Shown here in pieces: positions 1-46,929 of a DNA stretch of 46,929 nt. A program made the translations under genes and the position numbers. The notes under the pieces were generated by a model. It did no database searches, was not told where the DNA came from, and saw nothing but the letters and a program-made list of their open reading frames with translations. The number at the start of each line of letters is the position of its first letter. Within the stretch, counting starts at the first letter, position 1. The DNA is from a virus (Duplodnaviria > Heunggongvirae > Uroviricota > Caudoviricetes), in the IMG/VR virus record IMGVR_UViG_2703718815_000012, positions 1-46,929 of that record; one strand, written 5' to 3'.

Positions 1-459
1 ATGTGTGGACGTTTCTCACAATCAATGACCCGCGATGACTATCTGGCTCTGCTGGCTGATGAATCCGATCGCGATATTCCCTATGACCCTGAACCAATCG
101 GGCGATTCAACGTGGCGCCAGGCACAAAAGTTTTGCTGCTGAGCGAACGTGACGAGCAGCTGCATCTCGATCCGGTGTTCTGGGGTTACGCGCCCGGATG
201 GTGGGATAAAGCCCCATTGATTAACGCACGTGTAGAGACCGCGGCATCCAGCAGAATGTTTAAGCCACTGTGGCAGCATGGCCGGGCGATTTGTTTCGCT
301 GACGGTTGGTTTGAATGGAAAAAGGAAAACGACAAGAAACAGCCCTACTTCATCCATCGTGCCGACGGGCAGCCAATATTTATGGGTCGGAGTTCAAGTA
401 TGATTTTTTATTGTCGTGATGACGAGCGTCAGCGAAATGGTGTAAAGTATTACCGTTAG
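1..459 (+). pseudogene. yedK: yedK 5' fragment (SOS-response-associated peptidase / abasic-site processing protein), disrupted after about codon 128
   Basis: ORF begins MCGRF (catalytic Cys2 of SRAP family) and reads YedK-like to ...GQPIFM (nt ~384), then an unrelated 24-codon tail and stop; full-length YedK is about 220 aa. Confidence 0.7.
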
Positions 460-488
460 TTTGCTCTCAACAGGTTGCTAACAATGAA

Positions 489-514
489 GCCCCTGCTGAG
501 TGATTGGCAGGGGC
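489..514 (-). terminator. stem-loop downstream of acyltransferase gene (possible terminator or junction hairpin)
   Basis: gcccctgc-N10-gcaggggc perfect 8-bp stem ending 10 nt from the stop at 525; only a weak U-tract follows. Confidence 0.3.
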
Positions 515-524
515 CTCTGTATCT

Positions 525-1505
525 CTAATGCTGTGATGAGTTTGTCGATTGTTTTCGGATTGAAAATGGAATGCTCATCAACTTCCTGATCATTTGTTCA
601 GCTGGTAGTTTGACTATCACCACCGTTATCATAATGGTTAGGATGGCGGATGCTAATACTGATAGATACTCATTTATACCATGACCAGCAACTGAATAGA
701 TCTTGCTAACAACGATAACAAAGAAGCCGTGGAGCAAATAAATAGATAAAGATTTTTCTCCAATTATTGAGATTAATCCTTTCTTGCCAGGCATTAAAGA
801 TAACAATGCAATAATAACACTGAATGATGCGATAATTGAGAATATCCGCAGCCCAATACCATCGACTATGCTCACAGATAGATCATTAAAGTTATACACA
901 CCAAACCACAATTTGTAGTTGACGCCGAATGAAAACGTGAATATAACTGACATCAAACCGATGGCTATAGACGCGACCGCAACTGATTTGGATATCTTAA
1001 AGTTCTTAGTACATAAAGCACCTGCCATGAAGAAAGGCATGAATACAGCAGTTCTCAACCAACTAAATATATATTCATTAAATGGTAAAGCTCCAGCTAA
1101 TAACGATACAATGACGGCCCCACAGAACACTTTTAACGTTGACCCAACCAGCCCGCAGATCGCATAGAAAGATGCCAAACTGACCAAAAACCAAAGCAAC
1201 CAATATGGCTTGAGTAATGCGTCACTAGCTGTTATTACGCCTTTGAGGACGAAATATGACGCGTATAGAACCTGAAACACTACATAGAGGAATAATACCT
1301 GAACAGACCTTTCCTTCCATTTGCTCCTATTAAACGTCATTCCCGATAAGAATATGAAGGCAGGCATGTGAAACATAAATATCACCTCCATCAATGATAA
1401 CCCTACCACTGATTCCCACCCTGCCGTAACCTCTACCAAGTGTCCAAGAACAACAAGAAGGATCATGCACCCCTTCATATTGTCTATTTTGTAGTTTCTT
1501 TCCAT
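525..1505 (-). CDS. acyltransferase family 3 integral membrane protein (O-antigen O-acetyltransferase-like; lysogenic conversion candidate)
   Basis: polytopic membrane ORF with N-terminal IDNMKGCMILLVVLGH signature typical of acyltransferase-3; clearly more AT-rich than flanking phage genes; ATG at 1505 preferred over upstream GTG at 1523. Confidence 0.7.
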   Translation of the reverse strand: MERNYKIDNMKGCMILLVVLGHLVEVTAGWESVVGLSLMEVIFMFHMPAFIFLSGMTFNRSKWKERSVQVLFLYVVFQVLYASYFVLKGVITASDALLKPYWLLWFLVSLASFYAICGLVGSTLKVFCGAVIVSLLAGALPFNEYIFSWLRTAVFMPFFMAGALCTKNFKISKSVAVASIAIGLMSVIFTFSFGVNYKLWFGVYNFNDLSVSIVDGIGLRIFSIIASFSVIIALLSLMPGKKGLISIIGEKSLSIYLLHGFFVIVVSKIYSVAGHGINEYLSVLASAILTIMITVVIVKLPAEQMIRKLMSIPFSIRKQSTNSSQH

Positions 1506-1614
1506 TTTTCTGCCAAGATGCACATTTAAAGCTGCAATCTATCACCAGAGGTTGTAGATGTGAAGGTTAAGGTTGTGTGTCGTGAGGTATATCACGGCAC
1601 ACAGCCCAGTAACA

Positions 1615-3753
1615 TCAAATCGCTGTGGTTGTGTATGTTACTTTAGTCCCTGAGGCGGTCCCTGACTTACCTATAGTTGCAAAAGCCTCGTCGCAGGTTG
1701 CTGTGGTATTCCCTGTTAGGTTGATATGAGTTGCTCCGTAACCTCCAGTGATGATGTTGGAAGATGTTTTAACTGTTGCGCTATTGTTTATCACCACTGC
1801 TAAATCCGTCCCTGAACTTAACAGAACTGAATCCCGCAGGACTAATCTCGCGCAATTGTCAAAGTACAACCCCCTGCCAGTTCCCTGAGATACATAGTAA
1901 TTATCAACCACTAGACCAGGGCAAATTGCGGCATATAGAGCGTAGTAGTCGGTAGTAAGCCCAACATACTCAGATGAAGATATACTGCATCTGTCACCAT
2001 AGTAAATAGAATACAAGCAACCGCTCCCTCTGGAGATGTTACCGACGAGCTTGACGGCTATAGAATATGTTGAGTCCACTTCATTTCTTGCAACTGATAT
2101 GCAGACTGGTGCCAGGCATGACTGGAATACATTGTCTGATATGGTCCCACTTTGGCACCCTGAAGCCCTGAGAATGCTTAGTGGATTCTCCTGTGATACA
2201 ACGCCACCAGATGCAGGGGCGGTTGTTCCTCCACATGTATGGAATATATTAGCGTTAAAACTAAACCCATTGGCACCGTTAACTATTACAGGTCTAATTA
2301 TCCCATTAAAAAAGTTTCCATCCAACTTCAGTGTTGTCTGTGTTTGTGAGTAAGGAAGAATGTAAATCCCGTAATACCAGTCGGTAGTATTTCCCCCATA
2401 AATGTTATTATTGACTATACTTAAGCGATCATACCCACCCTTCCAGCTAATTGGTATTCTGCACCTTATAAATGTATTGTTTGATATTTGCGTATTAATG
2501 GTAACATGACTTGTACTGTCATCAGCCAAAATCCCTGAATCACTATCTTCAATGTAATTATTAACTATTCGTATATTTCTGTTGCCAGTATTATGAATGG
2601 AAATCCCACAGTATGCCGAGTTCCTAACCGTGCATCCATCAATCAGGCAGTCATAACCGTATGACCATCCTGCTGTCCCTGCTGCGTCATAGGATATAGG
2701 CAAAATATTTCCTGCGGAATCGCTAGCTTCTGAAGCATTAGGATAACTTGCAACATCGATCTGAAAAGCAGCGCTGTTGGTTCCTTCTGACCAGCAGTTA
2801 ATTACTTTCCAATACTGGCACCCAGCCCCATCCCATAAATGCCAGTGGAGATATTTGCTTCCAACATTAAACAGGGTTATGTGCCTTGCCCTGTTAGCTC
2901 CAATTCCGTTTCCTCGACCAACAGGCCCGCTAACCACTAAATTCATGAAAATGACACGCTCAGTAAATGCGGCATATGATTGGAAGGTCGCAGGCTGAAG
3001 TGCAGAGCCGTTCGTAGTATTGCTATCGTGAAATAAACAGGCTCCCTGCCCATCAACAACCAAATTGCTTCCATATAGCGTGGTATAAGTAGTTCGATAC
3101 GTTTTCCCGGGTGAGAACACGATCTTGCCGCCACCAGCTGCAATGGCAGCCTGGAAGCATGCGTAAATTGCTGCAGTATCATCGGTCCCGTTACCCACAG
3201 TTCCGTTACTATCACCCTTAGCTCCACCAGCAAATTGCGGGTCATCAACACTAAAAACGCGTGAATGCACGGAAAGAATACTGTTGAGCTCCTGCTGAAC
3301 AGTCTTTCCATCAGAGTGTTTGATTAACGATGTGCCTGGCAATGATGAACTATAGAGTTGGCCGCGTAGTGTGGCATCACCTACCGACAGCCATGCACCA
3401 ACACCAATGCCGCCAGTTGAAGTTGGTGTAGAGCCAGGAGGTACCACCTTGCCACTCACAGGAAAAGCCCCACCCCAGCGATAATACTCGCCAGTTGCCT
3501 CAAGGCGAAGAACCTCATTAGGCAAGGTGAGGATCGCACCATCTTCGAAACTATCAATTGTGATGTAGCCGAAGGCGGCCATTGTCTGCTGGGCTAACCA
3601 ACGAAGACCTTCGATTGTATAGTGCTCACCACCAAAGCGGTCTGTGTATTTCAAACCTGATGAGGTTACGAACTCGTCAATTTTCCCGGCATTAAACTTC
3701 AGATCGCGCGGTGATTCGCTTGGTACAGGCTGGTTTGTAGGTTGCGTAGCCAT
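1615..3753 (-). CDS. tailspike / tail fibre with C-terminal right-handed beta-helix (pectate-lyase-like, probable polysaccharide depolymerase)
   Basis: 712-aa ORF at distal end of tail module; Gly/Asn/Ser/Thr-rich repetitive beta-strand sequence with repeated I/V-x-N-N turns. Confidence 0.65.
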   Translation of the reverse strand: MATQPTNQPVPSESPRDLKFNAGKIDEFVTSSGLKYTDRFGGEHYTIEGLRWLAQQTMAAFGYITIDSFEDGAILTLPNEVLRLEATGEYYRWGGAFPVSGKVVPPGSTPTSTGGIGVGAWLSVGDATLRGQLYSSSLPGTSLIKHSDGKTVQQELNSILSVHSRVFSVDDPQFAGGAKGDSNGTVGNGTDDTAAIYACFQAAIAAGGGKIVFSPGKTYRTTYTTLYGSNLVVDGQGACLFHDSNTTNGSALQPATFQSYAAFTERVIFMNLVVSGPVGRGNGIGANRARHITLFNVGSKYLHWHLWDGAGCQYWKVINCWSEGTNSAAFQIDVASYPNASEASDSAGNILPISYDAAGTAGWSYGYDCLIDGCTVRNSAYCGISIHNTGNRNIRIVNNYIEDSDSGILADDSTSHVTINTQISNNTFIRCRIPISWKGGYDRLSIVNNNIYGGNTTDWYYGIYILPYSQTQTTLKLDGNFFNGIIRPVIVNGANGFSFNANIFHTCGGTTAPASGGVVSQENPLSILRASGCQSGTISDNVFQSCLAPVCISVARNEVDSTYSIAVKLVGNISRGSGCLYSIYYGDRCSISSSEYVGLTTDYYALYAAICPGLVVDNYYVSQGTGRGLYFDNCARLVLRDSVLLSSGTDLAVVINNSATVKTSSNIITGGYGATHINLTGNTTATCDEAFATIGKSGTASGTKVTYTTTAI

Positions 3754-3764
3754 ATTGATTCCAT

Positions 3765-3790
3765 AAAAAAACCCGGCGCAGTGGCCGGGT
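3765..3790 (-). terminator. intrinsic terminator-like hairpin between tail-tip gene and tailspike gene
   Basis: minus strand reads cccggc-cactgc-gccggg followed by TTTTTTTAT, about 20 nt after the stop at 3812. Confidence 0.5.
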
Positions 3791-3811
3791 CAGGTTGGTC
3801 GGGGACGGTTC

Positions 3812-6289
3812 TTATTGGTAGATGGCGTCGCTGTACTCCGCGACCGTCAGTGAAACCGTATTATCTGTGTTCGGTTTGATGCTGTTGACCGTCCATAGCT
3901 GACTGTCCAGTTCCTCCACTGTCGCAATGAGATAGCGCGACGGGAGCTGCACAGTGTCTCCGTTCCATATATTGAGCTGAATGTCTGGTAGTGCCGCGGT
4001 GAAGCCGTACTTCGTGTCGCTGCGGGCCGTCGCCGGATAGCGCAGCGTCGGATTACCCAGGCTGTCGGTCACCAGCACGTACATTGAACCGGTAAACGCG
4101 ATCGGCTCGCTTGTATCGAAGTTATTCCCGGCGCGGCCGGTGATGTACCCCTGCTGCTGGTTGCTGTCGTAGATGTCAGGCATCTGAATGACGCTGCCAA
4201 CCTGGATAATGCCGTCTTCGAACACTTTGGCGTTCATCTTCACCCGGGAGTAGATGAGGCGCTTGGTTTCGCGTAATGCGCGCTCACGCGCCTGATACTC
4301 GTTACGGAAGCCGACTATCTCCAACTTATTGGGGTTCTCCGCTTCCTGTTCAACGATAGTGCCGTTCAGCACGCGGTAGTTGATGTACGTCTTATTGTTC
4401 GTGGTTGGGTGAACATAGGACACCTGCACACCGTCGTAGCCGCCAGGAAGAGTGGCCTCGTACGTCATTTTGTACTCGTCCGTCTTCATGTTGGCCCGGT
4501 TGAATACGGCCGCCGGGTAATCAACTTTCTGATCCCTGGTAAAGGTCAGCACGCCGTCATCCCAGTACGCCACCACTGACGCCGCATTGCAGATCGCCTG
4601 CACGCGGTCGCCCAGCGAGTCGTTCTCGTCATCAAACGTGTAGTCGAAATAACCCAGGCGCTCATCAGGCAGGCTTTCAGCAATCGAGTACAGCCCGTAC
4701 AGGTCAATGCTGCTGACCGGCTGCCCACCCATAATCAGCCAGGTGTGTGCTACTGCATCAGCGAACGAACGCGAAGGACGCAGCGTGTAATCCACCGTCT
4801 GCGTGTCCAGGTCGTATGTGATGGTATGACGCGTCACCAGGGCGTTGTATTTGCGGTCACGGCTTCCGAGGGCGTTCTCTGTCGCCCTTACCTTCACGCG
4901 CACCAGCGTATCGGTTGGATGCACTACGTTGGTTCTGACGTTGACCGAGTGGATCTCCTCAACCTTCAGGATAGAAGCATCACTTGAGTTATCTGTGCGC
5001 TGGAAGTTAATGGCGTACTTGCCGAAACCGCCGGTCGGCGTCAGCTTGTCAGTGCGATAAAACACTTCGCTGGATGATTTGTGCGGCGTCCCCTGGTGAT
5101 ACGTGAACGTCTGCTGAGTACCCGGCACCTGGTTGTAGTCATCGTCAATCTTCCAGATCGTGACCTTCCAGTCGGCTGACTTTTTGCCGCCCACTTGCAC
5201 CTGAGTGTGCAGCCACAACTGAGAAGACTCGACCGGCGAGAAGAACGGGCCTACCACGAGCGCTTCGTTATCGTTGAGGATGAATTTCGTCGTGTTGATT
5301 GTCGCCGTTGCCGGCACGTCAGGAGGGCCAATCAGATCCCCCATCGTGAATGTGTACCACCGGACCGGGTTAACAACCGCGCCGTCGTTAGTTTCGACAG
5401 CTGAAATCAGCGTACCGGAGAAATCGACATCCTGCGTGACATTTCCGGTTGGCGTGCTGTAGGTGACGTTAATCGTGAATGTAACCGCATGCGGAAGGAC
5501 GAGGCCCATGAAGTAATCAAACTCAGCCTGCTTGATGATTTTTACTGCAATCTGCCCGCCGGAGTAAGTTCCGCTCACAACCGTATTGGCGGTGGCTGTC
5601 TCGATCGGGAAATTGTCCGATTCGTTTTGGCCAGGCACTTCCTGCCCGTCGACGTCGTCGAACCCGTAGCCTTCGTTGATGGTGGGGATCACTTCGCCAG
5701 GCTGGTAAAACTGAAACTCTGCACCGGCCATGCTTCCGAGGCTGGACTCTGAATAACGCACAGATTCGTAATCGTATTTGCCGATCCCGATGCACATCCA
5801 TTCAGTAACGTATTTCAGGCCGCCATCCGTGTCGCTCTGGCGCACATATTCGAACAAAGATTCCTGAATCAGGTCCGGGAACGAGCGGATTTGCCCGTAA
5901 ATGTCCGGTTTTGCTTTATAGACGCGCGCAGTATTCGTCTGGCCGGTCAGGCTATTGTTTGGCGAGTCAATCGTGTTGCCGCCGGTATTAGCGATCGCCG
6001 GTTTGGGAGCAAGGAACGAGAAGACCGCGCCGACAACTTTGAAAATCGGGCTGAGAATGTCGCCAATGATACCCTTCGGCTGGTCGAATATCTGGATGGT
6101 GTCCAGTTCGCATAGCTCAAACGCCAGTTCATCATCTTCGCTCAGCTTTACGCCATTGCGGACGATCAGCAGGTCGCGGTGGAAAGTAGCGTCATTGGCC
6201 TCCAGCCAGTCATAAAAAAGGGTGCCGTTTGGCACCCTGTAGCGTTCTTTTGGCGTTCCCGGGAAACGCTGGAGTTCAATCAACGCCAT
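3812..6289 (-). CDS. tail tip / host-specificity protein (central fibre, gpJ analogue of T1/GTA-type tails)
   Basis: 825-aa ORF immediately downstream of the tail NlpC/P60 peptidase gene; assignment by size and synteny. Confidence 0.55.
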   Translation of the reverse strand: MALIELQRFPGTPKERYRVPNGTLFYDWLEANDATFHRDLLIVRNGVKLSEDDELAFELCELDTIQIFDQPKGIIGDILSPIFKVVGAVFSFLAPKPAIANTGGNTIDSPNNSLTGQTNTARVYKAKPDIYGQIRSFPDLIQESLFEYVRQSDTDGGLKYVTEWMCIGIGKYDYESVRYSESSLGSMAGAEFQFYQPGEVIPTINEGYGFDDVDGQEVPGQNESDNFPIETATANTVVSGTYSGGQIAVKIIKQAEFDYFMGLVLPHAVTFTINVTYSTPTGNVTQDVDFSGTLISAVETNDGAVVNPVRWYTFTMGDLIGPPDVPATATINTTKFILNDNEALVVGPFFSPVESSQLWLHTQVQVGGKKSADWKVTIWKIDDDYNQVPGTQQTFTYHQGTPHKSSSEVFYRTDKLTPTGGFGKYAINFQRTDNSSDASILKVEEIHSVNVRTNVVHPTDTLVRVKVRATENALGSRDRKYNALVTRHTITYDLDTQTVDYTLRPSRSFADAVAHTWLIMGGQPVSSIDLYGLYSIAESLPDERLGYFDYTFDDENDSLGDRVQAICNAASVVAYWDDGVLTFTRDQKVDYPAAVFNRANMKTDEYKMTYEATLPGGYDGVQVSYVHPTTNNKTYINYRVLNGTIVEQEAENPNKLEIVGFRNEYQARERALRETKRLIYSRVKMNAKVFEDGIIQVGSVIQMPDIYDSNQQQGYITGRAGNNFDTSEPIAFTGSMYVLVTDSLGNPTLRYPATARSDTKYGFTAALPDIQLNIWNGDTVQLPSRYLIATVEELDSQLWTVNSIKPNTDNTVSLTVAEYSDAIYQ

Positions 6290-6668
6290 AAGAAAAATAC
6301 TCCACTTTGGTGAATGCCCGCTGAATAACCAGCAACGAGTCCATGCGCACGCTTCCGTTCTCGCCGCGCGAGTGCAACGCCTGTCGGTTCAGCACCAGGC
6401 CAACGTGTGCCGGTTGCGCGCCGCGGTACCCGACGAATATCCCGCCTTCGATCGGTTTATCGACCTGGCGCCAGAAGACGACGTCACCCTGATAGCAGGT
6501 GAAGAAGTCCTCACCGGCTTCGTAGTCCGGTGTCTGGTGCAGCTCAATGCTGAGGACATGGCGGTAATACAGCACAACCAGCCCCCAGCAATCAGTCTTT
6601 TCGAATGAGCAGGCGCGGTTAGACCACGGCACGCCGATCACCTTGCGAACAAAATCAGAGGTATTCAT
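6276..6668 (-). CDS. tail-associated NlpC/P60-family (C40) cysteine peptidase
   Basis: 130-aa ORF with Cys (TDCWGLV) and His (AHVGLVL) spaced as in the NlpC/P60 fold; ATGA overlap with HNH gene stop. Confidence 0.5.
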   Translation of the reverse strand: MNTSDFVRKVIGVPWSNRACSFEKTDCWGLVVLYYRHVLSIELHQTPDYEAGEDFFTCYQGDVVFWRQVDKPIEGGIFVGYRGAQPAHVGLVLNRQALHSRGENGSVRMDSLLVIQRAFTKVEYFSYGVD

Positions 6669-7129
6669 GTGCCGTGCCTGCCAGTTACATCGCCGCTTCT
6701 CACTTCAGCAATAATTCTCGCCTCACAAGCTGAAGGGAAGTCAGGAAACCAACCAAGATGAGCATTTGCCAATCTTGCGCGCCACTCATTCCTTCTCTTC
6801 AAGAAATCCACGCCAGTAACACCTGATGTATTACCAGTTAGTTTTCTTTTATTCCTTGAGTTGACAGCTCTGCTAACCGCCCTGAGGTTATCTATGTTGT
6901 TATTTTTTTTATCACCATCAATATGATCAATTTCATGACCGTTAGGTATTTCACCATGGTGCATCTCATAAATAATCCTATGAACAAGCAATTGCTTTCC
7001 ATCAACGATTACAGAGAGATATCCTTGTGTAGTAGTCTTGTTTGGTGACCTTCCGTATCTGACACCACTCCTTCTTATATTCCAATATATCTTTCCATCA
7101 TCATATCTGAAAAGTTCATGCCAATTCAT
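6665..7129 (-). CDS. HNH homing endonuclease (NUMOD4-like N-terminus plus HNH_3 motif)
   Basis: HEIDHIDGDKKNNNIDNLR HNH motif, N-terminal DGKIYWNIRRSGV segment; AT-rich gene with AT-rich upstream spacer, sitting between two tail genes. Confidence 0.75.
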   Translation of the reverse strand: MNWHELFRYDDGKIYWNIRRSGVRYGRSPNKTTTQGYLSVIVDGKQLLVHRIIYEMHHGEIPNGHEIDHIDGDKKNNNIDNLRAVSRAVNSRNKRKLTGNTSGVTGVDFLKRRNEWRARLANAHLGWFPDFPSACEARIIAEVRSGDVTGRHGT

Positions 7130-7205
7130 ATAGAGACCTCAACCAGAAGATACAAATATATTTAATAAGAGCAAGAGAAGTAGCGCGCCTAATAATTATA
7201 CCACT

Positions 7206-7676
7206 TCATAAATATTGAAGCCCAGTATATTCGCGGGGGTCGTATAATTTCCCAATATTATTATTGAGTGGATTTGTAACAGAAAGGGTTACCGACGCTG
7301 AGTCTGCGTCGATGTCCACCGTCTTGACGTATAACTGCCACGACTTAATCGGCACCGACACATCGCCGCTGTCGAAGATCTGCCGGGTGGCCGTGATGGC
7401 CGTCAGACGGGCTGCACCCTTCCACTGTTTCATCAGCGCTTTGATATCCGACGACAGCCGCCCTAACTTCACCGTCGCGTCAATCACCGGCGTGCCGCTC
7501 TGCTGACTCTCTTCTATTTCAAAGCGCGCTGGCGTGTATGTCTGGCCGCCAAGTGTCTTCGGGAAGAACTGCTTATCGACCAGGCGGACGTAACCAAAGG
7601 ATGGGTGGTAGAACGTGATGGTGTCGTACAGCCCGCGCGTCGGGCGCTGCTGCTTATAAACTCTGAAGGTAGGCAT
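7206..7676 (-). CDS. tail protein (tail-tip complex component)
   Basis: 156-aa ORF in tail module; start overlaps upstream stop (TAATG). Confidence 0.45.
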   Translation of the reverse strand: MPTFRVYKQQRPTRGLYDTITFYHPSFGYVRLVDKQFFPKTLGGQTYTPARFEIEESQQSGTPVIDATVKLGRLSSDIKALMKQWKGAARLTAITATRQIFDSGDVSVPIKSWQLYVKTVDIDADSASVTLSVTNPLNNNIGKLYDPREYTGLQYL

Positions 7677-8173
7677 TACGGCACTCTCGGTAAAGATTCC
7701 GGGTCGCGCCCGTCAGGATAACCAGTAACAACGATATCTAGCCACGAATCCCACGGCGGCGGAAGTTCAACAATGATGTCGTCAAACTCGTCGTCAGCGT
7801 TGTAGAGGTGGTTTGCGATAACAGTTCCCGTCCAGGTCACCACCCCGCCGTCGATACTGGTTTGCACCGGCATCTGCGTGAAGTGAAGTTCCTGCAACTG
7901 CAGGCCACTGCCGCCAAGGTTGATATTCATCCGGAACCAGTTAAGGCCGCGGTTGAGATAGTTAGGGCTGCGCAGCCACTGCTGAAAAGCGCGCTCCTGG
8001 TCAAGAGTGAAGATCCACGTCAGGGACCATGTCACTTTCAGGTCGTCAGTAAGGCTCTGGAAGATAGCCGGGCCGACCGCTGGCTGATCGGTCTGGAACC
8101 CGGTATCGAGCGTCATGTTTTTGCTGGCCTTCTGCGCCAGCGGCAGCCAGTCGGGATAGTCGATAATTGGCAT
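7676..8173 (-). CDS. tail protein (distal tail / tail-tip complex component)
   Basis: 165-aa ORF following tape measure and small tail protein genes. Confidence 0.45.
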   Translation of the reverse strand: MPIIDYPDWLPLAQKASKNMTLDTGFQTDQPAVGPAIFQSLTDDLKVTWSLTWIFTLDQERAFQQWLRSPNYLNRGLNWFRMNINLGGSGLQLQELHFTQMPVQTSIDGGVVTWTGTVIANHLYNADDEFDDIIVELPPPWDSWLDIVVTGYPDGRDPESLPRVP

Positions 8174-8189
8174 CTAAACTCCAGGCATT

Positions 8190-8210
8190 AAAAAACCCGC
8201 CGAAGCGGGT
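8190..8210 (-). terminator. intrinsic terminator-like hairpin
   Basis: minus strand cccgc-ttcg-gcggg followed by TTTTTTAATG, between genes 8211..8441 and 7676..8173. Confidence 0.45.
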
Positions 8211-8441
8211 TTAATCTATGGCAGTTGGTCGTCTCGGAGCTTCAAAAATTTTAATGTTAAATTCTTGAATAGAGCCGTTACTCTTAAACTCAAGTGTCTC
8301 ACCTGCAGGAATAACACCGGCAATGTAAGTGCCATCTGTTAGCAAAAACTCAAAATTAACAGCCCGGTTAGCTGAGTATTTGACAACCTTCCCGCTTTCA
8401 AGTGGCATGCTTTTTGACTCGCCCGGCAAAATACTATCCAT
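8211..8441 (-). CDS. small tail protein
   Basis: ORF directly after tape measure gene; ATG at 8441 with GAGGG SD preferred over the TTG at 8453 used by the ORF track. Confidence 0.4.
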   Translation of the reverse strand: MDSILPGESKSMPLESGKVVKYSANRAVNFEFLLTDGTYIAGVIPAGETLEFKSNGSIQEFNIKIFEAPRRPTAID

Positions 8442-8449
8442 GTTCCCTC

Positions 8450-11400
8450 TCAATTTTGACCACGTGGAGTTCTTTTGGCATTGAAATTACTTGTTATGCC
8501 CTGAGAAATTGGACCACCATTATTTAGATCAGCAATGATGGCATCCACGGTTATTGTACCATCTCCACTACTCGTAGCCTGAGCATCAAATGTGGCTCCC
8601 GTCATATTCTGAACGTTGATTATGACGTTCACACCTCCGCCAGCATTCATCTCCTTATTGCTGATAACCTTGCCATTGTCGCCCGGTATCATGTACTGCT
8701 TACCGGTACTGGCCTGGTAAATCTCAGGTTTCCCTCGCTCACCGACCTGATAAAGACCTCCTGCATTCACCGGGCCGCCATTGTAACGCATACCGGTTAA
8801 AGCAAGGCCCTGTGCCAGGCCTATCGTTGAAGCAATTCCTGTCATGGCAGGAACTGAGTTACCACCAAAAGAAGCAAGGCTAGCAAAGGCTGCTGCCGGA
8901 GCCCATGCTTTAGCCAGAAATACAGCCTCCGTCGCACTGGCAGCAGTAGCCGCTGCGCCCAATGTCTGCCCTATAATGAAGTTTTTGAGGGCCTCAACAC
9001 CAACCTGGACTAGCGCATTGACCACGCTGTTCAGCATCGTATTCCCGAGTGAACGCATAGCATCCTGCGCTGACATCGTTCCGGTGATCAGCCCGGTTAA
9101 CGCATTGGATGCATTACCTGAAAACGCATCCACCGCGCTTGTCAGCATTTCATAACCAAGACCTTTCTGACTGAGCAATTGCCACTGAGCGGCTGTCATC
9201 TGCTCATTGAACTGGTTTTCCTGCGCAGTCTTTAAGGCAAGGTACTGGGCATCGGTAGCTGCCTTTGCAGCAACGAACTGATCGTAATTTATTTTCCCTT
9301 TTTGGTAACTTTGCTGGAGTATCGCCTGTTCCTGCTGCTGATATTGCTGCAGCAGGGCTAACTTCTGGTTATTTTCATTCACCAGTTGCTGTACCGGGTC
9401 AACTTCTGCTCGGGCAGAAGCTACCGGATTGACTGCGGCCTGGGCGTTAATCTTGGCGAGGTTATTCTGGTGCTCGAGCGCCATTTTCTCCGTGGCAGCG
9501 TTATACTCCTTGAGATCTATTTTCCCAGCGTTCAGTGCGGCCTTCAGATTTTGCATGGATTCGGCGTAGGATTTATTCTCCGCCTGCAAAGGCATTGCCT
9601 TAAGTGCTTCCGTAACCCCTTTGGCTGCCGCTGATGCATCCCATGCTTTTGCTGCATATTCACCGGCCTTTTTAATTTGCTCCTGGGTTGCAGAATTACC
9701 CAGTGACTGCTGAGCACGTAATATGGCCTGCTCTCTGCTTAGCTCCTCCGTTGAATCAGCTGCCAATTCTGACTGCTGCTTCAGATTCGCCAGCTTCTGA
9801 GCAACAGATTCAGCAGAAGACGCTGATTTCTTCCCCTGCCGCTCACTCTCTTGTTGAGATTTTTTTCTGGCTTCTTCTGACTTCTCTAAATCATAATTTT
9901 CAGCAGCCAGCCTGCCAGCTGCAGAGATTTGATTCTGATTGTCAGTGACCTTGGCAGCCTGCATCCTGGCTTTGGCTATCGCCCGCTCTCTCTCGTCCTG
10001 AATTTTAAGTAATTCATTCTGCTCTTCCAGAGTAGCGATAACTTTATCGCCCTCCTTGGTCGCGGGAGATATCTGCAGCGCTTTGTGGTCGAAGCTTTTT
10101 CCGGCCTGATTGGCTCGGTTTATTTCATCAGCCGTCTCCCCAAAGGCTTTCGCTACCGCACCCTGAACTTGCTCAAGAGACCAGGATTTTTCGATGAGTT
10201 GATCATGAACGCCCATCGCCGTAAGCATGTTGTTCGTGAGTGTGCGAGTCGCCTCAGACGCGGTTTCTTCTGTCCGGGATAATTTATCCTTTGCGGCCTC
10301 AAGATCTCGCGTCTTGCGAGCCAGTTCATCAGACACCTCCGCCTGTTGACGGGCGAAATCCGCACCTTGCCCCATAGATTCAGCAACTTCCTGCGCTGCC
10401 GGGGTAAAGTTCTGATATCTGTCTCTCAGCGAGTCAACTTCACTCTGCAGATCTGCTACATCCTCTTTCTGAGCTCGAATAGAATTATTGGCATCTGCAA
10501 TAGCCCCACGCAGCTGCGTGTTCGACATTGCATTCATGGCGGCGTTGAGCTTATCCAGACCATCGGCGAAGGCGATAGCCTCCTCTTTTGCCTGTTGAGC
10601 TTTCTGCCAGAAATAGAAGATCGCTCCGGCAGCAAGCATAGCCGCACCAGCTGGACCCCCTATAAGAGCAAGTGCACCACGGGCCATTCCGATACCAATT
10701 GACGCTGCACGAGCAGCGGTCGCTGCGCGGGCAGATGCTGCAGCCTGGGCAGTTTCAGCCTCGGCAAGAGCAAGAGATGCGGTAGTAGCACGAGTTTTTG
10801 CGGCCACAAGAGCATCCATTGCCAGCATCTCTGCAGCGCTACCTTTTGCCACGTTATATTCAGCCTGGGCCAGCGCGAGAGACGAAAGAGCAGCCTCTTT
10901 ATCAGCCAGAGCCTTACGCTGAGCAGAATTAGCAGCAACCAAAGCTGCTTGTGCCGCCTGACTCTCTGCAACAGCCTGCTGACGGGATGCTGCGATATCA
11001 GCGATTTTCGCTGAGGTAGCCATGGTCAGCGCACCGACATACCGCGCACCCATTACGCCGGCAACAATCGTGAGCGTAGTGCTGAGAACGTCCAGGTTTT
11101 CACTGAGAGAAATGACTGAATCACTGAATATTTTGACGCCAGTTTTTACAGTGGCATTCTCGCCAAAGAACTTCGTGATGTTGTTGTTGGCAATTTCAAG
11201 AGACTGGCTGATCGTGGCAGTAGTTTTAGCGAACTCCTGTCCAATTTTATCGCCCTGAGAAAGCAACCCATTCACGATCACATCAGTGGTTAACTTGCCC
11301 TCTGCAGCCATGTTTCTGAGCGCCCCAATGCTGACATTCATCGAGTCAGCAAGAGCAATCATGAGCCGGTTACCCTGCTCGTTCACAGAGTTAAATTCAT

Positions 11401-11965
11401 CACCTCTTAAAGCTCCGGACGCCAGCCCCTGAGCAAGCTGAATGATTGCGTTGCTTGCCTCCTCGGCTGTTGACCCTGAGACCACGAAGCCCTGGTTAAT
11501 AATGGTTGTCAACCTGGTAATGTCCTCAACACTGACACCATAACTCCGTGTTGATCGCTCGAGACGTGCATAGAGAGTGGCCGTGGCATCGAGACCTGAA
11601 CGAGTCTTTTGAGAGATGTCAAAAACACGCTCTGTGACATCAGCCAGGGTCTCAAAAGGCGGTACGGAATCCCTGACGGCGTTTGCCAGTTTATTACTCA
11701 GGTCCTGCCATGCCTGGGCGTATGCGCCGACCTGCTGGACAGAAAGAGCGGCAATGAGCGCTTTCGCGACGCCAGTTAAGCTGGACATAGTGCCTTCAAT
11801 CGAAGACAGGGATCGTTCAGTGCGGTTTAACCCCGCCTCAAGACGACCCATGCTACCGTTAAGACCATTTAACGCGGCATCGATATCCCGGCGTCCCTGA
11901 AGGATCCCGGCGGTGTCCATGTCAACTTCATAAACAATCGTTCCAGCGCTGACAGTACCAGCCAT
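8450..11965 (-). CDS. tail tape measure protein
   Basis: 1171-aa Ala/Gln/Glu-rich largely helical ORF in the canonical position between chaperone and tail-tip genes. Confidence 0.85.
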   Translation of the reverse strand: MAGTVSAGTIVYEVDMDTAGILQGRRDIDAALNGLNGSMGRLEAGLNRTERSLSSIEGTMSSLTGVAKALIAALSVQQVGAYAQAWQDLSNKLANAVRDSVPPFETLADVTERVFDISQKTRSGLDATATLYARLERSTRSYGVSVEDITRLTTIINQGFVVSGSTAEEASNAIIQLAQGLASGALRGDEFNSVNEQGNRLMIALADSMNVSIGALRNMAAEGKLTTDVIVNGLLSQGDKIGQEFAKTTATISQSLEIANNNITKFFGENATVKTGVKIFSDSVISLSENLDVLSTTLTIVAGVMGARYVGALTMATSAKIADIAASRQQAVAESQAAQAALVAANSAQRKALADKEAALSSLALAQAEYNVAKGSAAEMLAMDALVAAKTRATTASLALAEAETAQAAASARAATAARAASIGIGMARGALALIGGPAGAAMLAAGAIFYFWQKAQQAKEEAIAFADGLDKLNAAMNAMSNTQLRGAIADANNSIRAQKEDVADLQSEVDSLRDRYQNFTPAAQEVAESMGQGADFARQQAEVSDELARKTRDLEAAKDKLSRTEETASEATRTLTNNMLTAMGVHDQLIEKSWSLEQVQGAVAKAFGETADEINRANQAGKSFDHKALQISPATKEGDKVIATLEEQNELLKIQDERERAIAKARMQAAKVTDNQNQISAAGRLAAENYDLEKSEEARKKSQQESERQGKKSASSAESVAQKLANLKQQSELAADSTEELSREQAILRAQQSLGNSATQEQIKKAGEYAAKAWDASAAAKGVTEALKAMPLQAENKSYAESMQNLKAALNAGKIDLKEYNAATEKMALEHQNNLAKINAQAAVNPVASARAEVDPVQQLVNENNQKLALLQQYQQQEQAILQQSYQKGKINYDQFVAAKAATDAQYLALKTAQENQFNEQMTAAQWQLLSQKGLGYEMLTSAVDAFSGNASNALTGLITGTMSAQDAMRSLGNTMLNSVVNALVQVGVEALKNFIIGQTLGAAATAASATEAVFLAKAWAPAAAFASLASFGGNSVPAMTGIASTIGLAQGLALTGMRYNGGPVNAGGLYQVGERGKPEIYQASTGKQYMIPGDNGKVISNKEMNAGGGVNVIINVQNMTGATFDAQATSSGDGTITVDAIIADLNNGGPISQGITSNFNAKRTPRGQN

Positions 11966-11981
11966 AATCTAATCTCCGGGC

Positions 11982-12013
11982 AATAAAAAACCCCGCCGTA
12001 GAGGGGTTGTTTT
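11982..12013 (-). terminator. terminator-like hairpin upstream of tape measure gene
   Basis: minus strand cccctctacggcgggg followed by TTTTTTATT, between the stop at 12027 and the start at 11965. Confidence 0.4.
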
Positions 12014-12026
12014 GGTGTGTTCTTTT

Positions 12027-12704
12027 TTACTTGGCCCGTTCCGCCAGGGCTAATCGCTTCGCTTTCTTCGCCATGTAATCATCGGCGATCGCATCGTACT
12101 CATCGCGAGTGAAGCCTTTCTGCTCTGGGTATTTTGCCGACAGAAGCATCTGAAATTCGGTCATCGTTAATTGAGAGGCTTCTTCGCGGATCATGCCAAA
12201 ATGAGTACGCGCCGCGCTGATGTAGTCGAAGGCTTTAAATTCGTTTGTTCTCGCACCTGTTTCGTGGCGCTGCAGCTGGCGGACCTTAGCTTTGCCGACG
12301 ACACCATGCTGCATAAGGTGCTGCGCCAGCACGATGATGTCGTTCTTCGGCATCTGTCCCGGTCGGTATACGACGCAATGCCGCCATCCCTTCCATTCGC
12401 CGATCATAGGCGTCAGGTCTTCCTCGCAGCACGCCTGAAGCACCAACATGCACGTTGATAAAAGCTTCTCAGCAGCGCGGTTGAATGATGGAGATAGCCA
12501 TTCAGGAAATCCTCCCAGCGTGCCAGCGCAAACCTCAATTAGCTGAGCGACATCATTGCCGTGTATGGTGGCGTACGCCTGCACAATCTCTTCCGGAGTG
12601 CCGATCCTCGTCATAGCCTCGAATGAAGGCCGTAGCAGGTAATCTTTCCCGCCTTCGCGGCTGTCGCTGATGGAGAGTTCGCCAATATCGGTTAAAGCGG
12701 TCAT
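12027..12704 (-). CDS. putative tail assembly chaperone
   Basis: 225-aa ORF in the position of G/GT-type chaperones immediately upstream of tape measure; synteny only. Confidence 0.35.
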   Translation of the reverse strand: MTALTDIGELSISDSREGGKDYLLRPSFEAMTRIGTPEEIVQAYATIHGNDVAQLIEVCAGTLGGFPEWLSPSFNRAAEKLLSTCMLVLQACCEEDLTPMIGEWKGWRHCVVYRPGQMPKNDIIVLAQHLMQHGVVGKAKVRQLQRHETGARTNEFKAFDYISAARTHFGMIREEASQLTMTEFQMLLSAKYPEQKGFTRDEYDAIADDYMAKKAKRLALAERAK

Positions 12705-12761
12705 AAGCCTTCCAGTAAACGGTCATTATCAAGGGCAGCACGCCGCCCTTTGTAATGTCCG

Positions 12762-13505
12762 TTAGGAAACGGTAACCGTATGCACGGCCACAAAATTGCC
12801 GTCTACAGTGTTGATGATGATCTGCGCGCTGCCGGTGGCGACACGCGTCACGGTAACGGTGTTGCCGGATGCGGTAGCCGTTGCCTTTGTCGCATCGGTA
12901 GTCGCTACAGTGAAGTCTTTGTTGGTTGCGCCTGTTGGTGCGATATTCACCGTGAAGGTACTGGTGCCGCCTGCAGCGCCAGTGCTGGTTGTCGGCGTTA
13001 CCGTCACGCCAGTCACGGCAACCGCAGTGATTTCGTTCACTTCGATGGTGCTTGCGTCGCCGACTTTGAACTCGGTTGAGAACGTGACAATGTCGTTGGT
13101 ACCACCGTCTGAACTCAGAGCCGTAATGTTCATGTAGCCGATGAATTCTACCGGACCGTAGTCCATGCGCACCCAGATACCAGGCTGGCGCTTAGCCTTC
13201 AGCTCATCAGCGAAATACTTGATGAACTTGCCAACACCGTACTGGTCCAGTTTGTCCTTCTTGCGCACTTCACCTTCAAAGCTCAGAGTGAAGTCACTGT
13301 TGGTGATGATGGTCTCGACATAGCCGCCGCCGTCATCCGCATCAGAGGTAACCGAGTTCGGGTTGAAGTCGAAGCCTTTCGACGTACCAGCAGCCAGCGC
13401 CTTCCACTCAGATTCAAGTGGCTTGACGTCCGGGCAGCCATCGGCGACTTCCAGCACGACCGCACCGCCGAACAGGCGCTCGTTCGAGTTCTGGCAATTA
13501 GCCAT
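12762..13505 (-). CDS. major tail protein with C-terminal Ig-like (Big_2-type) domain
   Basis: 247-aa ORF with strong SD (AAAGAGGAG); C-terminal Thr/Val-rich segment (VTGVTVTPTT...TVTVTRVATG) typical of Ig-like extensions on siphovirus tail tube proteins. Confidence 0.7.
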   Translation of the reverse strand: MANCQNSNERLFGGAVVLEVADGCPDVKPLESEWKALAAGTSKGFDFNPNSVTSDADDGGGYVETIITNSDFTLSFEGEVRKKDKLDQYGVGKFIKYFADELKAKRQPGIWVRMDYGPVEFIGYMNITALSSDGGTNDIVTFSTEFKVGDASTIEVNEITAVAVTGVTVTPTTSTGAAGGTSTFTVNIAPTGATNKDFTVATTDATKATATASGNTVTVTRVATGSAQIIINTVDGNFVAVHTVTVS

Positions 13506-13527
13506 GTGAAACTCCTCTTTGACGTAT

Positions 13528-13552
13528 AAAAGAAAACCCGCCGGAGCGGGTT
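13528..13552 (-). terminator. hairpin (terminator-like or RNA processing element) just upstream of major tail gene RBS
   Basis: minus strand cccgc-tccg-gcggg followed by TTTTCTTTTATAC, then the SD. Confidence 0.35.
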
Positions 13553-13567
13553 ATTTGGTTGGGATGG

Positions 13568-13951
13568 CTATTCGCCGTAAGTGCAGGCGAACTGGAGTCG
13601 GAAGACTATTCGCCCTTCTTCTGTGAGCACCGGCGCGGGAATTGCGCCCATGTTCTGGATGTAGCCGACACACTCGTCAGCCATGGGGTTGGCCTGGACG
13701 TAATCGACGATGCGCTGTACGGCATTGAGTGCGTCTTTGCGCTTATCTTTTGCGCCTACTACGTCGACCAGGACGTGATACTCAGAGCCGAGGTCTGTAC
13801 GGATATTCGAGCCGCCGTTTGGCCTGAACACCATGATCGCCTTCGACATGTCACCTGGGTCATCAAACATCAGCTGTTGCACCGTGAAACCGGTCGTTAG
13901 ACCGGCGTCGCCGAACATATTTCGCACCCGTTCGTGCATCATGGGTGTCAT
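13568..13951 (-). CDS. tail completion / tail terminator protein (putative)
   Basis: 127-aa ORF between head-tail joining genes and major tail gene; ATGA overlap with upstream gene. Confidence 0.4.
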   Translation of the reverse strand: MTPMMHERVRNMFGDAGLTTGFTVQQLMFDDPGDMSKAIMVFRPNGGSNIRTDLGSEYHVLVDVVGAKDKRKDALNAVQRIVDYVQANPMADECVGYIQNMGAIPAPVLTEEGRIVFRLQFACTYGE

Positions 13952-14316
13952 AGTGAAAGCTCCTTACGCACAACATCATCGATGGCAGATCGCTCCTCTT
14001 CAAACCCAAGAGTGAGGAATTCCTTTTTAGCAGTTGAGCGACGGAACCTCTGCGGGTTGGCCGGGTCATGAACATAAACGGCATAGTTGGTCGAGTAACC
14101 TACCCTGCCTGTAATTACCGCTCCGTCAGTTACGATTTCGCGAAACTGGCTATTTAAAAGTGCTGAGGTATCGATCGGCGTGTAAAGTGCCGCTCTAGCA
14201 GCCCCAAGAATCATCGCCGACTGGAGTGCGCGAATGACTTTTCTACCCTGAATATCATTCAGAATTCGGTCAATATTGCGCTCAACACGTGCAGTGCCAC
14301 GCACTTTGATGCCCAT
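13948..14316 (-). CDS. head-tail joining protein (HK97 gp10-like, putative)
   Basis: 122-aa ORF in head-tail connector cluster. Confidence 0.45.
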   Translation of the reverse strand: MGIKVRGTARVERNIDRILNDIQGRKVIRALQSAMILGAARAALYTPIDTSALLNSQFREIVTDGAVITGRVGYSTNYAVYVHDPANPQRFRRSTAKKEFLTLGFEEERSAIDDVVRKELSL

Positions 14317-14318
14317 GG

Positions 14319-14675
14319 CTACACTCCCGTAATTATCGCCCAGTCATCTTCCAGACCGTCGAGAGTGTCGTTCCAGAGCGTCACGTGGCGAACCTCATCG
14401 GCACCTGCCACGACCGGGTCTGTTTCTGTGCTGACGCCAATCAGGATGTAATCGCCCTCATCGGCCAGTGCGTAAGCCGTGAAAAAGGTGTTTTTGACCA
14501 CAACCTCTTTACCGATTGACCCGAGCTTTGCAGACAGGCCGCCGATGTAGTCACACATGATGGTTTCAGGTGGTTCGTATGGGTCGACAGGATCGCCCCA
14601 CTCGTCATTACCGCCCGCTCCCTTACGCCATATCGTGCACGGCTTGTTGTATGACCATGAAGCAGTAGACGACAT
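14319..14675 (-). CDS. head closure / head-tail adaptor protein (putative)
   Basis: 118-aa product from ATG 14675 (MSSTASW...), coupled by ATGA to an upstream small ORF; the 159-aa reading from 14798 adds a low-complexity Arg/Gly N-terminus. Confidence 0.4.
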   Translation of the reverse strand: MSSTASWSYNKPCTIWRKGAGGNDEWGDPVDPYEPPETIMCDYIGGLSAKLGSIGKEVVVKNTFFTAYALADEGDYILIGVSTETDPVVAGADEVRHVTLWNDTLDGLEDDWAIITGV

Positions 14676-14848
14676 CAACCCTCCTTCCAGCGCAGCACCT
14701 TCGCGCCAGTCGCCCGGATGCGCGGGCAGTTGATGTGCCACTCCCCGTCCGATTTCACGTAACCGGTAGTCTCCCGCCCGGTGTCGGTCATCACCCATAC
14801 GCGAGTGAAGGAACGGGGCAACCCGTGCTTAACTGATTTGTACGTCAT
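14675..14848 (-). CDS. small head-tail region protein (57 aa, below ORF-track cutoff)
   Basis: ORF MTYKSVKHGLPRSF... whose ATG overlaps the stop of 14848..15249 and whose TGA overlaps the next ATG. Confidence 0.35.
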   Translation of the reverse strand: MTYKSVKHGLPRSFTRVWVMTDTGRETTGYVKSDGEWHINCPRIRATGAKVLRWKEG

Positions 14849-15249
14849 CACTTATCCCCGCACATGCAGCCGCCCTTACCGATCCAGATACCAGCGAATG
14901 CCGGGGTGGCGGTAGGGTCGGCAGGAATAAGGGAGGTTGCACAACCGTACTTATCCAGCCCCCGCAACAGGTTCACTGATGCTTTCCAGCGGTCGGTGAA
15001 CGACTGGTACCGGAAAGAGCGGGACGCCCCGCTTGGAGCCGTCTGGCTGGAGATGTATTTGTCCCCCTGCCCGAGCCCCATAAGCGCCAGCAGATAGAGC
15101 TGAATCAACAGCGAGGTCGATGCCGGATAATGCGCATCGAGACACTCCTGAATGCTGTTGGCCTGGTCGACGAGAGCCTGAAGAACAAAATCGGGAATGG
15201 TAATTCCCTGGCTCTCCAGATACTCCTTCGCCTGTTCGAGAGTTACCAT
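14848..15249 (-). CDS. head-tail connector / adaptor protein (putative)
   Basis: 133-aa ORF, first gene after the capsid-proximal terminator. Confidence 0.45.
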   Translation of the reverse strand: MVTLEQAKEYLESQGITIPDFVLQALVDQANSIQECLDAHYPASTSLLIQLYLLALMGLGQGDKYISSQTAPSGASRSFRYQSFTDRWKASVNLLRGLDKYGCATSLIPADPTATPAFAGIWIGKGGCMCGDK

Positions 15250-15267
15250 TATCGACTCCGTGAAATA

Positions 15268-15308
15268 CCCCGCCGGAGCGGGGCATAAAAAAACCGCCTT
15301 AGCGGCGG
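15268..15308 (-). terminator. tandem hairpins with U-tract after capsid-associated gene
   Basis: minus strand ccgccgctaaggcgg followed by TTTTTTT, then second hairpin ccccgctccggcgggg. Confidence 0.5.
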
Positions 15309-15311
15309 CTG

Positions 15312-15605
15312 TTATTCAGCAGGGAAAAGCTTTTCGAGCTCACCGTCAGGCAACAGCTCACTGAGCTTTTCTTCGCCCAGATTGCCTTTGAACTCGATGC
15401 CCAGCTCAGTCAAACGAGCCTGGATAGCCTCTTTGCGTGATTTCTCACCGGTACCGGCATCAGGTGTTGCAGGTTTCAGCTCGCCACCAGCCTCGCCTTT
15501 CATCAGCCGGACGTTAGACTTCAGCGCCGGGTGAAGCTCTTTCAACTCCACCACGTCGCCAATCTTCACGCCGAACCATGGGCGCACAACTTCGTATTTA
15601 GCCAT
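15312..15605 (-). CDS. hypothetical protein (capsid module, 97 aa)
   Basis: ORF immediately downstream of major capsid gene, followed by a terminator. Confidence 0.45.
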   Translation of the reverse strand: MAKYEVVRPWFGVKIGDVVELKELHPALKSNVRLMKGEAGGELKPATPDAGTGEKSRKEAIQARLTELGIEFKGNLGEEKLSELLPDGELEKLFPAE

Positions 15606-15614
15606 GCTGTTTCC

Positions 15615-16691
15615 TTACGCCAGGTTAGCGCCGTAGACAACGCCAGACAGGCCCTGATCGTCTGCGGTTATTTGCAGACCTTCAGCAGACATAATCTGGA
15701 AGTTGTAGTTAACGTTAGGCAGTGGGCGCGGCAGCGGAACAACGCCGACAGCCATACCAACCAGTGGGGAGATCACGTCACGACGACGAACGTACGCGAT
15801 AAACTCGTTACCACTCAGTGCGAAGCTCATGCGGATTTCTTTCACCGGCGCGAAAGGCAGAACAGCCTGCAACACAGTGCCGCTTACGACGCCATTCACC
15901 ACGTACGGCTGCGCCAGGTTTGCCCAGATTTCCGGGGAAACCCACATCACATCGTAGGCGGCGACTTTGTTCGTGCGTGCGGTGGTGCCGAATGCGCCTT
16001 TACCGAAGAATGCAAAGATCGCGGTCATGTCAGCGGTTGTCAGGTCGATGTTCGCACCACCAGCACCAGAACCGAGGTTAATCTTCTTGGTGTTGCGGTG
16101 GTTCTTGATGCCCTGCGCCGGGTAGGACTGAACCTGAATTTTTGAATCGCCGTTCAGGTAGTAGTTAACGCGCTTCTGGTTGAACTTGCGCATCTTCGCC
16201 ATCTGCGAGTCCAGCACCAAGTCAATGCCAACAGAGTTCAGACCAGCAGCATGACGCCAGTTAACACCGTAACCAGCAGTGAACACCGGAATCGGGTCAC
16301 CGTCGCTCGCGTAGTCGGTGTGATCGAAGGAGAACGGCGCCTGACCATCGATGCTTACTGACACGTCGTCAGCGATGTCGCCAACGACGTTATACAGCTT
16401 GGCGGTTTTACCGACCGGCAGCACGGTCTGAACGCCGATCAGGTCGTTCACGATTTCCATGCCAACTTCCTGATCGCGCAGTTGCAGCACCTGATTGTCA
16501 ATCTCAGCCCAGAAGTCACGGGAGAAACCGCCAACGGCGTTACATGCCAGCATGTCAGGCGTCATGATTGCGCGGTTAGCCGCGATGATGGAATCGTTCT
16601 GAAGGTTCCACATGTTGCGGTTTGCCCACAGTTCGCTCCAGTGCCCGCCGAGGCGGGAGTTAGTCGCCAGCGTCTCTTTAGAGAAGTACAT
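15615..16691 (-). CDS. major capsid protein
   Basis: 358-aa ORF downstream of scaffold gene; size and position typical of coat proteins. Confidence 0.75.
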   Translation of the reverse strand: MYFSKETLATNSRLGGHWSELWANRNMWNLQNDSIIAANRAIMTPDMLACNAVGGFSRDFWAEIDNQVLQLRDQEVGMEIVNDLIGVQTVLPVGKTAKLYNVVGDIADDVSVSIDGQAPFSFDHTDYASDGDPIPVFTAGYGVNWRHAAGLNSVGIDLVLDSQMAKMRKFNQKRVNYYLNGDSKIQVQSYPAQGIKNHRNTKKINLGSGAGGANIDLTTADMTAIFAFFGKGAFGTTARTNKVAAYDVMWVSPEIWANLAQPYVVNGVVSGTVLQAVLPFAPVKEIRMSFALSGNEFIAYVRRRDVISPLVGMAVGVVPLPRPLPNVNYNFQIMSAEGLQITADDQGLSGVVYGANLA

Positions 16692-16708
16692 ATGTGTTTG
16701 TCCTTTTG

Positions 16709-17158
16709 TTACGCGCCAGCTGCGGCGACAGTGCCAACGCGCATACGCACGCGAATGAAGTCAGTGGTGCTGGCCGCGATGGTGTATTCATCCTGGCTGT
16801 AGCCGATCACTGAATCAGTATCATCGGTTGCCAGGGTAAACTGACCGGCAGTACCCAGCTTGATCGGACTGTCTTTCTTATACGCACCAGGCAGGCAGCG
16901 CAGCGCCAGCTCACGACCTTCTTCGACGTAGTTGCCGACAGCAGAATCACCGGCAGGGATTGATTCAGTGATGGTCAGGCCCTGGTGGTAACCAACATCG
17001 ATGATGTACAGGCGACCGGTTAGCGCGGTGGCCTGAGCGAATTTATCGGATGAGTTGATAGTTGCCGCAGTACCGGGAAGCAGCGCGGCGGCCGTAGTGC
17101 GGGTTTCGGTCTTGTACAGAGACTGACCGTCGATATTAACGCGACGATAACGTGGCAT
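16709..17158 (-). CDS. putative head decoration / minor capsid protein
   Basis: 149-aa ORF between scaffold and major capsid genes; synteny only. Confidence 0.3.
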   Translation of the reverse strand: MPRYRRVNIDGQSLYKTETRTTAAALLPGTAATINSSDKFAQATALTGRLYIIDVGYHQGLTITESIPAGDSAVGNYVEEGRELALRCLPGAYKKDSPIKLGTAGQFTLATDDTDSVIGYSQDEYTIAASTTDFIRVRMRVGTVAAAGA

Positions 17159-17170
17159 TATTCCGGCTCC

Positions 17171-18493
17171 TTACTTGAAGTGTTCGTCTGCGGCTGGTGC
17201 GCCGGTTTCTTTGTGCTGCTGAGCATTGTTGGTGCCCAGCGGCGCAGCTTCGCCCAGCGACTTGAACATCGCGTCCAGAGCTTCGCCTGACAGAGCGTTC
17301 GCGACGATATCGCCATGGGCCTTCGCAACCGCTTCGCGCTTTGCTTTCTCTTCGGCACGGGAGTTCGCGGTCAGGGTTTCCGCGAGTTGCTTCTGATTGG
17401 CCTGCAGCGCATCAACCTTTTCCGCGAGAGGCTTAATAGCCGCTTCAGTATTGGTCGCAACAGCCTGGCCGATCATGCTGCCGATTTGTTCCAGTTCTTC
17501 TTTGGTTAAAGGCATGTCGCCCTCCGTTTTGTGGTTTGGTGCAGGCTGTTCCTGCGGTGTGAATAGAGCTTTGAATTTGTTAGCGACGACTGCCACCCAC
17601 GACTCCTGGCGCGCTACTGCGGTGCCGGTATCGTCGATAGCGATCTTCCCGCCATCAGCGGAATAGCCGTAAACCTGCGCATCGCCGCCATTTCGCACGA
17701 TAACTACCTGCGAATCAGTGAAGTCAGCAACCCAGGCATATTCATCCGCGCCCGCCGCAAACTTCGCTTTGGCTGCGCGATCAAGACGCTGTTCGCGCTC
17801 CCGGTAGGATTCACCCACCAGCGCGCCGGAGTTCGCTTTAAGCGGCTGCGCCAGATCGGCGTTTACCATCAGGCCAACGCCCTGCTCAGGGGTGGCGGCT
17901 CCGACTTCGTGCAGCAGGATCGCGTCGTGATCCATGCTGTAAATCTTCGCAACCCACTCAGCGCCAGTGGCCCGTTGCTGTTCGTTTGGTTCAAGCTGGT
18001 CGAGGAAAGCAGCGACGCTGGTGTGAATCGGCGGAACGTTTTCACCGCGCTCAATGGCAGCGACACGCTCAAGCAGTTCCCTGCCACCTTCCGACTCGCT
18101 GGCACGGGCCACATCAACCCACTTTTCGAGGTAGATACGATTACCGGACTTCTTAACGTTGCGGTTCCACGCGCCGATATGGCCTGCGTTAATCCCCTCA
18201 GGAGAGAAAGCAGACACGAACTGACCGTTAACCTGAGGGTGACCCAGCGGCGCCAGGGTACCTTCCAGCCCCTTATAGTGGGCGTCGATTTGCTCTTGCG
18301 TGTACAAGCCGCCATTCATGACGACGTTAGCTGGAAGTGTGTAGCTCGGCAGCACCAGGTGCTCACGCCCGTTGTATGTTTCGCGCCGGATAGACTGGCT
18401 GTTCACCTTTGTGGTGATGTTGACCTGAATATGCTCACCATGTTTCGGTGCCTGGATTGGACGCTGTGCTTCGTGGTTTACCTGGAATTTCAT
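17171..18493 (-). CDS. putative head scaffolding protein
   Basis: 440-aa ORF with Ala/Glu/Lys-rich helical C-terminal half, between head morphogenesis and capsid genes. Confidence 0.45.
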   Translation of the reverse strand: MKFQVNHEAQRPIQAPKHGEHIQVNITTKVNSQSIRRETYNGREHLVLPSYTLPANVVMNGGLYTQEQIDAHYKGLEGTLAPLGHPQVNGQFVSAFSPEGINAGHIGAWNRNVKKSGNRIYLEKWVDVARASESEGGRELLERVAAIERGENVPPIHTSVAAFLDQLEPNEQQRATGAEWVAKIYSMDHDAILLHEVGAATPEQGVGLMVNADLAQPLKANSGALVGESYREREQRLDRAAKAKFAAGADEYAWVADFTDSQVVIVRNGGDAQVYGYSADGGKIAIDDTGTAVARQESWVAVVANKFKALFTPQEQPAPNHKTEGDMPLTKEELEQIGSMIGQAVATNTEAAIKPLAEKVDALQANQKQLAETLTANSRAEEKAKREAVAKAHGDIVANALSGEALDAMFKSLGEAAPLGTNNAQQHKETGAPAADEHFK

Positions 18494-18496
18494 GAG

Positions 18497-19423
18497 TTAT
18501 TTCTCCGCCCAGGCGTAACCGCTCGCCTGCATCGATTTATATTCCTGTTTGAGTTTCGTGATGGTGTCCGGGTATTCCGGCTTGCCGTCCGCATCCACCA
18601 GCACCGACTGCTGGCTGCATTTGCAGTTGATGGAGTTGCCATCTTTGCTGTACCAGTCACGCACCTCTTCGTTGGTGTAGAGGTGGGCATGGCGCACTGC
18701 GTGGGTATGTCGCGTTGTCGGCGACAGAGCCGAGATGTGAACCAGCAGAGTTTTCAGGCCGAAGAGGTCATTCGCCTCCTGGTCTTCATCCCACTTGGCC
18801 CGGCGCAGCGCGGTAGTCACTTCAGTGCGCGCTATCCGGTTCGCCCGGCGCTTCTCGATGCCGGTCTGTTCTGTGAGGTTGCGGGCAATGTCCAGCGGAT
18901 TGAGACCACGCCCCACACCATCAGTCAGCACGCGCGCCATGTCGCGCTTAACGTCAGCCGTCAGCCCCTTCATTTCCTCAAACACACGGGCATGCACCAG
19001 CGCCATGCGTTGCTGGTAAGGGTCGCTTGCGAGGATGGAGGCCAGCGACTCACGACCGGCGGCGTACACCGGCGACTGCTGGCTGAGGTTGTAGAATGAC
19101 TGCCCGGTCCCCTTCTCCGAAGCCAGATCGATGTACTCGTAAAACCACAGGTCATAATCGCCACCTTCAAGCAGCACCTGATCCACCAGGTAACTGGCAT
19201 CGTTCAGGATGATGGAGAGTAGCGTTGGGTTTAACTGGTATTCGTATCTGGCGTTTACTGCGAGGGAGGAAGGTATTTTGTCGAGTGCTGATTTGTACGC
19301 CTTGCCAATCTTTTTCATCCGCCTGGCGAAGTCTTTCATTGTCCGTCGTTCCAGCGCATCGGCTCCGGTAGGATCCTGATAGTTACGCGGTAGAATTGGT
19401 GGCTTCGTCTTGTTCGTCGCCAT
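18497..19423 (-). CDS. head morphogenesis protein (Mu F / SPP1 gp7-like minor head protein, putative)
   Basis: 308-aa ORF immediately after portal gene; 5' end overlaps portal 3' end by 41 nt. Confidence 0.5.
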   Translation of the reverse strand: MATNKTKPPILPRNYQDPTGADALERRTMKDFARRMKKIGKAYKSALDKIPSSLAVNARYEYQLNPTLLSIILNDASYLVDQVLLEGGDYDLWFYEYIDLASEKGTGQSFYNLSQQSPVYAAGRESLASILASDPYQQRMALVHARVFEEMKGLTADVKRDMARVLTDGVGRGLNPLDIARNLTEQTGIEKRRANRIARTEVTTALRRAKWDEDQEANDLFGLKTLLVHISALSPTTRHTHAVRHAHLYTNEEVRDWYSKDGNSINCKCSQQSVLVDADGKPEYPDTITKLKQEYKSMQASGYAWAEK

Positions 19424-20732
19424 CCTCTTCTCCTAACGGCTCTTCGTCGTCATTGTCATAACCCGCAGCTGTACGAATCTCTTCACGGCTGAACGCTGGC
19501 TCTTCGCCGCTGCCCTGCATGGTCTGGTTAATTTCGCCCATGGTCTTGGCGTTAGTGAGCTTCTCAGTACCGGTCTGTTCGTTAAGGTCATCCCAGATAA
19601 CAGCCTTCTGGCTGACTGAGTCTACGATTTGTAGATCGATAAGCTTGTCGCAGAAGTCCTCTATTTCGAAAGAGAGGTCTACGCGTCGCGACTGACAACG
19701 AGCATTAAAGTATTTCTGGTCTTCGGTGCTGGAGCGCTCGGCCTGCTGATTACCAACCAGAATGCGCGTCGGGATATCAACACCGGCGGCAGCCGTTTGC
19801 AGGTTGACGTTATAGGTCGCTGAAGGATCAGCTACAGCAGTCACCAGCGGTGTGACCGTGGCCCCTTGGGTTGTCATCAAAACATCGTTGCCACGGTTCA
19901 TTTCCCCGGCAACTTCGTTAAACTTATCCTGCAACTCGTCAATGCTCACGCCATAAAGTGACGCAAGATTGTTGAAGTCGATTTCCTTCTCAAAGTTGAC
20001 ATTAAGCTGGCGCGCGGCGTTCTTCAGGAATGACTCGCCGGATCCACCCTCTACCTTCTCCAGGCTTACAAAGGCGTTATAAGCTGGCTCAAGGAAGCCA
20101 ATAGCATCGTCTGAGTAATCACCAAGGATGAAAACGCGATCGGGGTGGATATTGACGCGGCGACTTGAACCATTCGGCAAGCGTTCGGCGTACTGCCACA
20201 TTTTCGGCTGGCCGTATGTCTTCGAATTCAGGCCTGTGTCCCACTCGCTCACCATGAGCGATCCTGCCCAAGCCACTGAAACCTTCTGCAACCCGCGCCC
20301 TTTAGTAACCGGAAGGTTCCAGTCTTTTTCATCGCGGACGTGCAGAAGGATGCCTGCATAACGACCGACAAGGCGACGACGATCCGCCTCGGCAAATGAG
20401 CGCCAGAACCGGTTGTTGAATACCTGCTTTGACTTGTTTTCCCAGGCGGTTTCGTTTTCGCTCTCGTCGGCATCGTCACCCTCGATGATTTCCGGGTTAG
20501 TCTGCCAGCATTTGCCCACCAGCTTCTCAACGGCACCGTGAGCGATACCACCGCGACGGTACAGGGCATAAAGGTTTTCGTAGGTTACCTGCTCAGGGAA
20601 GCCATACTCGCACCATGCAGAATGGCGCTTATTGTCCAGCCCCATAGTCGGCGCCATCAGTCCCATACGGGCGCGCGCCATCCGCGCATCGTTCAACGCA
20701 TGGTTGACGGCGAGAGTTAATTTGTCAGTCAT
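19383..20732 (-). CDS. portal protein
   Basis: 449-aa ORF directly downstream of terminase large subunit, acidic C-terminus. Confidence 0.75.
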   Translation of the reverse strand: MTDKLTLAVNHALNDARMARARMGLMAPTMGLDNKRHSAWCEYGFPEQVTYENLYALYRRGGIAHGAVEKLVGKCWQTNPEIIEGDDADESENETAWENKSKQVFNNRFWRSFAEADRRRLVGRYAGILLHVRDEKDWNLPVTKGRGLQKVSVAWAGSLMVSEWDTGLNSKTYGQPKMWQYAERLPNGSSRRVNIHPDRVFILGDYSDDAIGFLEPAYNAFVSLEKVEGGSGESFLKNAARQLNVNFEKEIDFNNLASLYGVSIDELQDKFNEVAGEMNRGNDVLMTTQGATVTPLVTAVADPSATYNVNLQTAAAGVDIPTRILVGNQQAERSSTEDQKYFNARCQSRRVDLSFEIEDFCDKLIDLQIVDSVSQKAVIWDDLNEQTGTEKLTNAKTMGEINQTMQGSGEEPAFSREEIRTAAGYDNDDEEPLGEEDGDEQDEATNSTA

Positions 20733-20747
20733 GGTTTGTCCGTTTGG

Positions 20748-21995
20748 TTAGCGAAGGCGTTTCGGAATCATCATCCCAGCCATCTGGCCTTTGCGCTTAA
20801 TGTGTCCGTCGAGGCTATAGCGAATACCATCCCAGCAGTGCTCATAGCCATCGGCGAGCTTAGGCAACACCTCGCCAGTGATGCGGTCCGTTTTGTACGA
20901 CCACATGCGGGCCTCTCGCGCTACGTTCTTGCAGCGCGGATGGATAATGATTTCGTCGAATCCGCGAAGATGTGCAATACCGTCCTCAACGCTCCCCTGC
21001 CATTTCTCGGCGGCCGAGATGTTGAAGCCCTGCCGCTTGAGATAGCTGATCGTCTCGGGTCGAGCGGAGTCGGCCTTGATGGGCCAGTCACGCGCGCCTG
21101 GTATCGTGTCGTACAGCTCAGGCATGTGGTCGAGCTCTGTCTGCTGACCGTATGCCTCGTATTCGATGTAGAGCCGGTTGTGCAGGATGAACGAGCGAAC
21201 TAGCGTGTTGGGGTCTTTAGCGAAACCGAAGTCCGCGCCGAAGAACAACCGATCAGCCTCTTTCCAGAGGTTATCCGAGAACTCAGCAATCCGGTATTTA
21301 CCGGCCAGCACCTGCTTATCAGAGTTTTCGAGGTAAGCCCCCTCCCACACCCATGCGTATGTTGCCGGGTCGAGGCGTCGCTGATCGTTCTGTCTCTCAC
21401 CTTCCAGCACGTCAGGGAACCACGGGTTATCCGTGTAGTTCATTTCAACGGTGATGCAGTCGTCGCCAGCCTCTTTGCGGAAACGCTTATCCGTGGCGCT
21501 ACCGTCACGCTCCGGGTTCCACGTCACCCAAATCTCTGATCCCTCTTCACGAACGGTAGGACTCAGCTTCTGCCAGGCAATTTCGCTGACTGATTCAGCC
21601 TCGTCCACCCAGCACAATAGAATGCGCGCTTTCGACTTGATGCTGTCGAGGTTATGCCTAAGACCGCAGAACACGTAGTTAACGCTCTTGTCGATGGTGC
21701 GGATGTACTTCTCGCCGATATCAAAGTTGGAAGCCAGCCAAGGGACAGACAGGATCGCCTGCTTCACCTCCTGCATACTCGACTCTTCCAACGAGTTCAT
21801 GAACTCACGGGCGCAGAGCACCACGCCGCTTTCACCGTTCATCATCGACTGATAAGCCTTTACAGCAGTCATCAGGGCGAATGTGCGCGTCTTGGCGCTG
21901 CCGCGCCCACCGTGCGAACACCGGTAACGCTTATTCACGGCGGTGAACAGTGGTGCAAGCTTCGCGGGGATCGGCAGTTGAACGGCTTCACTCAT
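20748..21995 (-). CDS. terminase large subunit (PBSX / Terminase_3-type)
   Basis: N-terminal ATPase region (P-loop-like HGGRGSAKT, Walker B-like LLCWVDEAE) and C-terminal nuclease region; ATGA coupling to small subunit. Confidence 0.85.
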   Translation of the reverse strand: MSEAVQLPIPAKLAPLFTAVNKRYRCSHGGRGSAKTRTFALMTAVKAYQSMMNGESGVVLCAREFMNSLEESSMQEVKQAILSVPWLASNFDIGEKYIRTIDKSVNYVFCGLRHNLDSIKSKARILLCWVDEAESVSEIAWQKLSPTVREEGSEIWVTWNPERDGSATDKRFRKEAGDDCITVEMNYTDNPWFPDVLEGERQNDQRRLDPATYAWVWEGAYLENSDKQVLAGKYRIAEFSDNLWKEADRLFFGADFGFAKDPNTLVRSFILHNRLYIEYEAYGQQTELDHMPELYDTIPGARDWPIKADSARPETISYLKRQGFNISAAEKWQGSVEDGIAHLRGFDEIIIHPRCKNVAREARMWSYKTDRITGEVLPKLADGYEHCWDGIRYSLDGHIKRKGQMAGMMIPKRLR

Positions 21996-22447
21996 GCTTT
22001 CGGCTCAACAGGTAGTAACTGGATGATTGTCGGCTGCGGAGTCATGCTGCCATCAGGGCTTGTATGCTCGACTTTCTGGCGATTTGTGTAGGCATCGCCC
22101 ATTTCTTTGGCGGCCTGCTCGATAAGCTGCGAGGTCATGCCGTAGTTCTTCATCTTTTCAGCATTGGTCGCCATTCGGTCGAGAACGCGCAACCGGTACG
22201 CTTTATTTGCGATCGGAATGTCACCGATCTCATTCTGGAATCGTTTACGGGTAGCGTTGAACAGGTCAATCCACTTCTGGCTCAACTTGGCCGCCATTGC
22301 GTTGCCTGGCGTATATTGCGACACCTGCTGACGTGAGACATCGATGCCATATTCAGCCTTTACAAGCTCAATGACTTTTACCGGGGTCTCGTAGCAGGCG
22401 AGTGATTGAACGATGAAGGCTTTAACCTCTGTCGATAATGCTGCCAC
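21992..22447 (-). CDS. terminase small subunit (putative)
   Basis: 151-aa ORF upstream of and coupled to terminase large subunit; GTG start with GGAGG SD. Confidence 0.6.
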   Translation of the reverse strand: MAALSTEVKAFIVQSLACYETPVKVIELVKAEYGIDVSRQQVSQYTPGNAMAAKLSQKWIDLFNATRKRFQNEIGDIPIANKAYRLRVLDRMATNAEKMKNYGMTSQLIEQAAKEMGDAYTNRQKVEHTSPDGSMTPQPTIIQLLPVEPKA

Positions 22448-22478
22448 AGGCTACCTCCATGACAATCTGAATAAAGCA

Positions 22479-23117
22479 TTACGCCAGCTTCAACATGCAC
22501 GTCCCGCATGACCTGGCTATATCGATGTGAGCCACTTCTGCTGGCGCATTGGCCGCATCAACGAGCTCCTGTACTTCTTTGCTGGCACCGTATCGCCGTA
22601 CGACACCAGTGAATTCTTCGACGTCGTGGCCGCGCAGTGTAAGCACTGGCTGCCCGGTCTCTTTGTTGAACTTAGGCACGCCGAAATCATCGGTGTCCTG
22701 GGCGATGTGGTAAAGCTCATGCTCTACCAGTGCGCAGAATTCAAGGTCACTGCATTGTGAGCAGTAATCGGCTGCCAGCGTGATGATGAACTTCGGGATT
22801 CGTCCGAACCATTCATGCATCTGCTGTTCCATTCTGGCTTTCTGCCAGCCACCGGCGCGTAGCATTACCTGTTCAGCCTGACCGAGAACGTAGCGCCCTT
22901 TCTTCGCGAACGAGTCAGAGGCCCACATGAAGCAGAGATCAGCCTCTAACAGGTGCTCGTGGTCAGAGTTATGGATGCTTCCGGTGTCGCTGAGGATTTG
23001 GCGGTTTATCCACTCATGCACTTCGTTGGCGGGGATCAGCCTGGTGTATGGCTGCCAGTTGTCGGAGTCGATGAAGTCGACTGGCGGATATGGCCTGCGA
23101 TCGTCATCGTTATCCAT
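22479..23117 (-). CDS. hypothetical protein with HExxH motif (putative metallopeptidase-like)
   Basis: 212-aa ORF containing HELYH; first gene of the packaging block. Confidence 0.35.
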   Translation of the reverse strand: MDNDDDRRPYPPVDFIDSDNWQPYTRLIPANEVHEWINRQILSDTGSIHNSDHEHLLEADLCFMWASDSFAKKGRYVLGQAEQVMLRAGGWQKARMEQQMHEWFGRIPKFIITLAADYCSQCSDLEFCALVEHELYHIAQDTDDFGVPKFNKETGQPVLTLRGHDVEEFTGVVRRYGASKEVQELVDAANAPAEVAHIDIARSCGTCMLKLA

Positions 23118-23150
23118 ATCTTACTCCGTTCATTCGATCGCTATTTAAAT

Positions 23151-23183
23151 GTGATTTGCTCCTCATGATTTGCTCAAAATCAC
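23151..23183 (+). promoter_or_regulatory. operator-like repeat cluster upstream of plus-strand moron
   Basis: direct repeat TGATTTGCTC x2 (23152..23161, 23166..23175) nested in inverted repeat GTGATTT...AAATCAC; followed by TAAGGAGG SD and ATG at 23237. Confidence 0.4.
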
Positions 23184-23236
23184 TCAATAATTCCTACTTT
23201 TAGTCGATTATTGAAGAGGTTTCATAAGGAGGAACT

Positions 23237-23575
23237 ATGGGTATTGAAGAGAACTTGCTCGAAACACTGTTAAAGCATGATGTTTTCCATAATGAAGATG
23301 GCAAAGTATCAGGCATTGCCAAGCTTGCTATCGACAAAGGATATGCAACTTTATCGCCAGCACAAAAGAGAGTATTACAACCGTTTATGAGTCATGGTTG
23401 TGAGGGTTACACCGATCCTGGTGGACATCACAACGGTTGCGGAAAGGTTCTTGAAGGTGCAGAGCTTGATGAAGCTTATGAGCATACCTGGGAACATGGC
23501 GGCTTAGTCTGCGAAGACTGTCGCGAACAAAGTGATTATGACGATTACCGTCGTGAAAGGTTCATGAAAGACTAA
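23237..23575 (+). CDS. hypothetical Cys/His-rich protein (moron, 112 aa)
   Basis: only plus-strand gene in the late region; strong SD, own upstream repeats, own terminator; HGCEGY...HHNGCG...CEDC suggests metal binding. Confidence 0.55.
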   Translation: MGIEENLLETLLKHDVFHNEDGKVSGIAKLAIDKGYATLSPAQKRVLQPFMSHGCEGYTDPGGHHNGCGKVLEGAELDEAYEHTWEHGGLVCEDCREQSDYDDYRRERFMKD

Positions 23576-23581
23576 TGTTTC

Positions 23582-23614
23582 GGCCTATCTAACGGTAGGC
23601 CTTTCGCTTTTCCC
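23582..23614 (+). terminator. intrinsic terminator between convergent genes
   Basis: ggccta-tctaacgg-taggcc followed by tttcgcttttccc, 7 nt after the stop. Confidence 0.6.
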
Positions 23615-23619
23615 TTCCT

Positions 23620-23835
23620 TTACTCACTTTCTTCTGTTGACTGGTTGGCCTGCTCTGCCGGTACTGGCGTGAACTGCACGCGCTTCACATCGGCCGGTGC
23701 GAAATACAGCCACTCGCCTGAATCAGTCGCCAGCGGCACAAAGCCATTAACCAACTCAGGCTGACGTCGTGACATCTTGCCCGTGAAGGTTTCGCCTGTT
23801 TGAGTGGTTAGCGTGATTTGGTAGATGTCGGACAT
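23620..23835 (-). CDS. hypothetical protein (71 aa)
   Basis: ATG 23835 with GAGGG SD (track ORF starts at GTG 23847). Confidence 0.4.
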   Translation of the reverse strand: MSDIYQITLTTQTGETFTGKMSRRQPELVNGFVPLATDSGEWLYFAPADVKRVQFTPVPAEQANQSTEESE

Positions 23836-23858
23836 GAAGACCCTCACAAGCCACTGTT

Positions 23859-23890
23859 GAAGAAAATGCCATCAGCATGGTGATGGCATT
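23859..23890 (-). terminator. intrinsic terminator after AT-rich moron gene
   Basis: minus strand perfect 10-bp stem AATGCCATCA/TGATGGCATT, 6-nt loop, then TTCTTC; 23 nt after the stop at 23913. Confidence 0.6.
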
Positions 23891-23912
23891 ACAATTCAAT
23901 AATATGGCTGTA

Positions 23913-24497
23913 TTATTTTGCAGTTTTGTATTCAATAAACCCGTCAAAAATCAGACTATCGATGGTCATCATTTTCGTAAGTTTTTCCATAACCTCAGGA
24001 TTTTCTTGCATATCAACAAGCCATCTCCTCACGCCATTAGCTATATCATTACATAACTCAATAACATCTAATTGCAGAACACCATTAAAAGCATTCATAT
24101 GTGCATGAAGGTTTTCTCGCGCAGGGGTCGTTATCTTAAACTTCCTTAGCTTCGTTTCATCAACGCCTTCATGCAAACATGCATTCCTTAAACTCCAACA
24201 GTCTTCTGCAGTGAATGAGACTACGGGTTTTTGCGCCCTTAAGCTTTGCTTTATTCCTTCAGGCATGCTCTGAACCATTGCAGGGCTGGTGAGACTTAAA
24301 TAGTCATACATGTTATCAGCGTTATATCTTGGCTTAAGATAGCGATTAAACCAGTCCTTGTACCTCGCGCCATTTCCTTTGATTTTATCCTCTGTCGCGC
24401 CACAGATGTCAGGAAGTGATATTGCTATGAATAAAGCACCAAACCAATTCTTTTTAGACAAGCAATCATCTATTCCACTCAGCAACTGTTGCATATA
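23913..24497 (-). CDS. hypothetical protein, AT-rich moron (194 aa from ATG 24497; 220 aa if started at 24575)
   Basis: codon composition much more AT-rich than neighbours; SD AAGGTG before ATG 24497; C-terminal helical region contains RENLHAH (R-x5-H), reminiscent of a HEPN motif. Confidence 0.5.
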   Translation of the reverse strand, partial: YMQQLLSGIDDCLSKKNWFGALFIAISLPDICGATEDKIKGNGARYKDWFNRYLKPRYNADNMYDYLSLTSPAMVQSMPEGIKQSLRAQKPVVSFTAEDCWSLRNACLHEGVDETKLRKFKITTPARENLHAHMNAFNGVLQLDVIELCNDIANGVRRWLVDMQENPEVMEKLTKMMTIDSLIFDGFIEYKTAK

Positions 24498-24562
24498 TGA
24501 GCACCTTATTTTGTTGTAGACAGAGCCTACAATACAACCAGATGCAACTATTAAGAAAACCT

Positions 24563-25024
24563 TTACTTCAAGCACTGAGTGCTTAGATATTCCTGAAGAT
24601 AGCCAACCTGCTTCATCACTGTGGCGATTCTTTCTCTGAGGGTGAAATAATCCCGTTCAGCGGAGTCAGTAAGTCGGGGGCCGGAAGCATCGCCCATGCC
24701 GCTGGAGCCGGTCGTTCCGTTCGCGGGACAGTTTGCGTTGAGCTGCAGCCGCTTACGGCCAGCAATGACATCGCTATGCAGACGCTCAATGGTTTCTTTC
24801 GCATCAGCTAGTTCTCCGGTGTATTTGGCATCCAGTGCAGCGACATCACGCTGGCGGGCCTGCATGTCTTTTATGGTGGTGTTAGCCAGGCTGAGTTTCT
24901 CAGTGGCTTTATCGCGCTGGTCTTTATAAGCGATGGCGTTGTCGCGGTAGTGGTTAATCGCCCAGGCCATGGAAACGAGCAGGCAGATAACGACAGCACA
25001 GATGATTGCTGTTAATCGGCTCAT
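24563..25024 (-). CDS. Rz: i-spanin Rz
   Basis: N-terminal TM anchor then coiled-coil periplasmic domain; ATG 25024 overlaps endolysin stop; lipoprotein gene embedded in another frame. Confidence 0.8.
24616..24804 (-). CDS. Rz1: o-spanin Rz1 (outer-membrane lipoprotein) embedded in Rz
   Basis: signal peptide ending in lipobox VSGC, Pro-rich mature part, entirely inside Rz in a different frame. Confidence 0.75.
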
Positions 25025-25515
25025 TTCTGGCCCCACTCGCAAACTTCGCGCTCAATCTCGCGCCGGGTTATCAGTCCCTTCCACTGCTTGCCACCGGCAT
25101 ACGTCCAGCGTTGCAGTTCTTTGCATGCCCCCGGCACGTCTCCGGCGTTCAGCTTCTTCAGCAGCGTCGAGCTGGCAAAAGCACCAGAGCCAACGTTATA
25201 GGTGAAGGAGTAAAGCGCGGCGCGGGTTGGCTCAGGAATGCGAACCTTGATCAGCGGGTCGATAGCATTTGCCACCTTTCGCAGATCGGCCTTCAGCATG
25301 TTGTCGCACTCTTTGTCGGTGTATCGGTGACCGCGGCGAATGTCCGCTCCGGTGTGCCCATCGCAAACAGTCCAGACGCCGACCACATCCTGATAGGCGT
25401 AATAGCGCCGTCCTTCCAGCCCATCGGCATTGCCCAGCATTACTGCAGCAATGGTGATGGCTCCGGATCCGCCAACAATGGCACCCACCAGCTTATTCCT
25501 CAACGTTGGGTTCAT
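25021..25515 (-). CDS. SAR endolysin (T4-type lysozyme, P21 R-like)
   Basis: N-terminal Gly/Ala-rich signal-arrest-release TM ([20 protein letters not shown]), catalytic core LEG...[10 protein letters not shown], conserved C-terminus [13 protein letters not shown]. Confidence 0.85.
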
Positions 25516-25717
25516 CTCGGCTCCTGCTGCGGCGGTTGTCTTCGCGGATCTTGAAATAGAGATTCGTCAGATACGTCAGTACGGCAATGATGATACCCAC
25601 CAGCACGCCGATAGCGTTCCACTGCTCGGGGCTGTAGGCATTAAGCATGCCGTTTAGGATGCTCCCGGCTGAAGCGCCATAGGCAGCACCAGTGGTTATT
25701 TTTTCCATGCGATACAT
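25493..25717 (-). CDS. class II holin (pinholin S21-like) with dual-start motif
   Basis: 74-aa two-TM protein; MYRMEK N-terminus gives Met1/Met4 dual start; basic C-terminal tail [12 protein letters not shown]. Confidence 0.8.
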
Positions 25718-25816
25718 GCTCTCACCTCGCGTAGTTAGCGGGTGCTGTTCGTGTAGTGGGAAAGGCCGTCAAACACGATAGCTACGGGGCATCTGAAAGT
25801 GATTGTCTGCGGCCTG

Positions 25817-25842
25817 AATAAAAAACCCGGCGACAGGCCGGG
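25817..25842 (-). terminator. intrinsic terminator between tRNA and holin gene
   Basis: minus strand cccggc-ctgtc-gccggg followed by TTTTTTATT. Confidence 0.6.
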
Positions 25843-25896
25843 AAGATGAGGGTAAGGCAATGTCGGCTCTACGGCCTATCCCAGCTGGCGGGATTC

Positions 25897-25972
25897 TGGT
25901 GCTGATTGACGGAGTTGAACCGCCGACATCCTGCTTACAAGGCAGGCGCTCTACCTACTGAGCTAAATCAGC
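25897..25972 (-). tRNA. tRNA-Thr (anticodon UGU)
   Basis: 76-nt cloverleaf on minus strand: acceptor stem GCTGATT/AATCAGC, D-arm AGCTCAGTAGGTAGAGC, anticodon stem CCTGC/GCAGG with loop CUUGUAA, T-arm GGCGG-TTCAACT-CCGTC, encoded CCA. Confidence 0.85.
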
Positions 25973-25973
25973 C

Positions 25974-26002
25974 AATAAAAAAGCCCCGCACGATGGCGAG
26001 GC
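25974..26002 (-). terminator. intrinsic terminator immediately downstream of Q (tR'-like)
   Basis: minus strand gcctcgc-catcgt-gcggggc (one G-U pair) followed by TTTTTTATTG, ending 2 nt before the tRNA 5' end. Confidence 0.5.
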
Positions 26003-26064
26003 TGGTTATTCATTCATGTCACACACAACAATGGCAACATATACGAATTATTCTGCTCATTTGT

Positions 26065-26565
26065 TCATTGAAAAGCAAGCACGTTGTGAACATTTTTTGC
26101 AACTTTGTTCACATTATCGCGGCTGATAAAGGCATTTTGCAGCGGTTGATACAGGCAGAACAGTGCCGCGTTAAGTGTTTCCTTCACCTCCCGGCGTATG
26201 GTGGATATGCTCGGGTGCTTATACTGATTCCCGCCACGCGTCTTCATCACTCGAGGTTTGCTCACAGCGTGCTGCCAGCTGGCGATGCGGATCTCACTGG
26301 AGTTGCAGACGTAATAGGCGAAGACAACACGCCAGGCGTTCTCGTCGATATTTTTCAGGTAATGGCGCAGCACTGCGTCAATCAGCATACCGTCGTCGTC
26401 GCTACATACCGGGCGAGATGCCTGCTGCGGTTCGACGGTCGCCATAAACTTGGCAATCATGTTGATCATCGCCTTGTCTATCTTCCCGGTCTGCGACCAT
26501 GCACCCCACAACTGGAGCCACTGATCAATCCACTGATGCTGCTCGTTGGTTAATTCCAGTTTCAT
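26065..26565 (-). CDS. Q: late-gene antiterminator Q (putative)
   Basis: 166-aa ORF at end of nin region, immediately upstream of the terminator-tRNA-lysis cassette; AGAAGGAGG SD. Confidence 0.6.
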   Translation of the reverse strand: MKLELTNEQHQWIDQWLQLWGAWSQTGKIDKAMINMIAKFMATVEPQQASRPVCSDDDGMLIDAVLRHYLKNIDENAWRVVFAYYVCNSSEIRIASWQHAVSKPRVMKTRGGNQYKHPSISTIRREVKETLNAALFCLYQPLQNAFISRDNVNKVAKNVHNVLAFQ

Positions 26566-26678
26566 GCGGCCTCCTTCTTTGGCTGGTTGGTTTTGGTCTG
26601 GCTGTGCTTTGCTATTGGCGGCAGACTGGCGCGCTTAACGCTTTCGGCCTGGTATCTGGCTATCTGGTCACTGGTCAT
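26562..26678 (-). CDS. small basic protein (38 aa, below ORF-track cutoff)
   Basis: ATG overlaps stop of 26678..26890 and its TGA overlaps the Q ATG; could alternatively be only the Q leader. Confidence 0.3.
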   Translation of the reverse strand: MTSDQIARYQAESVKRASLPPIAKHSQTKTNQPKKEAA

Positions 26679-26890
26679 CAAATCGCCCTCGGCCTAGTTA
26701 CGCACACAGAAATTCGGTAATGCTCACCTGCATCAAATACGAATCCTTTTGCGTAAGTGGATAGCCCATCAGATACCGTCTTCCTTGCTAGCCTGTCAGC
26801 CGCGTGTTGTGCCTGCCTCTTGCTCATCCTGATAGCGTTAAAATCGGCGTCCGTCAGCGGGCCACCTATGCCGAAAACTGGCTTTATCAT
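26678..26890 (-). CDS. hypothetical nin-region protein (70 aa)
   Basis: ORF coupled to NinG stop by ATGA overlap. Confidence 0.45.
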   Translation of the reverse strand: MIKPVFGIGGPLTDADFNAIRMSKRQAQHAADRLARKTVSDGLSTYAKGFVFDAGEHYRISVCVTRPRAI

Positions 26891-27519
26891 GCTGCCTCCT
26901 GTTGACGGGCGCGGCGCTTCTCCAGCGCGCGGGCTTTACGGGTGAAAATGGATTTGATGCGTTGCAGGTATTGGATGTCGAACCGGCGGACGGAGTTATC
27001 GTTGTTTATCGCCTCAACTTTTTCGGCACCGATGCGCTCGATAAGGCCCTGTTCAAATGCCTTTTGCGCGCCGTCCCGATCCCGGTTGCAATAGACACAC
27101 TGGGCAGCGGTATTGTGAAGGTTGAAAGCCAGATGCGCGGCAGCGCCACGGGTGCGATAGTGTCCGCAGTCCATGGTTCCGCCAAACTTCTGCTCTGGCA
27201 GCCTGCCGCAGCTGATGCACGGCTTACCTGCATCCCTCAGACGGACGTACCGGTTGAATGCCGCCTGCGCTTCCGATCTCCACTGCGGTTTCGTTTTTAG
27301 CGCCACCTTTCTCGCTTTCAGATCCCGGCGTTCCGCGCGCTCTTTCTCTTTGCGCTCCTTGATGCGCTTAGCCGCGGCTTTAACCTTCTCCTTTTCGCGC
27401 TCCTCCATCGCGAGGATTGCGCCGTGCTCCGGACAGCACCAGCGGATCCGGATGTCGTGGAATTTCGGCACGAAGTATTCACCGCATACTTTGCACTTAC
27501 GGCGGGATGGTTTACGCAT
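26887..27519 (-). CDS. ninG: NinG/Rap-family protein
   Basis: basic Cys-rich protein (CKVCG...CPEHG, CISCG...CGHY...CVYCN) typical of NinG; ATG 27519 (MRKPSRRK) overlaps upstream stop. Confidence 0.7.
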
Positions 27520-28180
27520 GGGCACCACCTTGAACCTGTACCAGCGTGAGGTTTCCGCAGAACACGGCACCGGTATCGATGTACATCTGGTTGGCATACT
27601 TCAGGGGCTGGCGCGCTGGGGTGTGTCCGAAGATAAACAGATCAGCACCGGATATCGGCGAGACAATGCCGTCCTGAGCGTCGCTAACCCGCTCACGATT
27701 CCAGATGACCATTTCTTTCGGCACTGGCTTATCAAATTCATATTCGTTGTGCGGGTAGTCAGCGTGACAGATGACTATTTTTCGATCGGAGGTAACCAAC
27801 TCGATGATGAGTGGTAACTCAGCCGCTTTGTGAACCAGAGCCTTAGCCAGCACTTCTTTGTCATAGTCGAGATTGAAGAACCAACCGCCACCATTTACCA
27901 GCCAGTGATTGACGTTTCCATACTCCGACAGCCCATCAATCATCATCTGCTCATGGTTTCCTCGCACAGCCCGGAGCCAAGGCATAGTAATCAACTCCAG
28001 GCACTCGACGTTTTCCGCGCCGCGGTCAACAAGGTCTCCAACCGAAATCAGCAAATCACACGCAGGGTCGAACGAAACTTTTTCGAGCTCATTCATCAGC
28101 AGCGTGTAGCACCCATGCAGATCGCCGACGACGAAAATATTGCGCCATTCAGCGCCATTAATGCGTTGATACATGCTCAT
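27512..28180 (-). CDS. serine/threonine protein phosphatase (lambda PPase-like metallophosphoesterase)
   Basis: calcineurin-like motifs GDLHG, GDLVDRG, GNHE; ATG 28180 coupled to NinE stop. Confidence 0.85.
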
Positions 28181-28347
28181 GCAGATTTTCTCCTCGCCGC
28201 GAGACGCAGCCATTTCTGATCCACCAGACGGGCGGTGTAGCCCTTCAGTGTCGGGATGTCGGACGGCTTAACCGCAGGCTTACGCTGGCGGCGCGCAGGA
28301 ACGCGGAATATTTCGTTTGTGATGATGCGGGAAAGTGGAGTAGACAT
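28177..28347 (-). CDS. ninE: NinE-family protein (56 aa, below ORF-track cutoff)
   Basis: [17 protein letters not shown]...[23 protein letters not shown], coupled on both sides; C-terminus resembles lambda NinE. Confidence 0.5.
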
Positions 28348-28802
28348 CAGGCCTCCTGCTTATCGCGCAGCTGCTGGTATTCACAGCTCTGCGGAATGGT
28401 CAGGTGGCAGCCGATATTCATCGCCCAGGCTTCGACCTTGCACAGGAAGATGTACATTTCGCCAGTTTCCAGATCAGACGTATGGCGGAGGGATTGGACG
28501 GTGGTGACCTCGCCGGACACGACGTCTACACGGTCTTTGCTTTCGTAGCCGAGATAGGTGTGCTTCATCGCGTCTTTGACCCACTCAGGCGTAGCGAAGG
28601 TCTTGCCGCGGGCGATGAGGTACTCGCTGATTTCCGTGTACCACATGTGGCTGAGCGCGTTCTGTGACAGGCTGCGCTTCTCTCGCCACGGCTTAACCTG
28701 CAGGCGGAAGCACTGCCCGGCATCCAGCAATGGCTGAATCTGCTGGCCGATGGCCGCGAAGTTGCCACGATGGAGTTTGATACCGTCTACTGGCAGAGTC
28801 AT
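28347..28802 (-). CDS. ninB: NinB/Orf-family recombination mediator
   Basis: 151-aa ORF with strong SD TTAAGGAGG; first gene of nin block. Confidence 0.65.
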   Translation of the reverse strand: MTLPVDGIKLHRGNFAAIGQQIQPLLDAGQCFRLQVKPWREKRSLSQNALSHMWYTEISEYLIARGKTFATPEWVKDAMKHTYLGYESKDRVDVVSGEVTTVQSLRHTSDLETGEMYIFLCKVEAWAMNIGCHLTIPQSCEYQQLRDKQEA

Positions 28803-28992
28803 ACGGCCTCCTTAACGGAAACCGCAGAATGCAGAAAATCGCAGGTGCATTTCTGCATCTGTGACAATGTGAGGAGTTCAGATTGTGGTCGCATTTAAGT
28901 CCCCTTAAATGCGCAGAAGTCACCAATGGGTGTTCAGACCATCAGCAAAGAAAGTATGGACGGTTGATTCAACAAAATCAACTGAAGAGAAA

Positions 28993-29008
28993 GGCCTCCG
29001 GAGAGGCC
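28993..29008 (-). terminator. hairpin after small Cys-rich gene (terminator-like)
   Basis: palindrome GGCCTCCGGAGAGGCC 7 nt from the stop at 29015, followed on minus strand by TTTCTCTTCAGTTGATTTTG. Confidence 0.4.
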
Positions 29009-29014
29009 AATGAG

Positions 29015-29296
29015 TTAGTCGTCCACGCGTTTAAAGCACTGCGGGCAAACATCATTTCCACCGTGTTCTTCGTATGCGCTTTTAACAGCATCAGTCATCT
29101 CTTTAAAGCTTTCGAATAGATGACTACCGTTGCTTTTTTTATAAGCTCCGGCTGCGTATTTGTAGATGTCGGACTCTTCTATGCCCTCATCAACATAAGT
29201 GCCCTCATGATGAGGGCACTGCGTTAAAGCGCCAACCCTACCAAGCATCTCCAATGCCCAACACTCTTGTTTCATGCAAAGTTGATCGATACTCAT
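29015..29296 (-). CDS. hypothetical Cys-rich protein (93 aa)
   Basis: ATG 29296 with AGGAGG SD; Cys spacing ending in CPQC suggests zinc binding; 266-nt AT-rich non-coding spacer upstream. Confidence 0.45.
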   Translation of the reverse strand: MSIDQLCMKQECWALEMLGRVGALTQCPHHEGTYVDEGIEESDIYKYAAGAYKKSNGSHLFESFKEMTDAVKSAYEEHGGNDVCPQCFKRVDD

Positions 29297-29562
29297 AACG
29301 CCTCCTGTTGGTTTTACATCGCCAAATGAATGTACCACCATGCAAGAGGAAATGAAGCAGTTAAATTGTAAAACATGTGTATATATCAATGAGTTAAAAT
29401 AGTTTGCTATTTTTCTTACAGCCTTGCTGCGTCGAATGGGTTAGGCATGGCGACCTCTACACGAGCTGAAAATATAAGCCGCTACAGCCAAATCCTGAAT
29501 TGCTGTTATTGCCAGCATCCAACCATAAATGCTGTCATTGAAATGCCACGCCAGCGCTGTAA

Positions 29563-29778
29563 TCACGGCTTCACCTCCTTAGCCGTTTTGACGATTGCAG
29601 CGAGGCACTTCTTGCATGGAACCTGCAATGAACCCTGCTCAATGCTCAACAGTGCATGCTGAGCGTCCTGAAACAACCAGTCAGAAAATTGAGGCTTATG
29701 TCCGCACCATGTTTCTGTTTCATGCTTCGCAAGTTTTACGCCGTCACGATAGTCATATTTGATGATGTGATTACTCAC
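29563..29778 (-). CDS. hypothetical protein (71 aa)
   Basis: ORF coupled by ATGA to upstream Lar-like gene. Confidence 0.45.
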   Translation of the reverse strand: MSNHIIKYDYRDGVKLAKHETETWCGHKPQFSDWLFQDAQHALLSIEQGSLQVPCKKCLAAIVKTAKEVKP

Positions 29779-30074
29779 GGCTGTACCTCCTGCTGCGGTG
29801 CTGCAATTAGTTCTAGCGTGAAGCCGTCTTGCTTAAGACTATCAATGTAAGCCGCAGTTCTCCTGCGCTCGCCAGCACATGCCAGCGTTTCTGGGTCGTA
29901 AAACCACACCTTCATTCGGCTATTCCATGCAGAAATTGCTTCAGCCTTATTGCGCTTTAATGGCCCATGAGCACCACATTTGCAGTGGACGTAGCGCTTC
30001 TTTCCCATAATACTGAATGAGTAGCCAATACCAAGCGCTGTCGATTCGCAAAATGGGCAGAGTAGTGGAGTCAT
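29775..30074 (-). CDS. Lar-family restriction alleviation protein (putative)
   Basis: N-terminus MTPLLCPFCES with downstream CKCG zinc-ribbon pattern typical of Lar family. Confidence 0.5.
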   Translation of the reverse strand: MTPLLCPFCESTALGIGYSFSIMGKKRYVHCKCGAHGPLKRNKAEAISAWNSRMKVWFYDPETLACAGERRRTAAYIDSLKQDGFTLELIAAPQQEVQP

Positions 30075-30775
30075 TTATCCTCCTGCTGAGGTGCTGCTGA
30101 AGATGCAAAAATATCAATCAGCGTATCTTCTCCCATGCTATTGCAATGAGCCTGAAGCCTATTGATGATTGCCTGAAGAGCAAACTTCGGAACCATATTT
30201 TCCTTACCTATCTGCGGGCAGTTTTCGGTACCGAACCAAAATTGCTCGATCTGCAGCAGCAGACCATTTTTGCCTTCAGTTGCACTGAATACGCCGAACG
30301 CTTCAATGTCGTATGCTTTCGCAATCACAGGAGAGTTGCCATCGGCACCCTGAAGCATGGCGGCGCGGCGCTCCCAGTCAGCTATTGCGGCTGAATGTTC
30401 CATCGAGTCGTCGCCAAACTCAGCATGTGCGCACTCGTCTGCCGCATTGGCGGCAGTTTTCGCAATCGTCAAGAGATCTGACAGGAGCGAATCAGATATC
30501 GGTGCTGGCGGGGCGGTGTAAAGCGGCTCACATTCCCAGCCTTGCTTTTGCCAGGATGCCAGGACATTTTTTGAATCTGTCAGAAGGCCGTGATTCTCGT
30601 AATAAAGCGATCGCCACGCCACAGGATCCGCTTCGAGAGATGCCAGCGCGATACGAAACACCTCTGCAGTCATGCTGCGAGGCGACTGATTGTCATGCGC
30701 TGGGTCGGTAAGGAAGCCAGTAATAAACGCCTTCAATTGCTGATTGTGAATATCGCGTTTGTCGATGTTGCTCAT
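30071..30775 (-). CDS. hypothetical protein (234 aa)
   Basis: ATG 30775 overlaps upstream stop. Confidence 0.45.
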   Translation of the reverse strand: MSNIDKRDIHNQQLKAFITGFLTDPAHDNQSPRSMTAEVFRIALASLEADPVAWRSLYYENHGLLTDSKNVLASWQKQGWECEPLYTAPPAPISDSLLSDLLTIAKTAANAADECAHAEFGDDSMEHSAAIADWERRAAMLQGADGNSPVIAKAYDIEAFGVFSATEGKNGLLLQIEQFWFGTENCPQIGKENMVPKFALQAIINRLQAHCNSMGEDTLIDIFASSAAPQQEDK

Positions 30776-31419
30776 TGGGCGGTCCTCCAACCTTCACATT
30801 CAATGTCACTGCAGCCATCGAAATCGTATGGATTTAGCTGCCAGCTAATCTTTCCGCAGCAAGGGCAATTCCAGCGAACCTTACCGCTGCGTGATTTTTT
30901 TCGGTTGTGCTTTTTCAGCCACTCAGGCATGACAAGCCCTGCCGCCTGAACCATGGTGCGTCGGTTAAACTCATTGATGCTGAACGTGCGGCGCTTAGCC
31001 TTGTCAGCTAAAGCAAAAGGAATCCAGACAATGCCAGGCTCTGCCGTGTTGGCGGATACAAAAACGAATGCCTTACTGAAGTCGTCAGTTGGAAGGCCTC
31101 CATGTTGCAACCAGTACACATCGTTACCGTTCCAACTGCCTTTTTTGTAGGCCACATAGGACTCACAGCCAGGCTCAATAACACTTTCGGTAGGTATGTA
31201 CTGACAATCGACATGCCAGACAGCCATGGAATCAACACTGTCAGCGCAAACCGGCTGATCAATCTCTCTACCCAATTCCCAGCTTCTTTGAGCTTCTTCA
31301 CGGGTGTACACGTGGGCGCGGTCTATATTGGAGCTATATCCGTTGCCGTTGTGGCAGTGGAATGACGCGTTACTGCCAACCGTTTCGCGAGTACAAAGCA
31401 TGTAAAATCTATCGCTCAT
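30772..31419 (-). CDS. hypothetical protein with C-terminal zinc ribbon (215 aa)
   Basis: CPCCGK...CSDIECEG at C-terminus; coupled to neighbours. Confidence 0.45.
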   Translation of the reverse strand: MSDRFYMLCTRETVGSNASFHCHNGNGYSSNIDRAHVYTREEAQRSWELGREIDQPVCADSVDSMAVWHVDCQYIPTESVIEPGCESYVAYKKGSWNGNDVYWLQHGGLPTDDFSKAFVFVSANTAEPGIVWIPFALADKAKRRTFSINEFNRRTMVQAAGLVMPEWLKKHNRKKSRSGKVRWNCPCCGKISWQLNPYDFDGCSDIECEGWRTAQ

Positions 31420-31850
31420 GACTGCACTCCTTTGCGAAGCTCGTCGGCGAAGTTCTCAGCATCTGCGGCCATGCCAGCAGCCTCTTCAGACATCCTCATG
31501 CTTCGGCTACGCAGAGCCTGCTGTCGTTCTCGCTTATGTGCGGCAAACATCTCCACACCCTGCGCCCGCACTTCAGCCAGGAAAGCGTCGGTGGCTGGGG
31601 TTTTGACCTTATTCGCAGCGAACTCAATTTTTTCTTTCGTGTCTCTGCCGATTTCGCTTGAGCCCAACTTTCCGATGAAGCTAACGATTTGGTCAGGGAA
31701 CTGCTTCAGCCCCGCATTCTCCGCAGCCAGCGCAGCGAATGTGGTTTCAAACACGTTAAGCAGAGTCGTAACTTCTGCCGGTGACATGTGCTCACCACAT
31801 TCTGCATTCACCCTGGCGTTTTTAATCAGATCTTCGTATTTGTTGCTCAT
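31416..31850 (-). CDS. hypothetical protein (144 aa)
   Basis: ATG 31850 (MSNKYEDL) overlapping upstream stop. Confidence 0.4.
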   Translation of the reverse strand: MSNKYEDLIKNARVNAECGEHMSPAEVTTLLNVFETTFAALAAENAGLKQFPDQIVSFIGKLGSSEIGRDTKEKIEFAANKVKTPATDAFLAEVRAQGVEMFAAHKRERQQALRSRSMRMSEEAAGMAADAENFADELRKGVQS

Positions 31851-32191
31851 ACCCCTACCCTCCCCCAAACCATCAATACTCGCTTCATCGCCGCGCTGTT
31901 GCGGCACTCCTGGCAGATCACGTTTGCCTCTGTACGCTGCACCAGCTTCGAATTTCCCTTCGGCATAGCCGGGATTGTTTCTGGTGCGTATTTCATGCCG
32001 TAATCGGTCAGCCGATAAAGCCGCTGTCCGTGCTTGCCTTCGAACTCGATCAGGCCGTCTGCCAGCAGCGTGCTTAACGGGCCGGAAATCTTTTTTGTGG
32101 TCATGCCGATCATGCTGGCAATACGAGCACTATTCAGCCCTGGGTTATTGCGCAGGGCCGCCAGCACCTGCTCACGGATTGTTATGGTCAT
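31847..32191 (-). CDS. winged-helix DNA-binding protein (putative)
   Basis: ATG 32191 overlaps DnaC-like stop; HTH-like segment LNSARIASMIGMTTKKISGPLSTLLADGLIEF. Confidence 0.4.
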   Translation of the reverse strand: MTITIREQVLAALRNNPGLNSARIASMIGMTTKKISGPLSTLLADGLIEFEGKHGQRLYRLTDYGMKYAPETIPAMPKGNSKLVQRTEANVICQECRNSAAMKRVLMVWGRVGV

Positions 32192-33042
32192 GCTGCCCCC
32201 TTGGAACGGTAAGAATCCCAGGTGAATGACAGCGTGCACCCGCCGCCGTCGCTCATGCGGTCAATAACACGCTCACTCACGAACGCTGCCAACTCTTCTT
32301 TGGTCTGGTTGCTGATCAGGATGGTCGGCTTCATCCGCTCGTACCGGGTGTTGATGATTTCGAACATGATCAGCTTCTCGGCCTCGCTGCCGAACTGGAC
32401 GCCAACTTCGTCGATGATCAAAAGGTCCGGAGTGGTGAAGTGCGCAATCACGTCGTTCTCGCAGCGCGTCGCAGTTTTCGACCACGTTGATTTGAACTCA
32501 CGGGCAATCTTCAGCGCGGTGGTAAAAATTACCGGGCTCTGGTGTTTCTCGATGACATCACGGGCGATCGCCAGGGCAAGGTGGTTTTTACCGGTTCCCG
32601 GCTTGCCGCACATCACCAGACCACCTCCCTGCTTCAGCCGCTCGGGCCACTTCGCGGCATACGCCTGACAAACCCGCAGCGCACGTTCTGACTCCTTGCC
32701 AACCGGCTGATAGTTTTCCAGCGTGCACGTCACAAAGCGCTCAGGGATTTCGAGCTGGCGCAGCAGGCGATCGATGTTCTGCTGGCGCGTGCGGTCTTCC
32801 CACCGCTTTTTCTCGTCATACAGGAAGGTCAGCTCATCGCGAAGGCAGCCCGGACAACGAGTCGGCGGTGACGGCAGCTTGATCAGGCTGCTGGTAAGCA
32901 CGCGTTTACGCTGTTCGTACTCGCCATGTTTCTCGCAAAGCACTGTTTCGAAGACGGTCTCGCAGTTAGGGAGCTGCTCTGGAGGTCTACCAAGGACTTC
33001 CAGCATTTTTTCGATAGCGTCGATTTTTTCGAGCAGTTCCAT
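32188..33042 (-). CDS. DnaC-like helicase loader (IstB-type AAA+ ATPase)
   Basis: Walker A GKPGTGKNHLALAIA and Walker B LLIIDEVG; ATG 33042 with GAGGGA SD; follows O-like initiator. Confidence 0.8.
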   Translation of the reverse strand: MELLEKIDAIEKMLEVLGRPPEQLPNCETVFETVLCEKHGEYEQRKRVLTSSLIKLPSPPTRCPGCLRDELTFLYDEKKRWEDRTRQQNIDRLLRQLEIPERFVTCTLENYQPVGKESERALRVCQAYAAKWPERLKQGGGLVMCGKPGTGKNHLALAIARDVIEKHQSPVIFTTALKIAREFKSTWSKTATRCENDVIAHFTTPDLLIIDEVGVQFGSEAEKLIMFEIINTRYERMKPTILISNQTKEELAAFVSERVIDRMSDGGGCTLSFTWDSYRSKGAA

Positions 33043-33044
33043 AC

Positions 33045-33914
33045 TCAGTCCCTCGCCCAAGGTGGAATTTCAGTCTGGCCATAGTCCTTGCCAGCGAAGT
33101 TCTCAGATACGCGAGACTGATTGCGGGCTGGCTGCTTGATGCCTTTCGGCTCAAACAATCCCTGCCAGCCGTTCGCAATGCTCTGGTTGATGATTTCTTC
33201 AGGCTGATATCCGCTGCACTTGCAACGCTCAAGCAGGTTGATGGCCTGGGTAACCGTCTGCTGAGACTTGATCGGTTTCTTCAGGTCGCGACGATAATCG
33301 ACCCATGACTTCCAGACTGAAACTGACAGCCATTCAGGAAGGTCAACACCAGCCGGATCGAACGAAGCATGTTTGGGGGATTTAGGGGGTTTATTAATAT
33401 TGTCTTTATTGTCTTTTGTAATAGTGTCTTTTGTGTGTCCCCATTTTGGTGACAGGGTTGTCACTGTTTTGGTGACACTTTTTGTCACTACCGTAGGGAC
33501 ATTGTCACTACTATGGTGACAGTCACTACTATGGTGACATTTTGGCGCAGGCTTAGTGCCCGGAATTACCCATTCACTTAGGTTTTTGTTGGGCCCGATC
33601 AGCATGCCGTCGGACACCAAAACATTCATCGCAATGAGTTCGTTTTTGGCAGCGTTAACCTTCTGGCGAGGTAGTCTGGTCAGCTCAGAAAGTTGTGAGT
33701 CTGCTATGCGGTCCATCTTCTTGTTGAACCCATAGGTTTTGCGGCAAACAGCATGAGCTACCTTGGCCTGATTTTTGGTCAGGTTCGCGCCGATAAGCTC
33801 CTCATACAACTCGTTTGCCAGACGGGTGTACCCATCGTCTGTATCGGCCACGCGTTGCTCCTGTATTCCCGAAACTACAGCGGGAAAGTTGAGAATTTCT
33901 GCGGTGTTTGACAT
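33045..33914 (-). CDS. replication initiator (lambda O-like N-terminal domain) containing the origin
   Basis: N-terminal YTRLANELYEELI...QAKVAHAVCRKTYGFNKKMDRIADSQL resembles replication protein O N-domain; iterons inside coding sequence; ATG 33914 with GGGAG SD. Confidence 0.75.
   Translation of the reverse strand: MSNTAEILNFPAVVSGIQEQRVADTDDGYTRLANELYEELIGANLTKNQAKVAHAVCRKTYGFNKKMDRIADSQLSELTRLPRQKVNAAKNELIAMNVLVSDGMLIGPNKNLSEWVIPGTKPAPKCHHSSDCHHSSDNVPTVVTKSVTKTVTTLSPKWGHTKDTITKDNKDNINKPPKSPKHASFDPAGVDLPEWLSVSVWKSWVDYRRDLKKPIKSQQTVTQAINLLERCKCSGYQPEEIINQSIANGWQGLFEPKGIKQPARNQSRVSENFAGKDYGQTEIPPWARD
33441..33545. repeat. replication origin iterons inside initiator gene
   Basis: tandem 18-bp direct repeat gtcactactatggtgaca x2 (33504..33539) plus further GGTGACA/GTCAC copies, flanked at 33375..33440 by an AT-rich tract. 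Confidence 0.65.
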
Positions 33915-33999
33915 ACTTACTCCCGTTACTTGGCGTAACACAGTGTTTGGAAGGCCTTTGAAGTTACCGCTTCAAGGGCTTTTTCTTTTCTGGTGACTC

Positions 34000-34545
34000 T
34001 CACATAACCCCCAGCATCGACGTGACCATCGTCATCAGTGGGCCTACCTGCTCCGGCATGAGGCGAAACAGCGACGCTATACCCTCGCTCACCTCTTTCA
34101 GCTTCTGATGCTCTGGAGCGTCCAGCAGCACGGCCTGTTTAGCCTCGGCACACTCTTTCATCGCAGAGGCGATCAGCGACATCGTGTCGTTCTGCGGCGC
34201 CAGACGGTTTCGGTACTCCAGCGGCAGGACCGACATGATTGCCGGGGCCAGCTGGCGAATGTTGTTGGCGGCGTATTCGGTATCGCCATCAATCCATCGA
34301 AACACTTTCTGCATCTGGCGGTGCGAGTCAGTCGGGATATCCAGACCGGTTCCGCCGGACGCCCGCCACTCTTCCACGATCAGCGCGGCAACAAATTCAC
34401 GGCTTCGGCAATCAGCTGCCCAGGCGCGAACAGCTGCGCGGATCCCATCGATGTTTAACGCCGTGGAATCAGGCTCCCGGCGATTCTGGTAAATCATCGC
34501 CGTTGGCGAAAATTTGTTACCTTGTTGATACGCAAGTGAATGCAT
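34000..34545 (-). CDS. YdaT-like protein (CII-position regulator)
   Basis: 181-aa ORF directly downstream of Cro/YdaS-like gene; family assignment from recalled resemblance only. Confidence 0.4.
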   Translation of the reverse strand: MHSLAYQQGNKFSPTAMIYQNRREPDSTALNIDGIRAAVRAWAADCRSREFVAALIVEEWRASGGTGLDIPTDSHRQMQKVFRWIDGDTEYAANNIRQLAPAIMSVLPLEYRNRLAPQNDTMSLIASAMKECAEAKQAVLLDAPEHQKLKEVSEGIASLFRLMPEQVGPLMTMVTSMLGVM

Positions 34546-34574
34546 TGCTTTCCCTTTCGTGGTTAGGGCCGCCG

Positions 34575-34802
34575 TTAAGCGGCATGGTTCTCTGGGTGTG
34601 GAAACAGGTCGGGAAGATCAGGTCGAATTTCGTGTGCCTTAATCTCGCCACCAGTAGCGTTTACGATGGCTGTTACTTTTTCCGGAGATACGGAACCACC
34701 GTTAAGCCACTTGTGAACCGCTGGCTGGCTAACGCCGCAAATATCTGCGAGTCGCTTCTGGCTGCCAACGATTTCTAAAGCTCGTTGAATAACTTTGTTC
34801 AT
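34575..34802 (-). CDS. Cro/YdaS-like HTH transcriptional regulator
   Basis: 75-aa HTH protein (QKRLADICGVSQPAVHKWLNG) divergent from cI across the operator region. Confidence 0.75.
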   Translation of the reverse strand: MNKVIQRALEIVGSQKRLADICGVSQPAVHKWLNGGSVSPEKVTAIVNATGGEIKAHEIRPDLPDLFPHPENHAA

Positions 34803-34838
34803 GGATTTTACCTATCCGATTACTGGATTAATGAAAAG

Positions 34839-34901
34839 ATAACCCAAGTTATGACCATTGTCCATAACCTTTGTTATTTTACTCTGCATAACCTGAGTTA
34901 T
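34839..34901. promoter_or_regulatory. OR operator region: three 14-bp operators ATAACC-N3-GTTAT
   Basis: ATAACCCAAGTTAT (34839..34852), ATAACCTTTGTTAT (34864..34877), ATAACCTGAGTTAT (34888..34901); last operator ends 11 nt before the cI ATG. Confidence 0.7.
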
Positions 34902-34912
34902 ATATTGGCGCT

Positions 34913-35617
34913 ATGAAAACATTCGCAGATCGACTCAACGCGGCTATGAGAGCCGCAGGCATATCCCAAGGGCAGCTGGCTGAGAAAGTCGGCATATCTC
35001 AACCTGCAATTCAGAAAATGACATCAGGCAAAACCACAGGCAGCCGTAAGATGGTTGAGCTTGCTCATGCATTGAACGTGCGTCCGGAATGGCTCAGTTC
35101 GGGCATAGGCTCAATGCAGGACGAAGGACGCAAGGACTCCGCTATCCCACCAGAATCGGAATGGGGTAAAGTTGACGCTTGGGATAGCAAAACAGATCTG
35201 CCAGATGACGAGGTCGAAGTGCCATATCTGAAAGATATAGAACTTGCGTGTGGTGATGGTTCCTGCTTGGAAGATGACTATAACGGATTCAAACTTCGTT
35301 TTGCGAAGTCTACCCTTCGTAAGGTGGGAGCCCAGAAAGATAGCGTGCTGTGCTTCCCGGCATCAGGAAATAGCATGGAGCCCATGATCCCGGAAGGGAC
35401 GACGGTCGCCATCAACACGAACGACAAAAAGATCGTTGATGGCAAGGTTTATGCAATAAGCCAGGACGGATGGAAAAGGCTAAAATCCATTTATCGTGTG
35501 AGTCCTACCCGCATCGTGATTCGCAGCTTCAACAGTGAAGAGTACCCAGATGAAGAAGCGGATATCGAGAGCGTAGAGATTATTGGTCGCATGTTCTGGA
35601 CATCTACTATCTGGTAA
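34913..35617 (+). CDS. cI: CI-type repressor (HTH plus LexA-like S24 peptidase domain)
   Basis: N-terminal HTH (ISQGQLAEKVGISQPAIQKM), C-terminal S24 autocleavage domain with Ser in GNSMEP and Lys in WKRLK. Confidence 0.85.
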   Translation: MKTFADRLNAAMRAAGISQGQLAEKVGISQPAIQKMTSGKTTGSRKMVELAHALNVRPEWLSSGIGSMQDEGRKDSAIPPESEWGKVDAWDSKTDLPDDEVEVPYLKDIELACGDGSCLEDDYNGFKLRFAKSTLRKVGAQKDSVLCFPASGNSMEPMIPEGTTVAINTNDKKIVDGKVYAISQDGWKRLKSIYRVSPTRIVIRSFNSEEYPDEEADIESVEIIGRMFWTSTIW

Positions 35618-35631
35618 TCAAGAGGGAAGGG

Positions 35632-36321
35632 ATGAAATTAGAACTAATAGCATTATCTTTACTGGCTTTAACTACGAACGCAATCGGCTCTAGCACCCTG
35701 AGCTGCGATTACGCTAAGTCGGACATCAGTAATGGAGCTAATGCTCCAATGATTCCTGGCGGAAAAGGCACTGTCGAATTTGATGGAAAATCCTTTAAAG
35801 CCACACGTCCAAATGGTGGTGTGATCATTTCACCAATAATCAGTGAACAAAAAAATGGAATGCTTTTTCTTGACGACAAGACAAAAGTGTTCGCGGCAAG
35901 CCTTTCTAAAACTGATTTCGCTATCTCTGACCGAATTGCTCGAATTACTGAGCAATGGGCCAACTGCATTGATGTTAGTCCATCGCCGAACAATTCAGAT
36001 AACGACAAACCGGCAACTGCCTGGAAATATAGGTCTCTCACGAAGCAGGAGATAAATGCTGTTGAGGCAGCAGTGAAAGACCAATTGAAGGATCCAGAAA
36101 GTGCCAGATTCAAGCACTCTAAGTTTGTGAGCAACGGGAAAGGCGCTTACTGCGGCCTGGTTAATTCCAAAAACTCATATGGCGGCTATGCTGGAAACAC
36201 TCCTTTCATGGTCATGCTTATCAACAATGGCAAACCTCACGCTGGCTTTATTGGTATGGGCGGAGATGATGCCGAGACCCTGTCAACGCTATCCGTCTGC
36301 AAAGACAGTGGTTATTTCTAA
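35632..36321 (+). CDS. secreted protein of unknown function (immunity-region moron)
   Basis: 229-aa ORF with N-terminal signal peptide MKLELIALSLLALTTNAIG; AT-rich; co-oriented with and immediately downstream of cI. Confidence 0.55.
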   Translation: MKLELIALSLLALTTNAIGSSTLSCDYAKSDISNGANAPMIPGGKGTVEFDGKSFKATRPNGGVIISPIISEQKNGMLFLDDKTKVFAASLSKTDFAISDRIARITEQWANCIDVSPSPNNSDNDKPATAWKYRSLTKQEINAVEAAVKDQLKDPESARFKHSKFVSNGKGAYCGLVNSKNSYGGYAGNTPFMVMLINNGKPHAGFIGMGGDDAETLSTLSVCKDSGYF

Positions 36322-36337
36322 ACCCCACCTTGATTGA

Positions 36338-36364
36338 AAGCCCCGCATTGCGGGGTTTTTTATT
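36338..36364 (+). terminator. intrinsic terminator ending the cI operon
   Basis: ccccgc-att-gcgggg followed by TTTTTTATT. Confidence 0.7.
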
Positions 36365-36426
36365 GCCAGAAATCCCCCCCCGCCACATTTTTTACAAAAA
36401 TAAATTCATTTAGCTATCAGTGCATT

Positions 36427-36489
36427 ATAACTTATGTGATGATAATTATAAATTAGGTTATTGCCATCACTCATAACTAAGGTTATCTT
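36427..36489 (+). promoter_or_regulatory. OL-like operators and PL-like promoter
   Basis: three 14-mers related to the OR sites (ATAACTTATGTGAT 36427..36440, ATAAATTAGGTTAT 36448..36461, ATAACTAAGGTTAT 36473..36486) overlapping -35 TTGCCA (36461..36466) and -10 TATCTT (36484..36489), 17-nt spacer. Confidence 0.55.
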
Positions 36490-36684
36490 TAATCCATCGA
36501 AACGAAACATCGACAGCTGAGCGAAGTTAGCCAGCGGCGAAGTGGAGATTCGGTCAGTCGAACGGCGCGACAGTAAACCATGCGTCGGACCATAGGCGGG
36601 CTCAGGAAGAGCGGCAATTATGGCTAAACGATTTACCAGCAGCTCTTTGCGAGGGGCTGACGGTAAACAATCAGAGGGGTGTAT

Positions 36685-37026
36685 ATGTCAGATAAAAAAA
36701 TGGCGCCACTACTGCTCAATGTAGACGCCAGCGAAGTGCTTACCCAGACCGGGGAGCTTTTAAAGTTACTTGAACTTCCAGCCAGCTCCTTTCAGGGAAT
36801 TCCTGAGCATGTCGTCGATCTGTTTTTTGACCGTGTCCGTGGCCTGATTGACAACATCGTCCTTAGTGATTTCGCGACCACAGTCAGCACAACTGACGCC
36901 GGTGAAATTTGTCTCAAAGTCAAAATCATCGGGCTGGTTGAACATCTCACTTCCGCAGTCAGGGCACACGGTCCGCATGGTTTGCATGAACATATCCTTT
37001 CTACTGTTGGGGAGCTTAAAGAGTAA
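36685..37026 (+). CDS. hypothetical protein, first ORF of early-left operon (uncertain; overlaps antisense ORF)
   Basis: 113-aa ORF from ATG 36685 with GAGGGG SD; N-position gene by synteny but acidic rather than Arg-rich. Confidence 0.3.
   Translation: MSDKKMAPLLLNVDASEVLTQTGELLKLLELPASSFQGIPEHVVDLFFDRVRGLIDNIVLSDFATTVSTTDAGEICLKVKIIGLVEHLTSAVRAHGPHGLHEHILSTVGELKE
36766..36987 (-). CDS. hypothetical zinc-ribbon protein (73 aa; uncertain, antisense to 36685..37026)
   Basis: CPDCG and CADCG pairs, AAAGGA SD 7 nt before ATG 36987; hand-counted third-position GC higher than in the overlapping plus frame. Confidence 0.35.
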   Translation of the reverse strand: MQTMRTVCPDCGSEMFNQPDDFDFETNFTGVSCADCGREITKDDVVNQATDTVKKQIDDMLRNSLKGAGWKFK

Positions 37027-37215
37027 GCGATTTCTTGCTGTTGGGGAATAGCGGGAAAGCGCGCGCCGGGCGCGGATAAATACCCCGGCAATAACTGGAA
37101 TGTTTTGTAGTGCAGTGAATTGCAGCTGCATCGACGGCAACCGGAAGATAAGCACCCGGCGCTGCACCACAAAGCATTTCTCCCGCATCAGCGGGTAACG
37201 ACAGAGGGTAAGAGC

Positions 37216-37398
37216 ATGCGTAAACCTAAAGCTACAAGCGAAACAGTGGTTCATTTCACCATGATGCGCCGACCTGATTGTGCAAAGCATGGTGATCAGC
37301 GCGGCAGAGTGTGGCGACATAAGTATCAATTCCTTGATAGCGCATTTTGCAGGGCTGCAAGCCAAATATCTCCCCGCTCATTTAATTTCAATCAATAG
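37216..37398 (+). CDS. small basic protein (60 aa)
   Basis: GAGGG SD, Arg/Lys-rich N-terminus MRKPKATSETVVHFTMMRRPDCAKHGDQRGRVWRHK, terminator immediately after stop. Confidence 0.45.
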   Translation: MRKPKATSETVVHFTMMRRPDCAKHGDQRGRVWRHKYQFLDSAFCRAASQISPRSFNFNQ

Positions 37399-37421
37399 CC
37401 GCCTAACCAGCGGCTTTTTTC
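37397..37421 (+). terminator. intrinsic terminator (tL1-like)
   Basis: agccgc-ctaacca-gcggct followed by TTTTTT. Confidence 0.7.
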
Positions 37422-37555
37422 ATACCTCAGTCGCTTCACCGAGGCGGCTTAGTTATGACAACCGGCGGCCATCCACCGCCCATTGAAACACTGAATAAAT
37501 GCGTTGAAGTCTTGTATTAACCGTTCCGTTCGCCGCGATAAGGCCAAGAGGATTT

Positions 37556-37765
37556 ATGAGTGATTTGGAGTTGGGCTTAAAGATATACGCATTATGGTTT
37601 GTCGGGACGTTTCTGCTCGGCATAGCAATCAACTCGCTGACGAAAAAAGAACATCGCCAGCCACTTTCAAAACTAGCCATTGACCATGTACGCATGTCTT
37701 CCGCAATAACCATTGTGGGCCTGATTGTGTGCGGTATGGGCTGGTTCTTATTCAAGGTGGTGTGA
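37556..37765 (+). CDS. small membrane protein (two predicted TM helices)
   Basis: 69-aa ORF with hydrophobic segments IYALWFVGTFLLGIAI and AITIVGLIVCGMGWFLF. Confidence 0.45.
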   Translation: MSDLELGLKIYALWFVGTFLLGIAINSLTKKEHRQPLSKLAIDHVRMSSAITIVGLIVCGMGWFLFKVV

Positions 37766-37766
37766 G

Positions 37767-37925
37767 ATGACAGTCACCCACAACGGCAAGCAGTACACCG
37801 CCAAAAAGCTCAACGATAACGAGTGGCAGCTGACGTCGGTATCTAACCCGCGTGAAAAGCTGACGATGAACCGCTGGCATATGAAGCTGGCTGGCCTCCT
37901 GGAACAGGTTGAGGTGAAGGCATGA
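37767..37925 (+). CDS. hypothetical protein (52 aa)
   Basis: ATG 37767 directly after upstream stop; coupled to next gene. Confidence 0.3.
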   Translation: MTVTHNGKQYTAKKLNDNEWQLTSVSNPREKLTMNRWHMKLAGLLEQVEVKA

Positions 37926-38131
37926 TCAACCACTACGGCACCACCCCGCTCATTCGCCAGTGCGTCACGCCCGGCATGATGGCATTGCATGAAGGCCGCA
38001 CATATCGCGTCTCAGCAGTCATTCAGGAGCGCAAATGGGTATACCTGCACACTGACGCAGAAATAATCCGACTCAGTGACTGCGTGATTGACGTCCTTCT
38101 TGACGGTCACGGCAACCCTATCCAGCACTAA
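37922..38131 (+). CDS. hypothetical protein (69 aa)
   Basis: ATGA overlap with upstream ORF. Confidence 0.4.
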   Translation: MINHYGTTPLIRQCVTPGMMALHEGRTYRVSAVIQERKWVYLHTDAEIIRLSDCVIDVLLDGHGNPIQH

Positions 38132-38201
38132 CCACCCTATTCAACCGTTCGGCCTGGCATTACGCGGGCGTGATCTGCACATCCAAATTTCAGGAGAAAC
38201 C

Positions 38202-39173
38202 ATGAGCGAAGTAACGGACTTAACTGTCATCGAAATCAAGCCGGAACAGGCCCCAGTGCTTTACGTAGCGGGCGGCCTTGACGCGTACCTTGAGCAAATC
38301 CGCCAGGCTGTAAACGAAGTGCCGGACCTGTCCACGAAGAAAGGCCGTGACCGTGTTGCCTCTCTGGCAGCGCAGGTGTCCCGCAGCAAGACGGCAATCG
38401 AAAAGCCGGGCCGTGAGTACCTGAAGCGCCTGAAAGAGGCTGTGCGTCCGGCTGAGGCCGAAATTAAGCGATTCGTTGATGCCTGCGACGAGCTGCGCGA
38501 TGCGACCCGCCGCCCTCTAACCGAATGGGAAGCCGAGCAGGAACGCATCAAGGCTGAAGAAGCCATGAACGCGCTACACGCCGAAGCGCTGGTCATGAAC
38601 GAGAGCATCGATCTACAGCGGGCTATTCAGTTCGAAGCAGACCACGAAATGGCTCTGCTGATGAATGACAAGTTTGACCGTGAACGCGAAGAGCAGCGCC
38701 GCCTGGCGGAACAGGCTCAACGCGAGCGTGACGAGCGGCTGAAGCAGGAGGCGGCAGAGCAAGCCCGCCGAGATGCAGAAGCGAAGCACAAAGCGGAGAT
38801 TGAAGCCGCAGCGCGCCGTGAAGCAGAAGAGAAAGCCCGCGCTGAACTGGCGGAACGCCAGCGCATTGAAGCGGAACAGCGTGCGGCACGCGAGAAGCAG
38901 GAAGCAGAAGCCCGGGCGGAAAGAGATAAAGCTGCGGCAGTGGAAGCTGAGCGCCTCAAAGCAAAACAGGCAGAAGAGAAACGCCTGGCAGAAGAGAAGC
39001 GAATCGCCGATGAGCAGGCAAAACGTGAAGCCGATGTGAAGCACCGCAAAACGGTCGGCACCAACATCGTTAACGCGCTCACCAGCCAAACCAGCTTAAC
39101 CCGCGAGCAGGCTATCGAAGTGCTTACCGCTCTGAAAGATGACCTGATCCCCTGCGCGAAAATTCATTACTGA
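38202..39173 (+). CDS. coiled-coil protein of unknown function (recombination module)
   Basis: 323-aa ORF from ATG 38202 (CAGGAGAAACC SD); C-terminal half is Ala/Glu/Arg/Lys-rich low complexity. Confidence 0.55.
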   Translation: MSEVTDLTVIEIKPEQAPVLYVAGGLDAYLEQIRQAVNEVPDLSTKKGRDRVASLAAQVSRSKTAIEKPGREYLKRLKEAVRPAEAEIKRFVDACDELRDATRRPLTEWEAEQERIKAEEAMNALHAEALVMNESIDLQRAIQFEADHEMALLMNDKFDREREEQRRLAEQAQRERDERLKQEAAEQARRDAEAKHKAEIEAAARREAEEKARAELAERQRIEAEQRAAREKQEAEARAERDKAAAVEAERLKAKQAEEKRLAEEKRIADEQAKREADVKHRKTVGTNIVNALTSQTSLTREQAIEVLTALKDDLIPCAKIHY

Positions 39174-39180
39174 GGCAACC

Positions 39181-39465
39181 ATGAACGCATACCTCACTTA
39201 CGACCGCATCGAAGATCGGCGCTGGGCTGAGCAGCAGATCACCGACGAGAAAGAGAAGTGGATCGACGACCGGGCGCAGAAAATCATCGACATGATGCCT
39301 AAAGAGCCGTCCGGCCTCTTCCACTTCACGATCCCGATAGACTCCAGCCCATACGAAGGGCTTCGCAGCGATAAAGCTGGCGAGGCCTACAACGATTTCA
39401 TTTCGGTAGTTGCTTACGCCCAGGCGGAATACGACTGGGAACACCGTACCGGCTGCCCGTTTTAA
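39181..39465 (+). CDS. gam: Gam-like host nuclease (RecBCD) inhibitor
   Basis: N-terminus MNAYLTYDRIEDRRWAEQQITDEKEKW parallels the lambda Gam short-form N-terminus as recalled; immediately upstream of bet. Confidence 0.65.
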   Translation: MNAYLTYDRIEDRRWAEQQITDEKEKWIDDRAQKIIDMMPKEPSGLFHFTIPIDSSPYEGLRSDKAGEAYNDFISVVAYAQAEYDWEHRTGCPF

Positions 39466-39483
39466 TTTTTGAGGGATTTAACA

Positions 39484-40230
39484 ATGAGTACTGCACTTTC
39501 CACCATGGCCGGGAAACTGGCCGCACGCCTCGGCATGGATGCCGGTACAGACCTGATGAATACGCTGAAGAATACAGCGTTCAAAGGTGGCAACGTCACG
39601 GACGAGCAGTTTACAGCCCTGTTGATCGTCGCCAACCAGTACGGCCTGAACCCATGGACCAAAGAGATTTACGCATTCCCAGATAAAGGCGGGATTGTCC
39701 CGGTCGTCGGCGTTGATGGATGGGCTCGCATTATCAACGAGCATCCTCAGTTTGACGGCATGGAGTTCTCTTACGACAAGGAGGAAGGCGCGTGTACCTG
39801 CAAGATTTACCGCAAAGACCGTAAGCACCCGACCATCGTCACCGAGTACATGGGAGAGTGCAAACGCAACACTCAGCCATGGCAGTCCCACCCTACCCGC
39901 ATGCTTCGCCACAAGACGCTGATTCAGTGCGCGCGTCTGGCCTTTGGTTTCGCTGGCATCTTCGACCAGGACGAGGCCGAGCGAGTGATTGAAGGAACAA
40001 CGGCAGAGGTTCATGCAGGCCATGAATCAGATAGCCGTCGTCCGGACCTGATCGCAAAAGGCGAGTCTGCCGCGCGCCTTGGAACCGTTAAGTATCAAGA
40101 GTTCTGGGTGGCGCTGAGCGCTGAAGAGAAGCAGGTAATTGGAGCAGTTGAGAAGCGACGCATGTATGACATGAGTCTTGCTGTCGACAACGCCGAGCCT
40201 GTCAATGTCGCAGATGCGGAGGCTGAATGA
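39484..40230 (+). CDS. bet: Bet (Red-beta) single-strand annealing recombinase
   Basis: near-colinear resemblance to lambda Bet: MSTAL..., LIVANQYGLNPWTKEIYAFPDK, GIVPVVGVDGW, QSHPTRMLRHK, IQCARLAFGFAGI. Confidence 0.9.
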   Translation: MSTALSTMAGKLAARLGMDAGTDLMNTLKNTAFKGGNVTDEQFTALLIVANQYGLNPWTKEIYAFPDKGGIVPVVGVDGWARIINEHPQFDGMEFSYDKEEGACTCKIYRKDRKHPTIVTEYMGECKRNTQPWQSHPTRMLRHKTLIQCARLAFGFAGIFDQDEAERVIEGTTAEVHAGHESDSRRPDLIAKGESAARLGTVKYQEFWVALSAEEKQVIGAVEKRRMYDMSLAVDNAEPVNVADAEAE

Positions 40231-40844
40231 TGGAGCAACGCACCCCTGAATGGTTTGCTGCGCGCTGCGGCAAGGTCACAGCCAGTCGACTGGCTGATGT
40301 CATGGCCCGGACTAAGTCGGGCTACTCCACCAGCCGCCAGAACTACATGGCAGAGCTGATTTGCCAACGACTGACCGGGAAGCTGGAGGAAGGGTTTTCG
40401 AATGCCGCGATGATGCGCGGCACTGAACTTGAGCCAGTGGCGCGCGAAATGTACGCGCTGAATGAGTTCGATGCGGAAATCACTGAAGTTGGACTCATCG
40501 ATCACCCAACCATACCCGGATTCGCAGCCAGCCCGGACGGACTTGTTAACGACGACGGGCTTATCGAAATCAAATGCCCCAACACCTGGACCCACCTTGA
40601 AACGCTGAAAACTGGCGAGCCAAAGCGCCAGTACATGCTGCAAATGCATGCGCAGATGATGTGCACCGGGCGGAAATGGTGTGATTTCGTTAGTTTCGAT
40701 GATCGCCTGCCGCCTGACCTCGCATATTTCAAGAAGCGGATTCATTTCGATGAAGAGCTGGCGCGCGAAATCGAATCTGAGGTTAAGAGCTTCCTTGCGG
40801 ATCTGGAATCGGAAATTCAGAAAATCACAGAGCGTGCAGCATGA
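40227..40844 (+). CDS. exo: recombination exonuclease (YqaJ / lambda-Exo family, PD-(D/E)xK)
   Basis: 205-aa ORF coupled to bet; SPDG...EIKCP segment typical of YqaJ-type viral exonucleases. Confidence 0.7.
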   Translation: MMEQRTPEWFAARCGKVTASRLADVMARTKSGYSTSRQNYMAELICQRLTGKLEEGFSNAAMMRGTELEPVAREMYALNEFDAEITEVGLIDHPTIPGFAASPDGLVNDDGLIEIKCPNTWTHLETLKTGEPKRQYMLQMHAQMMCTGRKWCDFVSFDDRLPPDLAYFKKRIHFDEELAREIESEVKSFLADLESEIQKITERAA

Positions 40845-41269
40845 AACGCACACCATTTTACCGCAGGCCCGGGCGAACCGGGCAATTCTCTGGCCTCCGT
40901 GAGCGCGTAATCTGGATGATTCAGACGCGCGGACGCCCGGTGACCGGCAGCGAAATCGCTGAGAAGTTTGGCGTAACGCTCATTGAGTTTAACCGGGTCG
41001 CCAACGGAATCACCCGCGGCTCCGGACAGATAGCTCAGATCGTTGAGTCGGAAAAATGGATCAACGAGGAAGGCATCTGCGACCGGAAATTCGACCTGGT
41101 CACGAAGCCAAAGGTCGTAACGCCGCAGGGTAAATCGCGGCTGTTCACCCGGCGCGCCATAGAGCAATCGCAGGAAGGCAGACGGCAGGAGTGCATTGAA
41201 CGTGCCGCCCGCCGTAGCCGCCTGATTGCTCAGGGCCTCTACATCGACGAAATGGAGTCCATCCTATGA
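40841..41269 (+). CDS. hypothetical protein (142 aa, possibly DNA-binding)
   Basis: ATGA coupling to exo. Confidence 0.4.
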   Translation: MKRTPFYRRPGRTGQFSGLRERVIWMIQTRGRPVTGSEIAEKFGVTLIEFNRVANGITRGSGQIAQIVESEKWINEEGICDRKFDLVTKPKVVTPQGKSRLFTRRAIEQSQEGRRQECIERAARRSRLIAQGLYIDEMESIL

Positions 41270-41418
41270 CTCACGCTCACGACGACATCAGGGTTGGCAA
41301 ACTCTGCCTTCCCTTCATTGGTAACGGCTGGCTAAAGCCATGGGGTGAAGTGGTCTGCAATCCATTAAAGGCGCAGCGGCTCGCTGAGGAATATCGGGAA
41401 AGGCAGGAGGCGGCATGA
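41266..41418 (+). CDS. small protein (50 aa, below ORF-track cutoff)
   Basis: ORF MTHAHDDIRVGKLCLPFIGNGW... bridging two genes with ATGA overlaps at both ends. Confidence 0.3.
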   Translation: MTHAHDDIRVGKLCLPFIGNGWLKPWGEVVCNPLKAQRLAEEYRERQEAA

Positions 41419-42074
41419 CAGCGAAATACTCACTTCTGTATGTCGATCCGCCCTGGTCTTACGGCAACACCATCAGTAACGGTGCCGCCGCCGACCACTA
41501 CTCCACCATGAAGTTAATCGACATAAAGCGCCTGCCGGTGTGGGAGCTTGCCGCCGAAAACGCGGTGCTGGCGATGTGGTACACCGGCACGCATAACCAG
41601 GAGGCTATCGAACTGGCAGAGGCCTGGGGCTTTACCGTTCGCACGATGAAGGGCTTCACCTGGGTGAAGCTGAATCAGAACGCAGAGCTGCGCATCAACA
41701 AGGCGCTGGCCGAGGGTGAAGTCACCGACTTTTACGACTTCCTCGATCTGCTTAACGTCGAGACGCGCATGAACGGCGGCAACCACACCCGGGCCAATAC
41801 CGAAGATCTGCTGATTGCTACCCGCGGCGCCGGACTGGAAAGAAAGCACGCCGGGATTAAGCAGGTGGTATACAGCCCGCTCGGCGCGCACAGCGAAAAA
41901 CCATGGGAAGTTCGCCACCGGCTGGAGCTGCTTTACGGCGATGTGCCGCGTATTGAGCTATTTAGCCGCAGCGCGGCACCAGGCTGGCACCACTGGGGAA
42001 ATCAGTGCGCCACCGCCGCTGTAGAGCTGCTACCCGGCTGCGCCATCGATGTTGTGAAAACGGAGGCCGCATGA
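41415..42074 (+). CDS. MT-A70-family DNA N6-adenine methyltransferase
   Basis: catalytic DPPW motif (LLYVDPPWSYG) near N-terminus, 219 aa. Confidence 0.8.
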   Translation: MTAKYSLLYVDPPWSYGNTISNGAAADHYSTMKLIDIKRLPVWELAAENAVLAMWYTGTHNQEAIELAEAWGFTVRTMKGFTWVKLNQNAELRINKALAEGEVTDFYDFLDLLNVETRMNGGNHTRANTEDLLIATRGAGLERKHAGIKQVVYSPLGAHSEKPWEVRHRLELLYGDVPRIELFSRSAAPGWHHWGNQCATAAVELLPGCAIDVVKTEAA

Positions 42075-42289
42075 CGCCAGCAAATGAAAACGCCATCCGC
42101 GCCGCCTGCCGCCGCTGCACCGAAGAAATCCAGCAGGCCATGCGCAAGAAGCCAAAGCCTAACTGGAACGAAACGGTGCCTCCCATTATCAACAAGCATC
42201 ACAAGAAAATTGAAGTTCTGGGAGTTAGCCTCCTGGAGTTCGTCGTATACACAGGTCGGCTTAATCGCCGCTTCGGAGTTGATTCATGA
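42071..42289 (+). CDS. hypothetical protein (72 aa)
   Basis: ATG 42071 overlapping methyltransferase stop. Confidence 0.4.
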   Translation: MTPANENAIRAACRRCTEEIQQAMRKKPKPNWNETVPPIINKHHKKIEVLGVSLLEFVVYTGRLNRRFGVDS

Positions 42290-42852
42290 GCAATTCGATA
42301 GCAGACGGAGCGAAATTAACTCCGGAGACATTCGCAGATTTCATTGAGCGCTTGAGGTATCACCATCGCGGCGATGGTGTTAATCGTCACGCCACCGCCG
42401 ATCCGATTTTCATGGTTCAGAAGCAGGCAACCATTTATGGCCTGGCAGAAGAGTACGGCGAATCGAAGATAGTCCATTTCGAAGAATGCGAATGGGACAG
42501 CCCTCAAGAGTATTGGGACGATCTGGATGAACAACAGCAGGAAGAGTTAAACGCCTTCTGCATTGACCAGTGCGACACTACCTTTACTGATCTCGATGAA
42601 GATGCTCAGTGGGAAGTGCTGGCTGACCTTGACGGCCACACTGTCTGCGGTACACGTAAAGAGTGGCAGAACATTAACGCTCATTTTACCCGTGAAGCAG
42701 CGGATGCTTTCATTCGCCGCAAACAGCATGATTATCCTCCTCTGCGGGTCTACGTCGAGAGCATGTACTTCGGCTGGGAGTATCAGGAAATCGTCCGCGC
42801 TCTATGCGACGGAAGACTGGTGCTAACCGAAAAAAATAGCGGTGCAGCATGA
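42286..42852 (+). CDS. acidic hypothetical protein (188 aa)
   Basis: strongly Asp/Glu-rich central segment (EECEWDSPQEYWDDLDEQQQEEL...DLDEDAQWEVLADLDG). Confidence 0.5.
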   Translation: MSNSIADGAKLTPETFADFIERLRYHHRGDGVNRHATADPIFMVQKQATIYGLAEEYGESKIVHFEECEWDSPQEYWDDLDEQQQEELNAFCIDQCDTTFTDLDEDAQWEVLADLDGHTVCGTRKEWQNINAHFTREAADAFIRRKQHDYPPLRVYVESMYFGWEYQEIVRALCDGRLVLTEKNSGAA

Positions 42853-43040
42853 ACAGAGCCTCACCAGTTGATTTGAGGAAAAGCCTCGAAATCGCCAACC
42901 ATCTGGCGCATATCGGGATTCGCTTTGTGCCGATCCCGGTAGCTACAGAGGAAGAATTCCAGACACTGGCCGCAGAGCTATCGCGACGGCTTGAGCAGAT
43001 GGCGGTCGAAGCCGAGAAGAATGAAGGCGGTGCAGCATGA
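42849..43040 (+). CDS. hypothetical protein (63 aa)
   Basis: coupled ORF. Confidence 0.35.
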   Translation: MNRASPVDLRKSLEIANHLAHIGIRFVPIPVATEEEFQTLAAELSRRLEQMAVEAEKNEGGAA

Positions 43041-43131
43041 AGGCACTAATCACCAGGTCGCTAGCGCGGCCTTTTTTATTGTTGGCGTTCACCTTCAACA
43101 GAATTAACCGACAGTTCCGGGAGCATTGACC

Positions 43132-43347
43132 ATGGACATCATCGATACCGCAGCAGAGATTGAAGAGCTTCAGCGTAACGCTGCCCTTTCCGCCCACCGG
43201 CTCAACCGCAACTCCGTATCAGCTGAGCGTTGTGAAGAATGTGACGAACCAATTCCCGAGCCGCGGCGCGCTGCCGTTCCCGGCTGCCAGACGTGCGCCA
43301 GTTGCCAGGCTGATTTGGAACTTATCCGTAAGCAAAGGGGCTCCTGA
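43132..43347 (+). CDS. TraR/DksA-family C4 zinc-finger protein
   Basis: CEECDEPIPEPRR...CQTCASCQ: two CxxC pairs with spacing typical of TraR/DksA fingers; ATG 43132. Confidence 0.65.
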   Translation: MDIIDTAAEIEELQRNAALSAHRLNRNSVSAERCEECDEPIPEPRRAAVPGCQTCASCQADLELIRKQRGS

Positions 43348-43694
43348 TGGATTACACCAAACTCAGTGACGGTGAAATAAGTGTAAGGCTCGCATATTTC
43401 CTGAAGCCAAAGTACACCGCCACTATTCACCCGCATGAAAAGACCGGTGCCAATTTGTCGTGGAACTGGTTTAACACGGTACAGAACACCGCCTGGTTTC
43501 CGTTACGTCGTGCCGAAGAGATCTACCCGGCAATGAAGAAGCATCGAATCGGTCTGGTACCATTAGGTAAGACCGTGTGGCAGGCAACTCATGAGTCTGG
43601 TGTCAGCTCGACTCACCGTAACCCGCTGCGTGCTGTGGCAATCGTCTACCTCATTTTGCAGGAGTCAGCCAATGTTCAGGATAATCCAGCCTAA
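43347..43694 (+). CDS. hypothetical protein (115 aa)
   Basis: ATG overlaps upstream stop. Confidence 0.45.
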   Translation: MDYTKLSDGEISVRLAYFLKPKYTATIHPHEKTGANLSWNWFNTVQNTAWFPLRRAEEIYPAMKKHRIGLVPLGKTVWQATHESGVSSTHRNPLRAVAIVYLILQESANVQDNPA

Positions 43695-43986
43695 TACTTG
43701 GTACGCCGACATGTTTGGTGAACCCTGCAAAATCCTCCGCGCTACCCACGAAGTAATCCACTACATCCGCAACGGTCGCACCTGCATCGCCAGCATTGGC
43801 CGCTTTCAACATGAATTCGAGCCGCTGACCAAAGCACAGGCTGAGCGGATCGCCGAAGAAATCGAAACAGCAGAGCACATCGAAAAATTAAGGAGCATGA
43901 GACGTGATCGGAATACTCAAGCCGGTACCGGAATCGCAATGGCCGGTACGATGCCACGACCCCAAGCGGAGCAACGTGTGGGCTAA
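43672..43986 (+). CDS. hypothetical protein (104 aa)
   Basis: ATG 43672 with AGGAG SD; overlaps next ORF by 83 nt, so one boundary may be wrong. Confidence 0.3.
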   Translation: MFRIIQPNTWYADMFGEPCKILRATHEVIHYIRNGRTCIASIGRFQHEFEPLTKAQAERIAEEIETAEHIEKLRSMRRDRNTQAGTGIAMAGTMPRPQAEQRVG

Positions 43987-44236
43987 CTCTTACTTTCTTG
44001 TTCAGGAGTTTCAGGAAGAGAACGGTGTTATTCGCCTGACGGTGAACACCACCAGCATTGGCAGCTCTGACCGGTGGAAGGATGGCATCAGTTGGGATGC
44101 ATTGCAGGAGATAAAGTCAGCCGTTGGCTATGGGGATCGGGATGCCGTGGAGATTTACCCGCGGGATTATGATGTGGTGAACGTGGCGAACATGCGCCAC
44201 CTGTGGATTACGCCGGAGCCAATTAGCTTCGCCTAG
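43904..44236 (+). CDS. hypothetical protein (110 aa)
   Basis: GTG start preceded by AAGGAG SD. Confidence 0.4.
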   Translation: MIGILKPVPESQWPVRCHDPKRSNVWANSYFLVQEFQEENGVIRLTVNTTSIGSSDRWKDGISWDALQEIKSAVGYGDRDAVEIYPRDYDVVNVANMRHLWITPEPISFA

Positions 44237-44335
44237 CGGAAGTAAACAGCATCAGCGCATCGCCGTGTGGCGGGTGACATCCCGCCAAATAACGACGATC
44301 AACTGAACATCAACACATTATATGTACATACGACC

Positions 44336-45427
44336 ATGAACATTCAGATCAAAACACTATCTGTCCGAATTAAAGACAAGCACGCAGCCGTTTTGCGGCA
44401 GATGGCCTTTGAGGTCAATCAGATCTTTAATCTGGCAAACGAGATAACCAGCGTAGCATACGGCAACGCTGGCTTTTTTGGCGCGCAAAAACCGCAATGG
44501 CTATCGGCGTTTGATGTTCAGAAACCGCTCCTTAAAGAGCGAAAAGAGCGCGGGTATACCATCCCCAGCCATACCGTACAGGAAATCGCAGCAATTCACG
44601 GCAAGGCACGGAAGCAATTTAAACGCTCTCGCTTACGCTGGCGAGTCAGTGGGGGATCTCGCCGTTCGTTGGGTTGGGTGCCGTTTAAAATAGGCAGCGC
44701 TGTCTGGAAAAATGGCGCGGTGCGGTTCGCTGGCAGGATTTTTAATGTCTGGGATAGCTACGGCTTGGGAGGATTTAAATTCCGTGCTGGAAGCTTTTCA
44801 GAAGACAGCCGTGGACGCTGGTACTTCAATGTTTGCGTAGAGGTCGAAACTGTCCCATCAACGGCCACTTCCGCCGTGGGTATCGATTTAGGGCTGAAAG
44901 ACTACGCCACCCCGTCAGAAGGTGATCCGCTGATTGCCGGTAGATTCTATCGAGATCTGGAGCCTGCATTAGGAAAGGCACAGCGTGCAAACAAAAAAGC
45001 CCGTGTACGCGCCATACACGCCAAAATTAAGAACCGCCGCAAAGATGCCCTGCACAAGTACAGCACGGCGCTGGTTAACAGCCATGCGGCAATATTCGTA
45101 GGCGACGCGAGCAGTAAGAAACTGGTTAAAACCAAAATGGCAAAAAGCATTTTGGACGCTGGCTGGTTCATGCTCAAAACACAACTGGAATATAAAGCGA
45201 TTGCGCGGTCAGTGGTGTTTGAAGTGGTCAACGAAAGTTATTCCACCCAAGCTTGTTCGTGTTGCGGGGCTATCTCCGCCAACAGTCCGAAAGGTAGAGC
45301 AGGCCTGCGAATAAGAGAATGGACTTGTTGTGAGTGCGGAACCACTCATGACCGCGACGTGAACGCCGCAAAGAACATTCTCGCGGCGGGGCATCGCCGT
45401 CTAGCTGTAGGAATCCCCTTCCTTTAG
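44336..45427 (+). CDS. tnpB: TnpB (IS200/IS605 OrfB-type RuvC-like RNA-guided endonuclease)
   Basis: RuvC-I GIDLG, C-terminal zinc finger CSCCG...CCECG, RuvC-III RDVNAAKNI; ATG 44336. Confidence 0.75.
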   Translation: MNIQIKTLSVRIKDKHAAVLRQMAFEVNQIFNLANEITSVAYGNAGFFGAQKPQWLSAFDVQKPLLKERKERGYTIPSHTVQEIAAIHGKARKQFKRSRLRWRVSGGSRRSLGWVPFKIGSAVWKNGAVRFAGRIFNVWDSYGLGGFKFRAGSFSEDSRGRWYFNVCVEVETVPSTATSAVGIDLGLKDYATPSEGDPLIAGRFYRDLEPALGKAQRANKKARVRAIHAKIKNRRKDALHKYSTALVNSHAAIFVGDASSKKLVKTKMAKSILDAGWFMLKTQLEYKAIARSVVFEVVNESYSTQACSCCGAISANSPKGRAGLRIREWTCCECGTTHDRDVNAAKNILAAGHRRLAVGIPFL

Positions 45428-45510
45428 GACGGGGAGGATGTCAAGCAACTGATAGCCAGTTATGAGCTGGCTATTGGGTGCGAAAGCACTGCTCAGTTAT
45501 CCCCCATTTT

Positions 45511-45538
45511 GCCCGGCCCCGCGCCGGGCGCTCTTTTT
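45511..45538 (+). terminator. hairpin plus U-tract at right end of IS element
   Basis: gcccggc-cccgc-gccgggc followed by GCTCTTTTT. Confidence 0.5.
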
Positions 45539-45551
45539 CTGGAGATCACAG

Positions 45552-45767
45552 ATGAATGACAGCATCCTGGTTACAAGCGAAATCCTTGCGCGCTACAAAA
45601 TATCGCGCAGCACGCTCTATTTCTGGAGCACTCCCGCACGTATGCCATCCAGCTTTTCATGCCCATTCCCGAAACCAACCATCCCCGGAAATCCGAAGCG
45701 CTGGCGTGAGTCAGAAATCAAGTCATGGGAAGACAAGGTCAACTTTGCTAAAGGGGATACCCAATAA
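45552..45767 (+). CDS. AlpA-family excisionase / transcriptional regulator
   Basis: ATG 45552; ILARYKISRSTLYFW...FPKP...PKRWRESEIKSW resembles AlpA/Xis HTH family; converges on integrase. Confidence 0.6.
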   Translation: MNDSILVTSEILARYKISRSTLYFWSTPARMPSSFSCPFPKPTIPGNPKRWRESEIKSWEDKVNFAKGDTQ

Positions 45768-46929
45768 TCTCCTGCAAATGCTTCTGCCAGATATCCAGCC
45801 ATTCATGCTGATCGTCCATATAGTCATGAAGGTTGTATCTGGCCATAACCCCGCCCATCTGATGTCCGAGCAACTTTTCTATAACGTGTGGTGGAGCGCC
45901 AAGCTCGGACAGGCGCGTGGCCACCGTTCTCCGCAAATCATGTAATGACCACTCCTTCATTCCGTTCTTACGCACTACCTGCATTGAGTACGTCGAGACA
46001 AGCGTCTGCCCAGGTGGGACATCTTCTTTATCCCGGAACTGTGCTGGAGTCAGAACGTGCTTAGTGATTGATCCGCGTTGATGCTCTTGCAGAAGCCTGA
46101 CCGCAGTATCCGGCAACGCACGACGAATAGTTTTACCGGTCTTATAATCCTCTGCCGGCACAGTCCATGACCTTTCTTTGAAATCGAACCACTCCCATCT
46201 CGACTTTCTTATTTCTGCGGCGCGGCATCCGGTTAGAATCATGAACCTGATTACCAGTTGTTGAGAGGGAGGCAGAGAGAAAAGAGTATCCCACACCTGC
46301 TTTATCTCACTATCTGAAAGCCGCCTCTCCTTCATCTTCGCTGCTATACCGACATCCGATTTTCGTAACGACTCCAGTGGATTGGTTTTGATTACTCCCC
46401 TGTTGTGGCAGAACCGGAAAGCACGCTTGGTCAGAGACAGCATCTCACCTGATATGACACTCCTCCCCATTGCATCGAAAACCTCAAGCCAGTTCGCCTT
46501 CACTGTCTGGTCCACAATAGCCTTCCCTAGCCGCGGGCTAATGTGCTTTTTGAAGCTTTTACCGTTCGCATCAATTTTAATGAGCCCCTCCGGGATACAG
46601 TAATGCTTCACCCAGTACTCATAGGCCTCATCGACTGTCAGCGCTTCTATTCTTTCAGCCTTCTCCACCAGCACTTTCTGCCGGGGATCATACCCCTCGC
46701 TCAACCACGCTCTGAACTGCTGTCTTCTGTCTCTCGCCTGAGAGAGTGAAATAGTTGGATAGTCACCAATGCTTAACTGCACAGGCTTGCCCTGCCAGCG
46801 ATACCGATAGAAGAATGTGATAGAACCGGTTATGCTTAGACGCACATTCAGTCCGTTTGAATCAGAGAGAACCTCAACCTTCTCCCTGCGCTTTCCGAGC
46901 GACTTTCGTAACTTAGTATCTGTGAGCAC
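45748..46929 (-). CDS. int: tyrosine integrase (P4-type); 5' end at or just beyond window edge
   Basis: N-terminal LTDTKLRK...YRYRWQGKPVQLSIGDYP arm-type domain and C-terminal catalytic region HDLRRT...LLGH...Y; ORF runs to the last base of the window. Confidence 0.85.
   Translation of the reverse strand: MLTDTKLRKSLGKRREKVEVLSDSNGLNVRLSITGSITFFYRYRWQGKPVQLSIGDYPTISLSQARDRRQQFRAWLSEGYDPRQKVLVEKAERIEALTVDEAYEYWVKHYCIPEGLIKIDANGKSFKKHISPRLGKAIVDQTVKANWLEVFDAMGRSVISGEMLSLTKRAFRFCHNRGVIKTNPLESLRKSDVGIAAKMKERRLSDSEIKQVWDTLFSLPPSQQLVIRFMILTGCRAAEIRKSRWEWFDFKERSWTVPAEDYKTGKTIRRALPDTAVRLLQEHQRGSITKHVLTPAQFRDKEDVPPGQTLVSTYSMQVVRKNGMKEWSLHDLRRTVATRLSELGAPPHVIEKLLGHQMGGVMARYNLHDYMDDQHEWLDIWQKHLQEIIGYPL

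What the first reader, a model, noticed from the sequence alone, without database searches (positions are those of the whole stretch)
36374..37421. PL region: OL operators, an antisense ORF pair, and a small Arg-rich protein followed by a terminator
Downstream of OL/PL, the first plus-strand ORF (36685..37026) is almost fully overlapped by a minus-strand zinc-ribbon ORF (36766..36987) that has its own SD and higher third-position GC by hand count. Only one of the two may be real. Next comes a 60-aa Arg/Lys-rich protein with good SD, immediately followed by an intrinsic terminator. That geometry (promoter-proximal basic protein then terminator) recalls N-tL1, but the protein is unlike lambda N. 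A boxA-like GCTCTTTG (36642..36649) lies in the leader with no convincing boxB. A C8 homopolymer tract (36374..36381) sits between the cI terminator and OL.
Basis: partly seen in the sequence, partly recalled or inferred. Interest (0 to 1): 0.5.

Follow-up and report, generated by a model that had tools for sequence, protein, structure and literature searches.

The report
Prophage PL region with put RNA
This is the early-left control region of an E. coli lambda-like prophage. It does not use an N protein: it carries the already described "put" RNA, which makes RNA polymerase ignore terminators. Downstream lie two small genes on opposite strands of the same DNA, both apparently real, and a small basic gene in a highly swappable cargo slot.

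Summary
The main element was missed. The "leader with no convincing boxB" holds a 75-nt put (polymerase-utilisation) antiterminator RNA at 36554-36628. It is identical to the stretch annotated "putL-like antiterminator RNA" in phage HK639 and homologous to HK022 putL. Its two-stem fold has strong covariation support across 29 distinct put sequences.

The 60-aa basic protein (ORF-C, 37216-37398) sits exactly where phi80 "N" sits, with the same 5'UTR and the same tL1 terminator. It is a real gene (58% identical homologues in P22-like phages, pS 0.75 against pN 0.25). It is not an N substitute, because in phage L it lies next to a true nutL and gene 24. That slot carries at least 30 different-looking cargo genes in related phages.

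For the antisense pair, "only one is real" is not supported. The minus-strand zinc ribbon (NCBIfam ECs_2282 family) is the frame under purifying selection in the overlap. The plus-strand ORF has a coding signature in its non-overlapped N-terminus, a conserved start and Shine-Dalgarno, and stays open in all 69 distinct homologous loci.

The boxA-like octamer and the C8 tract show no sign of function.

The put system is already known. The doubly selected antisense pair and the cargo slot are modest new observations.

The parts
36336..36363 (+). Intrinsic terminator ending the cI / lipoprotein-like gene transcript (hairpin CCCCGC-att-GCGGGG plus T6)
   Evidence: Folds at -16.1 kcal/mol, z -3.25. 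It follows ORF 35632-36321.
36374..36381 (.). C8 homopolymer tract in the spacer at a mosaic junction; no function supported
   Evidence: Read directly in the sequence. Homology to HK639 starts only at 36391. The one relative with the same left flank has CCACCTACCCCACC instead.
36427..36486 (.). OL3 (36427-36440), OL2 (36448-36461) and OL1 (36473-36486): ATAAC-N4-GTTAT repressor operators
   Evidence: The repeat family is shared with three OR sites at 34839-34852, 34864-34877 and 34888-34901.
36461..36489 (+). PL promoter: -35 TTGCCA, 17-nt spacer, -10 TATCTT; predicted start near 36496
   Evidence: Consensus scan. The homologous position is annotated 'putative pL' in HK639 and pL in phi80. 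The start site is inferred.
36489..36539 (+). 5' leader segment shared by put-type and boxA/nut-type relatives (phi80, KO-TP1, BHUENT6, HK639, CobraSix)
   Evidence: Pairwise blastn gives 96-100% identity in all five.
36554..36628 (+). put (polymerase-utilisation) antiterminator RNA, putL type. Helix 36556-36560/36568-36572; stem I 36563-36567/36583-36587; stem II 36589-36595/36618-36625 and 36600-36603/36609-36612
   Evidence: Lies within the stretch corresponding to the HK639 'putL-like antiterminator RNA' feature, with no differences between the two in this 75-nt span. Visibly homologous to HK022 putL. The diagnostic pattern occurs once in the window and never in shuffles. Covariance model score 92 bits, E 4e-21, though the window sequence was in the training alignment. 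Family structure: 95.9% of cells paired against 26-51% in slid controls, with 11 compensatory pairs.
36576..36581 (+). -10-like AACCAT inside put (HK022 putL positions 23-28), proposed sigma70-dependent pause that helps putL fold
   Evidence: The alignment columns match the HK022 numbering. The role is taken from PMC9378689. It is inferred here.
36636..36668 (+). Predicted hairpin upstream of ORF-A; its 5' arm contains the boxA-like GCTCTTTG (36642-36649)
   Evidence: MFE fold. The segment 36632-36684 travels with the ORF-A/B module, being present in BHUENT6 without put and absent in CobraSix with put.
36685..37026 (+). ORF-A, 113 aa (= HK639_45), first protein gene of the PL operon; function unknown
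   Evidence: Shine-Dalgarno and start codon are conserved even where the upstream DNA is unrelated. Parsimony changes in the non-overlapped 26 codons are 80/58/128 at positions 1/2/3. The frame is open in all 69 distinct loci. AF2 pLDDT is 84.8.
36766..36987 (-). ORF-B, 73-aa zinc-ribbon protein, ECs_2282 family, antisense inside ORF-A; function unknown
   Evidence: NF047912 scores 83.3 bits against a cut-off of 37. dN/dS is 0.23 against 0.89 for the plus frame in the overlap. Changes number 251 at its third positions against 90 and 49. C33, C36, G37 and R38 are invariant and C11 is nearly invariant; C8 is replaced by R in one sequence (P0011) and is absent from one N-terminally truncated sequence (P0013).
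37027..37094 (.). Spacer that belongs to the ORF-A/B module. It holds a degenerate duplicate of the ORF-A C-terminal coding segment and GC-rich hairpins, and presumably the ORF-B promoter region
   Evidence: Present in nearly every locus that has ORF-A/B. Conserved upstream of ORF-B in distant homologues. No consensus sigma70 promoter was found.
37095..37215 (+). Structured 5'UTR of the 'N slot': long-range stem 37097-37107/37170-37180 around a variable loop, hairpin 37182-37195, SD GAGGG 37204-37208
   Evidence: The fold of 37020-37220 has z -2.9. The arms and the Shine-Dalgarno are conserved in phi80, HK639, CobraSix, BHUENT6, KO-TP1 and phage L.
37216..37398 (+). ORF-C, 60-aa basic protein (phrog_17199), cargo gene in the N slot; function unknown
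   Evidence: phrog_17199, E 8e-25. Full-length 58%-identical ORF in P22-like phages and a shorter, partial-length homologue in Erwinia phage Eho59. Differences fall 19/13/32 by codon position, with pS 0.75 and pN 0.25. Invariant core RRP..GD.RG.VW.H.
37397..37421 (+). tL1-type intrinsic terminator (AGCCGC-ctaacca-GCGGCT plus T6), the first terminator that put-modified polymerase must read through
   Evidence: Terminator scan. Folds at -9.6 kcal/mol, z -4.1. The same sequence is annotated tL1A in phi80.

Best explanation
The region is the early-left (PL) control region of an E. coli lambdoid prophage of the HK639/phi80 mosaic group.

**Repression.** In the lysogen, repressor bound to three ATAAC-N4-GTTAT operators shuts PL.

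**Antitermination.** On induction, polymerase starting near 36496 transcribes a ~60-nt generic leader and then the 75-nt put RNA (36554-36628). As in HK022, the nascent put RNA folds into two stem-loops and binds the beta' zinc-binding domain of the polymerase that made it. It stays bound, so the elongation complex resists pausing and termination without any phage protein. The complex can then read through tL1 (37397-37421) and later terminators into kil, gam and recT. No N protein or nut site is involved.

**Two cargo modules lie between put and tL1.**
1. ORF-A (113 aa) is co-oriented with the operon. Inside it, on the other strand and codon-aligned, lies ORF-B, a 73-aa zinc-ribbon protein of the ECs_2282 family. 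Both appear to be real genes of unknown function.
2. A conserved structured 5'UTR with a fixed Shine-Dalgarno and start position (the 'N slot') carries a different gene in almost every relative. Here it carries ORF-C, a 60-aa basic protein from a small conserved family.

**Shown here:** sequence identity and homology, covariation, selection patterns, mosaic boundaries.

**Inferred from HK022/HK639 work:** the put mechanism, the transcription start, the expression of the three ORFs.
For: **put RNA**
- Megablast to HK639 is 93% over 36391-37211. That record annotates a 'putL-like antiterminator RNA' corresponding to 36563-36688, with only two differences.
- Side-by-side homology with HK022 putL is visible.
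- A put-specific pattern hits the window once and hits 0 of 100 shuffles. It hits more than 119 viral contigs, with paired divergent putL/putR in HK022-like ones.
- In an alignment of 29 distinct put sequences, 95.9% of cells are paired against 26-51% when partners are slid. Eleven pairs show compensatory changes. The covariation score is 0.456 against at most 0.11.
- The covariance model finds exactly one copy in the window (92 bits).
- The -10-like AACCAT and G43-G47 (the stretch altered in the inactive put- mutant, PMC9378689) are conserved.

**No N/nut**
- No boxB-like hairpin exists.
- No Rfam match was found.
- No N-family hit for any early ORF in Pfam, PHROGs or NCBIfam.

**ORF-B**
- NF047912 scores 83 bits; dN/dS is 0.23; position-specific changes are 251/49/90.

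**ORF-A**
- Changes are 80/58/128 in its non-overlapped part, and the Met sits at the same position in all lineages but the Yersinia one. Two in-frame indels (+1 and -2 codons) lie in the non-overlapped part.
- The Shine-Dalgarno is kept in unrelated upstream contexts.
- The frame is open in all 69 distinct loci, down to 63% ORF-B identity.
- None of 31 distinct Leu/Ser codon states in ORF-B is TTA, CTA or TCA (rough P about 0.003).
- It is always co-oriented with kil and the other PL genes.

**ORF-C**

**Cargo slot**
Against: - No functional test of antitermination, of polymerase binding or of expression was possible.
- The HK639 paper (King et al. 2011) could not be read, so its experimental claims are taken only from the GenBank feature label and from memory.
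- Here put begins about 60 nt after the predicted start, whereas in HK022 putL it begins at +3. The proposed sigma-dependent pause may therefore not apply.
- No putR-like element exists on the PR side, so right-operon antitermination is unexplained.
- No convincing promoter for ORF-B was found.
- In the overlap, dN/dS of ORF-A is 0.89. Its central part could be an unselected by-product of ORF-B.
- Only 2 of 5 AF2 models of ORF-A were confident.
Confidence: 0.8

Rival explanations
1. N/nut-type antitermination. ORF-C would be a divergent N-like Arg-rich RNA-binding antiterminator acting at a nut site in the leader (the boxA-like GCTCTTTG plus an unrecognised boxB), with tL1 as its first target.
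For: ORF-C is basic, promoter-proximal and directly followed by a terminator. Its 5'UTR and terminator are the ones that flank phi80 'N'-tL1A. A boxA-like octamer is present at 36642-36649.
Against: - No boxB-like hairpin exists.
- A complete put RNA is present.
- The ORF-C homologue in phage L lies between a canonical nutL (boxA CGCTCTTTAAC, boxB GCGCTGACAAAGCGC) and gene 24 (N). In Eho59 it lies between two other annotated N-like genes. It therefore coexists with N rather than replacing it.
- Contigs 99.4-99.7% identical upstream carry phi80 'N' instead of ORF-C, and at least 30 other proteins occupy the slot.
- The invariant core RRP..GD.RG.VW.H contains Pro and Gly and is not an N-type helical Arg-rich motif.
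- The boxA-like octamer travels with the ORF-A module.
Confidence: 0.04
2. Only the minus-strand zinc-ribbon gene (ORF-B) is real. ORF-A would be a 'shadow' ORF that stays open because codon-aligned antisense frames acquire stops only from TTA, CTA or TCA codons.
For: - In the overlap the plus frame has dN/dS 0.89 and the variation sits on ORF-B third positions.
- The chance that a single sequence lacks antisense stops is 0.16-0.59.
- PGAP annotates only the minus strand.
- ORF-A matches no Pfam or NCBIfam family and only weakly matches one PHROG of unknown function (phrog_29546, E 6.7e-4); it has no structural neighbour.
Against: - The 26 codons of ORF-A that lie outside ORF-B show third-position excess (80/58/128) and dN/dS 0.36, against 1.14 for the antisense control.
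- There are in-frame indels only, and a conserved Met and Shine-Dalgarno even in unrelated upstream contexts.
- The frame is open in all 69 distinct loci, including Kluyvera, Yersinia and Escherichia sp..
- Stop-generating codons are absent from 31 Leu/Ser codon states (rough P about 0.003).
- ORF-A is always co-oriented with the PL operon.
- AF2 gives pLDDT 84.8.
Confidence: 0.25
3. Only the plus-strand ORF-A is real and the zinc-ribbon ORF-B is a chance antisense ORF.
For: ORF-A lies in the operon's orientation with a strong Shine-Dalgarno. HK639's annotators called only this strand. No promoter for ORF-B was found.
Against: - Within the overlap, changes concentrate on ORF-B third positions (251 against 90 and 49) and its dN/dS is 0.23.
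- C33, C36, G37 and R38 of the CxxC motifs are invariant and the first pair is nearly so.
- A curated NCBIfam family is matched above its cut-off.
- ORF-B has its own Shine-Dalgarno and a higher GC3.
Confidence: 0.03

Closest known systems
Phage HK639 'putL-like antiterminator RNA' (GenBank HM208537; King et al. 2011, J Bacteriol 193:5784, cited in PMC9378689 ref. 31)
   Same: The same DNA: 93% identity over 36391-37211, with no differences in the 75-nt put core. The same PL, leader and ORF-A/B module, and the same absence of a putR-type copy on the PR side.
   Different: - The gene in the N slot differs: HK639_44 is a 149-aa hydrophobic protein, whereas the window has the 60-aa ORF-C.
- The immunity-adjacent genes upstream of OL differ.
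- HK639's feature is drawn 126 nt long, reaching into the ORF-A start. Comparison with CobraSix and HK022 puts the 3' end of the conserved element near 36626.
Phage HK022 putL / putRNA (King 1996; Banik-Maiti 1997; cryo-EM structure in PMC9378689)
   Same: Homologous sequence and the same helices, with compensatory changes. Conserved GAACGGC, AACCAT, GUCGG, GGCGGG and CGGCAAU blocks. Located after PL and before the first terminator. No N protein.
   Different: - About 70-75% identity by eye; the stem II lower helix is entirely re-coded (CCAUA/UAUGG against GAGCGC/GCUGCUC).
- Here put begins about 60 nt after the start instead of at +3.
- HK022 has a second copy (putR), and Nun sits in the promoter-proximal slot.
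Lambda N-nutL-tL1 and phi80 'N'-tL1A
   Same: The same genome position and geometry. The 5'UTR (37170-37215) and the terminator are literally shared with phi80.
   Different: No boxB, and no N-like protein. In closely related contigs the phi80 'N' cassette itself sits downstream of put, so the slot is not tied to the antitermination mechanism.
NCBIfam NF047912, ECs_2282 family putative zinc-binding protein
   Same: ORF-B matches over 57 of 60 profile positions at 83 bits.
   Different: The family has no known function. Database entries are often over-extended at the N-terminus (109-184 aa) through non-conserved antisense DNA. The overlapping plus-strand gene is not part of the family description.
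Unannotated 60-aa ORF between nutL and gene 24 in P22-like phages L, ST64T and ST160; MZUP2_490 of Erwinia phage Eho59; phrog_17199
   Same: The P22-like ORFs are the same length as ORF-C, share its N-terminus MRKPK and end in SFNFNQ; all homologues, including the shorter Eho59 protein, share the invariant RRP..GD.RG.VW.H core and are promoter-proximal in PL operons.
   Different: Those phages also encode N and nut. Here the partner is put RNA. No function is known for any member.

Membership tests
put (polymerase-utilisation) antiterminator RNA, HK022/HK639 type | Sequence homology to HK022 putL/putR and the HK639 putL-like element | tested here: met
   No differences from the HK639 feature across the 75-nt core. 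Conserved blocks are shared with HK022 putL. The pattern is unique in the window (0 of 100 shuffles). The covariance model scores 92 bits.
put (polymerase-utilisation) antiterminator RNA, HK022/HK639 type | Two stem-loops (plus the 5' duplex seen by cryo-EM) supported by compensatory changes | tested here: met
   Of 20 pairs, 95.9% of cells are paired against 26-51% when slid, and 11 pairs have double changes. The window sequence forms all helices, with the bulge shifted by one position in lower stem II.
put (polymerase-utilisation) antiterminator RNA, HK022/HK639 type | Lies in the transcript just downstream of an early promoter and upstream of the first terminator | tested here: met
   The PL -10 ends at 36489, put is at 36554-36628, and the first intrinsic terminator is at 37397-37421. 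The start site is predicted, not mapped.
put (polymerase-utilisation) antiterminator RNA, HK022/HK639 type | Residues known to be needed in HK022 putL (the -10-like AACCAT with U28; G43-G47) | tested here: met
   Columns 23-28 read AACCAT (36576-36581) and columns 43-47 read GCGGG (36596-36600).
put (polymerase-utilisation) antiterminator RNA, HK022/HK639 type | Acts in cis without phage protein; blocked by beta' zinc-binding-domain mutations of the host polymerase | not testable with these tools
   Needs reporter fusions and rpoC mutant hosts.
put (polymerase-utilisation) antiterminator RNA, HK022/HK639 type | A second copy (putR) after PR, as in HK022 (not required: HK639-type phages have one) | tested here: not met
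   The covariance model with filters off finds no second copy in the window or on the HK639 PR side. The next best hit scores 13.7 bits.
N/nut protein-dependent antitermination (lambda, P22, phi21) | nut site: boxA followed by a boxB hairpin with a GNRA-like pentaloop in the leader | tested here: not met
   Only a boxA-like octamer is present. No 5-bp stem with a GNANA loop occurs in 36490-37216; lambda and P22 boxB pass the same test.
N/nut protein-dependent antitermination (lambda, P22, phi21) | Promoter-proximal N protein with an N-terminal helical Arg-rich motif | tested here: not met
   ORF-C has no N-family hit in Pfam, PHROGs or NCBIfam. Its conserved core contains Pro and Gly. Its homologue coexists with gene 24 in phage L.
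NCBIfam NF047912 ECs_2282_CxxC (ORF-B) | Score above the curated cut-off, with the two CxxC pairs | tested here: met
   83.3 bits against a cut-off of 37. C33, C36, G37 and R38 are invariant and C11 nearly invariant.
Lar-type restriction alleviation zinc ribbon (TIGR03655), considered for ORF-B | Score above the curated cut-off | tested here: not met
   17 bits against a cut-off of 39.6.
Antisense overlapping protein-coding gene pair | Purifying selection detectable on both frames | tested here: inconclusive
   ORF-B is clearly selected within the overlap. ORF-A is clearly selected only outside it. Inside the overlap the evidence is indirect: persistent openness and stop-codon avoidance, rough P about 0.003.
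Antisense overlapping protein-coding gene pair | Both products expressed | not testable with these tools
   Needs strand-specific RNA-seq, ribosome profiling or tagging.

The most novel reading that the evidence does not exclude
ORF-A and ORF-B are a conserved antisense pair of real protein genes written codon-on-codon on the same DNA at the head of the PL operon. They would form a lysis/lysogeny-coupled switch. The zinc-ribbon ORF-B would be made in the lysogen while PL is repressed. It would be silenced by head-on, put-modified, terminator-resistant transcription once PL fires, at which point ORF-A is made instead. Next to it, the 'N slot' would be a dedicated promoter-proximal exchange site for early accessory (for example anti-defence or exclusion) genes. 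Both ORF-C and the protein called phi80 'N' would be mere cargo there, which would mean phi80 'N' is not the phage's antiterminator.
Probability: 0.25. Interest if true: 0.6.

Novelty: new member of a known kind. Interest (0 to 1): 0.4.

Why it matters
RNA-only processive antitermination (put) is rare and well studied mechanistically, but it has no match in Rfam. Automated annotation therefore misses it, and readers may look for a missing N/nut, as happened here. This window is another HK639-type example, in E. coli prophages.

The comparative data add three things.
- put, boxA-type leaders, the ORF-A/B module and the promoter-proximal gene are independent, freely recombining cassettes.
- The promoter-proximal 'N slot' holds dozens of unrelated small genes behind one conserved structured leader. 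This makes it a place to mine early accessory genes.
- One cassette contains two overlapping genes on opposite strands that both carry signs of selection. Current pipelines annotate one or the other, and sometimes over-extend it.

None of this overturns current understanding. It refines the annotation and offers testable cases.

Tried and rejected
- **Rfam.** Searches at gathering thresholds over the whole window and at E-value thresholds over 33700-37600 returned only a tRNA and sub-threshold noise. There was no put family match.
- **King et al. 2011 (PMC3187212).** The paper is not held, so HK639 experimental details could not be checked.
- **Second put copy.** None was found in the window, phi80, KO-TP1, BHUENT6 or the HK639 PR region. 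An impression that phi80's leader holds a cryptic put (GAACGGCG.. GAACGGGCAA) was therefore dropped.
- **Genome-contig scan with the ORF-A alignment.** It found nothing. The ORF-B alignment found only 4 loci.
- **Function of ORF-B.** The AF2 model had low confidence (pLDDT 63). PDB profile hits were generic zinc fingers. Lar was below cut-off. PADLOC PDC-M14A at E 7e-6 is only a weak lead.
- **Function of ORF-C.** No PDB relative was found. There are only 4 representative clusters among 1.84 billion proteins. One of them, a 720-aa LCCL-domain protein, is judged a spurious repeat match. P0001 could not be located on a contig.
- **Promoter for ORF-B.** No consensus sigma70 match was found. A conserved TTTAAT-like hexamer exists in relatives, but it reads TTTAAG in the window.
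- **C8 tract as a phase-variable element.** No length variants were seen, and the tract is not a homopolymer in the one relative with the same flank.
- **boxA-like octamer as a nut element.** Rejected because it belongs to the ORF-A module and no boxB exists.
Full report
**Layout.** The plus strand of this part of the window corresponds to lambda's leftward direction.
- A Cro/YdaS-like gene lies at 34575-34802 (-).
- A cI-type repressor (HTH plus Peptidase_S24) lies at 34913-35617 (+).
- A 229-aa lipoprotein-like gene lies at 35632-36321 (+).
- A strong intrinsic terminator lies at 36336-36363.
- The finding's region follows, and after it come kil (37922-38131), a 323-aa protein and recT.

Nine complete E. 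coli genomes carry at least 80% of 36300-37500 at about 100% identity, so this is an E. coli prophage.

**Checking the observation.**
- Three ATAAC-N4-GTTAT palindromes lie at 36427-36440, 36448-36461 and 36473-36486. They match three in OR at 34839-34901.
- They overlap a promoter with TTGCCA, a 17-nt spacer and TATCTT at 36461-36489.
- The plus ORF is at 36685-37026 and the minus zinc-ribbon ORF at 36766-36987. They are codon-aligned antisense.
- GC3 is 0.63 for the minus frame and 0.49 for the plus frame, and both have a Shine-Dalgarno.
- The 60-aa basic ORF is at 37216-37398. Its stop codon lies in the stem of an intrinsic terminator at 37397-37421.
- GCTCTTTG is at 36642-36649 and C8 is at 36374-36381.
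- A direct scan for boxB-type hairpins finds none in 36490-37216. The lambda and P22 boxB sequences pass the same scan.

**What the leader is.** Megablast against phage genomes gave phage HK639 as the best hit, at 93% over 36391-37211. That record annotates a "putL-like antiterminator RNA" corresponding to window 36563-36688, with two differences, both 3' of the core.

I fetched HK022 and read the DNA between PL and nun. Its putL (GACGAACGGCGCGTCTTTAAACCATGCGTCGGGAGCGCGGCGGGTTCAGGATGAACGGCAATGCTGC) is plainly homologous to window 36557-36623.

A pattern built from the shared blocks (GAACGGC N8-20 GTCGG N6 GGCGNGNTCA) occurs once in the window and in none of 100 shuffles. It occurs in more than 119 viral contigs. 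HK022-like contigs carry two divergent copies (putL and putR), and HK639-like contigs carry one.

I aligned 29 distinct put sequences. The alignment columns coincide with the HK022 putL numbering used in the cryo-EM paper (PMC9378689). Three elements were tested together:
- the 5' duplex (columns 3-7 with 15-19);
- stem I (columns 10-14 with 30-34);
- the two parts of stem II.

Together, 95.9% of cells are paired, against 26-51% when the 3' partners are slid. Eleven pairs have changes on both sides. The covariation score is 0.456 against at most 0.11.

The lower helix of stem II is completely re-coded between types: CCAUA/UAUGG here, ACGCC/GGUGCGU in the CobraSix type, GAGCGC/GCUGCUC in HK022. 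The -10-like AACCAT (36576-36581) and the G43-G47 block are intact.

A covariance model scores the window element at 92 bits and finds no second copy. It finds none on the HK639 PR side or in phi80, KO-TP1 or BHUENT6 either. Rfam has no match.

The mechanism is taken from the HK022 literature as summarised in PMC9378689 and PMC8632103. Nascent put RNA binds the beta' zinc-binding domain and remains with the elongation complex. It suppresses pausing and both intrinsic and Rho-dependent termination, and it needs no phage protein. That step is inferred here, not shown.

**Mosaic structure.** Pairwise comparisons with five annotated phages and about 80 viral contigs resolve the region into cassettes.

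| Segment | Window coordinates | Distribution |
|---|---|---|
| Generic 5' leader | 36489-36539 | Shared by all relatives |
| Antitermination element | put at 36554-36628 | put in HK639, CobraSix and about 25 contigs; a boxA-type segment in phi80, KO-TP1 and BHUENT6 |
| Optional ORF-A/B module | 36632-37094 | Present with put (HK639) or without it (BHUENT6); absent from CobraSix, phi80 and KO-TP1 |
| Structured 5'UTR of the "N slot" | 37095-37215 | Shared by all; includes the long-range stem 37097-37107/37170-37180, the hairpin 37182-37195 and the SD GAGGG; the fold of 37020-37220 has z -2.9 |
| Slot gene | 37216-37398 | Different in almost every relative |
| tL1 terminator | 37397-37421 | Shared |

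The boxA-like octamer belongs to the ORF-A module. It forms the 5' arm of a predicted hairpin.

**The antisense pair.** Database searches return both frames. The minus frame is the NCBIfam "ECs_2282 family putative zinc-binding protein" (NF047912, 83 bits against a cut-off of 37). The plus frame is a 113-aa hypothetical protein, HK639_45.

I collected loci with the ORF-A alignment. To avoid bias, I also collected them with the ORF-B alignment.

Evidence inside the 73-74-codon overlap:
- Across 53 distinct sequences, variable columns number 53 at ORF-A position 1 (which is ORF-B position 3), 15 at position 2, and 28 at ORF-A position 3.
- dN/dS is 0.23 for ORF-B and 0.89 for ORF-A.
- On a tree of 68 distinct sequences, parsimony changes are 251/49/90.

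So ORF-B is the selected frame there.

Evidence in the 26 ORF-A codons that lie beyond ORF-B's stop:
- The pattern reverses, to 80/58/128.
- dN/dS is 0.36, against 1.14 for the antisense control.

Further evidence for ORF-A:
- In all lineages but the Yersinia one, ORF-A starts with Met at the same place.
- The two indels in its non-overlapped part are in frame.
- A purine-rich Shine-Dalgarno precedes the start even where the upstream DNA is unrelated.
- In all 69 distinct loci found through ORF-B, the plus frame is open across the whole of ORF-B or, in the Kluyvera loci, all but its first codon. These include Escherichia sp., Kluyvera and Yersinia loci at 63-68% ORF-B identity.
- Stops in ORF-A can arise only from TTA, CTA or TCA codons in ORF-B. 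None of the 31 distinct Leu/Ser codon states uses them. The window's own codon usage would predict about 14-20% per state, giving a rough P of about 0.003. This figure is not corrected for phylogeny.
- Wherever neighbours are recognisable, ORF-A is co-oriented with kil and the other PL genes.
- AF2 gives ORF-A a confident beta-alpha-alpha-beta-beta-alpha model (pLDDT 84.8, but in only two of five models). It has no structural neighbour.
- ORF-B models as a zinc ribbon plus a helix, at low confidence.

My reading is as follows. ORF-B is certainly a gene. ORF-A is probably one (about 0.7), and its middle and C-terminal sequence are largely dictated by ORF-B. I found no promoter for ORF-B. PGAP calls the minus ORF at 184 aa in E. 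coli 23CRST004, running antisense through the spacer and ORF-C. Only the last 73 aa are conserved.

**ORF-C.**
- The word-indexed search found one cluster.
- PHROGs has a 60-position family (phrog_17199, E 8e-25).
- The exhaustive search found only four representative clusters. One of them, an LCCL-repeat protein, I regard as spurious.
- tblastn against phage genomes found a full-length, 58%-identical, mostly unannotated ORF in the P22-like phages L, ST64T, ST160 and PM43. It also found a shorter relative in Erwinia phage Eho59.
- In phage L the ORF lies after a canonical nutL (CGCTCTTTAAC ... GCGCTGACAAAGCGC) and the same kind of structured leader, and immediately before gene 24 (N). In Eho59 it lies between a lambda-N-like and a phi80-'N'-like gene.
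- Window against phage L gives 64% nucleotide identity, differences of 19/13/32 by codon position, pS 0.75 and pN 0.25.
- The invariant core is RRP..GD.RG.VW.H.

ORF-C is therefore a genuine small gene. It is repeatedly found at the head of PL operons, and it accompanies N rather than replacing it.

Among about 100 slot instances with the conserved 5'UTR (some contigs fetched more than once), the slot holds 44 distinct proteins in at least 30 different-looking groups (grouped only by their first eight residues). Three contigs are 99.4-99.7% identical to the window over the 722 nt upstream. They carry a protein 100% identical to phi80 'N' in place of ORF-C.

**Verdict.**
- The central element is a known kind of system (put RNA antitermination) in an HK639-like E. 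coli prophage.
- The either/or view of the antisense pair is not supported.
- The boxA-like octamer and the C8 tract have no support as functional elements.
- The new observations are modest: an antisense gene pair with selection on both strands, and a hypervariable promoter-proximal cargo slot that also hosts phi80 'N'.
- No experiment was possible. The put mechanism, the transcription start and the expression of all three ORFs are inferences.

Noticed in passing
window 37095-37421; loci L002, L005, L006, L007, L009-L012, L292: The promoter-proximal 'N slot' is a hypervariable cargo site. One conserved structured 5'UTR with a fixed Shine-Dalgarno and start position precedes 44 distinct proteins in at least 30 different-looking groups across about 100 slot instances. 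The cassette boundaries sit at or within a few bases of the start codon and, in several phages, at the stop codon.
   Followed up: partly
L009, L010, L012 (2032-2328) against window 37216-37398; L002 1918-2214: A protein 100% identical to phi80 'N' sits downstream of put in contigs 99.4-99.7% identical to the window upstream. Six of the 7 loci with this protein have put. KO-TP1 has a phi80-type nutL but no such protein. phi80 'N' has no NCBIfam or PADLOC hit and no N-terminal Arg-rich motif by eye. Its role as the phi80 antiterminator may deserve re-examination.
   Followed up: partly
window 33925-33984 (-): The 60-nt element that the HK639 record labels 'M3-like RNA' is conserved here, just downstream of the cII-like gene (34000-34545). 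It may relate to right-operon control, since no putR exists.
   Followed up: no
L291 2773-3327 (E. coli 23CRST004), equivalent to window 36766-37320 (-): PGAP annotates the ECs_2282 gene as 184 aa. This extends it antisense through the spacer and over ORF-C. Only the C-terminal 73 aa are conserved, and neither ORF-A nor ORF-C is annotated in RefSeq E. coli genomes.
   Followed up: yes
window 36995-37013 and 37033-37051: The direct repeat TTTCT(A/T)(C/G)TGTTGGGGA(G/A) occurs twice. The first copy encodes the ORF-A C-terminus (ILSTVGE). The second lies just after the stop (FLAVGE) and is read through in one homologue (L164). Both are conserved upstream of ORF-B in distant relatives, so they could be a regulator site or a duplication remnant.
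   Followed up: partly
window 35632-36321 (+): A 229-aa signal-peptide/lipoprotein-like gene sits between cI and the terminator, in the position of lambda rexAB. It has PHROG hits of unknown function only and is probably a lysogen-expressed moron.
   Followed up: no
window 36629-36640 and many loci: The short motif CGATTTACCAG recurs at the junction between put and several unrelated downstream modules. This suggests a preferred recombination linker.
   Followed up: no
window 25900-25972 (-): A tRNA gene (75 bits) lies inside the window, possibly marking the prophage attachment site or a phage-borne tRNA.
   Followed up: no

Follow-up and report, generated by a model that had tools for sequence, protein, structure and literature searches.

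An immobilised tnpB in an Escherichia coli prophage as a candidate RNA-guided homing nuclease directed at the unoccupied site in related phages

The window—that is, the whole 46,929-nt stretch of DNA analysed here—contains a prophage in which an intact tnpB gene and the structured right end of an IS200/IS605 element remain, together with only the inner part of the left end. The element inserted 3′ of a TGAC motif and then lost its left end; the account judged to be somewhat better than even is that an active TnpB is aimed at the vacant allele of the same site, leading to homing or exclusion. As an object, the locus is unremarkable: an IS200/IS605 copy that has decayed within an E. coli prophage. 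Its annotation is corrected below as to where tnpB starts, where the element begins and ends, and how the RuvC-II glutamate is to be read, which proves to be rearranged rather than lost through inactivation.

Family, ends and genomic setting of the element

[quoted passage not shown] The first-pass annotation had placed an IS200/IS605-type tnpB with the early-left accessory genes on one side and xis/int on the other, and this was borne out. The gene belongs to one family of IS200/IS605 elements; its relatives are multi-copy and are accompanied by a divergent Y1 tnpA: a Y1 TnpA adjoins the TnpBs of relatives 85% and 77% identical to the prophage protein, and at least nine copies of the TnpB family are found in one Psychromonas genome. 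Both ends are conserved within the family, with 76 distinct left ends giving the target motif T-N-A-C/T. TGAC is the motif used by five independent elements, including L284, the closest relative in which the left end is still present (90% amino-acid identity). The right-end terminus GGAGGATGTCAA is common to about 100 family copies, and the stem shows compensatory changes. A tblastn search of the 46.9-kb window with the TnpA of the 85%-identical relative gave nothing better than E = 0.35, in keeping with the earlier statement that the element lacks tnpA.

The features of the locus and its surroundings are as follows.

43904–44236 (+), DUF7694 gene, left neighbour (Pfam DUF7694)
44247–44335 (+), residual inner left end (truncated LE), delimited by the end of phage homology at 44242–44246 and by alignment with L284
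44336–45427 (+), tnpB coding sequence, 363 aa plus stop, ATG start, from profile, fold and alignment
45445–45538 (+), conserved phage intergenic element, not IS, present in tnpB-less relatives
45449–61/45465–77 (+), 13-bp hairpin of the intergenic element
45478–89 (+), GNRA-loop hairpin of the intergenic element
45510–38 (+), terminator-like hairpin and U-tract, native to the phage and also found in phages without tnpB
45552–45767 (+), AlpA/Xis-like helix-turn-helix gene, right neighbour (weak Xis_Gifsy_1 match; RefSeq annotation)
45748–46929 (−), tyrosine integrase

The right end lies at 45444, where the similarity of every diverged family copy stops, and every tnpB-less relative becomes similar from 45445 on. 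Both sets of sequences thus agree that the end previously given, 45560, was 116 nt too far to the right. The subterminal hairpin of the right end occupies 45414–45435 and is followed by GGAGGATGTCAA, ending at 45444. On the left, an inner hairpin is preserved at 44268–44287 (−14.3 kcal/mol, z = −2.7), and 44317–44335 shows clear homology with the sequence that precedes tnpB in L284, but the outer ~60 nt of the left end, with the TnpA hairpin, the cleavage site and the target motif, are missing, the motif having been deleted from the prophage copy. Of the two flanking subterminal hairpins proposed earlier, the left one is the inner hairpin only, and the right one lies outside the element. Motif searches for a left-end hairpin or cleavage site across the whole window were negative, and a profile built from 53 family left ends matched the right-end hairpin only. 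Since the left end is truncated and both the TnpA hairpin and the cleavage site are absent, this copy cannot transpose.

The gene occupies a variable accessory-gene slot upstream of xis, with the intergenic element at 45445–45538 forming the right border of the slot and containing the TnpB target; in the closest genomes the prophage adjoins yciA-tonB. All nine E. coli genomes with the DUF7694 gene also carry tnpB, and DUF7694 alleles 83–97% identical occur in tnpB-less viral contigs. The DUF7694 gene of this prophage contains a private TGG-to-TAG change three codons before the usual TAA (44243–44245). A MAFFT comparison of the left region to MB20 and ET210 yielded tiny, uninformative similarities, and no sigma-70-like promoter was found in 43800–45800. 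The hairpin and U-tract at 45510–45538, about 13 nt upstream of the AlpA-like ATG at 45552, exist as first described, but they are native phage DNA and not the right end. Their distance from xis is the same in tnpB-less relatives, so the insertion neither created nor moved this terminator-like element, and the proposed influence on expression of the excision gene loses its basis.

The TnpB protein and its omega-RNA

The tnpB open reading frame ends at 45427 (+) and has two possible starts, GTG at 44267 and ATG at 44336; the former is used by RefSeq (386 aa), the latter by family members. The protein matches Pfam PF07282 (Cas12f1-like_TNB; 77.7 versus a cut-off of 26.3) and PF01385 (OrfB_IS605; 48.8 versus 30.5), as well as the NCBIfam model guided_TnpB (NF040570; 228 bits, cut-off 100). 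Its AF2 model superimposes on ISDra2 TnpB (8h1j) with a TM score of 0.71, while at the sequence level only residues 160–349 align with the ISDra2 protein. More than 7,500 homologs were found, mostly 363 aa long. The residues at and around the catalytic site are listed below.

44885–87 (+), D184, the RuvC-I Asp, aligned with ISDra2 D191 (GIDLG versus GVDVG)
45101–03 (+), G256, at the canonical RuvC-II position, aligned with ISDra2 E278
45233–35 (+), E300, the alternative Glu, invariant in the family
45356–58 (+), D341, the RuvC-III Asp, within HDRDVNAA

D184, G256 and E300 are each present in 121/121 family sequences and D341 in 119/121. A CCCC zinc finger (C307/C310/C331/C334, CxxC...CxxC) lies between RuvC-II and RuvC-III and is likewise invariant. 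With the profile matches, D184, D341 and the four cysteines confirm the initial description of RuvC-I/III motifs and a C-terminal zinc finger. The absence of RuvC catalytic residues had been named as an observation that would count against the element, and one such residue, the canonical RuvC-II Glu (ISDra2 E278), is indeed missing and replaced by Gly (G256); D184, E300 and D341 are retained, however, in a rearrangement that extends over the whole family. G256 is found also in mobile, multi-copy relatives and in those with a TnpA partner, and in the AF2 model E300 directly follows the strand 294–299. Because G256 occurs with E300 family-wide, including in mobile multi-copy relatives, the change represents rearrangement and not inactivation. 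Inactivation of the nuclease by the E-to-G replacement was accordingly considered and rejected, the published description of the RIIr-5 clade also fitting. In that clade, Gly stands in place of the RuvC-II Glu, with another Glu located downstream, after the next beta-strand; Altae-Tran et al. (2023, PMC10691335) describe its members as predicted to be active and as no less mobile than those of other clades. From this motif description, the prophage TnpB, with its Gly in place of the RuvC-II Glu and its downstream Glu, is a putative RIIr-5 member, and the published work predicts the G256/E300 arrangement to be catalytically competent. A literature search found no reports of activity, expression or omega-RNA for this TnpB or other RIIr-5 members.

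The protein appears well preserved. It keeps the consensus at 119 of the 120 columns that are conserved at ≥95%, and at V258A, adjoining G256, it differs from 118/120 homologs. In all of the approximately 15 full-length copies of the allele seen, the reading frame is intact, with at most three amino-acid differences. Copies of the prophage lineage differ by 0–1 synonymous and 1–3 nonsynonymous changes, numbers at which dN/dS is uninformative.

The 3′ end of the gene overlaps a structured RNA, which comprises the following parts.

45383–45444 (+), 3′ domain of the omega-RNA scaffold and right end (RE), the last 62 nt before the guide, from covariation
45383–89/45394–400 (+), omega-RNA helix 1, from covariation
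45401–03/45408–10 (+), omega-RNA helix 2, from covariation
45414–21/45428–35 (+), omega-RNA helix 3, which is the RE subterminal hairpin and carries the tnpB stop codon in its loop

Across the alignment, 96.3% of the cells of the three helices were paired, compared with 46–56% in slid controls, and 172 cells showed double changes, compared with 10–40; double changes were observed at 14 of the 18 pairs, and none of 500 shuffles reached as high a level of pairing. Weaker hairpins lie upstream at 45331–36/45343–48 and 45265–70/45275–80, where the register slips between sequences; these were supported by a weaker test alone, comparing a strand's own partner with a swapped one, and suggest that the scaffold begins no later than about 45262. 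Long-range and upstream pairs proposed by RNAalifold (columns 40–184) showed no double changes and were dropped. In an Rfam scan of 43500–46929 at E ≤ 1, HgcC was matched at 45266–45457 below threshold (19 bits versus a gathering cut-off of 50, E = 0.26), and a snoRNA match was spurious.

The guide, its vacant target and the distribution of one-ended copies

One feature links the element to other phages.

45445–45460 (+), guide-encoding flank GCAACTGATAGCCAGT, the first 16 nt 3′ of RE

The guide, which we take to be 16 nt long by analogy with ISDra2, is read from flanking prophage DNA beginning at 45445, directly after RE, as the first-pass annotation had anticipated. The comparison with tnpB-less relatives that it had called for was run and located the vacant site: TGAC followed by the guide sequence, with homology from 45445. 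The exact 16-mer is present in at least 120 viral contigs, RE lying upstream in only one among the matches listed, and at least 119 of the contigs with exact matches are tnpB-less. Among the 120 contigs listed, the 16-mer is preceded by TGAC in 94—the vacant sites reading TGAC and then GCAACTG...—by TAAC in 7 and by TCAC in 3 (104 in total), and the sites span at least 42 upstream contexts among the matches listed. In the prophage, the flank is preceded by TCAA, the terminus of RE; because this is not T-N-A-C, the prophage's own guide flank is not a target. No second guide match with up to two mismatches was found within the window. As read from sequence, the arrangement appears to combine the features of a homing system: a target in the cognate alleles lacking the gene, a protected self allele, and homology on both sides. 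The guide also lies within the 5′ arm of the 13-bp hairpin (45449–61/45465–77), so that an untrimmed transcript would sequester it.

Of 5,426 complete E. coli genomes, no more than about 10 contained the allele, a rarity that strong drive would not obviously produce. Across phages, the tnpB block is 99.75–99.9% identical, and the xis/int of these phages are 86% identical, MB20-like or unrelated. The block occurs in at least four flank contexts, with junctions 41–73 nt right of RE; recombination within the conserved 40–48 nt would yield the same junctions. Ordinary cassettes of the same slot are likewise joined to diverse right flanks (15 flank clusters among 22 contigs in one example), and the mosaic spread of the block is for this reason not specific evidence. 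Tracts of identity, which fit homing, were likewise not counted as homing-specific support, the ordinary-cassette control being equally mosaic. In the decayed prophage A14 tnpB is truncated, and 3′ remnants of the element are found on IncF plasmids and in phages.

Loss of the left end is recurrent among viral members of the family. The left end is present in 13/27 viral copies versus 60/68 copies in genomes (Fisher p = 8e-5), the right end being kept, and four isolated phages show the same pattern of right end kept and left end lacking. L091, another viral copy in which the left-end hairpin is missing, represents a clean insertion; its vacant site, which reads TTAC and then the guide, occurs in at least 113 contigs without tnpB. 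In the third phage example, Ralstonia phage Heva, no consistent target motif was found beside the guide sequence in tnpB-less contigs. The viral enrichment of left-end-less copies, together with L091, suggests that the pattern is general. The broader proposition that temperate phages keep one-ended TnpB/omega-RNA cassettes as RNA-guided homing nucleases, for transposase-free spread or exclusion through cutting of the conserved vacant allele in related phages, is put forward tentatively, as less likely than not; if it is true, this prophage is a natural example.

Proposed mechanism, alternatives and known systems

The most probable mode of action is that of an active nuclease that would be directed against the unoccupied allele in related phages. 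An IS200/IS605 element inserted exactly 3′ of TGAC, at the right border of the slot and just upstream of the xis terminator of a lambdoid phage, and later lost its outer left end, along with any tnpA and the previous cassette of the slot. What is left is the remnant at 44247–45444, comprising intact tnpB and the structured 3′ omega-RNA/right end and followed by the flanking guide; being without the outer left end, it is not movable by a TnpA. Lacking a promoter-like site and sharing the orientation of the early-left operon, tnpB probably owes its transcription to read-through. From the 3′ portion of this transcript, TnpB would then probably generate an omega-RNA whose last segment is the guide GCAACUGAUAGCCAGU, and the complex would cut double-stranded DNA at TGAC, TAAC or TCAC followed by GCAACTGATAGCCAGT—that is, at the vacant allele, present in at least 100 related temperate phages—with its own copy protected by TCAA in place of the target motif. 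Either of two outcomes may follow when a relative, co-resident or co-infecting, is cut. The break may be repaired from the tnpB-bearing phage, so that tnpB and the linked DUF7694 allele are copied into the slot in a TnpA-independent, 'non-restorative' homing, or it may damage the competitor (exclusion).

A decayed IS copy with TnpB unexpressed or inactive, shuffled by ordinary recombination as an inert relic, is the strongest competing explanation and is regarded as possible, though distinctly less probable. It accommodates the truncated left end and the lack of tnpA and of a promoter-like site, the equal mosaicism of ordinary slot cassettes, the rarity of the allele (about 10/5,426 genomes), the truncated tnpB of A14, and the 3′ remnants on IncF plasmids and in phages. 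It fits less well with the reading frame being intact in all ~15 full-length copies with ≤3 amino-acid differences, with the retention of 119/120 conserved residues, and with the intactness of the three covarying helices and the terminal motif. Moreover, phages of different hosts repeatedly contain copies that are one-ended yet intact, which is unexpected under random decay because the reading frame and the right end should be hit as frequently as the left.

Domestication by the phage as a nuclease-dead, TldR-like RNA-guided regulator, for instance of xis/int or of a host gene, would agree with the missing canonical RuvC-II Glu and with an immobilised copy adjoining xis; it is nevertheless improbable, since G256 is invariant family-wide, including in multi-copy and TnpA-partnered elements, D184, E300 and D341 are kept, the sole match of the guide in the window is its own flank without a target motif, and the terminator-to-xis geometry is that of tnpB-less phages. 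Least credible of all is a complete, TnpA-mobilisable tnpB-only IS at 44240–45560 whose right-end hairpin/terminator modulates the excision gene: hairpins do occur at both places and a terminator-like site does lie 13 nt from the xis start, but the right end at 45444 refutes these boundaries, the terminator is native phage DNA, and the hairpin that TnpA would recognise at the left end is missing.

Under the preferred reading, that of an active nuclease directed at the vacant allele, the prophage is a naturally occurring candidate for homing from phage to phage by TnpB without TnpA. Both the donor prophage and potential recipients (MB20-type prophages with the same attachment site) are present in sequenced E. 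coli strains, and an E. coli prophage with a defined guide and TGAC offers a cheap, concrete system for testing the predicted activity of the large RIIr-5 clade.

IS608 has a terminal TCAA and a TTAC-like target motif, which those of the prophage element resemble. Like ISDra2/IS608-type elements, the prophage element has the TnpB fold (TM 0.71 to 8h1j) and an omega-RNA that shares sequence with the 3′ end of tnpB and stops at the right end, with the flank as guide; unlike them, it has its RuvC-II Glu replaced and possesses neither TnpA nor a functional left end. With the RIIr-5 clade the prophage TnpB shares the Gly in place of the RuvC-II Glu and the alternative downstream Glu, as compared by motif description and not by a tree. 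ISPa83, an ISfinder name taken second-hand from its use for a family member in the annotation of Ralstonia phages Heva and Hyacinthe, belongs to the same TnpB family, and its DNA similarity reaches the same right end, but identity is ~72% and limited to the 3′ 40%. TldR proteins, which are TnpB-like nuclease-dead repressors, provide a precedent for an immobilised TnpB derivative in a prophage; the TnpB described here differs in keeping a rearranged catalytic triad, and no promoter target was found for it within the window.

No direct study of TnpB homing in phages was found in the literature; TnpA-independent, TnpB-dependent spread has been proposed for phages (PMC13565253) and was shown experimentally for plasmids (PMC11870625). 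In the plasmid TnpB gene drive, or 'transposon non-restorative homing', as in the mechanism suggested here, replicon copies without the insertion are cut and TnpB is needed while TnpA is not; the plasmid case is experimentally demonstrated, whereas the prophage case is deduced from sequence. Free-standing phage homing endonucleases, such as T4 Seg/Mob with their intronless homing and marker exclusion, similarly consist of a nuclease gene between conserved phage genes with a target in relatives that lack it, and flanking markers—here the linked DUF7694 allele—would be co-converted. Unlike in those systems, target recognition by the prophage TnpB would be RNA-guided and not by protein, and self would be distinguished from non-self by the insertion itself, through loss of the target motif, and not by substitutions.

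The tnpB gene and its family

Between the accessory genes and the xis/int genes of the prophage lies a single long open reading frame (ORF) encoding a TnpB protein, in the following arrangement.

43904–44236, gene for a DUF7694 protein, left neighbor of tnpB
44267 (GTG) or 44336 (ATG) to TAG at 45425–45427, + strand, tnpB ORF
45552–45767, + strand, AlpA/Xis-like gene (xis)
45748–46929, − strand (opposite to tnpB), tyrosine integrase gene

Translated from the ATG at 44336, TnpB comprises 363 aa, the commonest length in its family, and matches Pfam OrfB_IS605 and Cas12f1-like_TNB as well as NCBIfam guided_TnpB (228 bits; cut-off 100); its AlphaFold2 model (mean pLDDT 76) matches the ISDra2 TnpB ternary complex (8h1j) over the full length with a TM-score of 0.71. 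The RefSeq start is the GTG at 44267 (386 aa), the family start being consistently the ATG, and the 23 extra codons cross the remnant of the left end (LE). No tnpA was found anywhere in the 46.9-kb window, and the ORF and profile matches and the neighboring genes likewise bear out the first-pass annotation of a tnpB-only IS200/IS605 derivative at this position.

E. coli strain 53 and approximately nine other complete genomes carry, next to yciA-tonB, a prophage with 99.9% identity to this region. The xis-like and integrase genes are convergent, their 3′ ends overlapping by 20 nt (45748–45767), those of lambda being co-oriented. The DUF7694 gene carries a private TGG-to-TAG change at 44234–44236, three codons ahead of the TAA common to all relatives; the tnpB-bearing relatives XJ55, L73, and strain 53 have TGG there. 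E. coli A14 (L289) carries this prophage in decayed form: its tnpB breaks off at the position matching 44554 of the window, where it is joined to an acb1 (anti-CBASS) pseudogene and head genes, indicating a large internal deletion in that prophage.

The TnpB relatives form a genuine IS200/IS605 family. A Psychromonas genome carries at least nine copies, ~94% identical to each other, and several further genomes carry two to five each; one relative (P0004, 85% identical) adjoins a divergent 136-aa Y1_Tnp gene, as does tnpB in two other loci (L006 and L007). The right end (RE) in all copies reads ...GGAATCCCC-stem-TTTAG-stem-GGGGAGGATGTCAA. The LE begins directly 3′ of T-N-A-C/T—mostly TTAC or TTAT, also TCAC, with TGAC in five independent elements—and continues with a hairpin similar to that of the RE. 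In two of the at least nine Psychromonas copies (L029 and L041, ~2920–3951), another mobile element of ~1.03 kb lies inside the LE. The invariant RE terminus GGAGGATGTCAA (window 45433–45444; all family REs) looks like a Shine-Dalgarno sequence with an ATG directly after it, a spacing that seems too short for initiation. A related 353-bp tnpB 3′ remnant, 77% identical and stopping exactly at the RE, adjoins ykiE/fecI in at least seven E. coli IncF plasmids (L296, 701–1053), and RE-only remnants also occur in Ralstonia phages RpY1 and Eline and Klebsiella phage FBKp34.

Element ends, insertion slot, and guide

Similarity to diverged family copies stops at 45444 in every copy, and similarity to related tnpB-less prophages starts at 45445 in every one; the RE is therefore 45444, not 45560 as first annotated. 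On the opposite side, the other family copies share similarity with the window from the ATG, or a few bases upstream of it, onward. A profile of 53 family LEs detected nothing in the window except the RE hairpin, and LE motif searches gave no match. The closest relative retaining an LE, a Salmonella contig (L284, 90% protein identity; GGTGAC|CTGGAAGCGCGGCAAGCCCCGTCC...), aligns clearly from 44317 onward and more weakly back to the second LE hairpin (window 44268–44287), at an equal distance to the start codon, and homology with tnpB-less phages extends to 44246 and then ends. Together, these results show that the element is 5′-truncated, contrary to the two complete ends proposed earlier: ~60 nt have been lost, and with them the hairpin recognized by TnpA as well as the cleavage site and target motif; the window copy is not mobilizable.

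Twelve tnpB-less viral contigs carry the DUF7694 gene (83–97% identical). Behind it come a short hairpin and a ribosome-binding site, both conserved, one of several unrelated kinds of variable small ORF, the stop codon of this cassette, and then conserved GCAACTGATAGCCAGTTATGAGCTGGCTAT... Thus, tnpB occupies a variable accessory-gene slot. In most of the 12, the four bases immediately ahead of GCAACTG are TGAC; the tnpB RE abuts the conserved right border of the slot exactly 3′ of this TGAC position, which is the footprint expected from an IS200/IS605 insertion. Across related loci (L177–L247), the slot (window 44247–45444) holds at least 42–54 different small cassettes, and the stop codon (TGA/TAA) of most overlaps T-N-A-C, the target motif of the IS family.

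Directly ahead of xis, the conserved and structured intergenic segment 45445–45538 comprises a 13-bp hairpin, a GNRA-loop hairpin, and a terminator. In at least 120 viral contigs, with dozens of different genes upstream, the first 40 nt of this segment show at least 90% conservation. The hairpin and U-tract (45510–45538) taken for the right end of the element do exist, but are phage sequence, present in tnpB-less phages at the same distance from xis, so that the suggested effect of the insertion on excision-gene expression is no longer indicated.

As anticipated, the guide derives from flanking prophage DNA, being the 16 nt directly 3′ of the RE (45445–45460), and it falls in the 5′ arm of the 13-bp hairpin. 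It matches at least 120 IMG/VR contigs exactly; among the matches listed, the RE lies upstream in one contig, and the four bases 5′ of the guide are TGAC in 94, TAAC in 7, and TCAC in 3. The sequences upstream of these TNAC-guide sites are of at least 42 different kinds. The copy in the window is preceded by TCAA, and no second site with two or fewer mismatches was found there. If active, the candidate nuclease would be aimed at related phages lacking tnpB.

A 68% identical viral copy (L091) has inserted cleanly, the tnpB start lying just 19 nt past TTAC. This TTAC target belongs to a phage gene, the insertion point being four bases into its fourth codon (3980–4000/5097–5125; ATGAGTTTTAC|AGATAACTGG), and the 5′ end of that gene is split. 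The vacant site of L091, the guide preceded by TTAC or TCAC, occurs in 117 of 120 tnpB-less contigs among the matches listed. A third guide, that of Ralstonia phage Heva, had no consistent motif beside it.

When the 3′-terminal 230 nt of the family copies (59 non-redundant sequences) were aligned, three adjacent helices of the predicted omega-RNA became apparent.

45383–89/45394–400, helix 1
45401–03/45408–10, helix 2
45414–21/45428–35, helix 3

In these helices, 96.3% of cells are paired and 172 are double changes, versus 46–56% and 10–40, respectively, with slid partners; none of 500 shuffles reached the observed values. Helices 1 and 2 fall within the tnpB coding sequence and lack an LE counterpart, and hence are RNA features rather than TnpA sites. 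Two more hairpins upstream of helix 1 have weaker support, and Rfam gave only a sub-threshold HgcC match.

One-ended viral copies and possible homing

Restoration of excised elements driven by TnpB is established. In the present family, an LE was detectable in 60 of 68 genome copies versus 13 of 27 viral copies (55–99% protein identity; Fisher p = 8e-5), a comparison limited by the sensitivity of the LE profile, and the RE motif is retained in 63 of 68 and 24 of 27, respectively. Four isolated phages (Salmonella LPSTLL, Ralstonia Heva and Hyacinthe, and Acinetobacter HFM1) have tnpB and an RE with no LE match.

The block from the DUF7694 gene to ~50–70 nt past the RE is 99.75–99.9% identical in several different phages: those with the xis/int of the window, XJ55 (xis/int 86% identical), L73 (a different integration module, at dsdC), and L084, the MB20-like right flank of which shows 98–100% identity to that of tnpB-less MB20, beginning 48 nt beyond the RE. 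The junctions, 41–73 nt right of the insertion point, fit break-induced conversion at the target. When ordinary cassettes of the same slot were clustered for right-flank mosaicism as a control, they proved equally mosaic, one type showing 15 right-flank clusters in 22 contigs; the pattern is thus compatible with homing but not evidence for it.

Experimentally, an IS605 insertion has been shown to spread through a plasmid population in a TnpB-dependent, TnpA-independent manner (PMC11870625), and a 2026 review (PMC13565253) names co-infecting phages as theoretically possible recipients of "non-restorative homing"; our literature search found no study of such homing in phages. The most interesting reading, plausible and directly testable, is that temperate phages may have kept TnpB after loss of transposition as an RNA-guided homing or exclusion nuclease.

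Catalytic residues of TnpB

In alignment with ISDra2 TnpB, D184 corresponds to D191 and D341 (in HDRDVNAA) to the RuvC-III Asp, in agreement with the RuvC motifs first annotated; at RuvC-II, G256 stands opposite E278. Both G256 and E300, 44 residues C-terminal of it, are invariant in 121 of 121 family members (identity down to 62%), and the Glu-to-Gly change is therefore not decay. Of 120 columns conserved at 95% or more, the window protein has the consensus residue in 119, the sole exception being V258A. In the AlphaFold2 model, G256 lies within strand 252–257 and E300 directly after strand 294–299. RIIr-5, the largest rearranged TnpB clade, has Gly in place of the RuvC-II Glu, compensated by a Glu in a loop that faces the active site; activity is predicted for this clade, and its mobility equals that of other clades (Altae-Tran et al., 2023; PMC10691335). 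The G256/E300 arrangement, from which nuclease activity is predicted for the window TnpB, is exactly that described for RIIr-5.
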